Assembly (NCBI GenBank): GCA_963703345.1
Contig: OY969814.1
Span: forward strand, 2,144,001-2,208,000
Source of the DNA: an uncultured Chloroflexia bacterium
GTDB taxonomy: Bacteria; Chloroflexota; Dehalococcoidia; DSTF01; JALHUB01
Reading direction: 5' to 3'
Length of the DNA: 64,000 nt
The notes below the pieces were generated by a model, which saw only the letters and a program-made list of their open reading frames with translations, ran no database searches and was not told the origin of the DNA. Shown piece after piece: positions 1 through 64,000 of the stretch. The translations under genes and the position numbers were made by a program. Position 1 is the stretch's first letter. Each line of letters opens with the position of its first letter.

Positions 1-1
1 C

Positions 2-1423
2 GACTTCGCGGCACTCGACGCAACGGCGCAGGCAGAGCTTGTGAGGCGCAAAGAGGTCAAGGCGATCGAGCTCGTCGAGGCGGCGATCGAGCGCATCGAG
101 CGGCTCAATCCAAAGCTGAACGCCGTCATCACGCCGATGTACGACCTTGCGCGGCAAGCAGCGGCGGGCCCCTTGCCGGAAGGCCCGTTTACCGGCGTCC
201 CCTTCCTCCTGAAGGACCTGGTCGCCTCCTTCGCCGGCGTTCGCATGGCCTGGGGCTCCGCCTTCCTCAAAGACAACGTGCCCGACCACGACAGCGAGCT
301 GGTGGCGCGTTACAAGCGGGCAGGCCTGGTCATTTTGGGCAAGACGAACCTACCCGAGTTCGGGATCCTGCCAACGACTGAGCCGCACTTCTTCGGCCTG
401 ACGCGCAACCCCTGGAACACGAACCACAGCCCGGGCGGTTCGAGCGGCGGGACGGCTGCCGCCGTGGCGTCGGGCATGGTGGCGATGGGCCACGCCGCCG
501 ATGGCGGCGGCTCCATCCGCATTCCCGCCTCCTGCTGTGGCCTCTTCGGTCTGAAGCCGACGCGCGCGCGCATTCCCCTCAGCCCCGATTTCGGCGACAT
601 CAGGGGCGGGTTGGACATCGACCACGCGCTCACGCGCTCCGTTCGCGACAGCGCCGCGCTGCTCGATGCGACTTGCGGCCCGGACGTCGGCGACCCGTAC
701 TGGGCGCCGCCGCCGGCGCGTCCCTACCTTAAGGAAGTCGGCGCCGATCCCGGGAAACTGCGCATCGCCTTCACAACACGGTCCATGACCGGCAGCGCCG
801 TCGACCCCGATTGTGCCGCCGCCGTCCAGGACGCGGCGAAGCTGTGCGCGGACCTCGGCCACTACGTCGAAGAGAAAGAGCCGGAGATTAACGGCGAGAT
901 GGTAACGGGTCCATTCATGGTCGTCTGGTCAGCCGGCGTGGCGCAAAACGTCGACGGGACGGCGCTCATCAAGGGTCGCGGCGCCGAGCCCGACGAGTTG
1001 GAGCCGTTGACGCGGGCGCTGGCGGACATGGGAAGGCAGCAGACAGCTCCCAACTATCTGATCTCGTGGACGATCCTGCAGAGGATATCGCGCGACTTCC
1101 AGCGGTTCTTTGTCGGTTACGACGTCGCGCTCACGCCGACGCTGGCGGAGCCGCCGCTGCCTCTCGGTATGCTTGAGTCGCCTCCCGACAACCCGCTGTT
1201 CGGGATCATCCGCGCCGCCTCATACGTTCCCTTCACGCCGATCTGCAACATAACCGGGCAACCGGCGATGTCGGTGCCGCTGTATTGGAACACACAGGGG
1301 TTGCCCATCGGCAGCCACTTCATCGGCCGCTTCGGCGACGAGGGGACGCTGTTCCGGCTGGCAGCGCAGCTCGAGCAGGCGCGGCCGTGGGCGAACTGCC
1401 ACCCGCCGCTGTGGGCGGGCTAG
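2..1423 (+). CDS. Amidase signature family protein (5' partial)
   Basis: [15 protein letters not shown] and [14 protein letters not shown] motifs. The frame is open from base 2 ([16 protein letters not shown]), so the start lies upstream of the window. Confidence 0.9.
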
Positions 1424-1427
1424 TCGG

Positions 1428-2543
1428 TCAGTAGCGCACGCGACGCGCGGCGTGCCCGAGGACCGTTAGCAGCACTCCCGCAACAGCCAACGCTTCCGCC
1501 AGTGTGCCGAGGCCCCTTGTCGTCGCCCCATTGCCTTCGCCGCTGCGTGGAGCCGTTATTGCCTGCGTTCCCGAGCCGTCTGTCGCCGGCGACGCCGCGA
1601 TTCCCGACTCAATACCGGTCGGCGGCACCGACGGAACGAATCCACCCCCGCCCTCGCCTCCTTCCGGACAATCGCCCCAACTCTGCGCCACTTCACGGCC
1701 ATACAACCGCTCTTCGCCATCGACCGTAGCCCGCACAACGAGACCGAAGCTCACGACGCCGCATCCTCCGTAGCCCTGCAGGCCATGCGTCATCTTCAGC
1801 AGGAGCGACTCTCCGGGCGCAAGCGACTTCTTGCCGAACGAGGACAGGTCCCACTGCATCAGAGAGACGTCGGAGAACGCAGCAGCCGGCTTCGGATCGT
1901 CGGCGATCAGGATTCCGTCGGGGAGTCGATCGGTGAGTGTGAGAGCGGTGATGCCGGATTTGCTGCTATTCGTGATCCGTACGTCGAACTCCCCGCTCGT
2001 TCCGTCCGACGCAATCGAAAAGATGGGCTCCGCGATAAGTGGGCCGGCGGGCGGGGCCGCGGCCCCGGGTTCGGCGTCGAGCACTATCGTCTGCGATGTG
2101 ACCATCTCATCGTTCACGAAGACGCCCAGGTCGAATGAGAATTTTCCTTGAGGCATCTTGAACAGGACCGCTGTCTCCATCTCAGATGTCTCGCCGGGTC
2201 CGAGGCCAAAACCGGGATAGCTGGTAGTTGCAGAAGGTACCGGCAAGTAATTGTCGGCGCGGCGGCTCCACATGACGTAGTAGGAGGGAATCGTCCCTTC
2301 GTACCTTTCGACCATCGTATACGCCCCGAATACCCAGGCGCTGCTGTTGTTGGTGACCCGCTGTATGCAATCCACGACAACCCATTCGTCAGGTCGAAAG
2401 GTCGTCGGAGTGCACTTCTCGTCGAGGACGAGCGCGGACGGCGTCGATGGCGTTGGCGTGGGCGGCTGAGCGGCGGCAGGAGTCGCGAACGCGGCGCCTG
2501 CGAGCCAAACAGCGACGGTTGCGATGATGAGGAACAAGCGCAT
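1428..2543 (-). CDS. Secreted, probably wall-anchored protein
   Basis: Signal peptide ending AAA|Q; beta-rich body with a LTLTDRLPDG segment; C-terminal TAPRSGE, hydrophobic helix and RRVRY tail. Confidence 0.75.
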   Translation of the reverse strand: MRLFLIIATVAVWLAGAAFATPAAAQPPTPTPSTPSALVLDEKCTPTTFRPDEWVVVDCIQRVTNNSSAWVFGAYTMVERYEGTIPSYYVMWSRRADNYLPVPSATTSYPGFGLGPGETSEMETAVLFKMPQGKFSFDLGVFVNDEMVTSQTIVLDAEPGAAAPPAGPLIAEPIFSIASDGTSGEFDVRITNSSKSGITALTLTDRLPDGILIADDPKPAAAFSDVSLMQWDLSSFGKKSLAPGESLLLKMTHGLQGYGGCGVVSFGLVVRATVDGEERLYGREVAQSWGDCPEGGEGGGGFVPSVPPTGIESGIAASPATDGSGTQAITAPRSGEGNGATTRGLGTLAEALAVAGVLLTVLGHAARRVRY

Positions 2544-2684
2544 GGTCCCACCCCCTGCGGACGAATCGAACTTCTTGATCGGAACAACGCTTGACGGCAG
2601 GAAAGGTTAACGACGGAAGTATTCGTCGTCGATGAGCGACTGGAGGCGAACGAGGACAATCCCCGGACCGGCAGGCGCGAACGC

Positions 2685-4028
2685 TTACTCGAAGATCGTC
2701 TTGCGGGGCGTGGGGGTGGGGCTGGGTATGCTCGTCGGATGAGGCGTGGCCGTGGGCCTGCGCGTAGGTCCAGTGCTCGGCGTATCTGCCGTCGTAGGGA
2801 TTGGAGCCGCCGTCGGCGCGGTAGTTGGAGAGACACGCGGATGTTGTGTCGCCGGTGACACCGGGGTTATCGTCGGCGGCTCTGCCGTTGGCGACTCGGT
2901 TGCGATCCTGGTGACCGTCACCGACGCCGTCGGCCCGACGGTACGCGTCGCTGTCGGCGGGCGCTTCGTCGCGGTCGCAAAGGTCGACGAAACGGAGGGA
3001 GAGCTGGGGCCGGAAAACGAAATGGAGAACACGGCGATGACGGGCATCATCGCCAGCAGCACGACGGCGCAGAGGACGAGGAACAGGTCTCTCCCGCCGA
3101 ACGACTGCCCGGAGCCGCGGCCGGCCGTATCGACTCTTCGCGTCAGCGCGGAAAGGCTCTTACTCAGTCCGGCCTTCCTGACGGGGCGACGCCCCGGCTG
3201 CGCCCATTGTGTCTCCAGGTTCTTCCAAATGCGCTCCTTCAAACCGGCCGGAGGCGGAACGGCCGCAAACGCGCCGAACACGGCCAGCGGCGCGAGGACA
3301 GAGCGACGCGTCTGCTCGCAGACGGCGCAGCTTTCGACATGGCGCTCGACGGTGCGGCACATCTCCAGCGTGAGAGGCGGGATGGAGAACCGGCCAACGA
3401 TTCGCCGCAGCGTCGGGCAGCTTCCGGCGCCGCGTCGCATGAGCAGGTAGGCCCCAATCACCTCTTCGACGGAGCGCATCATGCGACTGAGCATGGTGTA
3501 GGCGTTGCCCTTGCTCACGCCCAGCACCTCCGCGATCTCGGCGCTCTCCAGCCCCTGACGGACGTGCAGGTCGAGCACGGCGTAAGTGCGACGGTCCAGG
3601 CTTGTGGCTGCTTGCCAGACGAGTCGTGCCGTCTCCTGCATCTCCAGCGCCTGCTCCGGATCGGCCAGACGATCCGCGTCCACCTGCTGCAGTAGCGCGT
3701 CCGACTCCTCGCCGTCCGCTCCCTGGGAAACGGATGGCGAGAGGAAATGCCTCTGACCCGCGATGCGGTTCAGGGCCTGGTTGTGGGCTATGGAGAAGAG
3801 CCAGCTCTTGAAGGCGGCGGGCTTGGCGAGCGCGGAGAGGTTCTGCATGGCACGTAGAAACGTCTCTTGCGTTACGTCGGCCGCGTCTTCGGCGCTGCGA
3901 AGGGTGCGATGGAGGAAGTCGTAGACGGGCGGGAAGTAGCGATCGTACAGCTCGCCGAAAGCCGCGCTCTCGCCGCTGAGGGCGCGAGTAACGAGCTCGC
4001 CGTCGCCTGAGACTGGAGTCGCCGTCAT
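2685..4028 (-). CDS. ECF sigma-70 factor fused to a zinc-binding anti-sigma (ZAS) motif, a TM helix and a Pro/Thr tail
   Basis: Region 2 (DAADVTQETFL, FKSWLFSIA), region 4 HTH (EIAEVLGVS), HVESCAVC, hydrophobic segment, P/T-rich C-terminus. Confidence 0.85.
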   Translation of the reverse strand: MTATPVSGDGELVTRALSGESAAFGELYDRYFPPVYDFLHRTLRSAEDAADVTQETFLRAMQNLSALAKPAAFKSWLFSIAHNQALNRIAGQRHFLSPSVSQGADGEESDALLQQVDADRLADPEQALEMQETARLVWQAATSLDRRTYAVLDLHVRQGLESAEIAEVLGVSKGNAYTMLSRMMRSVEEVIGAYLLMRRGAGSCPTLRRIVGRFSIPPLTLEMCRTVERHVESCAVCEQTRRSVLAPLAVFGAFAAVPPPAGLKERIWKNLETQWAQPGRRPVRKAGLSKSLSALTRRVDTAGRGSGQSFGGRDLFLVLCAVVLLAMMPVIAVFSISFSGPSSPSVSSTFATATKRPPTATRTVGPTASVTVTRIATESPTAEPPTITPVSPATQHPRVSPTTAPTAAPIPTTADTPSTGPTRRPTATPHPTSIPSPTPTPRKTIFE

Positions 4029-4191
4029 AGCGGTACCGAATGCGGACCCCTGTGTTCAGCAAGTCTAACATTATCAGCGGTCCTTCGCTAGTTAGACAGC
4101 CGGAGGCGTCAATTCTTACATGCCGGAAATGCGAGAAGGGAGGCGAGTCAAAGGAGCGGCGTCGAATGGAGAAACGACGCGAATAGCCTGG

Positions 4192-4235
4192 GCCCGCCGG
4201 TCAAAGAGCCTCAGCCCCTCGACCGGCGGGCTTTA
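4192..4235. terminator. Terminator-like hairpin downstream of the CAP gene
   Basis: GCCCGCCGGTC...GACCGGCGGGC 11-bp inverted repeat. Confidence 0.5.
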
Positions 4236-4274
4236 ATCGCCGAATCCCGCGGCATGCACATCCAACCCGCGCTG

Positions 4275-4802
4275 CTAGCAGCCCGGCGCCCGCCCCTCAA
4301 ACACCGCCACGTAGTAGATCCGCCCGTCGGCCGCCGTTGCCACGCCTGTTCCCATGCGCGTGAAGCAGCGATTGGTGATGACGTTGAAATGCAGGGGACT
4401 ATCGAGCCACATGCGTATGGTCTCGTTCACGGTGTCCGTGAACGAGAAGTCGTTCCAGGCGATCACCTCGCCGCTCCAGGCCGCGGTCACGTTGTTCTTG
4501 ACGAAGAGACAACGGAAATCGCAGCCGTCGGGCGGCGAGTGGCTGAAGTAGTTCTTGGTCGCCATGTCCTCCGCCCTGGCGCGGGCGACGGCGGACAGGC
4601 TCGCGTCGGCCGTGAGCGGCGGCAGGCCGTTGTCGGCTCGCATCCCGTTCAGCCCGAGGCCGAGGTTCGTCTCCATCACCTGCTGGGGCGTACAAGCAGC
4701 GGCGGTCACAAGCAGGGCAGCGCCGAGGGCAACGGCCGCCCCGAACCGCAAGAGACGGGGCCTTCCGGCGGCGGCGCGTGTTGCCAGACGAATGATAGAC
4801 AT
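4275..4802 (-). CDS. CAP/SCP domain lipoprotein
   Basis: AAAC lipobox-like segment; RAEDMATKNYFSH, GEVIAW and WLDSPLHFNVI CAP motifs; ATG at 4802 after GGTGGAG. Confidence 0.85.
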   Translation of the reverse strand: MSIIRLATRAAAGRPRLLRFGAAVALGAALLVTAAACTPQQVMETNLGLGLNGMRADNGLPPLTADASLSAVARARAEDMATKNYFSHSPPDGCDFRCLFVKNNVTAAWSGEVIAWNDFSFTDTVNETIRMWLDSPLHFNVITNRCFTRMGTGVATAADGRIYYVAVFEGRAPGC

Positions 4803-4982
4803 CGCTCCACCCTTCTCAACCAGTTCAACCCATACCACGACATAATCGACACAAGCGCCGCAATCCGAACGCGTCGGAGATTCGGCGCGACCCCGCGAGG
4901 AATTGACGGCAGGGGCAGGCCGCGACTAGCATTCGAACCGGACTTCAGCAGAGCCGCGGCGAGCGCGGAAGGAGGAGCGGAG

Positions 4983-5744
4983 ATGGAACTGGCGGGAAAG
5001 ACGGCAATCGTTACCGGTTCGGCGGTAGGCGTGGGACGGGAGACGGCGCTGGCGCTGGCGAGACGCGGCGCCAATGTCGTCGTCAACTACTCGCGTTCGG
5101 AGACGGAGGCGCGGCAGACGCTCGCCGACGTCGAGGCGCTGGGGGCGGGCGCGCTGCTGGTCCGGGCCGACGTTTCGCAGGACGGCGAGGTGCACGAAAA
5201 CGTGGCACAGACGGTCGAGCGTTTCGGCGGCCTCGACGTGCTGGTCAACAACGCCGGCATAACCTATTTCGTGGACTTCAAGGACCTGGAGGGCGTGACG
5301 GAGGCGATGTGGGATCGCATTCTGGCGGTGAACGTCAAGGGCGTCTTCTTCTGCTCCCGCGCCGTCGTGCCGCAGATGCAGCGGCGGGGCGCGGGCTGCA
5401 TCGTCAACATAGCGTCGGTAGCGGGGATTGCCGCAGCCGGCAGCTCGATCGCCTATTGCGCCTCGAAGGCGGCGGTCATCAACCTTACGATGGCATTCGC
5501 GAGGACGTGCGGGCCGGAGATCCGAGTGAACTGCGTCGCGCCGGGCTTCGTCGATACGCGCTGGCACGAAGCGCGGCCCGGCGATACGCAGCCGTACCGC
5601 AACGCCGTCGCAGCGATGACGCCTCTGAAGCGGGTCTGCAAGCCGGAGGACGTGGCGCAGGCGGTGCTCAGCCTCGTCGAGGGGGCGGACATGGTGACGG
5701 GTCAGACGCTGGTCGTGGACGGCGGCATGGTCATGCACCTGTGA
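4983..5744 (+). CDS. Short-chain dehydrogenase/reductase (FabG-like)
   Basis: TGSAVGVG, NNAG and YCASK motifs; SD AGGAGG upstream of ATG 4983. The longer ORF call from 4254 is a spurious extension. Confidence 0.92.
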   Translation: MELAGKTAIVTGSAVGVGRETALALARRGANVVVNYSRSETEARQTLADVEALGAGALLVRADVSQDGEVHENVAQTVERFGGLDVLVNNAGITYFVDFKDLEGVTEAMWDRILAVNVKGVFFCSRAVVPQMQRRGAGCIVNIASVAGIAAAGSSIAYCASKAAVINLTMAFARTCGPEIRVNCVAPGFVDTRWHEARPGDTQPYRNAVAAMTPLKRVCKPEDVAQAVLSLVEGADMVTGQTLVVDGGMVMHL

Positions 5745-5897
5745 CGGCGACGCCGGAACGCGTGCCCCGCCTGTGCGAGTGGTTGACAAGCGGTGGTATA
5801 CTGGCGTCGCTGGTGGTATTCCGTTAGTGGCTGCGCCCGTTCATTCCCCGTCGCCGACCCGACGGACCATCTCGCGCGCGACCTTCGGGAGGCATTC

Positions 5898-6053
5898 GTG
5901 ACGAAGGGCCTGCTTGTACCATTTGCCGCCGTGATCGCGTCGAGTCGCAGCCACTGGGACGCGAAGGACATTATCATCGTCGTCGCGGCGATTGGATTCG
6001 TTGTGCTGCTTGTCGCGGGGGCGTTCATGGTGAAGCGGCGGGGAGAAAGCTAG
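5898..6053 (+). CDS. Small membrane protein (51 aa)
   Basis: GGAGG SD before GTG 5898; hydrophobic helix IIIVVAAIGFVVLLVAGAF followed by KRRG; TGGTATACT extended -10-like element upstream. Confidence 0.55.
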   Translation: MTKGLLVPFAAVIASSRSHWDAKDIIIVVAAIGFVVLLVAGAFMVKRRGES

Positions 6054-6263
6054 CAGCGAGCATCAATTCGGGGTGTTCGCCTCGATGCCGCCCGACAGGG
6101 CAGTCACAGGGGGAGCGAGGCGAGTTTGGCTGGAGCGGTCCGGTTTCCGGCGGCCTCACGGACGCGGCAACCAACGGACTGCTCCAGCAAGTTGTCCCGC
6201 AAATTGTCGCCATTCCTTCTCCTCCTCCAGGGTCGATCCCTCACTAGCGATCGCAGAGAGAAC

Positions 6264-6434
6264 GGCCGCTCGCCAACCCGAGCGGCCCCGTGATGGCTCA
6301 ACAAACTCCCACTGATTCGCCCAAAGTCATTTAGGGATCGATGACGCCGCGTCGACCCGGCTGAGCGACGGTCGTTTCTGGGCACGGCGACGGTTAAGCT
6401 GCAAGCGGGAGGCCGCTCGGGTTGCCGAGCGGCC
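6264..6434. repeat. REP-like palindrome family A, copies 1 and 2
   Basis: GGCCGCTCG-CCAACC-CGAGCGGCC at 6264-6287 and GGCCGCTCGG-GTTG-CCGAGCGGCC at 6411-6434. Confidence 0.8.
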
Positions 6435-6584
6435 CGGAGATGGCACGCCAAACGCCCCAGCTCAGCAATCACCGGACATCACGCCTGTTGGTCTCCTGCC
6501 ATCAAGGGGGTAGCGCGCGTAGGCCCGAATTACTGTATATTTGGTGACTAGAAAGTGTCTTTTTCGCGTCCGGAGAAGGCAGTT

Positions 6585-7367
6585 ATGTCAACAGCAAACG
6601 GCGCCTTGCTCAGTGTCGATGCCGTCACCAAAAGCTTCGAGGGCCTGCGGGCCGTCGCCGAGTGCTCGCTCGACGTCAAGCGCGGCACCATTACCGGCCT
6701 CATCGGCCCGAACGGCGCCGGCAAGACCACGCTGTTCAACATAGTCACCGGCTTTCTCAAGCCCACGTCCGGTCGCATCGTCTTCAACAACGGCCGCATC
6801 GACGGCCTGCCGCCGCACAAGGTGTTCGCGAGAGGCATCGTCCGCACGTTCCAAATCCCGCGCGAGCTGAAGCAGATGACCGTGGTCGAGAACCTCATGC
6901 TGGTCCCGGCCGGCCAGGCGGGCGAAAGGCTGTGGAATCCCTGGTTGCTGCCCTTCCGCGTCCGTCGCCAGGAGCGAGAGATCCGCGACAAAGCGCTGGA
7001 GGTGCTGGAGTTCGTCAATCTGTGGCACCTGCGCAACGAATACGCCTCCAACCTGTCGTCGGGACAGAAGAAGTTGCTGGAGCTGGCGCGGACCCTCATG
7101 TGCGACCCGCAGCTCATTCTTCTCGACGAGCCCGGCGCCGGCGTCAACCCGACGCTGATGAAGAGCCTGGCGCTGCTCATCGAACGGCTGCGCGACGAGT
7201 CGGGAATAACGTTCTTCCTCATCGAGCATGACATGGACCTCGTAGCGCGACTCTGCAATCCGGTCATCGTGATGAGCAGCGGCGAGAAGATCGCCGAGGG
7301 GACGCCGGAAGAGGTGGTGCGCGACGAGCGGGTGCTGGAAGCGTACCTGGGAGGGCAGTACCGGTGA
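6585..7367 (+). CDS. livG: Branched-chain amino acid ABC transporter ATP-binding protein
   Basis: GPNGAGKTT, LSSGQKK, LLDEP, IEHDM and C-terminal VLEAYLG. Confidence 0.9.
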   Translation: MSTANGALLSVDAVTKSFEGLRAVAECSLDVKRGTITGLIGPNGAGKTTLFNIVTGFLKPTSGRIVFNNGRIDGLPPHKVFARGIVRTFQIPRELKQMTVVENLMLVPAGQAGERLWNPWLLPFRVRRQEREIRDKALEVLEFVNLWHLRNEYASNLSSGQKKLLELARTLMCDPQLILLDEPGAGVNPTLMKSLALLIERLRDESGITFFLIEHDMDLVARLCNPVIVMSSGEKIAEGTPEEVVRDERVLEAYLGGQYR

Positions 7368-8071
7368 GCGTCATCCTCGAGGCCGACGGCATCGTCAGCG
7401 GCTACGGCGAAGTGGACATTCTCCACGGCGTGTCGCTGCTGGTCGATGAGGGCGAGATCGTCTCCGTCATCGGGCCGAACGGCGCCGGCAAGTCAACGCT
7501 GCTGAAGGCGTGCTTCGGCCTTCTGAAGCTGCGCAAGGGCAAGCTGCTCCTGAACGGTGAAGATGCGACCGGCCTGCCGGCCCAGAAGATGGTGCGAAAG
7601 GGCGTCTCCTACGTGCCGCAGAGCGAAAACGTCTTTCCCTCCCTGACCATCGTCGAGAACCTCCAGATGGGCGCGTTCATCGCCAAAGACGGCTACAAAC
7701 GCCGGCTGGACGAGATCTACGGCTTGTTCCCGGCCCTCGCTGAAAGGCCGCACGTAAAGGCGGGCAAGCTCTCCGGCGGTCAGCGGCAGATGCTCGCCCT
7801 GGCCCGGGCCCTGATGCTCCAGCCGCGCCTTCTGCTGCTGGACGAGCCGACCGCAAGCCTCTCGCCGCGCATGGTCGGCGACATCCTGGAGAAGATCCGC
7901 GACATCAACCAGAAAGGCGTGGCGATCCTGATCGTCGAGCAGAACGCGCGGGAAGCGCTGGCTCTTTGCCATCGGGGTTACGTGCTGGTGATGGGCAAGA
8001 ACGCAATGGAGGATACCGGCCAGAACCTCCTCAACAGCGAAGAGGTCGGAAGGCTCTATCTCGGTGGGTAG
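7364..8071 (+). CDS. livF: Branched-chain amino acid ABC transporter ATP-binding protein
   Basis: GPNGAGKST, LSGGQRQMLA, VEQNA and YLGG end; GTGA overlap with livG. Confidence 0.9.
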   Translation: MSVILEADGIVSGYGEVDILHGVSLLVDEGEIVSVIGPNGAGKSTLLKACFGLLKLRKGKLLLNGEDATGLPAQKMVRKGVSYVPQSENVFPSLTIVENLQMGAFIAKDGYKRRLDEIYGLFPALAERPHVKAGKLSGGQRQMLALARALMLQPRLLLLDEPTASLSPRMVGDILEKIRDINQKGVAILIVEQNAREALALCHRGYVLVMGKNAMEDTGQNLLNSEEVGRLYLGG

Positions 8072-8080
8072 GAGCGGTAG

Positions 8081-8968
8081 ATGGCAGAGCTAGTCGTCAT
8101 TGGCCTTATCGTGGGAAGCATAATCGCGCTGGGGTCGATTGGCCTGACGCTGGTGTACGGCATCCTCAAGTTCGCCAACTTCGCTCACGGCGACCTCATG
8201 ACCCTGGGCGCGTACATCGCCTTCCTGGCCTTCAGAAGCGGCGGCCACCTTGGCCCCCTCTCCTTTGGCATCGGGATGATCTGGGCGATCCTGGCGGCGA
8301 TGGCGGCCGTCGCGGTGCTGTGTGTGGTCATCGACCGCCTCGTCTACCGGCCGCTGCGACGGAGAAACGCCAACCTCGTCATCCTGGCGATGGCTTCGCT
8401 GGGAATGGCGATCATCGTGCGAAGCGTGGTCTACCTTCGCTGGGGCCCCGACACGCACTTCTACGTGACGGGCATCCAGCGGGCGCACAACCTCCCTCTC
8501 GGAACCATGCTGAAGCCGGACCAGATGTTCATTGGCGTCGTTGCCGTCCTCTCCGTCGTGCTCGTATACCTGCTGCTTTATCGCACGAAGCTCGGCAGGG
8601 CGATGCGCGCGACCGCCGACAACATGGACCTGGCGCGCGTATCCGGCATCGACACCGAGCAGGTGGTGGTCTGGACATGGATGATCGGCGGATCGCTTGC
8701 CGCGCTCGCCGGCGTGCTGCTGGGCATTCAGTCGCACCTCATGCCGGAGATGGGGTTCGACTTCCTGTTGCCGCTGTTCTCCGCCGCCATTCTGGGAGGC
8801 GTGGGCAGCCCGCACGGAGCCCTTGTCGGCGCGTTCACCGTCGGCATCTCGCAGGAGCTTTCGACGGAGTGGATTTCGCCGGCCTACAAGCCGGTGATTG
8901 CCTTCGTGCTCCTCTTCGCCATCCTGCTCGTGCGCCCGCAGGGGATTTTCGGAGCGAAGAAGCAGTGA
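8081..8968 (+). CDS. livH: Branched-chain amino acid ABC transporter permease
   Basis: NFAHGD and LGRAMRATADN motifs; polytopic hydrophobic protein. Confidence 0.9.
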   Translation: MAELVVIGLIVGSIIALGSIGLTLVYGILKFANFAHGDLMTLGAYIAFLAFRSGGHLGPLSFGIGMIWAILAAMAAVAVLCVVIDRLVYRPLRRRNANLVILAMASLGMAIIVRSVVYLRWGPDTHFYVTGIQRAHNLPLGTMLKPDQMFIGVVAVLSVVLVYLLLYRTKLGRAMRATADNMDLARVSGIDTEQVVVWTWMIGGSLAALAGVLLGIQSHLMPEMGFDFLLPLFSAAILGGVGSPHGALVGAFTVGISQELSTEWISPAYKPVIAFVLLFAILLVRPQGIFGAKKQ

Positions 8969-10002
8969 TAACAAGTCTCTTCAGTGATCTAGTCAATCCA
9001 TCGTACATGGCCGGCTTCCTGACGCTGGTGGTGATCTACGGCGTGTTCGCTGTTGGCCTGAACGTGCACTGGGGCTACACCGGCATATTCAACTTCGGTG
9101 TGGCGGCCTTCTTTGCCGTCGGCGCCTACACAACAGCAGTCCTGACGAAGCAATCTGCCAGCGGCGCCTACCAGACCTACATCGGCGGCTATCATTTGCC
9201 GTTCGTCGTCGGTCTTCTGGGCGCGGGCTCTGTCTGTGCGATCCTGGCATTCATCGTCGGCATCCCCACATTGCGATTGCGCGAAGACTACCTCGCCATC
9301 GCCACCATCGGGGTCGCGGAATCGCTCCGTCACGTCTTCGTCAACGAAGGGTGGCTGGTCAACGGGACACGCGGCATGATCGGCATTCCGCAGCCGCTGC
9401 ACAATCTGGTCGACACGACCGACTACAGGTACGTCTACCTCACCATTGCGGCAATTGTCCTGCTCATCGTCTACGTTGCCGTGGAGCGGGGGATCCGCTC
9501 GCCGTGGGGCCGCGTCCTGCGGGCGATCCGCGAGGACGAGATGACGGCGGCGGCGAGCGGCAAGAACATCTTCGCTTTCAAGATGCAGGCGTTCATGCTG
9601 GGCGCCTTCATCATGGGCGTCGGCGGCGCCCTTTACGCGCACTACGTGCGGGCGATAACACCGGACACTTTCGTGCCGATGTTTGGGACGTTCCTTATCT
9701 GGGTGATGCTTATCGTCGGCGGCAGCGGCAACAACAAGGGCGCCATTCTGGGAGCCCTGGTCGTCTGGCTGATCTGGGACCGTACGGGCGCGCTCGTCAG
9801 CAACTCGCAGGACCCGCGCATCTTCTATGTGCGAAACCTGCTGATCGGCGTGCTGGTCGTCGGCGTGCTGCTTCTTCGGCCCAAGGGCATCCTCGGCGAA
9901 GAGAAGCGGGTTTCGGTGTACGCGGGCAAGGAGAAGGAGAGGCCGCGGAAGGCCGAAGAGGCGTCGGAGATAGCAGCGGAGGACGCGGGCGACGGCGGCT
10001 AG
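8965..10002 (+). CDS. livM: Branched-chain amino acid ABC transporter permease
   Basis: GYTGIFNFG, LRLREDYLAIATIG and SPWGRVLRAIREDE motifs; GTG 8965 overlaps the livH stop. Confidence 0.88.
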   Translation: MITSLFSDLVNPSYMAGFLTLVVIYGVFAVGLNVHWGYTGIFNFGVAAFFAVGAYTTAVLTKQSASGAYQTYIGGYHLPFVVGLLGAGSVCAILAFIVGIPTLRLREDYLAIATIGVAESLRHVFVNEGWLVNGTRGMIGIPQPLHNLVDTTDYRYVYLTIAAIVLLIVYVAVERGIRSPWGRVLRAIREDEMTAAASGKNIFAFKMQAFMLGAFIMGVGGALYAHYVRAITPDTFVPMFGTFLIWVMLIVGGSGNNKGAILGALVVWLIWDRTGALVSNSQDPRIFYVRNLLIGVLVVGVLLLRPKGILGEEKRVSVYAGKEKERPRKAEEASEIAAEDAGDGG

Positions 10003-10049
10003 CGAAGTCCCAGGCTCGTGCTGGTCCCGGAGCGACCAGATGGACAATT

Positions 10050-10120
10050 CTGCGGGATGAATCCCGCAGCTTCCTCGCGTGGAACGTCGATTGATGAAGG
10101 CTGAGGGTTTCAACCCTCAG
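10050..10120. repeat. Inverted pair of REP-like palindromes (family B)
   Basis: CTGCGGGATGAATCCCGCAG at 10050-10069 and CTGAGGGTTTCAACCCTCAG at 10101-10120. Confidence 0.75.
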
Positions 10121-10216
10121 ATGGTTGTTCCTCCCCACCCGTCGATCAATACGAAATGAGAAGAAGGTATCATCACTTCGACGCCGTCACCGGTGTCTCC
10201 CCGCTGGAGGATAGAA

Positions 10217-10247
10217 CACGGCCCGAGGAGTTCTTCCCCGGGCCGTG
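10217..10247 (-). terminator. Probable terminator hairpin after livK
   Basis: CACGGCCCG...CGGGCCGTG stem about 25 nt downstream of the livK stop. Confidence 0.5.
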
Positions 10248-10271
10248 CCTCGCTCTCTTGGAAGAGGGCTT

Positions 10272-11615
10272 CTACTGCGGCGTTGGCAGGGTAACCGCTT
10301 CCGTGCTGACGGTGACGATTTGTCCGCCGGAGTACTTCCAAATCTGGATGTAGCCGGACGGCAAGTCGCCGTTCTTGTCCCATCCGGCGAATCCGGATGC
10401 GCCCTGGTAGTTTATCGGCTTGCCCTGGTGGATCAGGTCCAGCGCCCGCTTGATGCCGGCGGCGCCGGAGGTGACCTTCTCGCCCGCCGGGTCGTTGAGG
10501 GTGCGCATGGCGTCGCGGATCTTGATTGGGTCAGTCGACTGGGCCTTCTCGGCGCCGAGGCCGACCATAATCACCGCGTCGTAGGACTCCGCTATGTAGG
10601 GCAGGTGCGGCAGAGGGCCGTAGGCGGCTTCGAACTCGGTCTGCCAGTCCGTCGGAATAGCAGCGGCCGCTGAAACGGTGCCTTCCATGCCTTCCAGCTT
10701 GTCGGCGCCGACAGCGGTCACGATATCCTTGGACTGCGTCCCGTCGCAGAAGAGGAGGTTCTTGAGGAGGTTGTTGTCAAAGCCTTCCTTAAGGTAGACT
10801 TCCGCGCTCTGCGGGTAGGTGAGGGCCGCGACGGCGTCAGGGTTGCCGGAGGTGGCCTTCTGGAGCTCTGCCAGGTAGGAGGCCTGCTCCTGTTCCGTCG
10901 GGACCTGGTCCGTTACCGTGCCGCCCTGCGCCTCGAAGGACTTCTTGAAGTTGTCGGAGAGGCCCTGACCGTAGGCGTTGTTGACGTAGAGGGTGGCCAC
11001 TTTGTTGTAGCCCAGTTGCTTGGCCAGCTTCCCGAGGACAAGGCCCTGAGCAGCGTCGGAGAGAGTGGTCCGGAACAGGAGGTCGTTGTCCTGCACGTCG
11101 GTGAGCGCGGGCGACGTCGAGGCGGGAGAGATCTGGATGACCTTGTCGGGAACGGTCACGCCTTCCGCCACGGCCAATGTGACGCCGCTGGACAGCGAGC
11201 CGATGATGGCCGATACCCCGTCGCTCTCGACGAGTTGCCTTGCCGCGTCAACCGCCGCCGTGGGTGACGTCTGCGAATCCGCCTGGCTCAGCGCGATGTC
11301 CTGGCCCATGACACCGCCGGCGGCGTCGATGTCCGCTGCCGCCAGCTTGGCGCCGTTCAACATGTTCGGCCCGAACTCAGAGAGGTCGCCGGTGAAGTCA
11401 AAGAGGATACCGACTTTGAGCTGCCCCTTCGCGCCGGGCGCCGTGGTGCCGGCGACCTTCGTGCCGGCAGGCGTATTTCCGGCCGGCGTGCTGGTAGCCT
11501 GTTTGTTGCTGCTGCCGCCGCAGGACATCGCGACCAGGGAGAGGATGCCGACGAGGGACAGCACCACCAACCAAAAGCGCGCTCCGTGCGCGCCCTCTTT
11601 CACGCTGTGCTTCAT
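10272..11615 (-). CDS. Branched-chain amino acid ABC substrate-binding lipoprotein (LivK-like)
   Basis: AMSC lipobox; KVGILFDFTGDL, ISPASTSP and FRTTLSD motifs; AGGAGG SD. Confidence 0.88.
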   Translation of the reverse strand: MKHSVKEGAHGARFWLVVLSLVGILSLVAMSCGGSSNKQATSTPAGNTPAGTKVAGTTAPGAKGQLKVGILFDFTGDLSEFGPNMLNGAKLAAADIDAAGGVMGQDIALSQADSQTSPTAAVDAARQLVESDGVSAIIGSLSSGVTLAVAEGVTVPDKVIQISPASTSPALTDVQDNDLLFRTTLSDAAQGLVLGKLAKQLGYNKVATLYVNNAYGQGLSDNFKKSFEAQGGTVTDQVPTEQEQASYLAELQKATSGNPDAVAALTYPQSAEVYLKEGFDNNLLKNLLFCDGTQSKDIVTAVGADKLEGMEGTVSAAAAIPTDWQTEFEAAYGPLPHLPYIAESYDAVIMVGLGAEKAQSTDPIKIRDAMRTLNDPAGEKVTSGAAGIKRALDLIHQGKPINYQGASGFAGWDKNGDLPSGYIQIWKYSGGQIVTVSTEAVTLPTPQ

Positions 11616-11705
11616 GTCTGGACCTCCTTTTGTTGTTGAAGAAATCCTTCCGAATTCCCGCTGACCGCCGCTCGATCGACCCGGTGGGCGGCAACAAGTA
11701 AGCGG

Positions 11706-11734
11706 ATTCTAAGTCCGTCGCCTGTTTCCGTCAA
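11706..11734 (-). promoter_or_regulatory. Sigma-70 promoter for the LivK-like gene
   Basis: Minus strand TTGACG-N17-TAGAAT. Confidence 0.65.
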
Positions 11735-11856
11735 GGGCTAGAGGTTCGTTGTGCATTTGTCAGGCGGGGCGACCGCAACCCTAGCCGGAACTGCCGCTTC
11801 AAAGGCTCCCCGATAGCATCGGGCCGTCTGCGGGAATATAATGCCTGCCAGACAAC

Positions 11857-12627
11857 ATGAAGCTGCATGGCCTTGCTTTTGTCGCACTTTTCCCCGTACT
11901 GGTGGCCGTCGCCGTCGTGGGGAACGACTGCCACTCTTCGGGAACGTCGCCAAAGCCGGAGGGGCGCGTCGAGCTCTTGGAGTCGATCCCGCACGCGGAC
12001 ACGGCGTGGACGGAAGGGCTGCTGGTGAGCGACGGGACGCTTTGGGAGAGCACGGGACTGGAGGGCAAGTCGCAGGTGCGGGCTTTGGACGAGAAGACCG
12101 GCGGCGTGCTCTGGTCGGTCGCGAACGATAAGGGGTTCTTCGGCGAAGGGCTGGTGCGGGCTTTCGGGAAGACGTACCTGCTGACTTACACGGAGGGCGA
12201 AGCCTATCTGTTCGACCGCAACGCCGCGAATCCTTATACGCCCTTCGCGCACTACGACGGCGAGGGCTGGGGGCTCACAGCGACCGACAAGTGGCTGGTG
12301 AACTCTAACGGAAGCTCGACGCTATACTATCGCGACCCGCAGTCGTTCGCGATTGTGAAGCAGGTGTCGATAGCGTTCGAAGGCAAGCCGGTCGAGAAGC
12401 TCAACGAGCTCGAATTCGACGGGACGTACATCTGGGCGAACCAGTGGCAGACATCCTACATCTACCGCATTCGAGAGGATGATCCATCGCAGGTGGTGCG
12501 CTTCGCGCTGCCTCCGGAGATGTGCCCAGGAGGGATACCAAACGGCATCGCCTGGGACAAAGAGCAGAACGCTTTCTTCCTCACGGGGCAGTCGTGCCCG
12601 CTCATCTGGAAGGCGCGCTTCCACTAG
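11857..12627 (+). CDS. Glutaminyl-peptide cyclotransferase (type I glutaminyl cyclase)
   Basis: WTEGL, ESTGLEG, FFGEGL, EGWGLT, LNELE and PNGIAWD motifs; N-terminal signal peptide. Confidence 0.88.
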   Translation: MKLHGLAFVALFPVLVAVAVVGNDCHSSGTSPKPEGRVELLESIPHADTAWTEGLLVSDGTLWESTGLEGKSQVRALDEKTGGVLWSVANDKGFFGEGLVRAFGKTYLLTYTEGEAYLFDRNAANPYTPFAHYDGEGWGLTATDKWLVNSNGSSTLYYRDPQSFAIVKQVSIAFEGKPVEKLNELEFDGTYIWANQWQTSYIYRIREDDPSQVVRFALPPEMCPGGIPNGIAWDKEQNAFFLTGQSCPLIWKARFH

Positions 12628-12651
12628 GCGCGCTTGTCATCGGCGCGACGA

Positions 12652-12797
12652 GTCCGCCAGAAGCGGACGAGGAGCGCAACCCCGAACGCGATCATCGCGC
12701 CTCCCACTGCCGTCTCGCTCGGTCCACAGGGCGTCGACGCAACATAAGGGATCGCTTGCGGTAGCAGCGTGGGTTCCCGCGTCCGCCTGTGGCGGAC
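12652..12797. repeat. Inverted pair of short palindromes (family C)
   Basis: GTCCGCCAGAAGCGGAC at 12652-12668 and GTCCGCCTGTGGCGGAC at 12781-12797. Confidence 0.55.
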
Positions 12798-12949
12798 GCA
12801 CCCCCGACGCGATCACCGGCGCCACTTCGATGCCGATTCGTGGCGCCTCGCTTGAAAAAGCGCGTCGGATGTGCGACAGTTGACGCAAGCGCAGGCCAGG
12901 ATCGAGCGTGTCGATTAGAAGGTGAGTTCTGCAAGGGGAAGGACAGGGA

Positions 12950-14065
12950 ATGTCTTTTCTTGGGCTCATTCCTCGTAACGTCCTCACCCGCAAGGTGCGG
13001 TCCTCGCTGACCGCGCTGGCCGTCGCCATCGCCATCATGATGGTCGTGGCGATGGGCGTGCTCACCTACAGCCTCAAGCAAACGGCGATCTCAATCCTGG
13101 AGATCGGCAAGGCCGACTTCACCGTCGCCCAGAAGGGCGTCTCGGACGTTCTGAACAGCAACCTCGACGAGCAGGAGGTCGCGGCGGTCAAGTCCTATCC
13201 GCAAGTCCAGGAGGCCGTCGGTGTGCTCGTCGCCGGCGTCAGCTTCCACGGCAACCCGTTCTTCCTCGAGCTCGGCATCCCGCCGGATGAACTGGCGCCA
13301 TTCGGCGTGCAGATTCTGGAAGGACGCCCCTACAGGGCTGACGCAACCGGCGAAATAATGCTCGGCGCCCGCACCGCCGCCGACCTGCACAAGACCGTAG
13401 GCGATACCGTGACCATCGACACCATCACCTTCACCGTCGTCGGCATCTACACCGTCGGGAACGTCTTTGCCGACGACGCGACAATGGTGCCGCTGCTCTG
13501 GCTGCAGGGCCGTGAGCGCCTGGCCGGGGACGTGACGCTTCTCTTCGTCAAGACGAAGCCGGGGACGGACCTGGCCGCCCTGCAAGCGCAGATCCAGCAC
13601 GACCATCCTGAGCTCGCCTGCGTGCAAACGGCGTCGCAGTTTGGGCTGGTCGACCGGAACTTGGGTCTGATCAGCGCCGCGGACGTCGGCGTCTCCGTGC
13701 TGGCGCTCTTCATGGGCGCCGTCGGCGTCATGAACACGACGCTGATGTCCGTCTTCGAACGGACGCGCGAGTTCGGCGTTTTGCGGGCCGTCGGTTGGTC
13801 GCGGGGGCGCATCGTGATCATGGTGATGGGAGAGGCGCTTCTAATCGCCCTTGCCGGCGCCTTCATCGGGACCGGCCTCGGATTCGCGGCCGTCCAGGTC
13901 ATCCAGCATCTGCCGCAAGTGGTCGGCTTCTTCCACCCGCAGTATCCGGCTTCGGTGTTCGGGCAGGCGCTGGGGGTGGCTGTCGGCGTGGCATTCTTCG
14001 GCGCCATCTATCCGGCGGCTCGAGCGGCGCTGCTGGAGCCGATGGAGGCGCTGCGCCATGAGTAG
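12950..14065 (+). CDS. MacB/FtsX-family ABC permease
   Basis: RSSLTALAV, NTTLMSVFERTREFGVLRAVGW and YPAARAALLEPMEALR motifs. Confidence 0.9.
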   Translation: MSFLGLIPRNVLTRKVRSSLTALAVAIAIMMVVAMGVLTYSLKQTAISILEIGKADFTVAQKGVSDVLNSNLDEQEVAAVKSYPQVQEAVGVLVAGVSFHGNPFFLELGIPPDELAPFGVQILEGRPYRADATGEIMLGARTAADLHKTVGDTVTIDTITFTVVGIYTVGNVFADDATMVPLLWLQGRERLAGDVTLLFVKTKPGTDLAALQAQIQHDHPELACVQTASQFGLVDRNLGLISAADVGVSVLALFMGAVGVMNTTLMSVFERTREFGVLRAVGWSRGRIVIMVMGEALLIALAGAFIGTGLGFAAVQVIQHLPQVVGFFHPQYPASVFGQALGVAVGVAFFGAIYPAARAALLEPMEALRHE

Positions 14066-14777
14066 TGGCAACGGCAGCCGCGAGGGGCCGGCGATCGAGG
14101 CAATCGACGTCGTCAAAATCTACGATAACCAGATGCGGGCGCTGGACGGGGTAAACCTGAAGATAGGCCGCGGCGAATTCGTCGCCCTCATGGGCCCTTC
14201 CGGCTGCGGCAAGTCGACTCTCCTCCACCTGCTGGCTGCCCTGGACATGCCGACGAGCGGCAGGATTATCGTCAACGGGCGCGACTTGAGTACCGCCGGC
14301 AACGACCGTTTTCGCCGCTGCGAGATAGGCCTCGTATTCCAGTTGCACAACCTGCTCCCGAACCTCAACTCCCTGGAAAACGTTCAGATACCTATGTTCG
14401 GCACGGGCACGAGCCACGCTGAACGGCTGGAGCGGGCCAAGCAACTCTTGGCGGAGATGGACCTATCGGACAAGGAGAAGGCGACGCCGCCACGCCTGTC
14501 CGGCGGCGAACGCCAGCGGCTGGCAATCGCGCGGGCGCTGGCGAACAACCCGTCGATCGTCCTCGCCGACGAGCCCACCGGCAACCTCGACTCCGCTGCC
14601 GTCGACCGCTTATTGGCGCTGTTCCGCAGCATTCGCGACGAGCACGGCGTCACCATACTCCTGGCGACCCACGACACTCACGTGGCCGGCTCGGCGGACC
14701 GCATCGTGTACATGCGCGACGGGCGGATTGTGGAGAGCCCGCAACCGGAGGGAGAGCGCGCTTCGACGGGGAGGTGA
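14058..14777 (+). CDS. LolD/MacB-type ABC ATP-binding protein
   Basis: GPSGCGKST, LSGGERQR and LADEPTGNLD motifs; ATG 14058 overlaps the permease end. Confidence 0.9.
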   Translation: MSSGNGSREGPAIEAIDVVKIYDNQMRALDGVNLKIGRGEFVALMGPSGCGKSTLLHLLAALDMPTSGRIIVNGRDLSTAGNDRFRRCEIGLVFQLHNLLPNLNSLENVQIPMFGTGTSHAERLERAKQLLAEMDLSDKEKATPPRLSGGERQRLAIARALANNPSIVLADEPTGNLDSAAVDRLLALFRSIRDEHGVTILLATHDTHVAGSADRIVYMRDGRIVESPQPEGERASTGR

Positions 14778-15830
14778 TCAGGCGGTGCGCGTGTCCGCGG
14801 CGCCCTGGAGTCCTAGCTCCTCGATCGCCAGCTCCCGCATCCGGAACTTCTGAACTTTGCCCGTCACCGTCATCGGGAAGTCGTCGACGAACTTCCAGTA
14901 GCGCGGGATCTTGTAGGTGGCGATCTGCCCGCGACAGTACTCCAGCATCGCTTCCTCCGTCAGTCGCGCGCCTTCCGCCGGCCTGATCCAGGCCATCGTC
15001 TCCTCGCCGTAGCGTTCGCTGGGCACGCCGATGACCTGCACGTCGGCCACGCCGGGATGGCGGAAGAGGAACTCCTCGATCTCGCGCGGATAGATATTCT
15101 CGCCGCCCCGGATGATCATGTCCTTGATGCGGCCGACGATGTTCAGGTAGTCTTCGTCATCCATGGTCGCCAGGTCGCCGGAATGCATCCAGCCGTTGGC
15201 GTCGATGGCCTCGCGGGTCGCTTCCTCGTTGTTCCAGTAGCCGAGCATGACGCTGTAGCCGCGCGTGCACAGCTCGCCGGCGACGCCGCGGGGGACGACG
15301 CGCCCGGTCGCGGGGTCGACGATCTTGATCTCGACGTGCGGGTGCACGCGGCCGACGGTGGCGACGCGTTTGTCGAGCGGGTCATCGGTGGCGCTCTGCG
15401 TGGAGACGGGCGAGGTCTCGGTCATCCCGTGGCAGATGGTGACCTCCGGCATGTGCATCAGCGACACGACTTTCCGCATGACCTCGAGCGGACAGGGTGA
15501 GCCGGCCATGATGCCGGTGCGCAGGCTGGAGAAGTCGAATTCGGAGAAGCGCGGGTGGTCAAGCTCGCCGATGAACATCGTCGGGACCCCGTAGAGCGCG
15601 GTGCATTTCTCGTCTTGCACCGTCTGCATGACCTCGAGGGCGTCGTACGTCTCTCCGGGCACGATGATGCCTCCGTAAAGCGCATCTTCTCGCCGATGAA
15701 GAAGCCGTTGTTCAAGATGCCGTGGTGGGAGAGAGTGGCGCCCTGCGGGAAGCCTGTGGTGCCGGAGGTGTACTGGATGTTGACGGGATCGTCGAACTGG
15801 AGGGTCGATTCCCGCTCCGACAGGGCGCGA
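14778..15830 (-). pseudogene. Acyl-CoA synthetase pseudogene (5'-truncated, internal deletion with frameshift)
   Basis: The C-terminal half is intact ([28 protein letters not shown]). The AMP-binding loop [14 protein letters not shown] lies in a different frame, with the break near 15670. There is no N-terminus or start codon. Confidence 0.85.
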
Positions 15831-15899
15831 TGATGTCAAGGTGCCGCATCGTATCGACATGCAGCGGCAGGCAACGTATATTTGGTAGCGAGGAGGCGC

Positions 15900-16799
15900 A
15901 TGGTGATAGGCCGACTTGCGCTGTTTGCTTTGGTGGCGTGCACTGCGTTGCTGCCGGCCGTCGCGTCGGCGGACAGCGGCGACCAGGGCGGCTTCGCGCT
16001 TCGGGTTCGCGGCACCTTCACGCTGGCACCGGACGAGAGCGTGGGGTCAGTCATCGTCGTCAAGGGCGACGCGAACATCGCCGGCACCGTGCGCGACAGG
16101 CTCGTGGTCATAAACGGTAACGCCGACATCGCCGGTCGCGTGGACGGCGGCGTCACCGTCATCAAAGGTACCGTGACGCTGGAAGGCGGTTCCCACGTCA
16201 ACCGCGTGACGATTGTCCGCGGCACCGTGAACCGTCAGAGCGGCTCCGTGGTGGAGCATGGCATCAACCGGCGCGGCTTCGGCTTTTTCCGCGGCGGCCT
16301 CCTCTGGCTGTTCTGGCTGGGCATGACGCTGGCGGCCGTAGTCGCGGGGCTGGCTTTCGCCGCGGTCGGAGGGCGGCAGCTTTCGCGGGCGGCGAATGCA
16401 CTCACCGGAGAACTTGCGTACAGCATCCTGGGAGCGGTCGCGGTATGGATTGGACTGCCGGTCCTTGCCGTTGTGGCGCTGCTCACCGTTGTCGGCATTC
16501 CTCTGGGGCTGGCGTTGCTTCTGGCTGTCCTGCCGCTGCTCTGGCTGCTCGGCTTCGTCGCGACGGGGACGCGACTGGGCGCGGCGTTACTGTCGCTGGG
16601 AGGCAGCGCGCGGCCGCTCGACCACCCCTATGCGGCGACGGCGCTGGGCGTGATCGTCCTGCAGATCGTGCTTCTCGTGCCGATTGCCGGCTGGGCGGTT
16701 GCCGTCCTCGCCGGCCTTTGGGGATCGGGCGCACTGGCGGTCATCGCCTTCCGCTCGTGGCGGCATCCCGAAGAAAGCGTCAAGGAGAGTGCTGCATGA
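15900..16799 (+). CDS. Membrane protein with an N-terminal bactofilin-like (polymer-forming) beta-helical repeat
   Basis: Signal peptide; repeated [14 protein letters not shown] / [14 protein letters not shown] units; about 5 TM helices; AGGAGG SD. Confidence 0.75.
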
Positions 16800-17875
16800 A
16801 GGCTGCGGTCCTGTACGAACAGAAGAAGCCCCTGGTTGTCGACGACATCGAGATCGAAGACCCGCAGCCGCACGAAGTGCTAGTGAGGATGGCGGCAGCC
16901 GGGATCTGTCGCAGCGACCTTCATTTCATTGAAGGGCTGTGGCCGGCGCGCCTTCCGATGGTGATGGGGCACGAAGGCGCCGGCGTCGTCGAGAAGGCGG
17001 GCGCGCACGTAACCCGCGTCCAGGAGGGCGACCACGTCATCTTCTCCTGGGTGCCGTCGTGCGGCGTCTGTCGCTACTGTACTGAAGGCAGACCTTTTCT
17101 GTGCGAGGCCGGCCCTTCGTCGCGAATGCTGGACGGCACGACCCGTTTTCACAAGGGCGACCAGGTTATCTATCATCAGATGGCCGTGTCGGCGTTCTCG
17201 GAGCGCACGGTCACGCACGAGACAGCGCTGGTGAAGATCCGCGACGACATGCCGCTGGACAAGGCGGCGCTCATCGGCTGCAGCGTGATGACGGGCATCG
17301 GCGCGGTGACGAACACAGCGAGAGTGAGGGTCGGCAGCAGCGTGGCCGTTTTCGGCTGCGGCGGCGTCGGGCTGAACGTGATCCAGGGGTCATGCCTGGC
17401 CGGCGCCACGCGGATCATCGCCGTCGACACGCTGGACAACAAGCTGGCGCTGGCGTGCGAGTTCGGCGCGACGGACACTATCAACGCCGCGAAGGAGGAC
17501 GCCGTCGCAAAGATCCGGGAGCTTGTGCGCGGCGGCGTCGACTACTCGTTCGAGGTCATCGGCATCCCCGAAGTCGTAGCGCAGGCGTTCGAGGCGGCGA
17601 ACAAAGGCGGCACAGTGGTGATGGTCGGCATGCCGCCGGTCGCCGCATCGCTGACTATCCGGTCGACAGGCCTCTTCCTGGGGAAGACGCTGCAGGGCTC
17701 GTTCTACGGCTCGACGCGCTTTCGCATGGATATGCCGGCTCTTGTCGAGCTGTACATGACGGACCGCATAAAGCTGGAAGAGCTGATATCCCGCGTCTAT
17801 CCGCTGGAAGAGATCAACGAAGCGTTCGAGGCGCTGAAGCGCGGCGAGGTGGCGCGCAGCATCATCAAGTTCTAG
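16796..17875 (+). CDS. Zn-dependent alcohol dehydrogenase (class III-like)
   Basis: GICRSD, GHEGAG, CGVCRYC...C and GCGGVG motifs; ATGA overlap with the upstream gene. Confidence 0.92.
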   Translation: MKAAVLYEQKKPLVVDDIEIEDPQPHEVLVRMAAAGICRSDLHFIEGLWPARLPMVMGHEGAGVVEKAGAHVTRVQEGDHVIFSWVPSCGVCRYCTEGRPFLCEAGPSSRMLDGTTRFHKGDQVIYHQMAVSAFSERTVTHETALVKIRDDMPLDKAALIGCSVMTGIGAVTNTARVRVGSSVAVFGCGGVGLNVIQGSCLAGATRIIAVDTLDNKLALACEFGATDTINAAKEDAVAKIRELVRGGVDYSFEVIGIPEVVAQAFEAANKGGTVVMVGMPPVAASLTIRSTGLFLGKTLQGSFYGSTRFRMDMPALVELYMTDRIKLEELISRVYPLEEINEAFEALKRGEVARSIIKF

Positions 17876-17903
17876 GAGCAGCGCCGTCGAGCCGCGCGGG
17901 GAG

Positions 17904-17927
17904 GGCCGCTCGGCAACCCGAGCGGCC
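17904..17927. repeat. REP-like palindrome family A, copy 3
   Basis: GGCCGCTCGGCAACCCGAGCGGCC, the exact reverse complement of 6411-6434. Confidence 0.8.
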
Positions 17928-18024
17928 CCGAGAATGCGCCTCCATCATCGCTCCAAGCCAGCGCGACCTTGCGGCATCGACGTCGCGCGCCGGCCCTGCC
18001 CATCGACCCACCACCCCGTGGCTG

Positions 18025-18053
18025 CTGACCCTCCGCTCGCGGAGCGATATAAT
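18025..18053 (+). promoter_or_regulatory. Sigma-70 promoter for the ABC-2 exporter
   Basis: CTGACC-N17-TATAAT. Confidence 0.6.
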
Positions 18054-18094
18054 CCAATAGACATGCTAACTCGCGAACTTCGGAGGGCGTCCGC

Positions 18095-19027
18095 GTGACG
18101 CCCGCCATCGAGCTTCGGTCCGTCGTCAAGGACTACGGGCGAGTTCGCGCCCTCCGCGGCATCGACCTCACGATCGCGACGGGCCAGATCTTCGGCTTCC
18201 TCGGCCCGAACGGCGCCGGCAAGACCACTACCATCCGCGTCCTCCTCGACCTCATTCGACCCACCGCCGGCGTTGCCCTCGTCCTCGGCCTCGACAGCCA
18301 CCGCGACTCCGTCGAGGTGCGGCGTCGCTGCGGCTACCTCCCCGGAGACCTGCGGATGTACGAAGGGATGCGCGGTCACGCCTTCCTCGACTTCATCGAC
18401 TCCTTTCGCCCGGAGAAACGCGACATCCACTTCCGGCGGGAGCTGCTCGACCGCCTGGAGCTCGACGCTTCGGTGCCCATTCGAGCCCTTTCCAAGGGGA
18501 ACAAGCAGAAGCTGGGCCTCGTGCAGGCGCTCATGCACCGTCCCGACCTCCTCATCCTCGACGAGCCGACAAGCGGCCTCGACCCGCTTGTGCAGCAAGA
18601 GGTCGCCAGGCTGCTGGAGGAAGCGGTAGGCGAAGGGCGGACCGTCTTCTTTTCCTCGCACGTCCTGCCGGAGGTCGAGCGCCTGAGCCACGCCGTCGCC
18701 ATCATCCGCCAGGGCAAGATCGTCGCCGTCGAAGACATTGCGCAACTCAAATCGCGCTCCGTGCACGTGCTGGAGGTGACGTTCGCGGAGCCGCCGCCGG
18801 CCGACCTGTTCGCGCTGCCCGGCGTGCGGGAGCTGCGCCGCGACGGCACCATCGTCCGTATTCAAGCGCTGGACGGGCTGGACGCCGCCGTCAAGGCTAT
18901 CGCCGCCTACCGCGTCGTCGACCTGCGGACGGAGCAGCCGAGCCTGGAGGACTTCTTTCTCGCCCACTACGCCGACGAGACGCACCCGGAGGAAGAGGAG
19001 GCCGATGCGCTGGTTCAGCGTCGCTAG
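18095..19027 (+). CDS. ABC-2 type exporter ATP-binding protein
   Basis: GPNGAGKTT, LSKGNKQK, LDEPTSGLDP, SSH and SLEDFFL motifs. Confidence 0.9.
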   Translation: MTPAIELRSVVKDYGRVRALRGIDLTIATGQIFGFLGPNGAGKTTTIRVLLDLIRPTAGVALVLGLDSHRDSVEVRRRCGYLPGDLRMYEGMRGHAFLDFIDSFRPEKRDIHFRRELLDRLELDASVPIRALSKGNKQKLGLVQALMHRPDLLILDEPTSGLDPLVQQEVARLLEEAVGEGRTVFFSSHVLPEVERLSHAVAIIRQGKIVAVEDIAQLKSRSVHVLEVTFAEPPPADLFALPGVRELRRDGTIVRIQALDGLDAAVKAIAAYRVVDLRTEQPSLEDFFLAHYADETHPEEEEADALVQRR

Positions 19028-19892
19028 AAAGGGCCTGCGCGACCAGCGCTGGCAAATCGTCGGCTTTGGCTTGACGTTCACGGCTATGGCGGCATCAATC
19101 GTCTACCTCTGGCCCTCGTACCGGACGACGGTGGCGAGCATCCAGCTTCCGGAGGCCGTCCAGGCGCTCCTCGGCAGCGACCTCGCCTACTCGACCGCCC
19201 CGGGCTTCGTGAGCGCCGAGTACTTTAGCTGGATCCCCATCCTGCTGATCGTCTACACCGTCATTCAGGGCACGGGCGCGATCGCCGGCGAGGAAGGTAG
19301 CGGCACAATCGACCTGCTGATGTCGCAGCCGATCACGCGCTCCGAGATGGTGATCCAGAAGACGATCGGCATCTGCGTCGGCGCGGCGGTAATCGCCGGC
19401 TTCGGCTTCCTGGGCTTTCTGCTGTCGGTCCCCTTCGTCGACATCAATCTCACTCTGAAGGGCGCGGCGCTCGCTTCGGCCAACATGCTGCCGATGGCGC
19501 TCCTCTACTACGCGCTGTCGCTTTGGTTCGGCGCCGTCCTGCCGAATCGGGCCTACGCTGCGGGCGGGGCGATAGCGCTGGCGACGGCCGGCTACTTTTT
19601 CAACACCATCGCCGCCGCCGTCCACAGCCTGTCCGGCTTGAAGTATGCCTCGCCGTTCTACTACTACGGCGCCGGCGAGCCGCTGGTCCGGGGAATCGAC
19701 TGGTCGCACGCGGGCCTGCTGCTGGGCGTCTCAGCGCTCTTCGTCGCCCTTGCCATCCGCGCCTTCGCCGGCCGCGACATCACCATCGGCGGCGCGTCTA
19801 ACCTGCGCTGGAGCGACGTGCTGGGGCGCGTGCTGGGGTTGAGACGCTATGAACCGTCCGCGTCGTCCCCGGCGCGTTCCAGTTCCTCGTGA
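19005..19892 (+). CDS. ABC-2 type exporter permease
   Basis: AIAGEEGSGTIDLLMSQPITRS and SPFYYY motifs; about 6 TM helices. Confidence 0.88.
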   Translation: MRWFSVARKGLRDQRWQIVGFGLTFTAMAASIVYLWPSYRTTVASIQLPEAVQALLGSDLAYSTAPGFVSAEYFSWIPILLIVYTVIQGTGAIAGEEGSGTIDLLMSQPITRSEMVIQKTIGICVGAAVIAGFGFLGFLLSVPFVDINLTLKGAALASANMLPMALLYYALSLWFGAVLPNRAYAAGGAIALATAGYFFNTIAAAVHSLSGLKYASPFYYYGAGEPLVRGIDWSHAGLLLGVSALFVALAIRAFAGRDITIGGASNLRWSDVLGRVLGLRRYEPSASSPARSSSS

Positions 19893-20191
19893 AGCCAATC
19901 GAGGTAGTCTTTGCTCCCGTCGACGACCTCGGTAGCGAGGACTTCCGGCACCTCGTACGTGTGCAGGCGCTTGATCGTGGCCTCTACCTCCGCATACAGG
20001 CGCCGCTCCGTCTTGGCGATGCACAGCCACTCCGTCGCCTTTTGCACGTCGCCCTTCCACCGGTAGACGCTCGCTATCGGGCCGACGATCTGGACACAGG
20101 CCGCCAGGCGCGCCTCGACGAGCGCTTCAGCGATCCTTTCCGCGTCCTCTCGCGTCGAAGTCGTCGTCGTCACCTGGATGTGCTGTCTCAT
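19847..20191 (-). CDS. cutA: Divalent-cation tolerance protein CutA
   Basis: LVEARLAACVQI, SVYRWKG and HTYEVPEV motifs. The 3' end overlaps the convergent permease by 46 bp. Confidence 0.9.
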   Translation of the reverse strand: MRQHIQVTTTTSTREDAERIAEALVEARLAACVQIVGPIASVYRWKGDVQKATEWLCIAKTERRLYAEVEATIKRLHTYEVPEVLATEVVDGSKDYLDWLHEELERAGDDADGS

Positions 20192-20318
20192 CCGAAGCCT
20201 CCTGCCGTCGCGGTGTCCCCTCTCAGCGACCGCCGTCATTCTACCGCAATCGACCGCCTGCGGTGAGACGCGCATCGCGGCCAGCGGATCGTGTACAATT
20301 GGCGCGAGGAGGCAGGCC

Positions 20319-20507
20319 ATGGCAACCGGTGATAGTCCTGACAAGCCGCCGGCGGGCGACGGGCCGAAGCACGAGGTCAAGATCGGCGTTCCGGATTGCC
20401 CTCGCTGCAAGAAAAGCTTCACGATGAGCTACTGGCGTGGCGACCAACTGATTCAGGCGCGCTGCCTTAGCTGCGACCTGAAATGGCCTCGCCCGGACGT
20501 CGTCTAG
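20319..20507 (+). CDS. Small zinc-ribbon-like protein (62 aa)
   Basis: AGGAGG SD and TACAAT upstream; CPRC...CLSC pairs. Confidence 0.65.
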   Translation: MATGDSPDKPPAGDGPKHEVKIGVPDCPRCKKSFTMSYWRGDQLIQARCLSCDLKWPRPDVV

Positions 20508-20570
20508 CTCGGCTAATCGAAGACGAGCGGCAGCGGGACGAGGCGTTTCGCCGCTCGCCGCGAGGCCCGT

Positions 20571-20599
20571 TTGCTCATACAGATACCGCCTTGTAGAAT
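20571..20599 (+). promoter_or_regulatory. Sigma-70 promoter for the acyl-CoA synthetase
   Basis: TTGCTC-N17-TAGAAT. Confidence 0.55.
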
Positions 20600-20631
20600 C
20601 ACGCCAAGCTTTCCCCACAGAGGTACGAACC

Positions 20632-22443
20632 ATGGAGCTAACGATACCGGCATCGCTGGACGAATCGGCGCGTCGCTCGGAGAACAAGACAGCGTTCCAG
20701 ATCAAGGCGGGACGGGAGTTCACCGGGCTGACTTACGGCGAGCTGCGCCAGCGGGCAAGGGCTTTCGCCTCCGCGCTCATCGCTCTCGGGCTGCAGCGCG
20801 GCGACCGCGTGGGAATCGTCTGCGAGAACGGACTTGAGTGGATCGTCTCCTATCTGGGGATCGCTTACGCCGGGGGCGTCGCCGTCCCGGTCTATTACGA
20901 ATTGAAGCCCGGCGAGATCGAGGAGGCGCTGCGACGCGCTGAGGTGAAGCTGGCGATCGTCTCGGAGAAGGCGCTTCCCAATATCCCGGACCGCCTGCAC
21001 GAACTGGAAACCATCCTGGTCGTCGGGCCCAGCGCCGAAGCGCGTTCCGCCGGCGGAGGCGGCCTCTTCCGACGCGCCCGCGCCCGCATCCTGCCGTTCG
21101 AAGAGGCGTTCTCGCTCACAACGCACGAGAGCGACGTGGCGCTCGCAGCGACCGTCATCAAGCCGGACGATATCGCCTCCATCGTCTACACGTCGGGGAC
21201 CACCGGCGGCGCGAAGGGCGTCATGCTCAGCCACCGCAACTTCATGTCCAACGTCGCCGCAGCCGTCAAGGCTCTGCCCGTGTCGTCGCGCGATAGCGTT
21301 CTACTCCTGCTCCCGCTCCATCACGCCTATCCCTTCACCGCCGAGTTCCTCCTGCCGCTGTCCCTTAGAGCAACGGTGACGATTGAAAATGACCTTGTGC
21401 GGGTGCGCGACCGGCTGGCGGAGGCGAAGCCCACCGTCTTTCTCGCCGTGCCCGCTCTCCTCGACATTATGAGCCGAGCCATTCGCGCTCAGGCCGACGC
21501 GCAGGGTCGCGGCAAGACCTTCGAGCGCGGCCTGGAAATCGTTCGCCGGACCAAGCAGCGCACAGGCGTCAACATCGGTCCCCTGCTCTTCCGCGAGGTG
21601 CACCAACGCCTGGGCGGCAATCTGCGTTTTTTGGCCAGCGGCGGCGCGGCGCTCAATCCGGAGACGGCGCGCGCCTTCCACCTGCTGGGCATCCCCATCC
21701 TCCAGGCCTGGGGCCTCACGGAGACGTCGCCCGTCGTCTGTGCGCAGCGCTTCTACCCGAGGCGCTTCCGCTTCACGAACTACTACGAGAAGCAGTTGGG
21801 CAGCGTGGGCCGACCCCTGCTTGGCGTTGACGTTGACCTCATCGACGTGCCGGAGAAAGGGATCTACGTGAAGCTGCACGGCGAAGGAGAGCTCATCGTC
21901 CGCGGGCCGAACGTTATGCAAGGCTACTGGAAAGCCGAGGCAGAGACGAAGGCGGCGATGATCGGCGAGTGGTTCCGCACCGGTGACATCGGCCACATCG
22001 ACCGGCAGGGCAACGTCTACATCACCGGCCGCAGCAAGTACGTCATCGTGCTGGACTCCGGCGAGAAAGTGCACCCCGACGAAGTGGAGGAGCGGCTTCA
22101 GAGCAGCCCCATCATCGAGGACGTGTGCGTGGTCAGCCGGAAGGTGCGGGACAAGACACAGGTGTGGGCCATCGTCTACCCGAACTACGCCGCCGTCACG
22201 GAACGGCTGGCGACACAGGACCACCAGATGGAGGAATCGGCTCTGCGCGCGCTCGTGGAATCGGAGGTCAACGCGCTGGAGGAAGCGCTGGCGCCCTACA
22301 AGCGCACGAACCGGCTGGTGCTCACCGACGCGCCGTTACCGAAGACGGCTCTGCGCAAGGTGTCGCGAGAGCAGATCGCGGAGGACTACTCGTTCGACGT
22401 GAAGCGCTGGCGGGAGAACGCGACGGCCGGCCTTGTGCCGTAG
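20632..22443 (+). CDS. Long-chain fatty acid-CoA ligase (AMP-binding)
   Basis: YTSGTTGGAKG, LPLHH, WGLTETSP, FRTGDIG and ITGRSK motifs. Confidence 0.9.
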   Translation: MELTIPASLDESARRSENKTAFQIKAGREFTGLTYGELRQRARAFASALIALGLQRGDRVGIVCENGLEWIVSYLGIAYAGGVAVPVYYELKPGEIEEALRRAEVKLAIVSEKALPNIPDRLHELETILVVGPSAEARSAGGGGLFRRARARILPFEEAFSLTTHESDVALAATVIKPDDIASIVYTSGTTGGAKGVMLSHRNFMSNVAAAVKALPVSSRDSVLLLLPLHHAYPFTAEFLLPLSLRATVTIENDLVRVRDRLAEAKPTVFLAVPALLDIMSRAIRAQADAQGRGKTFERGLEIVRRTKQRTGVNIGPLLFREVHQRLGGNLRFLASGGAALNPETARAFHLLGIPILQAWGLTETSPVVCAQRFYPRRFRFTNYYEKQLGSVGRPLLGVDVDLIDVPEKGIYVKLHGEGELIVRGPNVMQGYWKAEAETKAAMIGEWFRTGDIGHIDRQGNVYITGRSKYVIVLDSGEKVHPDEVEERLQSSPIIEDVCVVSRKVRDKTQVWAIVYPNYAAVTERLATQDHQMEESALRALVESEVNALEEALAPYKRTNRLVLTDAPLPKTALRKVSREQIAEDYSFDVKRWRENATAGLVP

Positions 22444-22593
22444 CGCATCGCGGAGTCTTCGGACCCGACGGTTGATACCGTCACTTATCGACCTCACAGA
22501 CGCGAATCCATAGCTGAATTCTTGATAACGCGTAAACTCGTTTTTGGTTAACGATAGGCCGCAAAAAGGCGACGATCTTCCTCGCCGCACCTA

Positions 22594-22622
22594 TTGACAA
22601 GCGCTGATGGCCGGTGTAAGGT
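22594..22622 (+). promoter_or_regulatory. Sigma-70 promoter with no downstream plus-strand CDS
   Basis: TTGACA-N17-TAAGGT, ending about 5 nt before the predicted RNA 5' end. Confidence 0.7.
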
Positions 22623-22626
22623 TATA

Positions 22627-22760
22627 GGTGCCCCAAGTGGCGGACCCGCGGTCTACCGGTGGACGAATCCGGGGAACCTGAGGCGAGGGCCCCAAACCTG
22701 AGCCGAGGAGATAACCGGAGGAGGACGAAGCCGAAACGCGGAGAGGTTACTTGGGGTATT
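22627..22760 (+). ncRNA. Candidate rod-shaped small RNA (unassigned family)
   Basis: 15-bp terminal stem GGTGCCCCAAGTGGC/GTTACTTGGGGTATT with five G-U pairs. Nested helices CCGCG/CGCGG, CGGT/GCCG, TCCGG/CCGGA, CCT/AGG, GGC/GCC and AGG/CCT. Directly follows a promoter. Confidence 0.65.
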
Positions 22761-23709
22761 GCTTTGCCCGCGCCGTCTGCCTGCCGGTAGGCATGGCCTG
22801 CTCCTCCATCCAGCCGGGCTTCAGCGTGGCGATAAACCCCAGATTGCGGTAGAGCTGACCGTAGTCCAGCCCGTAGCCGACGACGAACTCGTCCGGTATC
22901 TCGAAGCCGACGTAGTCCAGCGGCACGTCCACGAGCCTTCGCGCCCGCTTGTCGAGGAGAGTGCAGACTTTCAGCGTCGCCGGCTTACGCGCGCGCAGGT
23001 ACGTCAGCAGATGGTTCAGCGTCATACCCGTGTCGACGATATCCTCGACTAAAAGCACATCGCGCCCTTCGATGCTCTCGTCCAGGTCCTTTAAGATGCG
23101 CACGTAGCTGCTGTCGGCGCTGTCGTACGACGAGATCGCCATGAAGTCGATGGCGACGGGCAGCGAGACCTGACGCATCAGGTCGGCCATGAAGCAGGCC
23201 ACGCCCTTGAGGACCCCGATAAGCACCGGCGACTTGCCGGCGTAGTCCTTCGATATCTGGACGCCGAGCTCCTTCACCCGCCGTCGGAGCTGCGGCGCGC
23301 TCACCAGCACCCGGTGCACGCCCTCGATGTTGCGCGGTTGCGGCGGCCCAAAGCCGTACTTGGCGAGAAGGCGCAGGTAGTCGCGTTTGTTCAGCAGCTT
23401 GACGTCGATGTCTGGATGAAGCTGCCGCAGAGTGCGCAGCTTGCGGTGCTTCTCCGTCATCAGGTCCTGCCGGAGCGTCGTCAGCTCAATGTACGTGTCG
23501 ATGTCGGGCAGGTAGAAGTCGGGGGTGAAAGCCTCGAGGACCTTGTCGCCCTCGGAGCGGAGAGTGAAGGTGCGCGGCTCGTATTGCCAGGAGATGCCGT
23601 AGAAGTCGAGGATCTTGGCGAATTCCGCCTCGCTCTCGTGGGCGAAGCGGACCGCGGGAGGCGCCATCTCGGCGTTTCCCGCTGCTGTTCCCGAATTCTC
23701 CATCGACAT
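22747..23709 (-). CDS. hpt: Hypoxanthine phosphoribosyltransferase with an N-terminal PD-(D/E)xK-like domain
   Basis: C-terminal HPRT: GVLKG, VLLVEDIVDTGMTL, EFVVGYGLDY. N-terminal ~100 aa: WQYEP...FTPDFYLP...YIELTT. Confidence 0.85.
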   Translation of the reverse strand: MSMENSGTAAGNAEMAPPAVRFAHESEAEFAKILDFYGISWQYEPRTFTLRSEGDKVLEAFTPDFYLPDIDTYIELTTLRQDLMTEKHRKLRTLRQLHPDIDVKLLNKRDYLRLLAKYGFGPPQPRNIEGVHRVLVSAPQLRRRVKELGVQISKDYAGKSPVLIGVLKGVACFMADLMRQVSLPVAIDFMAISSYDSADSSYVRILKDLDESIEGRDVLLVEDIVDTGMTLNHLLTYLRARKPATLKVCTLLDKRARRLVDVPLDYVGFEIPDEFVVGYGLDYGQLYRNLGFIATLKPGWMEEQAMPTGRQTARAKQYPK

Positions 23710-23869
23710 CGTCGCAGCCCTCACTTAAACGCTACCGTGTCTGCAGGCCATGTTCAAGTGGGAAGGCGTTCGCTTGCGATGGCGAGTCTGCGCGGTGTTT
23801 CGGTTGATTCATCATCCTGTGGCTGATAGTCTTTAGGCATCGGGCGCTGAACGAGAGAGGTGGTCGGCC

Positions 23870-24643
23870 ATCATTCCTCAGCGGTTCCTCCGGACGTGGG
23901 AGCTCCTCTATCTACTCACCGCCAGGGAGCTCAAGCTCCGCTACCAGGACACGATCCTCGGCTTTGTCTGGTCGGTGCTGAAGCCGCTCATGCTGGGCGC
24001 CGTCCTCTACTTCGCCCTCAGCCGTTTCGCGCGGATTCACTCGGACATACCCTATCAGCTCGTTCTGTTGCCGGCACTCTTCCCGTGGGCGTGGTACCAG
24101 ACCTCCGTGCTGATGTCGGCGCCCGTCATCACGCACAACGGCAACCTGATCAAGAAAGTGCACTTCCCGCGCTACGTGCTGCCGTTCGCGACCGTGGCCA
24201 ACAACATGGTGCATTTCGTGATGACGCTGCCGATTATCACCGTCATCATACTCGCCTCGGGAAGGCACCCTTCGGCGAACTGGCTTATCGGCATCCCGCT
24301 GCTCACCCTGGTCGAGCTGGTGCTGCTGATGGGCACCGTTCTCATCGTGTCCTCCATCGACGTCTACTTCCGCGACCTGGAGCACCTGGTGGAGGTTTTC
24401 CTGAACCTGCTGTTCTACATGACGCCGATCATTTATCCACTAAGCCAGACGGGTCGCTACAAGCACCTTCTAATGCTCAATCCTTTGGCGTCGCTGATCG
24501 AGAGCTGGCGGAACCTGTTCGTTTTCAACCAGTTGCCGACGATAGTCGATCTATGGCCCTCACTGGCGTTTGCCGCCGCTTCGGTGCTGTTGGGCAGCTT
24601 CGTTTTCGGACGTTTGGAGCGGGGGTTCGCGGATGCTCTCTGA
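23870..24643 (+). CDS. wzm: Polysaccharide ABC exporter permease (Wzm); start codon probably ATC/ATT
   Basis: In-frame ELLYLLTARELKLRYQDTILGFVWSVL upstream of the called GTG; NLIKKVHFP, FRDLEHL, FYMTPIIYP and LNPL motifs. Confidence 0.85.
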   Translation: MIPQRFLRTWELLYLLTARELKLRYQDTILGFVWSVLKPLMLGAVLYFALSRFARIHSDIPYQLVLLPALFPWAWYQTSVLMSAPVITHNGNLIKKVHFPRYVLPFATVANNMVHFVMTLPIITVIILASGRHPSANWLIGIPLLTLVELVLLMGTVLIVSSIDVYFRDLEHLVEVFLNLLFYMTPIIYPLSQTGRYKHLLMLNPLASLIESWRNLFVFNQLPTIVDLWPSLAFAAASVLLGSFVFGRLERGFADAL

Positions 24644-25409
24644 CGGTACCGCTATCGCCCTCGAAGGCGTCTCCAAGCGCTATTTCCTGCGGGCGCAGAA
24701 GCCGGAGGAGATCAAGACCACCGTCCTCCACCTGCCCTCGTTCCTGCGCGGCAACGCCGGCCGCCCGTTCTGGGCCCTGGACGACGTGTCTTTCTCGGTG
24801 AAGCGAGGCGACAGCCTGGGCATCATCGGGCCGAACGGGTCGGGGAAGAGCACACTGCTGAAGATCATAGCCGACCTGGCGCCTCCGACTCGCGGCAAAG
24901 TCGAGGTCGGAGGGCGCGTCTCGGCTTTACTGGAGCTGGGCGCCGGCTTTCATCCCCAGATCACTGGGCGGGAGAACGCCATCCTCAATGCCGTCCTGCT
25001 GGGCTTGAGCAAGAAGGAGGCGATGGAGGCTCTCCCCGACATTATCGCGTTTTCCGAACTGGGCGACTTTATCGACGAGCCGATGCGGACCTATTCGTCC
25101 GGCATGTTTGTCCGGCTGGGCTTTTCGGTCGCGGTGCACGTGCGCCCCGACGTGCTGCTGGTTGACGAGGTGCTGGCGGTGGGCGACGGCGAGTTCCAGC
25201 AAAAGTGCTTCGGCCACATCGAGATGCTGCGCTCCAACGGCGTAACGATTGTCTTCGTGTCGCACGACCTGAGCGCCGTCACGCGCTTCTGTGATCGCGC
25301 CGTCCTGATCCAGCACGGCCAGCTCCAAATGCAAGGCGACTCGGAACCGGTGGTGCAGGAGTACCGGGACAGGATTGCGGCTTTTTTCGGGGGTAAGTTA
25401 TCATCCTAG
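24633..25409 (+). CDS. wzt: Polysaccharide ABC exporter ATP-binding protein (Wzt)
   Basis: FWALDDVSF, GPNGSGKST, ELGAGF, YSSGM and DEVLAVGD motifs; no C-terminal carbohydrate-binding domain. Confidence 0.9.
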   Translation: MLSDGTAIALEGVSKRYFLRAQKPEEIKTTVLHLPSFLRGNAGRPFWALDDVSFSVKRGDSLGIIGPNGSGKSTLLKIIADLAPPTRGKVEVGGRVSALLELGAGFHPQITGRENAILNAVLLGLSKKEAMEALPDIIAFSELGDFIDEPMRTYSSGMFVRLGFSVAVHVRPDVLLVDEVLAVGDGEFQQKCFGHIEMLRSNGVTIVFVSHDLSAVTRFCDRAVLIQHGQLQMQGDSEPVVQEYRDRIAAFFGGKLSS

Positions 25410-25431
25410 CTGACGGGAGGGAGCCCCAGGC

Positions 25432-26007
25432 ATGATCAGCCTCGAGTTCGACCGCTCGCGGAAACAGACCGGCGCCTTGAGGGTCAGCCGGAAGGCCGGT
25501 CCGGGCGTCGCGGTCCTGGCAGACGTGGGCGACGGACTGCCCTTCAAGGACGACAGCGTGGAAGAGATCTATCTCGACCACGCGCTGGAGGACGTCCACG
25601 ACTTCCTGGCGGCGATGCGCGAGATCTGGCGCATCTGCCGTCCCGGCGCCCTCGTCCACGTCTGGCTGCCACACGCCTCTTCCACGTGGGCGACTTCGCG
25701 TAATCCGGGCCAGACGCGCCCCTTCACCATCGAGACGTTCGATTTCTTCGACCCGGAGCGGAACCCGACCCCCCCTGACGGCGCAACATTCGAGACAGAA
25801 CAGGCGAAGCTCTCCCTCACGACCCTCCGCCTGGGGCAGCGGCCGCGCCTGACCGGCGGGCTCGTTGCGTCGGTCGTCGAGTCGCTGGCGAACCGCAACC
25901 GCGGCGCCCAGTACCGCTGGGAGCGCTGGCTGGGCGCGACAATCGGCTTTGAGGAGTTTTACGTCCTCCTGACGGCGGTCAAGCCCCCCACCTGGGCCGA
26001 CGTGTAG
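25432..26007 (+). CDS. Class I methyltransferase-like protein (degenerate SAM motif)
   Basis: LPFKDDSVEEIYLDHALED and MREIWRICRPG motifs; no DxGxG motif I. Confidence 0.65.
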   Translation: MISLEFDRSRKQTGALRVSRKAGPGVAVLADVGDGLPFKDDSVEEIYLDHALEDVHDFLAAMREIWRICRPGALVHVWLPHASSTWATSRNPGQTRPFTIETFDFFDPERNPTPPDGATFETEQAKLSLTTLRLGQRPRLTGGLVASVVESLANRNRGAQYRWERWLGATIGFEEFYVLLTAVKPPTWADV

Positions 26008-26041
26008 CGGCCCTTGCTCTGAGCCCCCGCGAAGAGGCAGC

Positions 26042-26632
26042 ATGAGCGACAACGTCTGGAACGAGATCCGCTCCGACTACGACGCCTATTACTACTCCAG
26101 CTTCACCTGGCTGCCGGACCCGAACAAAGGGATCTGGAAGCGCCGCTGGGAACGTTTCGATGGGATCGTCCTGCGCGGGTCGTGGCCGGCCGTCGTCTGC
26201 TACCGCCTGAAGGCGTGGGCGCTTCGTAGGAGCATCCCCCTCCTCCCGTTCGTCTGCGATACGCTCAATCGTGTCTTCTGGGGCATCGTCATCGGCGACG
26301 GCGTGGAGATCGGGCGCGGCCTGTGCATCGTTCATGGCTACGTCGTCATCGACGGCGCCGTGGTCATCGGAAAGAACTGCTACATCAACCCTCACGTCAC
26401 CATCGGTCTCCGCGGCGGCAACGTATTCTCGCTGGACGGCCCGCGGCTGGGCGATAACGTGTACGTCGGCACCGGCGCCAAGGTGCTGGGCGCGATAACG
26501 GTCGGCCACAACGTGACGATAGGCGCCAACGCCGTCGTCATCAGCGACATTCCGGACAACCATACGGCCGTGGGGGCGCCGGCCCGTGCCATACCGAAGA
26601 AGACGGAGCCGGAGAAGACGCGTCGGGGATAG
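26042..26632 (+). CDS. Serine O-acetyltransferase-like hexapeptide (LbH) acyltransferase
   Basis: IGRGLCIVHG, LGDNVYVGTGAKVLG, IGANAVV and VGAPAR motifs. Confidence 0.85.
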   Translation: MSDNVWNEIRSDYDAYYYSSFTWLPDPNKGIWKRRWERFDGIVLRGSWPAVVCYRLKAWALRRSIPLLPFVCDTLNRVFWGIVIGDGVEIGRGLCIVHGYVVIDGAVVIGKNCYINPHVTIGLRGGNVFSLDGPRLGDNVYVGTGAKVLGAITVGHNVTIGANAVVISDIPDNHTAVGAPARAIPKKTEPEKTRRG

Positions 26633-26659
26633 CGGAGAGCCGGGAGGCTTCTGACAGGC

Positions 26660-27268
26660 GTGTTCGAGAACATCCGCGAGGACTTCAAGGTGTATGCGCA
26701 GTTGACGGGCGTGCGCAGGGGCAGGGGAATCCTCGGCGCATCATGGCTCTTCGACGCGCGCCGGTTCCTGGCGGCGCTGTGGGTTTTCCCGCTGTCGGCC
26801 GTCGTCATCTACCGCGGGAAGTGCTGGCTGCGGGCGCATCACCTGCCCATCCTGCCGCGCCTTCTCGACTGGCTGAACATCGTCCTCTGGCAGGTGCAGA
26901 TAGCCGACAACGCCAGCATCGGGCCGGGGCTGTGCATATCGCACGGGTCGGTCATGATCGCCGGCGAGGTCAAGATCGGGCGCAACTGCACGTTGAACCC
27001 CTGGACCGGGCTGGGTCTGATCCACAAGCGGAAGGTTGAGAACCCCTGGGACGGGCTGGTCGGACCGACGGTTGGCGACAACGTGTTCGTCGGCGTCGGC
27101 TCGCGCATCATGGGGCCGATAACGATCGGCGACAACGTGCGCATCGGGGCGAACTCGATCGTTATTCACGACGTGCCGAGCGACAGCGTGGTAATCGGCG
27201 TGCCGGCGCGGGTGCTCGACATGACAGACCCCGAGCAGCGGGCGATCGTGCAGGACGTGATCGACTGA
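26660..27268 (+). CDS. Second serine O-acetyltransferase-like LbH acyltransferase
   Basis: MFENIREDF, IGPGLCISHG, VGDNVFVG, IGANSIV and IGVPAR motifs. Confidence 0.85.
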   Translation: MFENIREDFKVYAQLTGVRRGRGILGASWLFDARRFLAALWVFPLSAVVIYRGKCWLRAHHLPILPRLLDWLNIVLWQVQIADNASIGPGLCISHGSVMIAGEVKIGRNCTLNPWTGLGLIHKRKVENPWDGLVGPTVGDNVFVGVGSRIMGPITIGDNVRIGANSIVIHDVPSDSVVIGVPARVLDMTDPEQRAIVQDVID

Positions 27269-27750
27269 TGATCGGCAAGCTCTGGCGACGGCTGCGTCCG
27301 CGCACCCCATTGGTCTGGATAACGCCGGAGCTGGCGCTGGGCCCCGCCTTGCCACCCGACCGCCTCCGTCTGCTGACAAAGGCCGGCATCGGCAGCGTCG
27401 TCGACGTGCGCAGCGAGGCGTGTGACGACGAAGCGGCGCTTGCCCGGCACAACCTGGCTTTTCCCGTCGATGACCGCGAGGCGGCCAGCCAGGAGCAGCT
27501 CCGCGCGGCAACCGAGTGGACGCTGGCTGAGATAGCGGCCGGGCGCAGAGCCTACATCCACTGTCGCAGCGGCATCGGCCGGAGCCCGAGCATCGCCTGC
27601 GCCGTCCTCTTGGCCATCGGCTACCCTCTGCCGGACGCCTACCAGATCGTCCGCCGTCAGCGCCCCTGGGCCGCCTGCAGCGAGACGCAGCGCCAGGCGC
27701 TCGAGGAGTTCGAGCGTCGACAGCGCGAACAGGCTGCTCCAACGGCTTAG
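27268..27750 (+). CDS. Dual-specificity protein phosphatase family
   Basis: YIHCRSGIGRS (CX5R) motif; TGATG coupling to the upstream gene. Confidence 0.85.
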   Translation: MIGKLWRRLRPRTPLVWITPELALGPALPPDRLRLLTKAGIGSVVDVRSEACDDEAALARHNLAFPVDDREAASQEQLRAATEWTLAEIAAGRRAYIHCRSGIGRSPSIACAVLLAIGYPLPDAYQIVRRQRPWAACSETQRQALEEFERRQREQAAPTA

Positions 27751-28122
27751 GGAAAACCCCTCACCGCAGCCAGACTCAGGCGGCCACGCCGCTTCGCCGG
27801 TCTCCCAATCGGCGTAATTCCCAAAGGAGCCACGGATCAATGGTTTCCTGGCGTTCCTCAGCGAGTTCCCCTGATTGAACCCGCCCCTCTGAGTGAGCGA
27901 CCATACTTCAAGCGCCCGACTATTGCTGGAAAGGAAACCGCATGGAGCTCATCGCTAGATGTGGCCAAGGGCATAACCGAAGGGCGGCTCGTCTTCGGAA
28001 AGTCACCGACTAAACCTACCGGTGAGCCGTGACCAACTCGTGACGAAGATGACCGTTAGTGTGTGCCGGAGCAGCGCGTCACCCGGGTGGAGATGCCGCT
28101 TCCCGGACAGAGGGAGAGAGCA

Positions 28123-31100
28123 ATGAGAACGAGAATCCGCCTGGTTGCCGGAAGCACGGCGATAGTCGCGCTTGCTGTCTTGTCGGGTCTCATCTTCGCA
28201 GCTCCCACCAAGAGCGGTGCAGACGATGCTGTGCAGTTCACACTCGATTCCTCCAGCTACAGCGCCGCGGTGGGGGATACGTTTGACGTCAAGGTCAACC
28301 TGGGAGTGCTAACCAACAACGTCTCGCTCTTCGCCTTCCGTCTTCCCTACGACCATGACACCCTGCAGATCATCAGCACTGTTCCGGACAATCCCGCGCC
28401 GTGTCCATCGGGGCTAAGCGATGTCGAGATACTGGACTGGGACTACAACGGCCTGGCGCTGCGCCTCCAATGCGAGAGCGTTGACGGGAGCGCCGATCCG
28501 CCTTTGACCGGGACCGCCCAACTGATAGACATCACATTCCAATGCGCCGCAGCGGGCAGCACTAGCCTTCAGATTGGCGCCCAAAACGCGATTGATGCCG
28601 ACGGCAACAACTACGGCGCGACTGCCGGGCCGGCCGCAGGCGTCGTCTGCAACGACGCCCAGTTGACCATCGTCAAGCACGTTGTGAACGATGACGGCGG
28701 CGAAGCGGACGCTTCCGACTTCACCATGAGCGTCACCGGCACTAACGTGCAGCCTTCCGACAGCTTCGCCGGCAACGAGGACGGCACCACCGTCACCCTC
28801 GACGCCGGCCCCTACTCCGTCGGTGAGACCGGCCCAAGCGGTTACAGCAGGAGCGACTCCGTGGACTGCTCGGGGACAATCGCTCTCGGTGAGTCGAAGA
28901 CCTGCACCATCACCAACAACGACGAGCCCGGCACGCTGACCGTTATCAAGCATGTCGTGAACGACGACGGCGGCGCGAAGGTCGCCGGGGACTTCAGCTT
29001 CAGCGTGAACGGTGGCGATCCGACCTTCTTCAGTCAGGACCCGGAGGACGCCAGCCTGGGTGAGAACAGCCTGACGGAGGACGCGGGCACCTACAGTGTG
29101 GTCGAGGCCGGGGTACCGATTAGCGGCTACACGACGACGTACGACAACTGCGCCGACGTCAGCATCGCCAACGGTGAGACGCAGACCTGCACCATCACCA
29201 ACGACGACACAGCTCCGACGCCCACTGGGACGCCAACAGACACGCCGACGGTGACGGATACGCCCACTGAGACGCCGACTGAGACGCCGACCGACACGCC
29301 GACGGTGACGGATACGCCCACTGAGACGCCGACTGAGACGCCGACCGACACGCCAACGGTGACGGATACGCCCACTGAGACGCCGACGGTGACGGATACG
29401 CCGACCGACACGCCGACGGTGACGGATACGCCGACTGAGACGCCGACGGTGACGGATACGCCGACTGAGACGCCGACGGTGACGGATACGCCAACCGACA
29501 CGCCGACGGTGACGGATACGCCAACCGACACGCCAACGGTGACGGATACGCCGACCGACACGCCAACGGTGACGGATACGCCGACCGACACGCCGACGGT
29601 GACAGATACGCCGACTGAGACGCCGACTGAGACGCCGACGGCGATACCAACCGTGCAGTTCGCACTCGATTCCCCCAGCTACACCGCCGACGTGGGACAT
29701 ACATTCCACGTCATCGTCAGCCTAGGAGACCTGACGAACAACGTCTCGATCTTCGACTTCCGTCTTCCCTACAACCATGGAATCTTGCAGGTCGTCGCCA
29801 CTGTTCCGGACAATCCCAACCCCTGCCCATGGTTGCTGGACGACTACGAGAGGTTGAACCGGGACTACGCCGGTGTGGGATTGCGCTTCCAATGCGACAA
29901 CTTCAGCGGGGGCGCTAATCCGGCTCAGAGCGGGACCGTCCAACTGATAGACATTACGTTCGAGTGCACCGCAGCGGGCAGCGCTAGCCTTCAGATTGGC
30001 TCCCAGTACGCGATTGATGGCGACGGCATAGACTACGGCGCGACTGCCGGGCCTGCCGCGGACGTCGTCTGCAACGAGGCCCCGGCAACCGACACGCCGA
30101 CGCCGACGGATACGCCAACTGAGACGCCGACGGATACGCCAACTGAGACGCCAACGGTGACGGATACGCCAACCGAGACGCCGACCGACACGCCAACGGT
30201 GACGGATACGCCAACTGAGACGCCGACCGACACGCCAACGGTGACGGATACGCCAACTGAGACGCCGACCGACACGCCGACGGTGACGGAGACGCCGACC
30301 GAGACGCCAACGGTGACGGATACGCCAACCGAGACGCCGACCGACACGCCAACGGTGACGGATACGCCAACCGAGACGCCGACGGTGACACCAACCGACA
30401 CGCCGACGGCGACACCAACCGACACACCGACGGTGACACCAACCGACACGCCGACGGTGACGGATACGCCGACTGAGACGCCGACCGACACGCCGACGGT
30501 GACGGAGACGCCAACCGACACGCCGACGGTGACAGATACGCCGACTGAGACGCCGACGGTGACACCAACCGACACGCCGACGGCGACACCAACCGACACA
30601 CCGACGGCGACACCAACCGACACGCCGACGGTGACACCAACCGACACGCCGACGGCGACGGATACGCCGACTGAGACGCCAACGGTGACGGATACGCCGA
30701 CCGACACGCCGACGGTGACGGATACGCCGACTGAGACGCCAACGGTGACGGATACGCCGACTGACACGCCGACGGTGACGGATACGCCAACCGAGACGCC
30801 GACCGACACGCCAACGGTGACGGATACGCCGACTGAGACGCCGACGGTGACACCAACCGACACGCCGACGGCGACACCAACCGACACACCGACGGTGACA
30901 CCAACCGACACGCCGACGGTGACGGATACGCCGACTGAGACGCCAACGGTGACGGATACGCCAACCGAGACGCCGACGGTGACACCAACCGACACGCCGA
31001 CGGCGACACCAACCGACACACCGACGGCGACGCCAACCCAGACGCCAACGGTGACGGATACACCAACCGACACGCCGACGGCGACACCAACCGACACACC

Positions 31101-31548
31101 GACGGCGACACCAACCGACACACCGACGGCGACACCAACCGACACGCCGACGGCGACGGATACGCCGACTGAGACGCCAACGGTGACGGATACGCCGACT
31201 GAGACGCCGACGGTGACGGCGACCGCGATCGCCACCGCGACAGCGACAAGCGTGTATCATCGGTCGGCGACGGCCACCAGCACTCCCCTTCCGACGGATA
31301 CGCCGGCGGCCACGGCTACGCCGACCAATGGACGCCAGCCAGCGGCGCCACAGGCACCTGTCGAGGGGCCCGGCTCCGGCCCGCCACCAAACGGAGGTGC
31401 AGCCGGCGCAGGAGTGACGGCGCCGAAGACGGGGGAAGCCGACCCCGCGACCGGTGACAGTGCTTACATAATGGTCGCGGCACTCTTGGGTGCGCTGGCC
31501 GTGGCGCTCACGCTGACCAGTCTCGCCATGCGCAAGCAGAGGTTCTAG
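28123..31548 (+). CDS. Large surface protein: two cohesin-like domains, two prealbumin-like beta-sandwiches, Thr/Pro stalks and a sorting signal
   Basis: Signal peptide; duplicated VGDTFDV...LIDITFxC domain; two L(T)[11 protein letters not shown]...CTITN modules; C-terminal TAPKTGE, TM helix and RKQRF. Confidence 0.85.
29214..29652 (+). repeat. Coding tandem repeat tract 1 ([12 protein letters not shown])
   Basis: Units such as ACGCCGACGGTGACGGATACGCCGACTGAG repeated in frame. Confidence 0.95.
30085..31220 (+). repeat. Coding tandem repeat tract 2 (TP/TD/TE/TV/TA modules)
   Basis: About 1.1 kb of the same modules plus ACGGCGACACCAACCGAC (TATPTD). Confidence 0.95.
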
Positions 31549-31596
31549 CGAAGCGGGCTGCTTCGACGATTAGAAAGCCGCGCCGAAAGACGAAAG

Positions 31597-31629
31597 AAAA
31601 GGGAGCCCTTCCAAAACCGGAAGGGCTCC
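31597..31629. terminator. Rho-independent terminator-like hairpin
   Basis: GGAGCCCTTCC-AAAACC-GGAAGGGCTCC perfect 11-bp stem preceded by an A-run (a U-tract on the minus strand). Confidence 0.65.
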
Positions 31630-31740
31630 TAGTCAAGGGAGTACGAAGAGTACGAACGCCTCAATGCCTGGGCGGCGGCAGAACGTGGCGGTGAAGACCC
31701 CAGGGCGCGGGCGCGTCTTGAGCGAAAGGACGGTGTCAAC

Positions 31741-32850
31741 ATGAAGGTACTGGTTACCGGCGGCTGCGGCTTCATCGGTTCGCACACCGTCAACGCCCTG
31801 CTGGAACGCGGTCACGAAGTGCGCATCCTCGACTCGCTGGAGCCACCCGTCCACAACGGCAAACCACCGGACTACCTGCCGCCGGAGGCCGAGTTCATCC
31901 GCGGCAGCGTCACCGATCCGAGGGCCTTGAGAGACGCGCTCGACGGCATCGATGCGGTCTTCCATTTCGCGGATTATCAGGACTGCCCGACCGCCTTCTC
32001 GCACTTCTTTCAGACCAACAGCGTCGGCACTGCGATGCTCTACGAAACCATCGTCAACCGGCACCTTCCGATTGCCAAGGTTGTCGTGGCGTCGTCTCAG
32101 GCCGTCTACGGCGAAGGGAAATACCTGTGCGTGCTCCACGGCACGCGGTACCCTGGCCAGCGGCTGCGACAACAGCTCAGTCGCGGCGACTGGGAGCTGC
32201 GCTGCCCCGATTGCGGTCAGCCGCTGGAGCCGGTCTGGACGGACGAAACCGTGACGGCGCCGCACAACAGCTACGGCCTCTCCAAGCGCGATCAGGAGGA
32301 CCTGGCGATTCAGCTCGGCCGCCGCTACGACATTCCCAGCGTCGCTCTGCGCTACTCCATCGTCCAGGGACCGCGCCAGTCCTTCCGCAACGCCTACTCC
32401 GGCGCGCTACGATCGTTCGCGGTGCGCGTCCTGACGGGCGCGCCGCCGGTCATCTACGAAGACGGCCAGCAACTACGCGACTATGTCTCGATCCGCGACG
32501 TCGTTGCCGCCAACCTGCTCGTGCTGGAGGACGACCGCGCCGACTATCAGGTGTTCAATGTCGGCGGTGACCGGCGGATCACGGTCCTTGGGCTCGCCTG
32601 GATGGTCTGTCACGCCGCGGAAGTCGACATCGTGCCGGAATGTTGCACGCTCTACCGACTCGGCGACACGCGTCACATCTTTTCCGACGTTTCGCGACTC
32701 CGCGCCCTCGGCTGGGAGCCAAAGGTCAGCGAGACGGAGATCGTGCGCGAGTACCTGGAGTGGGCGTCGCAGCAGCCGGACCTGAGCGATACATTCGCCG
32801 CGGCGCAGGAGGTGATGGAGTCGGCCGGCGTGCTGGGGAAGGCCGCATAG
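31741..32850 (+). CDS. NAD-dependent nucleotide-sugar epimerase/dehydratase
   Basis: TGGCGFIGSH, YGLSK and EDGQQLRDYV motifs; CxxH...CPxC insertion. Confidence 0.9.
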   Translation: MKVLVTGGCGFIGSHTVNALLERGHEVRILDSLEPPVHNGKPPDYLPPEAEFIRGSVTDPRALRDALDGIDAVFHFADYQDCPTAFSHFFQTNSVGTAMLYETIVNRHLPIAKVVVASSQAVYGEGKYLCVLHGTRYPGQRLRQQLSRGDWELRCPDCGQPLEPVWTDETVTAPHNSYGLSKRDQEDLAIQLGRRYDIPSVALRYSIVQGPRQSFRNAYSGALRSFAVRVLTGAPPVIYEDGQQLRDYVSIRDVVAANLLVLEDDRADYQVFNVGGDRRITVLGLAWMVCHAAEVDIVPECCTLYRLGDTRHIFSDVSRLRALGWEPKVSETEIVREYLEWASQQPDLSDTFAAAQEVMESAGVLGKAA

Positions 32851-32951
32851 ATAGGAAAAGCGCTGCTCCCGCGTCCGTCACCGCTGACCGGTCTTCTAAG
32901 CGACCGGCCCGTCCGGATGCGACCCGCGTGGGTCATGTCCAGGCTACATGC

Positions 32952-33043
32952 GTAGGTGCGACCCTCGCGCTCGTCGCCGGAGCTTGTTCCCTGCCCCGTT
33001 CAGGCAAGACCATCGGTTGCGACAGAGACATTTCAGTCGCTAC
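32952..33043. repeat. Two degenerate, inward-facing GTAG-type REP-like elements (family D)
   Basis: GTAG-GTGCGACCCTCGCGCTCGTCGCC on the plus strand; GTAG-CGACTGAAATGTCTCTGTCGC on the minus strand. Confidence 0.4.
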
Positions 33044-33204
33044 GGACTCCATTCCAGATAACGACTCGGAAGAGGCAGGGAGGCGGGCCCTGCGAATCCA
33101 ACTTACGGTTCGTCGGGGGCCCGGACAATCGGGCAAAGCCCTCATATTGCGGGCGGCGGCGATTGCGCTATACTGCGGCTGATACCGAAGCGAGGGGACG
33201 TTTG

Positions 33205-33663
33205 ATGATTGAAGGCGTCGAGCTGAAGGAGCTGGTCACGCACAGCGACGAGCGCGGCTTCTTTCGCGAGATCGTGCGCGGGACGGAGGCGATTGCTGTC
33301 GAGGGCTTTGCGCAGGTCGGCCACTCGCTGATGTTCCCCGGCGTAATCAAAGCCTGGCACGTCCACCCGCATCAGATCGACTGGTGGTACGTGGTGGCCG
33401 GCGACCTCAAAGTCGCGCTGTACGATCTGCGAGAGGGCTCTTCGACGTGCGGAGAGCTGCAGGAAGTCTTCCTCGGCGACCACTATCCGAAGCGGCTGCT
33501 CAAGATACCGGCGGGCGTGGCCCACGGCTGCAAGGCGATAGGCGGACAAGCGCACCTGGTGTACCTGACATCGAGCACGTACGACGTCGCGGAAGAGGGG
33601 CGTTTGCCGCACGACGACCCGCGCATCGGCTACGATTGGCTGGCGCCGCCGCCGATAAGCTAG
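33205..33663 (+). CDS. dTDP-4-dehydrorhamnose 3,5-epimerase family (RmlC-like)
   Basis: DERGFFRE, PGVIKAWHVH, YDLREGSST and IPAGVAHG motifs; TATACT upstream. Confidence 0.88.
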   Translation: MIEGVELKELVTHSDERGFFREIVRGTEAIAVEGFAQVGHSLMFPGVIKAWHVHPHQIDWWYVVAGDLKVALYDLREGSSTCGELQEVFLGDHYPKRLLKIPAGVAHGCKAIGGQAHLVYLTSSTYDVAEEGRLPHDDPRIGYDWLAPPPIS

Positions 33664-33859
33664 CCTATCGGTCCTCCCTGGAAGTCTTCCTTTACGTTCC
33701 GCCCGAAGTGCACCCACTGCCCGGTCGCCGGCTCCGCCTTGTCGATGAAGATGAACTTGGCGTTATCGACGCGCAACAGCTCGGTGGCGGCGCCGGAGGA
33801 GGTGGCGGAGCTGCGTGTTCGTCGTCGCGACGGGCCGAAAGGTGAGGAATGAGGCGAGA

Positions 33860-35083
33860 CTAACCTGCGCGCGCGCTCCAGCCTACGTTCGGGCCGGAAG
33901 CCGACTCGCTGCTCTTCTCGCGCTTGGCCTCGGCGAGGGCGGCCTCCGCAGCGTCGATAAGTTCGTCACGGGAGGTGCCGTCTTCGGGGTAGGCGACGAT
34001 GGCGACGCTGGCGGTAACGGGTTCGGGCGGGCCATCGCCTCCGAACACCGTCACCTGGCCGATCTGCGCGATGAGCTTGCTCGTCATTGCGACGGCGACG
34101 GCGCGGTTGCTCTCCGGCAGGATGAGCGCGAACTCATCGCTGCCGTAGCGAACGGCGACCTCCGGCTCCGCAAGCGAAGTCGTCATCATCATGCCGACAG
34201 AGCGCAGCAGCTTGTCGCCCATCGAAGGCCCGTAGCCCTCGTTGAAAGCCGTGAAACCATCGATGTCGAGGAGAACGATCGACAGGGGCCGGTTGTAGCG
34301 ATTCGCCCTGACAATCTCCTGGGCCAGCGTGTCCTTGAAGAAGCGGCGATTGCGCAGCCACGTCACCTCGTCCACCTCGCTGAAGCGGCCTGCCTCTTCC
34401 TGGTCCAGGCTTTCTTTGAGGGCCAGCGTGCAATGGCCGGCCAGAAGCTCCAGGATCTCGATGTCGATGTCCTCGTGGTCGAACATGAACGTGACCAGCC
34501 CGATGGGCTCGCCGTTCATGACCAGCGGGACCATGGCCAGCTTCCTGACGTCGAGGCGCTTCTGTCCACTCTCGCAACTCTGGCGCCCCAGCACGTCTTC
34601 CGCCAGGTCACGCACGGACGGCGCGACGACGACTTCGCCGCCTTCAAGGATTATGCGGCGGGTGCTGCGGAGGTAGAGCGGAAACTCCAGTTGCGTCATC
34701 TCCGCCTCGAACGCGAGCGATGCCTGATCGAGACGCGCGTCGTTCGTGCCCTCGAGCGGCTTGGCGTGGAGGACGCCGCGTCGCTTGTCCAGCAGGAGGG
34801 GATAGACTACTTTCGCGCCGCTGATCTGGGGCGCCTTCTCCAGAAACAGCGTCAGTATCTCCGTGCTCGTGCCGGCGCTGTGTAAGAGCAACGCTAGAAT
34901 GCCGAGCTCGCGCAGGCGCTCCACCTGCCGTCGCAGAGCGGCCGTGTCCGGATTGTCGTCCGCTTGCGGGTCCTTCGACCGGTTAATCCCGGGCTCTCCT
35001 TTGGGCGGTTGCGACTCCCCGAGCAGCCATTTGCTGATTCCCGCCCTTAGCTGGCCCTTTCCGGCCTTTCCTTCTTCCTCCAA
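33860..35083 (-). CDS. GAF-like plus GGDEF domain protein (GSDEF variant)
   Basis: DEVTWLRNRR, LLDIDGF and RYGSDEF motifs; TTG start with AAGGAGG SD. Confidence 0.85.
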   Translation of the reverse strand: MEEEGKAGKGQLRAGISKWLLGESQPPKGEPGINRSKDPQADDNPDTAALRRQVERLRELGILALLLHSAGTSTEILTLFLEKAPQISGAKVVYPLLLDKRRGVLHAKPLEGTNDARLDQASLAFEAEMTQLEFPLYLRSTRRIILEGGEVVVAPSVRDLAEDVLGRQSCESGQKRLDVRKLAMVPLVMNGEPIGLVTFMFDHEDIDIEILELLAGHCTLALKESLDQEEAGRFSEVDEVTWLRNRRFFKDTLAQEIVRANRYNRPLSIVLLDIDGFTAFNEGYGPSMGDKLLRSVGMMMTTSLAEPEVAVRYGSDEFALILPESNRAVAVAMTSKLIAQIGQVTVFGGDGPPEPVTASVAIVAYPEDGTSRDELIDAAEAALAEAKREKSSESASGPNVGWSARAG

Positions 35084-35101
35084 CTAAAGCCTCCTTGGGC
35101 A

Positions 35102-36073
35102 TCAAGCCTTATCCCCAAGCTGCACCAGCATCGTGTTCGAATCGTGGGGCACGACGGTGCAGTTCCGCTTCATGACCTTGTGCAGCGCGTTCTCCAGCTC
35201 CGACGACTGGAGCTCGTCTGTGCTCTCCAGCGATATCGAAGCTATACCGTTGACGTAGTTGAGCAGCGACAGGTTTCGCACCGAAGGGATGCTGTTCAGC
35301 GCCTGATGCAGTTGCATAAGCTCCACCGAGTTCTTGCGATCTTCGACGGTGACGCGATACGCGTATGGCGCCGGCGTGTCATCGGGTACGAGCGTTACGG
35401 GCTTCGGGGCGGGCCGCGACGGCCCTACCGGCATCACCCAGCCGCCTTCCGCCTCCTCCGCCTGATGGGCCTTCTCCCTCGCGCCGGACTTGCGTCGCAT
35501 CGCCTGCCATTCGCGGTTGAGATGCCCGCCTTCTCCGCCGTGAGGAATCGATGCCGGGCGCGACGGCTCCTCTTCCTCGGTGTCAAGCAATCGGAGAGGA
35601 GCACCGAACTCGGCGACCGGCGGCGCCTCTGGCCCGCGCTGCGGCTGGTCGATGAAGGCCCCGAGAGCCTCCTCGAGCCCGCCGAGGCTGCGTAGGAGCG
35701 GCGCCATCTGCTGCAGCGTCGCGCGCAGGAAGCGAATAGACTCCGCGGCCTCGTTGATGCTGCGTTCGACCGAGCGAAGGGCGTCGGTCCAGGCAGCCAG
35801 AGCGGGCGCCAGGTCGTCTCCCGTTTCGGGCGGAGGCGCGGCAGATGGAAGCGCCGGAGATGTCTCGAGCGTACCTTCCACCAAGTCGTCCGCCGTTTCG
35901 GACGGAAGCGCAGCGGACGCAGGCGCCGGAGACGTCTCAGGCACACTCTCCGGCAACGCCCCTACCTCGTCGGTCTCCGACCCGTCACTCAACAAAGCAT
36001 CTGTCGTCAAATCCACCCCCACAAGGGGATATCGCCCGCAGCCGGCCGCTCGGGCAACGACATCTCTCACCAT
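35102..36073 (-). CDS. Hypothetical protein (acidic/Pro-rich, coiled coil, compact C-terminal domain)
   Basis: Ends 18 bp before the GGDEF gene on the same strand; typical codon usage; start uncertain. Confidence 0.7.
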   Translation of the reverse strand: MVRDVVARAAGCGRYPLVGVDLTTDALLSDGSETDEVGALPESVPETSPAPASAALPSETADDLVEGTLETSPALPSAAPPPETGDDLAPALAAWTDALRSVERSINEAAESIRFLRATLQQMAPLLRSLGGLEEALGAFIDQPQRGPEAPPVAEFGAPLRLLDTEEEEPSRPASIPHGGEGGHLNREWQAMRRKSGAREKAHQAEEAEGGWVMPVGPSRPAPKPVTLVPDDTPAPYAYRVTVEDRKNSVELMQLHQALNSIPSVRNLSLLNYVNGIASISLESTDELQSSELENALHKVMKRNCTVVPHDSNTMLVQLGDKA

Positions 36074-36195
36074 ATTGATCGGCAGGTCGGGCCCCACTCC
36101 ACACGTTCGTCCGGCAAGTAGACTACCAGCGACGGCTTCCGGTAACATCGGCTTGAATCCGTGCATCTTTGCGGGAGCAGAAAGGACGCGCCGAG

Positions 36196-37233
36196 ATGAA
36201 GGCAGTGGTGTTCAACGAGCACGGGGACATCGACGTCCTCAAGTACACAGACGTACCGGAGCCACAGGTCTCGCCGAACGAGGTGCTGATCAAGGTGAAG
36301 GCATCCGGTTGCAACTACAACGATATCTGGGCGCGGCGCGGCATGCCGGGCGTGTCTATAATCATGCCGCACATCTCGGGAAGCGATGCCGCCGGCGAAG
36401 TCGTTAACGTGGGCAGCGAGGTCAAGAATGTGAAGGTCGGCGATGAGGTCGTCGTCTTCAGCAGCTTCAGTTGCGGGACCTGCGAGGCTTGCGCCGGCGG
36501 CGACGTGTTCTTCTGCCGTCAGTTCAAGATCTGGGGCTTCCAGACCGGCCCTCTCGATGGCGGTCACGCCGAGTACGCTAAAGTCCCTGCCTTCAACGTC
36601 GTGCCGAAGCCGAAGAATCTTAGCTGGGAGCAGGCGGCCTCCATGCCGCTGGTCCTCTTCACCGCCTGGCGGATGCTGGTCACCCGGGCGAAGGTGAAAC
36701 CGGGCGACCTCGTCCTGATCTGGGGTGGTGCCGGCGGCCTGGGGACGATGGCGGTCCAGATCTGTAAGCTGTTCAACGCCAAGGCCATCGCCGTGGCGAA
36801 CAGCGACGACAAGCTGCAGATCGCCAGCGAGCTGGGCGCCGCATACACGATCAATCGCAGCAAGCAGGACGTGAACGAAGAGATACGGAAGATCACCGAG
36901 CGCCGCGGCGTCGACATCGCCTTCGAGCACGTGGGCGAAGCGACGTGGGAGACGAGCGTCCGTTCCCTCAAGTGGGGCGGCACGCTGGTAACCTGCGGCG
37001 CGACCAGCGGCTTCGACGCCAAGACGGACATTCGCCTGCTCTGGAACAAGCAGCTCAACTTCCGCGGCTCACACATGGCGAACAAGGCAGAGTTCCTCGA
37101 CGCCTGGCGCTGGGTGGAGAGCGGCGACATCAAGCCGGCCGTGTTTATCGCGCTGCCGCTTCAGGAGGCCGGCCTGGCCCAGAAGGCTATGGAAGAGGGA
37201 CGCGTGATCGGCAAGGTCGTGCTGACTCGCTGA
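36196..37233 (+). CDS. Zn-binding MDR oxidoreductase (quinone oxidoreductase-like)
   Basis: GSDAAG, CGTCEAC...C, GGAGGLG and GKVVL motifs. Confidence 0.88.
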   Translation: MKAVVFNEHGDIDVLKYTDVPEPQVSPNEVLIKVKASGCNYNDIWARRGMPGVSIIMPHISGSDAAGEVVNVGSEVKNVKVGDEVVVFSSFSCGTCEACAGGDVFFCRQFKIWGFQTGPLDGGHAEYAKVPAFNVVPKPKNLSWEQAASMPLVLFTAWRMLVTRAKVKPGDLVLIWGGAGGLGTMAVQICKLFNAKAIAVANSDDKLQIASELGAAYTINRSKQDVNEEIRKITERRGVDIAFEHVGEATWETSVRSLKWGGTLVTCGATSGFDAKTDIRLLWNKQLNFRGSHMANKAEFLDAWRWVESGDIKPAVFIALPLQEAGLAQKAMEEGRVIGKVVLTR

Positions 37234-37255
37234 TCCGGCGTTCGAGGCACGGCGG

Positions 37256-37855
37256 TCACGCCCCGCCGGGGCCCGAGAGCGGCAGCCGCCAGGGTATCTC
37301 TTCTCGCAGGTCGAAGCTCATCTTGCCCAGTCGCAGCCGCCGCACAACGTCGCCGACGACGGTGACGAGAAGCACGCCGACGAATATGTTCAGTGGCGTC
37401 GACATCGTCGCCGGAAGCGCTCCTATGGCGATGAACAACGCGGTCCCCGCCGCCGGCGGATGGTACGATCGCAGACCGACGTTGAAAAGCAGGGTGAAAG
37501 CTGCTGCCAGCAAGGCCGCCCACATCCGCAGCGCGACCGGATGTCCTGCAGCCAATATCGATGGAGAGTTGACGGCCCCCACGGCATGCAGCGCGAGAAA
37601 CGCGGCGCCGACGCCGGTCATGTGACCAACCATGATATTGTAGGGCCGTGAGGTCTCGCGCGTGGGGGTCGTCGCCTGGAAGTAGGCCGTCGGGCCCAGG
37701 CTGGGGAAGAGCCACACTCTGTCAACGGCGAAAGCGAGAGCTAGCGGCACCGTCAAGATGGCCGCCCCCGCTAGGGGCTCCCAGACGATGTTGGGGATGT
37801 CAGGAATGCGACTGAGCCATCCCGTGCGCGGGACCGTCGTTTCTTCGGGCGCCAA
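37256..37855 (-). CDS. HPP family membrane protein
   Basis: FPSLGPT, RPYNIMVGH and HPPAAGTAL motifs. Confidence 0.85.
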   Translation of the reverse strand: MAPEETTVPRTGWLSRIPDIPNIVWEPLAGAAILTVPLALAFAVDRVWLFPSLGPTAYFQATTPTRETSRPYNIMVGHMTGVGAAFLALHAVGAVNSPSILAAGHPVALRMWAALLAAAFTLLFNVGLRSYHPPAAGTALFIAIGALPATMSTPLNIFVGVLLVTVVGDVVRRLRLGKMSFDLREEIPWRLPLSGPGGA

Positions 37856-37898
37856 CGCTCTTCCTTGAAATCAAGCCGCCCGTTGAGATCAGGACGTT

Positions 37899-38858
37899 CT
37901 ACATACCGGCGCTCATGCCGTCGAGTGCAGCGACCTCCTCGGGCGAGAGGCGCAGGTCGACCGCGGGCAGGATGGCCGCGAGCTGCTCCTCACTGTTGGC
38001 GCCGATGATGGGCGACGTTATCACGGGCTTGGCGAGCAGCCACGCGACGGCGACCGCCGCCAGCGTCGTCTCACGCGCCCGGGCAATCACCTCCAACGCC
38101 TCGATGACGCGCCAGCCGGCGTCGTTCTCATAGCGTCTCACACCGCCCGCGCGAGCGCTCTTCGGTTCGGGGCGGTCGCGGCGGTACTTGCCGGTCAGGA
38201 AGCCGCTGGCGAGGGGGCTGTAAGGGATGACGGCGATGCTCTCGCGCAGGCAGAGGCCGGCGAGGGCCTCCTCGAACTCACCGCGGTGCACAAGGCTGTA
38301 GTTCGGCTGCAGCGAGATATAGCGAGACAGCGAGTTCTGGCGCGCAACGTCTAGGGCTTCTTCCAGCAACGGCGCCGAGTAATTCGAAGCGCCGATATAG
38401 CGCACCTTCCCCGACCGGACTAGATCGTCGAAGGCGCGAAGCGTCTCCTCGATGGGTGTCTCGTCGTCGGGCGCGTGCGACTGGTAGAGATCGATTGTCT
38501 CGATCTGGAGGCGCTGCAGGCTCTTCTCGACCGCCTGCACGATGTGATTGCGTCCGAGGCCCTTGCCGTCCGGCCCTTCCCACACCGGCATGCGGACCTT
38601 GGTCGCGACGACCATCCTGTCACGATTGCCGCGCGCCTTCAGCCAGCGGCCGATGATCGATTCGGAGACGCCGCCGGGGTTGTCGGGAGCCCAGCGGCTG
38701 TAGACGTCCGCCGTATCGATGAAGTTGCCGCCGGCAGCGACGAAAGCGTCCATGACGTCGAACGCTGCGGCTGCGTCGGCGGTCCAGCCGAACTGCATCG
38801 ACCCCAGGCAGAGGGCCGAGACCTCCAGGTCTGTTACGCCGAACTTACGTCGCTGCAT
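37899..38858 (-). CDS. Aldo/keto reductase
   Basis: [28 protein letters not shown] and [14 protein letters not shown] motifs. Confidence 0.92.
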
Positions 38859-38920
38859 GTCCTCATTCTATCACGACGTGAAGCGCTCGAAGGGGGCTCT
38901 CGTAAGCGGCGAAAGGCGCC

Positions 38921-41539
38921 CTATTCGCCGCCGAAATCGTCTGCTTCCACGTCGGCTGCCTTGCCGGTCAGCACGCCGAGCCGGACGGCGCTCACCTTTC
39001 GGTAGACCTCCCGCGGATCCCGCAGGACACCGTCGACGGTGAGCAGCGCGTCGACCCTGATGCCGAAGAGCCGTTCGTTCTCCACCAGATAAGGGCGTAT
39101 CAGGAGCCAGTCGTCGTCGGTCAATGGGCCAAGCTCGCCGCCGTTGAGCTGCGACTCTTCGACCTGCCCCAGCGGGTCGCGCACGTAGATGGCGCCGCCG
39201 GAGGCGAGCGAGAAGAGGTTGCCGCCGGGATAGGGGACCGGCTGCGGCACGAGATTGTTGCGCTCATCGAACTCCATGCCGTTGACGACGACGAAGCCGC
39301 CGCCGTTTAGGGGGTCGCCGGCCATGAACGATTCGGCGAGGAAGTCGAGGCAGGTGCCGTTGATGACGACGCGCGGCCTTCCGACGGCATTGATCAGCGG
39401 CCGCCCGGCGGCGTTGCCGAGGACGTATACTTCGCCGCCCTTGGCGCCGTAGAGGAACGTCTGACCGACGTCGCCGTGGACGACGAGCTTGCCGCGATTC
39501 ATGATCTGCCCGAGCTGGTCCTGCGCATTGCTGTGGACGAATATGGAGAGGCCGTCGATTCCGGAGGCCAGGTAGTCGCCGGAGCTGCCGTACACGTCGA
39601 TTCGGACGTCCTGCGTCTCCGGGCCCAGGCCGCAGCCGGCAAAGCGCTGGCCGCGATAGCCGTGGCAGATGAAGCGGCGCCACCCCATCCCATAGGCGCG
39701 ACGCACGAGCACGGCGTCGCAATCGTCGCCTTCCGGCGGGAAGTCTTCGACGTTGACGACGAGCGTTTCCTCGCCCGCTTGCGGCGGCGCAAGCAGCTCA
39801 CGGGTCTGCCAGTCGATCTTGCGATAGGCAGCACTGTTGACGGACCCGAACGGTGGCGCGGCTTCGAACAGCGACGAGAGCGATTCGTCGATGACGCGCA
39901 GCACCGAGCTCCGACGCTTGTCCCCCGTGTCATAGCGACGGTCGCGCAGCAGCGTGAGCACTTCGATGGCCGTTGCGGCGCCGTTGCCCTCGGACGCCTC
40001 TTCAATGAGGGCGTCGCAGAAGGAGCGCAGGCCGTCGGGCTGCCACCCGGGCAGCGCTTCCGCGGCGTAGCGGTAGAGCGCCGCGCCGTCGTTGCGGGCA
40101 AGACAGTCGCGGATGGCTTCCCGAATCGATGAGGCGGCCCGCTCCGGCGCCGGGACGTCGCAACGTATGGCGGCGCTGCCGGCGGTCACCGGGCGGCCGA
40201 ACTTGTCGCTGCAGGTGAGCGTCTTGTGGCCGTTCCCCTCGACATTGAAGAGGAAGGCGCCGCCGTCGGTGTGACTGCCGCCGCGGGCGTTCCAGTAGCG
40301 GTCGGCCACCGGGCAGAAGCGCGCGTCTTCGGCGGCCAGGCTGCGCAGCGTAGCGTCGATTGCCTGCTTCTCGGAGCATATCAGCCCGATCTGAACGTCG
40401 CCGTCGGCGAGGGCGAAGACCTGGGGCCGCAACATCGCCGTGTCCGTGATGCCCAGGAGCTGATAGCGTCCTTCGTCCGGCAGGCTGCGGGCGATGATGA
40501 AGAACCAGGGCCCGTCGGGCGAGCCGTGGATGTGGGCGGCCTGCAGTCGGCGATAGAGAAGCTGCTTCTCCTCGGGAAGCTGATCGAAGTCGCGCTCCGT
40601 CGTCGGAGCCAGCGCCTCGATGATGTACTCCAGCGGGTACTTGTAGACGCGCGCCCACAGGTCGAATAGGAGCGCCGAGACCTCGGTGTCGGTCAGGAAC
40701 TGCGGCCGGATGTTGCGCTGCAGCAGGTACTCGGCGACAGAGTGATAGTTGGCGAAGTCGCCGTTGTGGACCAGTGCCTCGTTCAGGCCGACGAACGGGT
40801 GCGCGCCACCCGGATGCCAGACGCGCCCCTTAGTCGGGTAGCGCTGGTGGGCGATCCAGACGTGGGCGCGAAAGTCCTCCAGACGATAGTACTGGACGAT
40901 CTGCTCGGCGTAGCCCACGATCTTGAAGACGACCAGATTCCGTCCATGCGAGAGGACGAACGCCCGCTGCTCGCCGAGCGAGGCGTAGAACTTCTCGTTC
41001 AGGCGGACGGAGTTGCGGTAGACGAACTCGTCCTCCACGTCGCGCGAGGGCAGGTCGGCGAGTCCCTGGCGCTCGGCGAACTCCGTCAGCACTTCGGGTT
41101 TCACGCGCAGCAGGTAGCGCTGGACGTCCGGCGGCTTTATCTCCATGCCCGGCACGTCGCGGTAGTCGTCAACTGTCGGCATTTGAGCCGAGAGGGCGAC
41201 GTCGAAATAGGGCGCGATGCAGGCTTCTTCCACCTCGCCGCGCGCCTTGGGATCGAGGAGGGCGACCTGGAGCAGGTAGTGCGAATCGAGCACCTCCTGC
41301 GTGACGCCTATGTCCTCGGCCACCAAGCCGGCCGCCGCGATTCCGCCGCCCTTGCCGTTGCCGCGGTTATGCATCTGAACAGAGGGCTCGTAGATGTGAC
41401 GCCCGCGGATGGGGATGGAGCAGGCGAAGCCGGTTACGCCGCAACCGCCCTCGTCGGCGGCGCGACGCTCCACCGTGCGAGGCTTGCCTTCCAGAAGCTC
41501 CGCCCGCGATTCGACAATCCGGTCGGCGGCGTCAGTCAT
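38921..41539 (-). CDS. Split glutamate synthase subunit: class II glutamine amidotransferase plus GXGXG domain
   Basis: GGCGVTG (Ntn Cys), HQRYPT, GGAHPF and HNGDFANY motifs; C-terminal GDVGQTFLYGAKGG repeats. Confidence 0.85.
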   Translation of the reverse strand: MTDAADRIVESRAELLEGKPRTVERRAADEGGCGVTGFACSIPIRGRHIYEPSVQMHNRGNGKGGGIAAAGLVAEDIGVTQEVLDSHYLLQVALLDPKARGEVEEACIAPYFDVALSAQMPTVDDYRDVPGMEIKPPDVQRYLLRVKPEVLTEFAERQGLADLPSRDVEDEFVYRNSVRLNEKFYASLGEQRAFVLSHGRNLVVFKIVGYAEQIVQYYRLEDFRAHVWIAHQRYPTKGRVWHPGGAHPFVGLNEALVHNGDFANYHSVAEYLLQRNIRPQFLTDTEVSALLFDLWARVYKYPLEYIIEALAPTTERDFDQLPEEKQLLYRRLQAAHIHGSPDGPWFFIIARSLPDEGRYQLLGITDTAMLRPQVFALADGDVQIGLICSEKQAIDATLRSLAAEDARFCPVADRYWNARGGSHTDGGAFLFNVEGNGHKTLTCSDKFGRPVTAGSAAIRCDVPAPERAASSIREAIRDCLARNDGAALYRYAAEALPGWQPDGLRSFCDALIEEASEGNGAATAIEVLTLLRDRRYDTGDKRRSSVLRVIDESLSSLFEAAPPFGSVNSAAYRKIDWQTRELLAPPQAGEETLVVNVEDFPPEGDDCDAVLVRRAYGMGWRRFICHGYRGQRFAGCGLGPETQDVRIDVYGSSGDYLASGIDGLSIFVHSNAQDQLGQIMNRGKLVVHGDVGQTFLYGAKGGEVYVLGNAAGRPLINAVGRPRVVINGTCLDFLAESFMAGDPLNGGGFVVVNGMEFDERNNLVPQPVPYPGGNLFSLASGGAIYVRDPLGQVEESQLNGGELGPLTDDDWLLIRPYLVENERLFGIRVDALLTVDGVLRDPREVYRKVSAVRLGVLTGKAADVEADDFGGE

Positions 41540-43091
41540 TGCCGTCGTCCTCCTCCCAGCGAACGCGACGCAGGCAGTCGTAGCGGCCGCGCAGCTCGGA
41601 GACGCTTCTCATACCGAGGCGCGCCAGCACGTCGACCATCCGCTCGCGCCAGGCGGAGTAGAGGTTGATGAGACGCTGTGTCGCCCAGTCTATCTGCACC
41701 TGCTGCATCAGCTCGCGGTCGGTCGTGGCGATGCCGCGGGCGCAGCCGCGACCGCTCTCGCAGTTGCCGCAGCGGATGCAGCCGAGGGCGACGAGCTCGG
41801 AGGTGGCAATGACGGCGCCGTCGGCACCCAAGGCGATGGCCTTCAGCACGTCGTCGGCCGTCCGGATGCCGCCGCTGGCGATAAGGACGACCTCGTCGCG
41901 CACGCCCTCGTCGACGAGGAAGCGATGCACCTTCGGGATGGCGTACTCGACGGGCATGGCGATGTTCTTCTTGGCGATATCGGGCGCGGCGCCGGTGCCA
42001 CCGTAGCTGCCGTCGATATGGATGATGTTGGCGCCGGCGTGGTAGCTGCCGACGGCCACCATATCGACGTCGGTCGGCGTCGAGACTTTGACCGACATCA
42101 GGGCGTGCGGGTTGATCTCCTTGATCCAGTCGAGGTGCTTCTTGTGGTCCTCGACGGAGTAAACGCTATGGAACGGGAAGGGCGAGAAGAGGGCGTTGCC
42201 GGCGACGGCCTGGCGCAGGCGGGCCACGTCCGGCGTATTCTTGTCGCCGAGGAGGTGGCCGCCGAGGCCGGGCTTGGCGCCCTGCGCGTACTTGAACTCG
42301 ACGATGCGCACTCGCTGGATCGTCTCCTCGCGCACGCCGAAAAGCCCCGTCGCCACCTGCGTGATGACGTGGTGATCGTAGGGTTGCAGGCGCTCCGGGT
42401 AGCCACCCTCGCCGGTGCAGGTGAAGGTGTTCCAGGCCGTGGCCGCGCGCGCCCGCGCAACCATGACATGGATGCTCACGGCGCCGAAGGACATGCCGCC
42501 GCCGTAAAACGGCAGGTCGATGCTGATCCTGGGACGGCCGTCTTTGCGACGGTTCAGCTCCAGGCTGGTGTCGACCTCATCGGGCGAGACGGCCTTCTCT
42601 AGAGACTGCGGGAAACGGAAGCGGAGGGCATCGAAGCCGCCGCCGGAAGCGCCGTGCCGGAACTCCAGGTCGCCGACGGCGGCGACGTGGCCGGTATCCG
42701 CCTGCCGCCAGGTCGCCATGAGGAGATCGGACGTCCAGCGCGGGTCGCCGATGGCATCGGCCGTCGGATTCGGGCCGACGGAGAGCGCCTTGTTCGGACA
42801 ATGGACGACGCAATAGTGGTCGGTCAGAGCGCATTTCGGGCCGATGCAGAGGAAATCGCGCGGACGCAGCGGCCGGTTGTAGCCAGCGGGCTTGACGTGG
42901 ACGCCGTAAGGGCATATCTCGACGCAGACGGCGCAGCCCTTGCAGTCGGCGCTGCGTCGCACCCGGTAGCGGCCGATGGGGTTTCGATAGCGGTCGGCTA
43001 TAGGCTGAACGACGCGTTCAACGTCGATGAGCGCGGGGCCATTGGGGCGATCGATGCCGGGCGCCAGGATAGGGTCAATAACTGATGTCAC
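41532..43091 (-). CDS. Split glutamate synthase FMN-binding subunit with N-terminal Fe-S motif
   Basis: CKGCAVCVEICP, GGMSFGA, TGEGG, QVATGLFGV, AQGAKPGLGGHL, ASGGIRT and CIRCGNC motifs. Confidence 0.88.
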   Translation of the reverse strand: MTSVIDPILAPGIDRPNGPALIDVERVVQPIADRYRNPIGRYRVRRSADCKGCAVCVEICPYGVHVKPAGYNRPLRPRDFLCIGPKCALTDHYCVVHCPNKALSVGPNPTADAIGDPRWTSDLLMATWRQADTGHVAAVGDLEFRHGASGGGFDALRFRFPQSLEKAVSPDEVDTSLELNRRKDGRPRISIDLPFYGGGMSFGAVSIHVMVARARAATAWNTFTCTGEGGYPERLQPYDHHVITQVATGLFGVREETIQRVRIVEFKYAQGAKPGLGGHLLGDKNTPDVARLRQAVAGNALFSPFPFHSVYSVEDHKKHLDWIKEINPHALMSVKVSTPTDVDMVAVGSYHAGANIIHIDGSYGGTGAAPDIAKKNIAMPVEYAIPKVHRFLVDEGVRDEVVLIASGGIRTADDVLKAIALGADGAVIATSELVALGCIRCGNCESGRGCARGIATTDRELMQQVQIDWATQRLINLYSAWRERMVDVLARLGMRSVSELRGRYDCLRRVRWEEDDGND

Positions 43092-44451
43092 CGAACGCCT
43101 CCCGATCCAGGTCTTCCAGGAACATCGCCCGGCCCACCTCGCCGCGTAGACGGCGGACTTCGCGGATGCCCATGGCGCCGAGCACTTCGATTAGCTGTGA
43201 GTGCCAGGCGCCCATGAGGTTCACCATGCGCTGAGCGGCGTAGTCGGCTTCGACCTGCTGTATCTTCACCGGGCAGTTCGCGTCGTGGTCGCCTTCGTCG
43301 CAGACCTGGCAACCGAGGGCGACGAGCAGGGGAGCACCCACGGCCACCAGGTCGGCGCCGCAGATGATCGCCTTCGCCATGTGCTCCGGCAGGGCGATGC
43401 CGCCGCTGACAATGATGGTCATCTCGTCGCGTATGCCCTCTTGCACCAGGCGCCCGTGAGCTTCGCGCAGGGCGTCGCGCATGTAGCGCGGCTCCGGCGT
43501 CTCGACCTCGCGGCTGTGCTCGTCGGCGCAGAGGTGGACGACGCGAACGCCGGCCCGGCGCAATTGCAGCAGCCGCTCGCCGGCGTCGCGGGTGAACGGC
43601 GTTCTGACACCGATGACGAGTCGCGGATTCGCCTCGCGGGCCTGCCCGACGAAATGGCTAATGTCGTCGCAATCGCTGATCTCGACGAAGCGGGCACGAC
43701 GGAGCAGCTCGGCCCGCGAGCGCACCTCCTCGCCTTCCAGGAGCGGCGCCAGGTGGTCGAGGGCGACTCCGTCATCGATTTGCGAAGCGCGGGCGACGGC
43801 CAGCGTCCGCAGTGTTCCGGCGGCGCTCGTTCTGGCGGCCAGGAGGTTCTCGCCGTCGCGCCCCCAGGGCGGCATGTCGAGGATGAGCGGCAGCGGCAGC
43901 TCGAGAAGTTGCTCTTCGCTCTCCGAATCTCCGTTGGCTTCAAAGCGCAGGCGCAAGGGCTTCGGGCCCAGGTCGACTGAGGTGCTGATGTACTCGCGGC
44001 CGTGGATGCCGTCGCGCGTCGGGCGGACGATCTCCGACATGTCGGTCCACATAGAGTCGAAGCCGGGCCCGCAGAAGGGACCGCGATAGCCGGCGCCGGA
44101 AACCGGTATGCGTCCGCTGTCGGCCTGGTCCCAGGTAGTCAGGATCATCTTCCGGTCCCAGTAGCGGCCGCCGAGGGTGAGGTAGTAGGGATTGACGGAG
44201 AGGGAAAGGATGCCCTTCGTGCAGTTCTGGACACAAGACAGGCAGGCGCGGCAGTCGAACGCCGGCTCCAGGGGCGCCGCGGGATCGCGGTCGTGGGCGC
44301 GCTCGAGCGGCCAGATGCCGCTAACGCAGGCGTTTTTGACGCAGTTGCGGCAGCGGGCGCAGTCTTCCCGCCAGTCGACAATGCTGTACTTGCCGATCCG
44401 TGGGAAACGGGCCGCGATTGGCGCTACCGGGACGTGGTAGCGTTCCGGCAA
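43075..44451 (-). CDS. Glutamate synthase-related Fe-S/FMN-fold protein (degenerate paralog)
   Basis: CARCRNCVKNAC and CRACLSCVQNC motifs; DMSEIVRPTRDGIHGREY and VSGGIALPEH; TTG start with GGAGG. Confidence 0.8.
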   Translation of the reverse strand: MPERYHVPVAPIAARFPRIGKYSIVDWREDCARCRNCVKNACVSGIWPLERAHDRDPAAPLEPAFDCRACLSCVQNCTKGILSLSVNPYYLTLGGRYWDRKMILTTWDQADSGRIPVSGAGYRGPFCGPGFDSMWTDMSEIVRPTRDGIHGREYISTSVDLGPKPLRLRFEANGDSESEEQLLELPLPLILDMPPWGRDGENLLAARTSAAGTLRTLAVARASQIDDGVALDHLAPLLEGEEVRSRAELLRRARFVEISDCDDISHFVGQAREANPRLVIGVRTPFTRDAGERLLQLRRAGVRVVHLCADEHSREVETPEPRYMRDALREAHGRLVQEGIRDEMTIIVSGGIALPEHMAKAIICGADLVAVGAPLLVALGCQVCDEGDHDANCPVKIQQVEADYAAQRMVNLMGAWHSQLIEVLGAMGIREVRRLRGEVGRAMFLEDLDREAFGDISY

Positions 44452-44534
44452 GACTCCCTCCTGCTTACTTATTGCTGCCTGGACTACCGGCGACCGGTAA
44501 CCGGTTGCCGCCTGCCAGCATTTTGAACAAAGCT

Positions 44535-44563
44535 AGCATACCGTCTCCGGCAGCGGCTGTCAA
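44535..44563 (-). promoter_or_regulatory. Sigma-70 promoter of the glutamate synthase operon
   Basis: Minus strand TTGACA-N17-TATGCT. Confidence 0.7.
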
Positions 44564-44670
44564 GGCGAAGGGCGGCCTGACCTGCCGCCCGCCCCTCGAC
44601 ATGAGGCGCCAAAACGGACTCTGTACTATCATGTCCCTGCATTCCGAATTGCGCAACAGGAGGAGAAGAG

Positions 44671-45885
44671 ATGCGAGACGCGGTAGTTTGCAGCCCCGTG
44701 CGTACTCCTGTCGGCCGCTACGGCGGCGCTTTGAAGGATATCGACCCGGAGACGCTGGCGTCGATAGTCGTCGAAGCGGTGCTGGAGCGGACGAAGATCG
44801 ACCCGGCGGTGATCGGCGACAGCATCTTCGGCCATAGCTATCCCAACGGCGAGACGCCGGCGATGGGTCGCCTCGCCGTGCTGCACGCCGGCCTTCCCGT
44901 GGAGGTGCCGGGCTTCCAGCTCGACAGGCGATGCGGCTCCGGCCTCCTGGCGGTCTGTCTGGCGGCCATGGAGGTGCAAACGGGCGTCGCGGACGTCGTG
45001 CTCGCCGGCGGCGTGGAGAGCATGAGCCAGGCGGAGTTCTACGTCACCGGCATCCGCTTCGGGCCCAATCGCGGCCATCAGCAACTCCTCGACCGGCTGG
45101 ATAGGGGCCGCGTGACCGCCGGGACTTTCCGCTACCCGGTGGACGGCGGAATGATCGAGACGGCGGAGAACCTGCGCAAGCAGTACAACATCCCCCGCCA
45201 GGAGCAGGACGAGTATTCGCTGCGCTCGCATCAGAAGGCCTGCGCCGCCTGGGACGCGGGACGCTTCGACGCAGAGACGGTGCCGGTGTCGGTGCCGCAG
45301 AGGAAGGGCGAGCCGACGCTGTTCGCCCGCGACGAGCATCCGCGCGCGGACACGACGCTGGAGAAGCTGGCGTCGCTGCGGCCCATTCGCCTCAAGTTCG
45401 ACCCGGAGTCGACGGTAACGGCCGGCAACGCCAGCGGCGAGAACGACGCGGCGGCGGGCTGCTTGATCACGACGCCCGAGAAGGCGGCGGAGCTGGGCCT
45501 CAAGCCGATGGGGAAGCTGCTCTCCTGGGCGTCGGCGGGCGTGCACCCGGCGTATATGGGCATCGGACCGGTGCCGGCGTCGAAGAAGGCGCTGGCGCAC
45601 GCCGGGCTGGAGCTGAAGGACATGGACCTCATCGAGCTAAACGAGGCGTTCGCCGCCCAGGTGCTGGCGGTGACGCGCGAGTGGGGTTTCACGGAGCGCG
45701 ATTTCGACCGGACGAACGTGAACGGCTCCGGCATCTCCATCGGCCACCCCATCGCAGCCACGGGCGTGCGCATTCTGGCGACGCTGCTGTACGAGATGGA
45801 GCGTCGCGGGGCGCGCTACGGCCTGGAGACGATGTGCTGCGGCGGCGGCCAGGGGATGGCGGCCGTGTTCGAGAGGATGCCGTAG
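44671..45885 (+). CDS. Acetyl-CoA C-acyltransferase (thiolase)
   Basis: DRRCGSGL, GGVESMS, NEAFAAQ, GHPIAATG and CCGGGQG motifs. Confidence 0.93.
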   Translation: MRDAVVCSPVRTPVGRYGGALKDIDPETLASIVVEAVLERTKIDPAVIGDSIFGHSYPNGETPAMGRLAVLHAGLPVEVPGFQLDRRCGSGLLAVCLAAMEVQTGVADVVLAGGVESMSQAEFYVTGIRFGPNRGHQQLLDRLDRGRVTAGTFRYPVDGGMIETAENLRKQYNIPRQEQDEYSLRSHQKACAAWDAGRFDAETVPVSVPQRKGEPTLFARDEHPRADTTLEKLASLRPIRLKFDPESTVTAGNASGENDAAAGCLITTPEKAAELGLKPMGKLLSWASAGVHPAYMGIGPVPASKKALAHAGLELKDMDLIELNEAFAAQVLAVTREWGFTERDFDRTNVNGSGISIGHPIAATGVRILATLLYEMERRGARYGLETMCCGGGQGMAAVFERMP

Positions 45886-46133
45886 GCTTTCCAGGACGGT
45901 CGCGCATGCGCGAGGCGAAGCCGAGCGCCGGAACCACGCTGCTACCGCTTACCGCGCGTCATGTTACGTCGACCACCATCGATCGCGCGAGACGGCAGTG
46001 CAGCGTGCGCTGATCGCGCTCGGGTTGCGCGACTCGCTTCGCTCGTCGCGCCGCCGCCACCACGCAGTGTCTCGCAACAAACGCCTTCGCCACGTGCGAT
46101 AATGAGGGCAGAGACCGAGTCGGAGGAGCGAGG

Positions 46134-46820
46134 ATGGCTCAACCTCTGGTTGCCCTCGTCGGCGGCGACGAGTTTCGCCCCCAGGACGACGATCTCGACA
46201 GGTACTTGCTCGAGCGGCTGGAACGGGACGTGCCCCGCGTCGCCATACTGCCCACCGCCGCCAGGGATGCGCCCCGCCTTGCCGCTGAGCACGGCGTCCG
46301 CCACTTCCAGAGCCTCGGCGCCGAGGCAATCGCCGTCATGGCCGTCGACAAGCGGTCGGCAAACGACGAGCGGCTGGTGGCGGAACTCGACGGCATCGAC
46401 CTCGTCTACCTGGCCGGCGGCGACCCGCTCTTCCTCCTCGAAACGCTGCGGGGTTCGCACCTCTGGCAACGCCTGTCCAGCGCCCGGCCCGAGGGATGCG
46501 CCCTGGCCGGCTCCAGCGCCGGCGCGATGGTGCTGGGCGAGGCGATGGGCTACCAGGGGAAGTGGACGGAAGCTCTCGGCCTGCTGCCGGGCATCTGCGC
46601 CCTGCCGCACTTCCAGGAATGGGGCGCGGAGGCGCTGCCGAGATTGGAGAAATCGTCGGCGAAGGGCGGCCTCACACTGCTCGGCATCGACGGCGCGACC
46701 GGCTGCGTCGGCTGGGGCGGCGAATGGGACGTTCGGGGACCGGGCGCCGTGACCGTCATCCGTCGGGGCGCATCTAAAGTGTTCCGCAGCGGTGCCCACA
46801 TCTCGCTGGGCGGCGGCTAG
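46134..46820 (+). CDS. Peptidase S51 family (cyanophycinase/PepE-like)
   Basis: LVGGDEF, ILPTAA, YLAGGDP, AGSSAGAM, LPHF and LGIDG motifs. Confidence 0.85.
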   Translation: MAQPLVALVGGDEFRPQDDDLDRYLLERLERDVPRVAILPTAARDAPRLAAEHGVRHFQSLGAEAIAVMAVDKRSANDERLVAELDGIDLVYLAGGDPLFLLETLRGSHLWQRLSSARPEGCALAGSSAGAMVLGEAMGYQGKWTEALGLLPGICALPHFQEWGAEALPRLEKSSAKGGLTLLGIDGATGCVGWGGEWDVRGPGAVTVIRRGASKVFRSGAHISLGGG

Positions 46821-48208
46821 AGGTCGTAGGCCGTCTCCGGCTCCACGATCGTCGCTTTTCGGCCCAGCTCCTCGCGGACGATGCCCGCCAGCTTCTCGAG
46901 CGCCTCCGGCTCGCCGTGCACGAGCATCACTTGCCCGTCGCCGCTGGTGCGTAGCCAGTTGACGATGCCGCGCTGGTCGGCATGAGCGCTGAGCCCGTTG
47001 ATCGTGTAGACGCGGGCGCGTACCGCCACTTCCTCGCCGAAGATCTTGACGGAGCGGGCGCCATCGACGATTGCCCGGCCCGGCGTGCCGATGGCCTGGT
47101 AGCCGACGAAGATGACGGAGCAGTCCGGCCGCCAGAGGTTGTGGCGCAGGTGGTGGATTATGCGACCGCCGTTCGCCATGCCGCTGCCGGCGACGATGAT
47201 GCTACCGGACTGCCAGCGATTGATAGCGCGGGAGTCCTCTGTGCTCGGCGTGAACTCCACGCCCGGGAACTCGAACGGCTCTTCGCCCCTGTCCAACCCG
47301 GCCAGAAGCTCCGGGTTAAGCGCTCTGAGGTGCCGCTCATACGCCTCGGTGATGCTTATAGCCAGCGGGCTGTCGAGGAAGATGCGGCAGTTGGGGCCAA
47401 TCTCACCGGCGTCCCACATCTGGTGCAGATAGAAGAGCACGTCCTGCGAGCGCTCCAGGGCGAAGGACGGGATCACGACGTTCCCGCCGCGCTCTATAGC
47501 CTGCTTGACGGCGGCGATGAACTCCAGTCGCGACTCCTCGACCGGCCGGTGCAGGCGGTCGCCGTAGGTGGACTCGCTGACGATGGCGTCGCAGGGAGGG
47601 CACTGCGCCGGGTCGGGCATGACCTCGCGGCCGCGATAGCCCAGGTCGCCGCTGAAGATGACGCGCTTCGAGCTGCCGTTGCGCCGCTCCTCGATCTCGA
47701 CGAAGGCGGAGCCGAGGATGTGGCCCGCGTTGCGCATCGTCAGCAACAGACCGTCGCTGACGGACAGCGGCGTGTCGTAGGCGACCGGCGGCGCGAACTT
47801 GTCGACGGCAAGCAGGGCGTCGTTGACGGCGTAGGGCGGCGGCAGTATCTCCTCGCCCTGGCGGGCTGCTTTCCGCCTGCGATGGCCGTACTCCTCGTAC
47901 ATCACGTGGGCGGCGTCCATCAGGATAAGCCGTCCTATCTCCCGCGATTCCGCCGTCGCGTAGATGGGGCCGTGGAATCCCGCCTTGACCAGCGACGGCA
48001 GGCGGCCGATGTGGTCGAGATGGCAGTGCGTCAGGACGACGGCGTCGATGCTGCGGGGATCGAAGGTGAACGGCTCGGCGCTCCGGGCGTAGGAGTGGTC
48101 ACCACCCTGGAACTGGCCGCAATCGATGAGTATGCGCTTTCCGCCCGCTTCGAGCAGATGGCAGGAGCCGGTTACTTCGCGCGCCGCGCCGTGAGAAGTT
48201 AGTCGCAT
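46817..48208 (-). CDS. Metallo-beta-lactamase/beta-CASP ribonuclease
   Basis: VTGSCH, THCHLDHIG, AGHILGS, FSGDLG, ESTYGDR and SAHADQ motifs. Confidence 0.92.
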   Translation of the reverse strand: MRLTSHGAAREVTGSCHLLEAGGKRILIDCGQFQGGDHSYARSAEPFTFDPRSIDAVVLTHCHLDHIGRLPSLVKAGFHGPIYATAESREIGRLILMDAAHVMYEEYGHRRRKAARQGEEILPPPYAVNDALLAVDKFAPPVAYDTPLSVSDGLLLTMRNAGHILGSAFVEIEERRNGSSKRVIFSGDLGYRGREVMPDPAQCPPCDAIVSESTYGDRLHRPVEESRLEFIAAVKQAIERGGNVVIPSFALERSQDVLFYLHQMWDAGEIGPNCRIFLDSPLAISITEAYERHLRALNPELLAGLDRGEEPFEFPGVEFTPSTEDSRAINRWQSGSIIVAGSGMANGGRIIHHLRHNLWRPDCSVIFVGYQAIGTPGRAIVDGARSVKIFGEEVAVRARVYTINGLSAHADQRGIVNWLRTSGDGQVMLVHGEPEALEKLAGIVREELGRKATIVEPETAYDL

Positions 48209-48218
48209 TAGTCTTCCT

Positions 48219-48899
48219 CTAGGTCGGGACCTTCGTCCGCCCCTTCGCGCGCTGCCACTGGTCGATCTTGGCGACGACGCCTGCCGGGTCATCGGCAAGC
48301 GACAGAAAGTCGAGATCTGCCGCGTCGATGTAGCCGCGCCCGAGGGTGTTCTGCCTCAGCCATTCCACAAGGCCTTCCCAGTAGTCCCTGCACATGAGGA
48401 AGACGGGGAAGGGGCGGATCTTCCGCGTGTGGATCAGAGTGATGGTCTCGAACAGCTCGTCGAGGGTGCCAAAGCCGCCGGGCATCAGCACGAAGGCGGT
48501 GGCGTACTTGACGAGCATGACCTTGCGCACGAAGAAGTGATGGAAGTCAATGGAGACGGTGTGGTACTGGTTCGAAGGCTGTTCCTTCGGCAGGGCGATG
48601 GTCAGGCCGACCGAGACGCCGCCGGCTTCGAAGGCGCCCTTGTTCGCCGCCTCCATGATGCCCGGGCCGCCGCCCGTGATGACGGCGTATCCCGCCTCCG
48701 CCAGCCGACGCCCCAGGTCTTCCGCCAGCGCGAACAGCGGATCGTTTCGCGGGATTCGCGCCGAGCCGTAGACGGTCACGGCGGGCGTGAGTCCCGCAAG
48801 CGTGTCGAACCCTTCGATGAACTCGCTCATGATGCGGAACATCCGCCAGGCTTCTTCCTTGCGGAGCTCGTTTATTATGTACTTGTCGCCCTGAGTCAT
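48219..48899 (-). CDS. LOG family nucleotide phosphoribohydrolase
   Basis: TVYGSAR, TGGGPGIMEAAN, FFVRKVML and PGGFGTLDE motifs. Confidence 0.9.
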   Translation of the reverse strand: MTQGDKYIINELRKEEAWRMFRIMSEFIEGFDTLAGLTPAVTVYGSARIPRNDPLFALAEDLGRRLAEAGYAVITGGGPGIMEAANKGAFEAGGVSVGLTIALPKEQPSNQYHTVSIDFHHFFVRKVMLVKYATAFVLMPGGFGTLDELFETITLIHTRKIRPFPVFLMCRDYWEGLVEWLRQNTLGRGYIDAADLDFLSLADDPAGVVAKIDQWQRAKGRTKVPT

Positions 48900-49137
48900 T
48901 TGCTTCTCCGGACGTATCATCGGCAGAGGCCGCGAATACAGTAGCACGGCGACGCGACATGAGCCAACGCCGGCCGCGCGAGGGGCTGAGACGGCTTCGC
49001 GGGCGGCCACGAGGTGCGGATGGAGACTGGTGCGACGTGGCCTGCCACTTGCCGACCACATGCTGAATGTCAGACAGGGCCGCAAAAACGTCAAGCGGGC
49101 GACGATGAGTCGGAGCGTCGCGCGTCGCGACATCGCT

Positions 49138-50256
<1,119 letters not shown>

Positions 50257-50361
50257 TTATGCGATGCGCTTTTATAGTGCATCGGGGCGCGCGAGAGGGT
50301 CAAGCGCGGAGCCGTCGATGCGACTCGCACGAGCAGGCGGTGCTATACTGAGAGCACTCCC

Positions 50362-51282
50362 TTGAACACACGAGCACTCGCCATATTAGTCGCGCTCGGC
50401 ATCGTCTGGGGCGCCTCTTTCCTGTTCATCAAGGTGATTGTGGAGGAAACGGCGCCGCTAACGCTCGTCGCCGGCCGGCTGACGCTGGGCGCGATCCCCT
50501 TGCTGGTGGTCATCGCGGTGCGGCGCCCGTCGATCGTCGAGCCGCGGACAGTCCTGCCCAAGGCGCTGGTGACCGCCGTCTTCGCGACCGCGCTGCCTTT
50601 CTTCCTCATCGCCAGCGGGGAGCAGCACATCGCCAGCGGCGTCGCGGCGATCCTGAACTCGACGATGCCGCTCTGGACCGCCGTGTTCACCGCGCTCTTC
50701 CTTCCTCACGAGCGCCTGGGGCGAAACGCGATGTGGGGGCTGGCCCTGGGCTTCGGCGGCGTGCTCGTCCTCAGCAGCCCCGACCTCCGGCACCTGACCG
50801 ACAGCAGCTTCCTGGGCCAGTTGGCGGTGCTGGCGGCGGCGCTGTCTTACGGGTCGGCGCTCGTCTTCGCGCGCGGGACGCTGGCGCGAGAGGACCCGGT
50901 GCTTGTGGCGACGCTACAGGTTGGGCTGGGCGCCATTCTGGTGTGGCCGCTTGTTTTCGCGGTGTCCGGCGGCGCCCCGAATCTCGACCTCAGCCTGAAG
51001 GCGTGGCTGGCCCTGCTGACTCTAGGCATGTTGGGGACGGGCATCGCCTACATCGCCTACTACTGGCTGATGGTGAACATCGGCGTGCTGGTGTCAGCGG
51101 TCACCTACTTCCCACCGGTAATCGGGCTCCTCCTCGGCTGGCTCGTCCTCAGCGAGTCGCTGGGCGTCAACGTCCTCGCCGGCGCGGCGCTGATCATCCT
51201 CGGCGTGGCGGTGCTTAGCGGCCGGCTGGAGGTGGCGCTGCGGGCCCTCGGCGGAAGCGAGCGACGGGCGACGGTGGACTGA
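50362..51282 (+). CDS. EamA/DMT family transporter
   Basis: WGASFLFIK, SGVAAILNSTMP and GWLVLSE motifs; about 10 TM helices. Confidence 0.88.
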   Translation: MNTRALAILVALGIVWGASFLFIKVIVEETAPLTLVAGRLTLGAIPLLVVIAVRRPSIVEPRTVLPKALVTAVFATALPFFLIASGEQHIASGVAAILNSTMPLWTAVFTALFLPHERLGRNAMWGLALGFGGVLVLSSPDLRHLTDSSFLGQLAVLAAALSYGSALVFARGTLAREDPVLVATLQVGLGAILVWPLVFAVSGGAPNLDLSLKAWLALLTLGMLGTGIAYIAYYWLMVNIGVLVSAVTYFPPVIGLLLGWLVLSESLGVNVLAGAALIILGVAVLSGRLEVALRALGGSERRATVD

Positions 51283-51361
51283 CCAAGGCGAACGTTGTAA
51301 TTCGTTGTGCCGCGCCGTAAGATGGGCGCTAACGGCCGGACTCGACTCAAGGAGGAGCAAA

Positions 51362-51946
51362 ATGGACGGTCATCAAGCAACCCTCTCGGTGGCGCCCCAA
51401 GCCGCGACGCGAAATCGTCTGACGGTCAGTTTCCGAATCATCCTGGCGATACCGCACATCCTGCTCGTCGGCGGGTACGGCCGCGACGGCGTCCTTGGGG
51501 CGGTCGCCTGGGTCGCAGCGGTCATCAACTGGTTCATAATCGTCTTCACCGGCAAGGCGAACAAGGACCTGATCGGGCTTGAGCAGTTCTACCTGCGCTG
51601 GCGGGCTCGCGTCCTACCGTATGAATCGCTGCTGAGGGACGAATACCCGCCGTTCGGCGATGGCGAGTACCCGGTGGAGGCGGATTTCCCGATGGTGCTG
51701 GAGGACAGGAACCGCTGGACAGTCGGCTTCCGAATCATCCTTCTCATCCCGCAGGTCATCGTCCTTGCTGTCGTAGAGATCGCCTGGCTGGTGACCGCGG
51801 TCATCGGCTGGTTCGCGACGCTGTTCAGCGGTCGCTACCCGGACGGGTTATGGGAGTTCGGCGAGGGCGTGATACGCTGGGTCCTGCGGGTCGAAAGCTA
51901 CGCGCTGCTGCTGCACGACGAATATCCGCCGTTCAGCCTGCAGTAG
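51362..51946 (+). CDS. DUF4389-type membrane protein
   Basis: Two repeats of NRxTVxFRIILxIP...LLxDEYPPF; AAGGAGGA SD. Confidence 0.8.
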   Translation: MDGHQATLSVAPQAATRNRLTVSFRIILAIPHILLVGGYGRDGVLGAVAWVAAVINWFIIVFTGKANKDLIGLEQFYLRWRARVLPYESLLRDEYPPFGDGEYPVEADFPMVLEDRNRWTVGFRIILLIPQVIVLAVVEIAWLVTAVIGWFATLFSGRYPDGLWEFGEGVIRWVLRVESYALLLHDEYPPFSLQ

Positions 51947-51954
51947 CGCGGGGA

Positions 51955-52200
51955 CTATTCGCGACCAAGCTTGCGGGCGAGCGCCTCGTTCGACGGCTCA
52001 GCGAGGAAGGAGCCGTCGGCGAAGATGAGGGTTGGGATCACTTCCATCCCCGCGTTCCGGCGCCGCACCACCGCCTTCTCCTCCGGGCGCTCGTCGAGAT
52101 CGATCCACTCGAATGGTATCTGCCGATCTTTGAGGAAACGAAGCGTGCGCCGACAATCGTGGCACCAGAGCGCGCCGTAGACCCTTATCGATTGCTCCAT
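51955..52200 (-). CDS. Glutaredoxin-like protein (mycoredoxin/NrdH-like)
   Basis: YGALWCHDC and IPTLIFADGSFLAEPS motifs; GGAGGAGG SD. Confidence 0.85.
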   Translation of the reverse strand: MEQSIRVYGALWCHDCRRTLRFLKDRQIPFEWIDLDERPEEKAVVRRRNAGMEVIPTLIFADGSFLAEPSNEALARKLGRE

Positions 52201-52284
52201 CTGCCTCCTCCCTGAATAGTGTACGCTGCCGTCGGCGCGCGCCTCAAGCGGGCGCGGCTGCGGGCGATGCTGTAGAATCGCGCC

Positions 52285-53583
52285 ATGAGGGCGCAAACGA
52301 GCGACAGGCGGCGGTTCTGGTCGGATATCCGCTTTCCGCCGCGCGACCAGCTCGGCCGCTACGTGCTGCTGAACGTCTACGGCGCGCCGCTCTCCGCCCT
52401 CTGGGCCGGCCTGAACACGATAGTCGCGCCCTACGCCGTCGAGAGGCTGGTGCCGGCCGGCGAGAAGAATACGTACCTTGGGTTGCTGCTTTTCTTCGGG
52501 CTGGGAGTCGCGGTCGTGACGCAGCCTTTCGCCGGGTCGCTGAGCGATGGCTACGGCTCGCGCTTCGGGCGGCGACGGCCCTTCATCCTCGGCTCGGCGG
52601 TCCTCGACGGCGTGTGCATCGTTCTCTTCGGGCTGGCGTTCAACTTCTGGTTTGCCTTCGTCGCCTACGCCCTCCTCCAGGTCGTCTCGAACTTCGGCCA
52701 GGCCGCATACCAGGCGCTGGTCCCTGACTTCGCTCCGCCGGCGGAAAGGGGCGTGGCGTCCGGCGCCAAGCAGGCGGTAGAGGTCGCTGGGACGGTCGTC
52801 GGGCTGGCGGTAGCCGGCGTCTTCACGACGATCGACGTCCCATGGGGCGCCTATGCCGGGCTGATCCTCCTGCTGCTGGTCGGAGCCTTCACGGTCTTCC
52901 GTCGCCTGCCGGAAGCGCCGAGCGTCGGGCGGCCGATCTTGGAGGGCATTCGGAGCGCCAACTATCGAGCCTTCTTCTACGACGCGCGGGCCAACGTCCG
53001 TTTCACGCGACTGCTGGCGGCGCGCTTCCTCTTCTTCCTCGGCTTCGTGTCAATACAGCGCTTCCTGCGCAACTTCCTCTCCGACGTCTTCCACCTGTCG
53101 AGCCCGGGCGCCTGGGCGGCGGGCATTCTCGTGCTGGCGACGGTCGTCGGGATCGTGGGAGCGCTGCTGGCGGGAAGCGCGGTCGACCGGCTGGGACGGC
53201 GGAAGGTGGCGCTATTCGCGGCGCTGGTCGCAGCCGTGTACCTGGTGCCCATCGGCGTCTTCCCGAACCTATGGCTGATGCTGGCGCTGGGGGCGATCCT
53301 CGGGCTGGCGGGAGGGGCTTACACGGCGGCGACGTGGGCCTTCCTGGCGGACGAGATGCCGCGCGGCGAAAGCGCCCGCTTCTACGGTATCGCCAACTAC
53401 GCGACGGCTGGCGCGGGCGCGCTGGGGGCCGGCATCTTCGGCGTGATGATCGACGTGCTGAACGGCTGGAAGTATATTGCGGGCTACCGGGCGCTCATCC
53501 TCATCGCCTCCGCGCTGCTCGTCCTCAGCCTGCCGCTCCTGCCGAAGGAGAGGCCGCTTCAAGACGCGGAGGCGAGCGGGTAG
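52285..53583 (+). CDS. MFS transporter
   Basis: GSLSDGYGSRFGRRRPF and YQALVPD motifs; about 12 TM helices. Confidence 0.88.
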   Translation: MRAQTSDRRRFWSDIRFPPRDQLGRYVLLNVYGAPLSALWAGLNTIVAPYAVERLVPAGEKNTYLGLLLFFGLGVAVVTQPFAGSLSDGYGSRFGRRRPFILGSAVLDGVCIVLFGLAFNFWFAFVAYALLQVVSNFGQAAYQALVPDFAPPAERGVASGAKQAVEVAGTVVGLAVAGVFTTIDVPWGAYAGLILLLLVGAFTVFRRLPEAPSVGRPILEGIRSANYRAFFYDARANVRFTRLLAARFLFFLGFVSIQRFLRNFLSDVFHLSSPGAWAAGILVLATVVGIVGALLAGSAVDRLGRRKVALFAALVAAVYLVPIGVFPNLWLMLALGAILGLAGGAYTAATWAFLADEMPRGESARFYGIANYATAGAGALGAGIFGVMIDVLNGWKYIAGYRALILIASALLVLSLPLLPKERPLQDAEASG

Positions 53584-53598
53584 GCCGGACGGAGCGCC

Positions 53599-54429
53599 TC
53601 AGGAGGAAGTCTTCACGTCTTTCTCGACGAGGGAGCGCTCGATGGCGGCGGCGTAGACGCCCCAGCACTCGCGCGGGAGCAACCTCCCTACCGCGATCAT
53701 CGATTCCTCACGCGCCCTGCGGTCCGCTTCCTCGCGCGACATCCCATGATCGAGCGACAGCCGGAACGGCTCGCCGATGCGGAGCACCAACGTCGACCCT
53801 TCCTCGAACACGGCCAGCGGGTAAAGAGAGTAGCCGTGGCGCGAGAGCGTCGCCAGGAAGAGGCCGTTCCCCGGCGGCGGCTCGATGAGGACGCCGGAGC
53901 CCGCCGCTTCCGGCGTGATGCCGACAGGCCCGCCTTTCAGCGCCAGGAGGACGCGTCGCAGCGATGAGGCGCGCCCCATCACCAGCTCCGGACGTCGCGG
54001 CAGGACGACGAAATCGTAGATGAGGCCGACGCGGGCAAATACCCAGCGGGTGAGAGAGACGGGTACGCTCATCGGCCCGATGCGCCGTCCATACCACTCG
54101 CTGGTGAGCAGCCAGCTCAGCTCTTTGCGGCCGGGCCGTCGTTCCGCGACGGCCGTGCTCACCGCCATAGCGGCGTGGTAGGTGTTCAGGCCGGAGCGGT
54201 TGAAATGGTTCATGACGATGACGAACGAGGAGTCTTTCGGCAACCGGTCGAAACCCTCGAAGCGGCGCGGATAAGGGCTGTTGGCCATCACGAGGGCCGA
54301 ATCGTGCGCGAAGGAGCGCCGCCGCCCAAAGAGGAGGTCGAGGGCGAAAGGCAGGAGCGGCGCCTTGGGGAAGGAATACTTGGGGCGCTCCGAAGTGCCT
54401 TCTTTACGGTCCATTACTGCTTCTACCAT
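53599..54429 (-). CDS. PlsC-like acyltransferase family protein
   Basis: FVIVMNHFNRSG and VGITPEA resemble the NHX4D and FPEG blocks; start at 54429 or 54414. Confidence 0.6.
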   Translation of the reverse strand: MVEAVMDRKEGTSERPKYSFPKAPLLPFALDLLFGRRRSFAHDSALVMANSPYPRRFEGFDRLPKDSSFVIVMNHFNRSGLNTYHAAMAVSTAVAERRPGRKELSWLLTSEWYGRRIGPMSVPVSLTRWVFARVGLIYDFVVLPRRPELVMGRASSLRRVLLALKGGPVGITPEAAGSGVLIEPPPGNGLFLATLSRHGYSLYPLAVFEEGSTLVLRIGEPFRLSLDHGMSREEADRRAREESMIAVGRLLPRECWGVYAAAIERSLVEKDVKTSS

Positions 54430-54692
54430 CCTCCACCTCGCGGCCGCCCATCTCACGAAAAAATTCCAGGCGGCCCGAGCGCCAACAAGACGCCGACCTG
54501 TTGCCGGGCCGGCGTTCGCATCGTCGCCCCCATCGCGCCGTAGCCACCATCCAGCCTAGCCGAGCTTCAGCGTGAGATCAACGAGCGCGGGAGGCGCCTT
54601 CGTTCGCCTCGTGGTATCATACGCAAGGAAAGAAAGGCCATCGTCCTCTCGCGGGCGGAAGCCCCGCCCGAGAGGTCCTTAGGAGAGGGACC

Positions 54693-55613
54693 ATGACCAG
54701 CCCAAGCAGACTGGAGAGTCTGCCCCAAGCCCTGCATCGTCGCTTCGAGCTCACCATATTCGACTGGGATGGCACCGCCGTGCCCGACCGCCGGACCCCC
54801 GTGCCCGAGCTGAACCGCGCCCTGGAAGCGCTCCTCCTCCGCGGGGTCTGGATAGCGCCGGTGACCGGCACGAAGGTCGAGAACCTGGAGAACCAGTCGC
54901 TTCTACTGCTCTCGCCCGAGGCGCGGTCGAAGAACCTCATCGTCTGCACGAACCGCGGCTCCGAAGTCTGGTCCTACGACGCGGCAGGCGTCCGCCGCCA
55001 GGTCTACGGCCGGGTCGCCACCGACGTCGAAGAGCAGCAACTGACCGCGGCCGCCGAAGAGCTCCACCGAGAGCTACGGGCGAGGGGGCTGGAGACGGAG
55101 ATAATCTACAAGCGATTGAACCGTCGGAAGGTGGACTTGATCCCCCTTCCCGAGTGGGCCGACCCGCCGAAGGCGAAGATAGGCAACCTCATCGCCGCCA
55201 CGCGCCAGCGGGTCCGCGCCGCAGGCTTCAGCGAGATCGGCGACGTGATACTCCTCGCCGCCGATCTCGCCCGCGCCGCCGGACTGTCGCAGCCGCGCAT
55301 CACCAGCGACGGCAAATACGTAGAGGTGGGCCTGACGGACAAGGGCGATTCGGTCGCCTGGCTGTTCGAGAACGTGGCGCGGGGAAACGGTATCGATGAC
55401 GAGGACGTGCTTATCGCCGGCGACGAGTTCGGAGACGTCGGCGGGTTTTCTGGCAGCGACGCGCGCATGCTTATTCCCGAGGCCCGGAACGCCGTCTTCA
55501 TCTCCGTCGGCCCGGAGCCGTCGGGCGTGCCCGCGCCGGTCATCAAGGTCGATGGCGGCCCTAGAACATTTGCGGAGATACTTCAGTGGCAGTCGACACT
55601 ACCAAAGAGCTGA
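54693..55613 (+). CDS. HAD-superfamily (class IIB-like) hydrolase
   Basis: FDWDGT motif I, VTG motif II, DKGDS and AGDEFG...SD motifs. Confidence 0.8.
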   Translation: MTSPSRLESLPQALHRRFELTIFDWDGTAVPDRRTPVPELNRALEALLLRGVWIAPVTGTKVENLENQSLLLLSPEARSKNLIVCTNRGSEVWSYDAAGVRRQVYGRVATDVEEQQLTAAAEELHRELRARGLETEIIYKRLNRRKVDLIPLPEWADPPKAKIGNLIAATRQRVRAAGFSEIGDVILLAADLARAAGLSQPRITSDGKYVEVGLTDKGDSVAWLFENVARGNGIDDEDVLIAGDEFGDVGGFSGSDARMLIPEARNAVFISVGPEPSGVPAPVIKVDGGPRTFAEILQWQSTLPKS

Positions 55614-57838
55614 TGGCGGGCGAAGAGGAGACCTGGGCGCTCGTCTCCGACGGATTCGATCCGCTCAACGAGCGAGGCGCTGAGGCCGTCTTCGCGGTCG
55701 CCAACGGCTTCTTCGGCATCCGCGCGGCGCTGGAAGAGGGGAATCCGGCGTCGAACCCGATGATCATCGTCGCCGGCACCTTCGTGCCCACCTCGGGGCC
55801 GGCGGGACAGACGCTGCTGACGCTCCCCGACCCTTCCACGCTGTTCGTCAGCGCTGAGATGATCAACTTCAGCATGTCCAGCGTGCGCACCAACTCCCAT
55901 TCTCGAAAGCTGGACATGCGCGAGGCCACGCTGCACCGCTCGTGGTCGTTCACCGATCGCCACGGCCGCTCCTGGCTGTGGCGCTCCCAGCGCCTCGCAT
56001 GTGCGGCGCAACCGGAGGTCTATCTCTACCGGCTCGTCCTGTCGCTGGAGAAGGGCGAACGGCCGGAGAGAATCGTCGTTGCTCTGCCGAACGCCGCAGA
56101 GAAGGCCCCCATGCGATGGCCCGGCCAAGAAGACACACCGCTGGCTCGAGAGCCCATGACTTGGACGAAGACGCGGCTCTTCGTGGGCGGAGAGCCGGCG
56201 CGGCTAGCGAACTCATCGATAGCGGCCGAGGTGAAGCCCGACCAACCGCTCGTGCTCGACCTGGTGAGCGAGATCGTCCCGAGGGATCGGCTTCTGGATC
56301 AGAGAGACGGCATTTCCTGGCGGAAGCTGGCGGACGAGCACAAACAGGTGTGGGAGGACCGCTGGTCGCTGGCCGACAGCAGGATCAAGGGGGACGATAG
56401 ACTCCAACAGTCGATAAGATTCGCCACCTACCATTTGCTCTCCTCCGCCACCGTTAACGACGGCCTCAGCTCCATCGGCCCCCGCGATCTGTCCGGCATC
56501 GCCTATCACGGGCACGTCTTTTGGGATACGGAGCTCTTCATCCTTCCCTTCCTGTCGCTCCTGTGGCCGGAAGCGGCTCGCTCCTGCCTGCTCTATCGCT
56601 ACCGCACGCTCGATGCCGCCCGCCGCCGGGCGAAGTCGTTCGGCTACCGCGGCGCAATGTACGCCTGGGAGTCAACGGACACCGGCGAGGACCGGACGCC
56701 CGACTTCGTCGCCCTTCCCGACGGCTCGGCGGTGCGCGTTCTGAACGGCGAGCAGGAGAACCACGTAACTTCCGCCGTCGCCTATGCCATCGTCCAGTAC
56801 TGGCGGGCGACCGGTGACGACGACTTCATGCGCGACTTCGGCGGCGAGGTCCTCTTCGAATGCGCCCGCTTCTGGCAAAGCCGCGTCTCGCCCTCGGACC
56901 ACCTGTATTCGATTCGACGCGTTATCGGCCCCGACGAGTATCACGAGGGCGTCGACAACAACGCCTACACGAACGCGATGGCCCGCTGGACGCTCCTGGA
57001 AGCGGAATCGTACGCGACGAAGCTGCGGGAGTCGGACCCCGAGGCGGCGGAGTCGCTGATGCGACGGCTTCGCATCAAAGCCAACGAGCCCCAGGAGTGG
57101 CGGCGCGTCGGCGAGCGGATCAAGCGCAGCACCTTCCTCAAGGACGAGTTGGTGGAGCAGTTCGACGGCTTCTTCAGCCTGCAGCCGGTCGACGTCGCCT
57201 CCTACCTCAGGGCGGGCGTGCCGCTGGACATCGCCGTCGGGCACGACGCCGTGCAGCGGATGCGCGCCGTCAAGCAGGCGGACGTCCTGATGGCGATACG
57301 CCTGCTGCCGGAGCTGTGGACCGAGGCAGCGGTGCGCAAGACCGTCGCCTACTATGAGCCGATCACCGCCCACACCAGCTCGCTCAGCCCGCCGATCCAT
57401 TCCCTCATCGCCGCCTGGATCCGTGACGACGCTCTCTGCCGCAAGTATCTGGACCAGTCGATCGGAATCGACATGGTGCCACCGTACAGAGGAGCTGCCG
57501 GCGGCGTGCGAATCGGCTCGCTGGGAGCGCTCCGGCAGGCGATAGCGTTCGGCCTGGCCGGGCTGAAATTCGACGCCGACAGCATCGGTTTCGATCCCTT
57601 CCTGCCCAGCGGCACCGACAATCTCGAGTACTCCTTCCTCTGGCAAAAGCGCCGCGTCGACGTCAGGATCGGCGCCAACTCGGTGATGGACGTGAAGATC
57701 GAAGGGACGCCGGCACGTGTGCGCGTGAACATGGAGGAGCGCGTCATTGAACCCGGCAACTGGCAGTCTTTCAGCTACGACCCCGCCGTCACCTTCTGGT
57801 CGGCCATCGGCAGAAAGGGAGACTCCGATGTTACTTGA
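55613..57838 (+). CDS. Glycoside hydrolase family 65 (alpha-glucoside phosphorylase)
   Basis: YHGHVFWDTE, GAMYAWES, GPDEYH, EQFDGF, KQADV and HTSSLS motifs; TGATG coupling. Confidence 0.9.
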   Translation: MAGEEETWALVSDGFDPLNERGAEAVFAVANGFFGIRAALEEGNPASNPMIIVAGTFVPTSGPAGQTLLTLPDPSTLFVSAEMINFSMSSVRTNSHSRKLDMREATLHRSWSFTDRHGRSWLWRSQRLACAAQPEVYLYRLVLSLEKGERPERIVVALPNAAEKAPMRWPGQEDTPLAREPMTWTKTRLFVGGEPARLANSSIAAEVKPDQPLVLDLVSEIVPRDRLLDQRDGISWRKLADEHKQVWEDRWSLADSRIKGDDRLQQSIRFATYHLLSSATVNDGLSSIGPRDLSGIAYHGHVFWDTELFILPFLSLLWPEAARSCLLYRYRTLDAARRRAKSFGYRGAMYAWESTDTGEDRTPDFVALPDGSAVRVLNGEQENHVTSAVAYAIVQYWRATGDDDFMRDFGGEVLFECARFWQSRVSPSDHLYSIRRVIGPDEYHEGVDNNAYTNAMARWTLLEAESYATKLRESDPEAAESLMRRLRIKANEPQEWRRVGERIKRSTFLKDELVEQFDGFFSLQPVDVASYLRAGVPLDIAVGHDAVQRMRAVKQADVLMAIRLLPELWTEAAVRKTVAYYEPITAHTSSLSPPIHSLIAAWIRDDALCRKYLDQSIGIDMVPPYRGAAGGVRIGSLGALRQAIAFGLAGLKFDADSIGFDPFLPSGTDNLEYSFLWQKRRVDVRIGANSVMDVKIEGTPARVRVNMEERVIEPGNWQSFSYDPAVTFWSAIGRKGDSDVT

Positions 57839-58748
57839 GACTGCGCCGCTGCTGGTCCCGCTGGACGGGTCCATGCCGGCAGAGAAAGCGCTGCGGGTAG
57901 CGGAGGCGATTGCTGAGTTACAGGAGAACGATATCCAGGTGCTCTACGTGTCGCCGCGGCCGCTGACCGCAGCGGAGACGGCGGCGCGCCTGAACCTCGG
58001 CGACGAGTGGCGGATGCAGATCACCCTAATCAACGCCGTCGGCGAGCCGGCTGAGACGATCCGGCGCATTGCCTGGGAGATTCACGCTGGGGCCATTCTG
58101 ATGTCCAGCCACGGCGAGGGCGGCAACCTGGAGGAGTCGGCAGGTCACGTCACTCTGCACGTCCTGCAAAATCCGCCCTGTCCGGTCTTCGTCCTGCGCT
58201 CCGCGCTCGATGCCGGCACGCAGGTACACCGTTTGCAGCACCTGCGTCGCATCCTCGTCCCGCTCGACGGCAACTTCGAGTCGACGCTGTCGGTGGAGGA
58301 AGCGTGCATGCTCGCATCGCGCTCCAATGCGCGGCTGCTGATGCTTCACATCGTCGACTCCAGTCCGGAGACGGCGCGGGCTCCCGCTTCGCCGGTCTTC
58401 CTCGATGATCCGCGCCACGAGCTCGAAGCGTGGCAGGACGAGTTCTTGCGCAGCAGCTTCGCTCTCGCCGGCATGCCGCGAAACGCCAACATGGTTGTCG
58501 CCCTGCGCGTCGGCGACCCCGGCGAGGAGATCGTTCGCTACGCCGCCGAGTCCGACTGCGACCTGCTCATCGCTTCGTGGAAGGGCCGTCTCTCTCCCGG
58601 ACGGGCGCGGGTCGTGCAGATGCTGCTTGAGCGGGCGACCTATCCGCTGCTCTTCGTCGTCAGCCGGGTTTCGAACGGCGAGACCGCCAACCACGCGCTG
58701 CCCCTCGTCGACGAGGTGCGTCAGTCGCGGGTAGATCGAATCGCTTAG
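57828..58748 (+). CDS. Tandem universal stress protein
   Basis: Two USP domains (LLVPLDGS and ILVPLDG), MSSHG and PCPVFV motifs. Confidence 0.85.
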   Translation: MLLETAPLLVPLDGSMPAEKALRVAEAIAELQENDIQVLYVSPRPLTAAETAARLNLGDEWRMQITLINAVGEPAETIRRIAWEIHAGAILMSSHGEGGNLEESAGHVTLHVLQNPPCPVFVLRSALDAGTQVHRLQHLRRILVPLDGNFESTLSVEEACMLASRSNARLLMLHIVDSSPETARAPASPVFLDDPRHELEAWQDEFLRSSFALAGMPRNANMVVALRVGDPGEEIVRYAAESDCDLLIASWKGRLSPGRARVVQMLLERATYPLLFVVSRVSNGETANHALPLVDEVRQSRVDRIA

Positions 58749-58762
58749 CAAGGAGGGACCCT

Positions 58763-59275
58763 ATGCTCAGTGACGACATGCAGCAGAGGCTGAACGCCCA
58801 GCTCAACGCCGAGCTGTACTCGGCTTACCTCTACCTCTCGATGAGCGCCTACTTCGAGTCGCTGGACCTCGACGGCTTCGCCAACTGGATGCGCGTGCAG
58901 TTCCAGGAAGAGCAGATGCACGGCCTCAAGATCTTCGACTTCATAAGCAGTCGCGGCGGCCGCGTCGTCCTGGCGCCGATTGACGGGCCGGCGACGGAGT
59001 GGCAATCGCCGGAGCACGCCTTCGCCGAGGTGTACCGACACGAGCAGAAGGTGACCGGGCTCATCAACGCCCTCGCCAGCGCCGCCGCCGCCGAGCCGGA
59101 CCACGCGACCGGCACGTTCCTGCAGTGGTTTGTCAACGAGCAGGTGGAGGAAGAGGAGTCGGCGAACCGGATCCTGCGCAACCTGAAGCTCATCGGCAGC
59201 GACGGCGCCGGTCTGCTTATGCTGGACCGCGAGCTGGCCCTACGGGTGTTCGTCCCACCGCCCGTCCAAGCCTGA
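58763..59275 (+). CDS. ftnA: Non-heme ferritin
   Basis: ELYSAYLYLSMS, EEQMH, HEQKVT and FLQWFVNEQVEEE motifs. Confidence 0.92.
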   Translation: MLSDDMQQRLNAQLNAELYSAYLYLSMSAYFESLDLDGFANWMRVQFQEEQMHGLKIFDFISSRGGRVVLAPIDGPATEWQSPEHAFAEVYRHEQKVTGLINALASAAAAEPDHATGTFLQWFVNEQVEEEESANRILRNLKLIGSDGAGLLMLDRELALRVFVPPPVQA

Positions 59276-59281
59276 AGACGG

Positions 59282-59308
59282 GCAGGTGGGCTGACACAGC
59301 ACCTGCTT
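59282..59308 (+). terminator. Possible terminator after ferritin
   Basis: GCAGGTG...CACCTGC stem followed by TT. Confidence 0.4.
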
Positions 59309-59353
59309 CGCCGCCCATCCGAGGAGCCGTCCATTCTCCTTTGAGCGCATGCC

Positions 59354-60223
59354 ATGGCCGAAAACAAGACAATGCCAAGATGGGCTGCAGAGCCGTTTTT
59401 CCGCCTTGCCGATCACCTAAAGCAGGCTTCCCAACTCATCATACTGTCCATTAAGGGAATATCCGCTCTCGCAGCCACGCCGCAGGCCCTTCGCGACTTA
59501 GCTGCCCAAGAGCCTCCCTCAGACGCCGTGCCCGATCAAGCACACCCTGACTCCACGCAGAACCTCGCACAACTCGCCCAGACTGAGGTCAACACCGGTT
59601 TTCCCCTACTCTGCGCCCAAGCAACCATCTCCCTTTGGGCGGACTTAGAGAACGGCCTCCGCACTTTCCTCGCCGCGTGGTTCCGTCACGAGCGCAGCGC
59701 CAAGACTATCGAGCCGATCCAAAAGTTGAAGGTCTCCTTGGGCCGATACGAAGCGATGGACTCCGACGAACGTTCCCACTACATCATTGACCGGCTGGAA
59801 CAAGAAATGGAACCACGCAGTCGCCGTGGCATCGACAGATTCGAGTCGCTTTTCACGGCCTTCGGCTTCGAAACCACCCTTGACGAGCGCTTGAAGAGAG
59901 ATCTTCTTGAGCTCTACTTTGTCCGCAATGTCCTCGTTCACCGCAGGGGCATCGCAGATCGCACATTCATCCAATCGTGCCCCTGGCTCCCCCTCTCTGT
60001 CGGAGACCAAATCACCATAACGCCCCAACTGTACAAGAAGTATATGCACGCCGTGACCGCCTACGTGGTCGAGCTCCTTGTCCGTGTCGGCGCCCGGTTC
60101 GGCTTCGCCCGCTCTGATGTCACCAGCGACCCCCCCGGTTACCGGCCCAATGAAGCCTCGCTGACGTCGGCTTCCTCGTCTAATCCAGTGAAGGCCGTCG
60201 CGAAAGATCGCTCCGGCCCGTGA
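59354..60223 (+). CDS. Hypothetical protein with a HEPN-like RNxxxH motif
   Basis: Helical protein containing ELYFVRNVLVHRRG; visibly more A/T-ending codons than its neighbours. Confidence 0.7.
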   Translation: MAENKTMPRWAAEPFFRLADHLKQASQLIILSIKGISALAATPQALRDLAAQEPPSDAVPDQAHPDSTQNLAQLAQTEVNTGFPLLCAQATISLWADLENGLRTFLAAWFRHERSAKTIEPIQKLKVSLGRYEAMDSDERSHYIIDRLEQEMEPRSRRGIDRFESLFTAFGFETTLDERLKRDLLELYFVRNVLVHRRGIADRTFIQSCPWLPLSVGDQITITPQLYKKYMHAVTAYVVELLVRVGARFGFARSDVTSDPPGYRPNEASLTSASSSNPVKAVAKDRSGP

Positions 60224-60249
60224 AAGGCTGGCCTGGCCCGCCCTCGCTC

Positions 60250-60278
60250 TTGCCCCTACCATTGGCGGCCCGTATTCT
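60250..60278 (+). promoter_or_regulatory. Sigma-70 promoter for valS
   Basis: TTGCCC-N17-TATTCT. Confidence 0.55.
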
Positions 60279-60367
60279 ATGGCTACCACGTCCTCGGCCC
60301 GGGATTCCGTTCGTGAGCCCGCTTTCGCCGAGGCGTTTCGTCGCGTCCGTCGCCCTGCGAGAAAGCC

Positions 60368-63058
60368 ATGACCAGCCAGACCACCGGCAACCTCGACAAG
60401 GCCTACAGCCCCGGCGCCGTCGAGCAGGCGCTCTACCGCTTCTGGGAGGAGCGCGGCTTCTTCACGCCCGCAATCGACCCATCGCGGCCGCCGTTCACTA
60501 TCATCATGCCGCCGCCGAACGTCTCCGGCGACCTCCATCTGGGCAGCGTCCTCTTCGTCGCCCTCGAAGACATCCTGACGCGCTGGCACCGCATGCGCGG
60601 CGAGCCGACGCTCTGGCTGCCCGGCGAGGACCACGCCGCCATCGCCACGCAGAACGTCGTCGAACGGGAGCTGGCGAATGAGGGGCTCAGCCGCCACGAG
60701 ATCGGGCGGGAGGAGTTCGTCCGTCGCGCCATGGCCTGGATCAACGACTACCGCGGCAAGATCCGCGACCAGCTCAAGCGGCTGGGCGCCTCCTGCGACT
60801 GGACGCGCGAATGCTTCACTCTCGACCCGGGGCCGGCGAAGGCGGTCCGCACGACATTCGTCAACCTGTACAACGAGGGCCTGATCTACCGAGGCGAGCG
60901 CATCATCAACTGGTGCCCACGCTGTCAGACGGCGATCTCCGACCTTGAGGTGGAGCACCACGAAGCGCAGGATCACCTCTGGTACGTCCGCTATCCGCTG
61001 CTCGACGACGAAGGCGAGCCAAGCGGCGACTACGTCACAATCGCGACGACGCGCCCGGAGACGATTGTCGCCGACGTCGCCGTTGCCGTGAACCCGAACG
61101 ACGAACGCTACAAGGCGGTCGTCGGCAGGACGGCGCTGCTGCCGATAATGGAGCGCCGGATATCGGTCATCGCCGACGAGGCGGTCAACCCGGCCTTCGG
61201 CACCGGCGCCCTCAAGATCACGCCCGGCCACGATCCCGTCGACTTCGAGGTCGGCCAGCGGCACAACCTGCGCACCATCGTCGCCATCAACCTCGACGCC
61301 ACCATGAGCGACGAGGCGGGCCCGTACAAGGGCATGGACCGCTTCGAGTGTCGCGCCGCCATCGAAGCTGACCTGGAAAAGGGCGGCTACCTGGTGAAGG
61401 TCGAGCCCTACACCCACAGCGTCGGGCACTGCCAGCGCTGCCACACCCTCGTCGAGCCGCTGGTGAGCAAGCAGTGGTTCCTGCGCATGGAGCCGCTCGC
61501 CAAGCCGGCCATCGAAGCGGTGACCAGCGGGCGCATTCGCTTCGTCCCGGAGCGCTTCACGAAGGTCTACCTGAACTGGATGGAGAACATCCGCGACTGG
61601 TGCATCTCCCGCCAGCTCTGGCTCGGCCATCCGATACCCGTCTGGTACTGCCGCGATTGCGACGGCCTGACCGTCACCGTCCTCGATCCCGAAGTCTGCC
61701 AGCACTGCGGCTCCAAGGGCATCGAGCGCGATCCCGACGTTCTCGACACCTGGTTCTCTTCTGCGCTCTGGCCGCACTCGACGCTCGGCTGGCCGGACGA
61801 CACGAAAGACCTGCGCTACTTCTATCCAACGTCGGTCATGGAGACCGGCTACGACATCATCTTCTTCTGGGTCGCCCGCATGATAATGATGGGCCTTTAC
61901 AACATGAAGGAGATCCCGTTCCACACCGTCTACCTGCACGGCCTGGTGCGCGACGAGCGCGGCGAGAAGATAAGCAAGTCCAAGGTCACAACCAAGCACC
62001 ACATTCCCAGCCCCGTCGAAGCCATCGAGACGTACGGCGCCGACGCCCTGCGCTACGCCCTCTCGACGGCGGGCACGCCGGGCAACGATCTGCGCATCTC
62101 GGAGCAACGGATCGAGGCGGGACGCAACTTCGCCAACAAGCTCTGGAACGCCGCCCGATTCGTCGTCGGCCGGCTGGAAGGGCGAAAGGTCGCGCGGCCG
62201 TCGCTCGAAGCGAAGGAAGCGATGGCGCTGGAGGACCGCTGGATCATGTCGCGCCTGAACGCGGTCGTCGCCAGCGTCGGGCAGCTTCTCGACGATTCCC
62301 AGCTCGGCGAGGCGGGCCGCCAGGCGCACGACTTCCTCTGGGGAGAGTACTGCGATTGGTACCTGGAGATGGCGAAGGTGCGCCTCGTCGCCGGCGACGA
62401 CTCGCCGCTGCCGGTGCTTGCCCACGTCCTCGACATGGCGCTCAGATTGCTGCACCCTTACATGCCGTACGTCACCGAGGCGGCCTGGCGCGCCTTGTCG
62501 CCGCACCTTGCGGACTCGGAAGCTGAGGCGCTGATCGTGGCGCCGTTCCCGCAGGCGGACGCCGTCTGGCTCGACGGCGAGTCGGAGGCGCGGGCTGAGG
62601 CGGTCATCGACGTCGTCAGAGCGATACGGAACGTGCGCGCCGAACGCGGCGTCGAGCCGGGACGCTTCGTCGAGGCGTACGTCATCGGCGACGACGACTT
62701 CCGGCAGGCGCTGGAAGGCAGCCGGGAGGCCGTGGTGGCGCTGGCGCGGGTGACGCCGCTGCATATCGTCGATTCGCCTGCTGCGGCGCCCAGCGAAGGC
62801 GTCGTTAGCGCCGTCCTGCGCGACGGGCAGGTGATTCTGCCGATGGCCGGCCTGTTCGACCTCGATGCGGAGCGCGCGCGGCTGGAGAAGCAGCTCGCGT
62901 CGTCGGAGGCGGAGGTGGAGCGCTTGCAGGCGCGCCTGGCGGACGAGCAGTTCCGCGCGAGGGCGCCGGAAGCGGTGGTGGGGCGGGAGCGCGAGAAGCT
63001 AGAGGCGGCGCAGTCACGGTCCGAGGGGTTGCGCCGTCGCCTGCAAGAGCTCGCCTAA
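60368..63058 (+). CDS. valS: Valine--tRNA ligase
   Basis: PPPNVSGDLHLG, ATTRPET, GTGALKITPGHD, DWCISRQLW, DVLDTWFSS and TGYDIIFFWV motifs; C-terminal coiled coil. Confidence 0.96.
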   Translation: MTSQTTGNLDKAYSPGAVEQALYRFWEERGFFTPAIDPSRPPFTIIMPPPNVSGDLHLGSVLFVALEDILTRWHRMRGEPTLWLPGEDHAAIATQNVVERELANEGLSRHEIGREEFVRRAMAWINDYRGKIRDQLKRLGASCDWTRECFTLDPGPAKAVRTTFVNLYNEGLIYRGERIINWCPRCQTAISDLEVEHHEAQDHLWYVRYPLLDDEGEPSGDYVTIATTRPETIVADVAVAVNPNDERYKAVVGRTALLPIMERRISVIADEAVNPAFGTGALKITPGHDPVDFEVGQRHNLRTIVAINLDATMSDEAGPYKGMDRFECRAAIEADLEKGGYLVKVEPYTHSVGHCQRCHTLVEPLVSKQWFLRMEPLAKPAIEAVTSGRIRFVPERFTKVYLNWMENIRDWCISRQLWLGHPIPVWYCRDCDGLTVTVLDPEVCQHCGSKGIERDPDVLDTWFSSALWPHSTLGWPDDTKDLRYFYPTSVMETGYDIIFFWVARMIMMGLYNMKEIPFHTVYLHGLVRDERGEKISKSKVTTKHHIPSPVEAIETYGADALRYALSTAGTPGNDLRISEQRIEAGRNFANKLWNAARFVVGRLEGRKVARPSLEAKEAMALEDRWIMSRLNAVVASVGQLLDDSQLGEAGRQAHDFLWGEYCDWYLEMAKVRLVAGDDSPLPVLAHVLDMALRLLHPYMPYVTEAAWRALSPHLADSEAEALIVAPFPQADAVWLDGESEARAEAVIDVVRAIRNVRAERGVEPGRFVEAYVIGDDDFRQALEGSREAVVALARVTPLHIVDSPAAAPSEGVVSAVLRDGQVILPMAGLFDLDAERARLEKQLASSEAEVERLQARLADEQFRARAPEAVVGREREKLEAAQSRSEGLRRRLQELA

Positions 63059-63123
63059 CCGCCGCCCATCCAACCAGGAGGTCGGCATCTTCAGGCCCAG
63101 AAGGAAGGGCCGGGAGGCTCACG

Positions 63124-64000
63124 ATGGTCGCTTCTGTTGGGAGACTAAGACGAGTTGCGCTGCGTGAAGTGTGGCCGCATGAGGCGCTCGACTTCACCAA
63201 GTGGCTTGGTGAGAACCTCGACGTGCTCAACGAGGTGCTCGGCCTCAATTTGCAGAATCCCGAGAGTGAACAAGCGGCGGGCGATTTCCGAGTCGATGTC
63301 GTTGCAGAGGAAGCCGATGGTACCCTTGTGGTAATCGAGAACCAGTTGGGCCAGAGTGATCATGACCATCTCGGCAAAATCATTACCTATCTCACAGGCC
63401 TGGAGGCGAAGAAGGCGATCTGGATCGTTGCTGACCCCAGACCCGAGCACGTCGCCGCCATCTCATGGCTAAACAGTGAATCATCGACGGCCAAGTTCTA
63501 CCTGGTGAAGGTGGAGGCCGTACGTATCGGCACGTCTGAACCGGCACCGCTGTTGACCAAAATAGTTGCTCCCAGTACAGAGCCGTCGATCAAGCAGGAG
63601 TTGACGGAAAGGCATACCCTTAGATACCGTTTCTGGGCCAGCCTCCTTGAGGCCGCAAAGCCCAGAAGTCGCCTCTTCGCAAACATATCTCCTGGGACGG
63701 ACAATTGGATGGGTGCGGGGGCGGGAAAGAGCGGAGTGTGGTATCAGTACGTCATCCGCCAGCACGACGCTACCGTGTGCCTCTACATGAGCCGAGGAAG
63801 ATTGGAGGAGAACAGGCTGATCTTCGATGCGCTGCACGAGTCAAAGGACTCGATCGAAGCCACTTTTGGGGAGCCGCTTGATTGGGTCAAACGCGAAGAC
63901 CGGCAAACGTGTGAGATAAGGAAGGTAATCCCCGGAGGCGGCTACCGGGATGACGAGGATGCCTGGTCGGCAATCCAAGACAGAATGATAGATTCGATGA
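63124..64000 (+). CDS. PD-(D/E)xK nuclease-like plus DUF4268-type domain protein (3' partial)
   Basis: My translation: MVASVGRLRRVALREVWPHEALDFTKWL...FRVDVVAE...VVIENQLGQSDHDHLGKIITY...FWASL...FGEPLDW. GGAGG SD; the frame stays open to the window end, so it is absent from the ORF track. Confidence 0.8.
   Translation, partial: MVASVGRLRRVALREVWPHEALDFTKWLGENLDVLNEVLGLNLQNPESEQAAGDFRVDVVAEEADGTLVVIENQLGQSDHDHLGKIITYLTGLEAKKAIWIVADPRPEHVAAISWLNSESSTAKFYLVKVEAVRIGTSEPAPLLTKIVAPSTEPSIKQELTERHTLRYRFWASLLEAAKPRSRLFANISPGTDNWMGAGAGKSGVWYQYVIRQHDATVCLYMSRGRLEENRLIFDALHESKDSIEATFGEPLDWVKREDRQTCEIRKVIPGGGYRDDEDAWSAIQDRMIDSM

Follow-up and report, generated by a model that had tools for sequence, protein, structure and literature searches.

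A stand-alone small RNA family of three bacterial phyla and its link to an endonuclease-I-like domain fused or adjacent to HPRT

The small RNAs described here resemble 6S RNA (SsrS, RF00013) in being abundant and stand-alone and in forming a rod whose closing stem is built from the 5' and 3' ends; 6S RNA itself binds RNA polymerase holoenzyme with the primary sigma factor, templates short product RNAs, and has a large central bubble that mimics an open promoter; the accounts of PMC9130861 and PMC8876501 define it by this bubble. The Ms1/CoRP RNAs of Actinobacteria, which bind RNA polymerase (its core in the case of Ms1), are likewise abundant, structured RNAs, and they occur in lineages that were believed to lack 6S RNA (PMC9130861, PMC11077062). 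Ms1, as outlined in PMC9130861, is ~300 nt long with a central bubble and terminal hairpins, and the present family differs from it in all three respects. According to PMC11077062, 6S RNA is unidentified in actinobacteria apart from one candidate; the RF00013 model found 6S RNA in 56 of 151 Actinomycetota genomes (44 above the cut-off, up to 101 bits; e.g., L369-L380).

One member of the family is in print. In Dehalococcoides mccartyi CBDB1, the 187-nt sRNA1 lies between tRNA-Arg and the GAF-containing hpt gene cbdbA722 (PMC12961961, 2026). It has no Rfam match, is the most abundant RNA after 16S and 23S, and was labelled a "putative 6S RNA"; its promoter was given as TTGCTG (-35) and TGGCATATT (-10). 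The authors of PMC12961961 took short antisense reads at sRNA1 for 6S product RNAs, and found more sRNA1 in cultures that they place nearer the stationary phase. The RNA is treated there in two sentences and a supplementary figure, and the parts of the paper that deal with it mention neither homologs outside D. mccartyi nor a nuclease-like domain of hpt. We compared sRNA1, as published, with the orthologous locus L233: the promoter boxes, size, and context are the same, and L233 has the closing stem of the family and scores 31 bits with our model R2. By this sequence comparison, sRNA1 is a member of the same RNA family. Compared with sRNA1, the RNA of the window (the whole stretch of 64,000 nucleotides analysed here) is shorter, ~130 nt instead of 187 nt, and its interior is different.

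Table 1. Positions of the features at the RNA locus, numbered within the window.
Feature	Position	Strand	Basis or remark
Predicted intrinsic terminator of the hpt transcript	22569..22588	-	Pattern only; upstream of the RNA's promoter
-35 box TTGACA	22594..22599	+	Sigma70-type promoter of the RNA itself; sequence and homologs
-10 box TAAGGT, TAnnnT class	22617..22622	+	Sequence; TAnnnT in 24/25 homologs
RNA, ~128-131 nt	22630..22760	+	Both ends predicted by homology to the ortholog L233
Closing stem, 5' strand, family consensus GYCCCRAGYRRY	22630..22641	+	Sole element common to all members
Order-specific core, 5' arm: helix, GGA, C, GAA, helix	22657..22672	+	Nearly invariant in 25 homologs
Apical hairpin, GGC (22682-84) : GCC (22702-04)	22675..22708	+	Holds the twin repeats; specific to the closest relatives
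Core, 3' arm: helix, GGA, G (pairs with C22664), 3-nt bulge 22724-22726, GAA, helix	22715..22733	+	
Closing stem, 3' strand, consensus RGGUYRCUYGGGRC, then U-rich tail	22746..22757	+	
Convergent gene: T7-endonuclease-I-like domain (N) fused to HPRT with intact-looking motifs	22747..23724	-	TIGR01203, 210 bits versus a cut-off of 150
HPRT (PF00156) domain	22861..23298	-	
N domain, candidate RNA partner	23341..23664	-	Profile match to 3cae

The RNA gene lies between a long-chain acyl-CoA-ligase-like gene (20632-22443, plus strand) and the convergent N-HPRT gene (Table 1). A preliminary description of this locus had the RNA driven by a TTGACA-N17-TAAGGT promoter, and both boxes are indeed present with a 17-nt spacer. 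TTGAC stands 37-39 nt upstream of the stem in all 25 homologous loci, and the -10 box is TAnnnT at the 17-nt spacing in 22 of them, TAnnnT at 18 nt in two and CATGAT in one; judged from these alignments, the promoter is conserved among homologous loci. The site was missed by a consensus promoter scan of the window, since TAAGGT agrees with the consensus at just three of six positions, and TTGACA-N16-18-TAnnnT occurs 126 times in the window's genome. Farther upstream, by eye, the family f4 loci L015, L016, L020-L022, and L030 carry TTATGC(G/C)GAA ~25-35 nt before the promoter, and L011, L013, L014, and L018 carry CTATG..AAA before the -35 box; both motifs are possible regulator sites. By homology, G22630 is the predicted first nucleotide of the window RNA, and its predicted 3' end lies at 22757-22762, within the U-rich tail. 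The minus-strand hpt frame has its stop codon (22747-22749) within the 3' strand of the closing stem. The frame has four extra codons (QYPK; 22747-22761, minus strand) inside this stem, and in 8/8 close relatives checked it ends right after AK. Elsewhere in the window, a 1161-aa open frame with long T-P-T repeats (28063-31548, plus strand) is likely to encode a surface protein.

Transcription was followed at L233, with four public RNA runs mapped to positions 1400-2900 of this locus, X21 and X24 as raw reads and X3 and X19 as contigs. X21 and X24 carry different study codes and may overlap with the data of PMC12961961. The RNA is covered on the predicted strand to a depth of up to 180,825 in X24, versus at most 55 for hpt sense, a ~3,300-fold difference. 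Of the reads, 239,441 of 15.6 million (1.5%) in X24 and 137,853 of 9.6 million (1.4%) in X21 fall on the 1.5-kb stretch, nearly all of them on the RNA. Position 1719, the G homologous to 22630 of the window, is the start of 6117 molecules in X21 (depth 9118) and lies 7 nt past the -10 box as for a primary start; the 3' ends cluster at 1898-1905. The claim of a transcribed, discrete small RNA thus holds for the ortholog, with ends that are sharp at the closing stem. X3 and X19 have no coverage of the RNA, and contig runs cannot show absence. Antisense depth over 1706-1909 is zero in X21 and ~0.2% in X24, and very short reads may escape such mapping. Back-joints from 1900 to 1719, often with extra G's, were seen in 69 reads of X24 and 26-27 of X21, far below 1% of the depth; these are either minor circles or a library artefact.

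The first reading of the window RNA had paired 22627-22641 with 22746-22760, and this helix is unbroken with five G-U pairs; the eight GGA triplets were also counted correctly. The plus strand folds at -60.1 kcal/mol, a stability that none of 200 shuffles attains (z = -3.32), and the minus strand gives z = -1.22. A BLAST search of the region against 61 related genomes gave matches in 30, and the 30 matching loci comprise 25 true homologs and five chance matches (L023, L026-L029). RNAalifold mis-paired the core on the raw alignment, so the structure was named by hand and its pairs were counted with controls. Across the 25 homologs, 95.0% of the cells are paired, versus 28-49% when the partners are slid, and 16 of the 29 pairs have changed on both sides; 0 of 500 alignment shuffles reach these values, a test inflated by the kinship of the sequences. 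In the core of the close homologs, GGA-C-GAA faces GGA-G-GRY-GAA. The C-G pair of C22664 is invariant (25/25), the 3' arm reads AGGRYGA in 25/25, and the third bulge base is U in 19/25. From these sequences, we infer a kink-turn flanked by tandem G·A pairs. The plus-strand repeats AACCTGAG(G/C)CGAGG (22675 and 22695) and ACCGG..GGACGAA (22655 and 22714) are where they were reported, but the two-fold symmetry read from them is not supported as a functional feature: CCTGAG occurs twice in just 6/25 homologs, as does GGACGAA, and distant members retain neither repeat.

The wider family is a stand-alone small RNA gene with its own promoter and a covarying rod structure. The covariance model R1 matched 26 of 151 genomes of the class and 10 of 151 of the phylum, and the distant matches share the promoter, the closing stem, and the U-rich tail around a different interior; TTGAC is present in 28 of 33, and two of the other five are at contig edges. 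A promoter-plus-stem pattern search of a species collection gave at least 120 matches. Among the matches listed, 80 are titled, comprising 51 of Chloroflexota type (mostly Dehalococcoidia), 16 Actinomycetota, eight Dormiibacterota, and five other or unnamed, and two of these 80 are chance. By sequence and predicted fold, there are family members in three bacterial phyla, Chloroflexota, Dormiibacterota, and deep-branching Actinomycetota. In 77 diverse members, many of them chosen via a pattern that covers the stem and does not force matching partners, the 12-bp closing stem has 98.9% of its cells paired and two-sided changes in 7 of 12 pairs. Members are ~70-235 nt long (71-72 nt the shortest, 234 nt the longest; median 136 nt, biased by the length limits of the search pattern), and the interior between the strands of the closing stem ranges from ~45 to ~210 nt. 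A search beside N in 20 further genomes brought up longer members, including L231-L233 (182 nt). Loose motif patterns found RGUA..GAA in 43/77, a GNRA-like apex in 65/77, and the kink-turn core in 18/77. Some genomes have two to four copies. Pairs ~3 kb apart on one contig (L119/L120, L044/L279, L050/L280, and L066/L079) were observed, and the extra copies are not beside N. At L249 (3598-3827, plus strand), a promoter-bearing rod with GGUAACC...GGGAAGACCGA, like f21 members, lies upstream of N; the closing stem is absent, and the rod is possibly a more divergent family member.

L082, L116, and L200 were chance matches and were dropped before counting; L200 was the single match on viral contigs, which were searched with one pattern and gave no real member. 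A second, looser pattern was too permissive; most of its matches were discarded, those that a model or synteny also supported were kept, and six doubtful cases (G102, G189, G199, L271, L272, and L277) were left out of scoring. The expectation that no Rfam family covers this RNA is borne out at the window, where the only matches were three to box C/D RNAs at chance level (E 0.8-2.9, 14 bits), and at the family loci sampled: 20 loci searched by gathering score gave just an unrelated T-box, 20 short loci gave no match at E ≤ 10, and neither Ms1 nor any other family matched the members. SRP RNA, hinted at by a superficial stem similarity, is encoded elsewhere in the genome (RF00169/RF01854), and neither R1 nor R2 scores it; the single tmRNA is also at another locus. 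Both had been set aside in the preliminary description. A cis-acting leader or riboswitch was rejected as well: the gene most often found downstream runs on the other strand, and the reads at the ortholog stop sharply at the stem.

The N domain of the convergent gene matches T7 endonuclease I (PF05367) by profile, with E 7.6e-6 to PDB 3cae. Its structure, predicted with confidence (pLDDT 87), gives weak Foldseek matches to PD-(D/E)XK nucleases (best E 0.0025), and those to the T7 endonuclease I structures 3cae, 2pfj, and 1m0d are also weak (E 0.005-0.015). With the catalytic residues of T7 endonuclease I taken from PMC11833611, those matching Glu20, Pro54-Asp55, and Glu65 are invariant in N, whereas Lys67 is replaced by an invariant Thr; an invariant Lys/Arg of the helix that follows might take its place. 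N is, from its sequence, an endonuclease-I-like domain that keeps the acidic triad, with a putative nuclease function. Unlike T7 endonuclease I, N is cellular and fused or adjacent to HPRT, in addition to the Lys67 replacement. It is single-copy and 48-70% identical across phyla, it stands in a housekeeping context, and PADLOC gave no match to it better than E 0.003. The window's genome has a second, plain HPRT, 42% identical (G000:C1:1950526-1951005), and so has CBDB1 (PMC12961961), which leaves the fusion free for another role. The tables of PMC12961961 list log2 values of 4.1 for sRNA1 and 2.8 for the N-containing hpt, both up, and 0.6 for the plain hpt. At L233 (1927-3510, minus strand), the protein has three domains, GAF-N-HPRT, and the same architecture is suggested for several class genomes, where the open frame at N is 473-528 aa long. 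In Actinomycetota (L306-L333), N lies in a neighbourhood that includes hpt, gcvP, and genes for a BFN-domain protein and a MerR protein.

A link of the RNA to the adjacent nuclease-like HPRT gene had been raised as one possibility, and it is supported both by co-occurrence with N and by shared loci. Among the 61 genomes of the order sample, the RNA is found in 40 and N in 42, and the two agree in 59 (40 with both, 39 when the unpublished G045 is left out, and 19 with neither); one of the two genomes with N only has a completeness of 71%, and its N lies at the edge of a contig. Both are absent from family f2 (14/14), from genera g16 and g17, and from three of four g35 genomes (g35 by BLASTN alone). 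In the Actinomycetota sample (151 genomes), the RNA is found in 34 and N in 75, and all 34 RNA-positive genomes have N; without unpublished genomes it is 31 of 31, and the 17 genomes with 6S RNA are unaffected. There, none of 30 N loci examined has the RNA inside ~1.5 kb, so the genes are unlinked, and hpt lies within ~1.5 kb of N in 22 of 33 loci, a closer association than that between N and the RNA. The RNA was not found in 41 of the 75 N-positive Actinomycetota genomes, in a search that scores 21 candidates per genome and misses known members. In the Chloroflexota sample (151 genomes), N is found in 40 and accompanies 21 of the 24 scored RNA-positive genomes; the other three (G092, G107, and G073) carry a weak-scoring, promoter-bearing RNA, and no N was found in them by protein search or by a profile search without positive control. 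At eight of 20 Chloroflexota N loci (L237-240, L246-248, and L250), no RNA was found beside N, L249 being an uncertain case, and two of these eight genomes carry the RNA elsewhere. Of 174 loci, which are redundant and include 40 with flanks under 300 nt, 67 have HPRT and 58 have N no more than 1.5-2 kb away from the RNA. RNA and HPRT are tail to tail in most of the 67, with N alone at L063 and a tandem arrangement at L070, and RNA and N are head to head in another family (L241, L243, L244, and L245). The presence of the RNA follows that of N in near-strict co-occurrence, also where the genes are unlinked; genomes are phylogenetically non-independent, so no p-value weight is placed on these tables.

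Our main reading, to which we give a probability of roughly 45%, is that the RNA is a decoy, present in large excess, and possibly a substrate of N, bound via the closing stem. N would bind the RNA directly through this stem, which alone keeps its sequence from phylum to phylum, and the irregular, purine-rich rod would mimic the distorted or branched duplex that such enzymes recognise. The great excess of the RNA suggests that it would act as a decoy of a scarce nuclease-fold domain, keeping the low-abundance nuclease occupied or being cut by it, and the fused HPRT, with GAF in some members, could couple the RNA-N system to purine/PRPP status. The broader picture, an ancient and vertically inherited RNA-protein system of Chloroflexota, Dormiibacterota, and deep Actinomycetota in which an RNA that ranks among the cell's most abundant mimics nucleic acid for a domesticated Holliday-junction-resolvase-like domain wired to purine/PRPP through HPRT and GAF, we hold more tentatively, at somewhat below even odds. 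Several points count against the main reading: the RNA and N could both be ancestral and simply carried along, with losses in the same clades, one deletion removes both where they are adjacent, the three RNA-positive Chloroflexota genomes above have no detected N, the 41 N-positive Actinomycetota above have no detected RNA, N keeps closer to hpt than to the RNA, and the product-RNA-like antisense reads reported at sRNA1 (PMC12961961) are unaccounted for. In the proteome data of that paper, the GAF-N-HPRT fusion is represented in one of six proteomes by one peptide, which makes a stoichiometric 1:1 particle unlikely and leaves the abundance of the RNA only partly explained. The same excess of RNA over N, and the co-occurrence, would also be accounted for if N were merely a dedicated maturation or decay enzyme of the RNA and the real target another abundant machine, e.g., the ribosome or another RNA-binding protein; the interiors of the 77 members are rich in motifs of protein-binding type, by loose patterns. 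We regard this as improbable: the interior is conserved across phyla neither in length nor in sequence, no L7Ae-family kink-turn binder was found in the window's genome, and the 5' end of the ortholog, 7 nt past its -10 box, fits a primary start that needs no 5' processing. A role as cis-antisense regulator of the convergent hpt transcript is very unlikely. Its basis is the tail-to-tail overlap at the window, where the predicted hpt terminator lies past the RNA gene and the hpt 3' UTR would run antisense across it, together with the X24 read-through on the RNA strand, whose depth over the 3' part of hpt is 130-510 versus at most 55 for hpt sense. However, many lineages have the RNA in a head-to-head or unlinked position, and such a role does not require a strong structure, a conserved stem, or a 3,300-fold excess. 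A CsrA/RsmA sponge, put forward for the GGA triplets, scarcely deserves any weight although CsrA is encoded in the window's genome, since the window RNA has zero ANGGA (0-2 per homolog) and the GGAs lie in internal loops opposite GAA instead of in hairpin loops and are not family-wide.

Binding of RNA polymerase, with the RNA as a strongly diverged 6S or an Ms1/CoRP-like RNA, is doubtful but a serious alternative; N would then be incidental or just turning the RNA over. The rod with its 5'/3' closing stem and apical stem is compatible with this, and 76 of 84 members fold as a single hairpin at minimum free energy. sRNA1 has the rank (third most abundant RNA), the 187-nt length, the short antisense reads, and the stationary-phase rise to suit it (PMC12961961), and the very high abundance typical of 6S RNA is seen at the ortholog. 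RF00013 was found in 35 of 151 phylum genomes and in 0 of 17 of the class, with none in the window's own genome and 6S RNA in just one of the 24 RNA-positive Chloroflexota genomes; it also gave no match around the locus or in five class genomes at E ≤ 10, nor at 20 family loci. Truncated 6S RNAs work in vitro provided that the bubble is retained (PMC8876501), but there is no central bubble in the predicted folds of the 84 members, whose longest unpaired run has a median of 6 nt and is 89% purine (a 7-nt apical loop in the window RNA and 6 nt in L233). In 10 true 6S RNAs of the same phylum, the predicted median is 15 nt; unpaired runs of at least 10 nt occur in 8/84 members versus 8/10 true 6S RNAs, and a G-free run of at least 12 in the 5' half in 4/84 versus 10/10. 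Unlike those 6S RNAs, the family has neither the UGAGCC/GGUUCA and GGG/CCCACC helices nor an open central bubble, and R2 scores none of the 10. The lengths (71-234 nt, ~130 nt in the window) depart from the ~160-200 nt of 6S RNA, and members of 71-72 nt exist. Seventeen of the 34 RNA-positive Actinomycetota genomes have 6S RNA on another contig, 15 above the Rfam cut-off, where ~13 would be expected if the two were independent, although a second 6S paralog, as in Bacillus, would be compatible with coexistence; relatives without the RNA are also without 6S RNA (0/5). The compact 6S-like RNA of the preliminary description is therefore not upheld, given the missing bubble, the ~71-nt members, the lack of cross-matches, and the separate 6S gene. 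These comparative data argue against a 6S identity of the family.

The RNA had also been called undescribed, which stands for the family, absent from Rfam and not found in print, and falls for the Dehalococcoides member (sRNA1, PMC12961961, 2026). In the literature searched, neither the family nor an RNA partner of N is described, and an unnamed listing in the PMC11109978 supplement or in a 2014 6S survey is possible. The screen of PMC11109978 yielded a Dehalococcoides motif, and this region may be among its entries; the main text of that paper and of PMC8632094 has no hpt-linked motif. New here are the family, its phylum range, the conserved stem, the failure of the 6S tests, and the link to N, with one member in print as 6S. 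Percent-level bacterial RNAs that span several phyla are few and well known, and this family has no Rfam entry, while the only mention found in print gives a member the 6S label, in contradiction to the comparative data. The presence of any 6S RNA in Dehalococcoidia is thereby again in question. If the broader picture is true, the family would join 6S, SRP, tmRNA, RNase P, and Y RNA as a new class among the abundant bacterial RNAs. The family comes with a named candidate partner, the uncharacterised and highly conserved endonuclease-I-like domain, and with a small putative binding site, the 12-bp stem. The cultured host, Dehalococcoides, is relevant to bioremediation. Either outcome would teach something: one is a new system of an RNA and a nuclease, the other an inhibitor of RNA polymerase without a bubble, which would widen the definition of 6S RNA.

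Two known systems may work in a similar way. In the case of bacterial Y RNA and Ro60, a conserved 5'/3' stem binds the protein and the remainder of the RNA is variable; the RNA is multi-copy in some genomes, and its gene is often beside that of the partner. The present family shares the conserved end stem, the variable rest, the several copies, and the adjacent partner gene, and by analogy it might work like Y RNA. It differs in that the candidate partner is endonuclease-I-like instead of a TROVE protein and appears far scarcer than the RNA, and in having no Rfam match. In type III toxin-antitoxin systems, an abundant RNA is paired with a scarce nuclease-fold protein, and a similar pairing is conceivable here. 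Unlike these systems, the family has no repeat array, and N is a single-copy domain in a housekeeping context.
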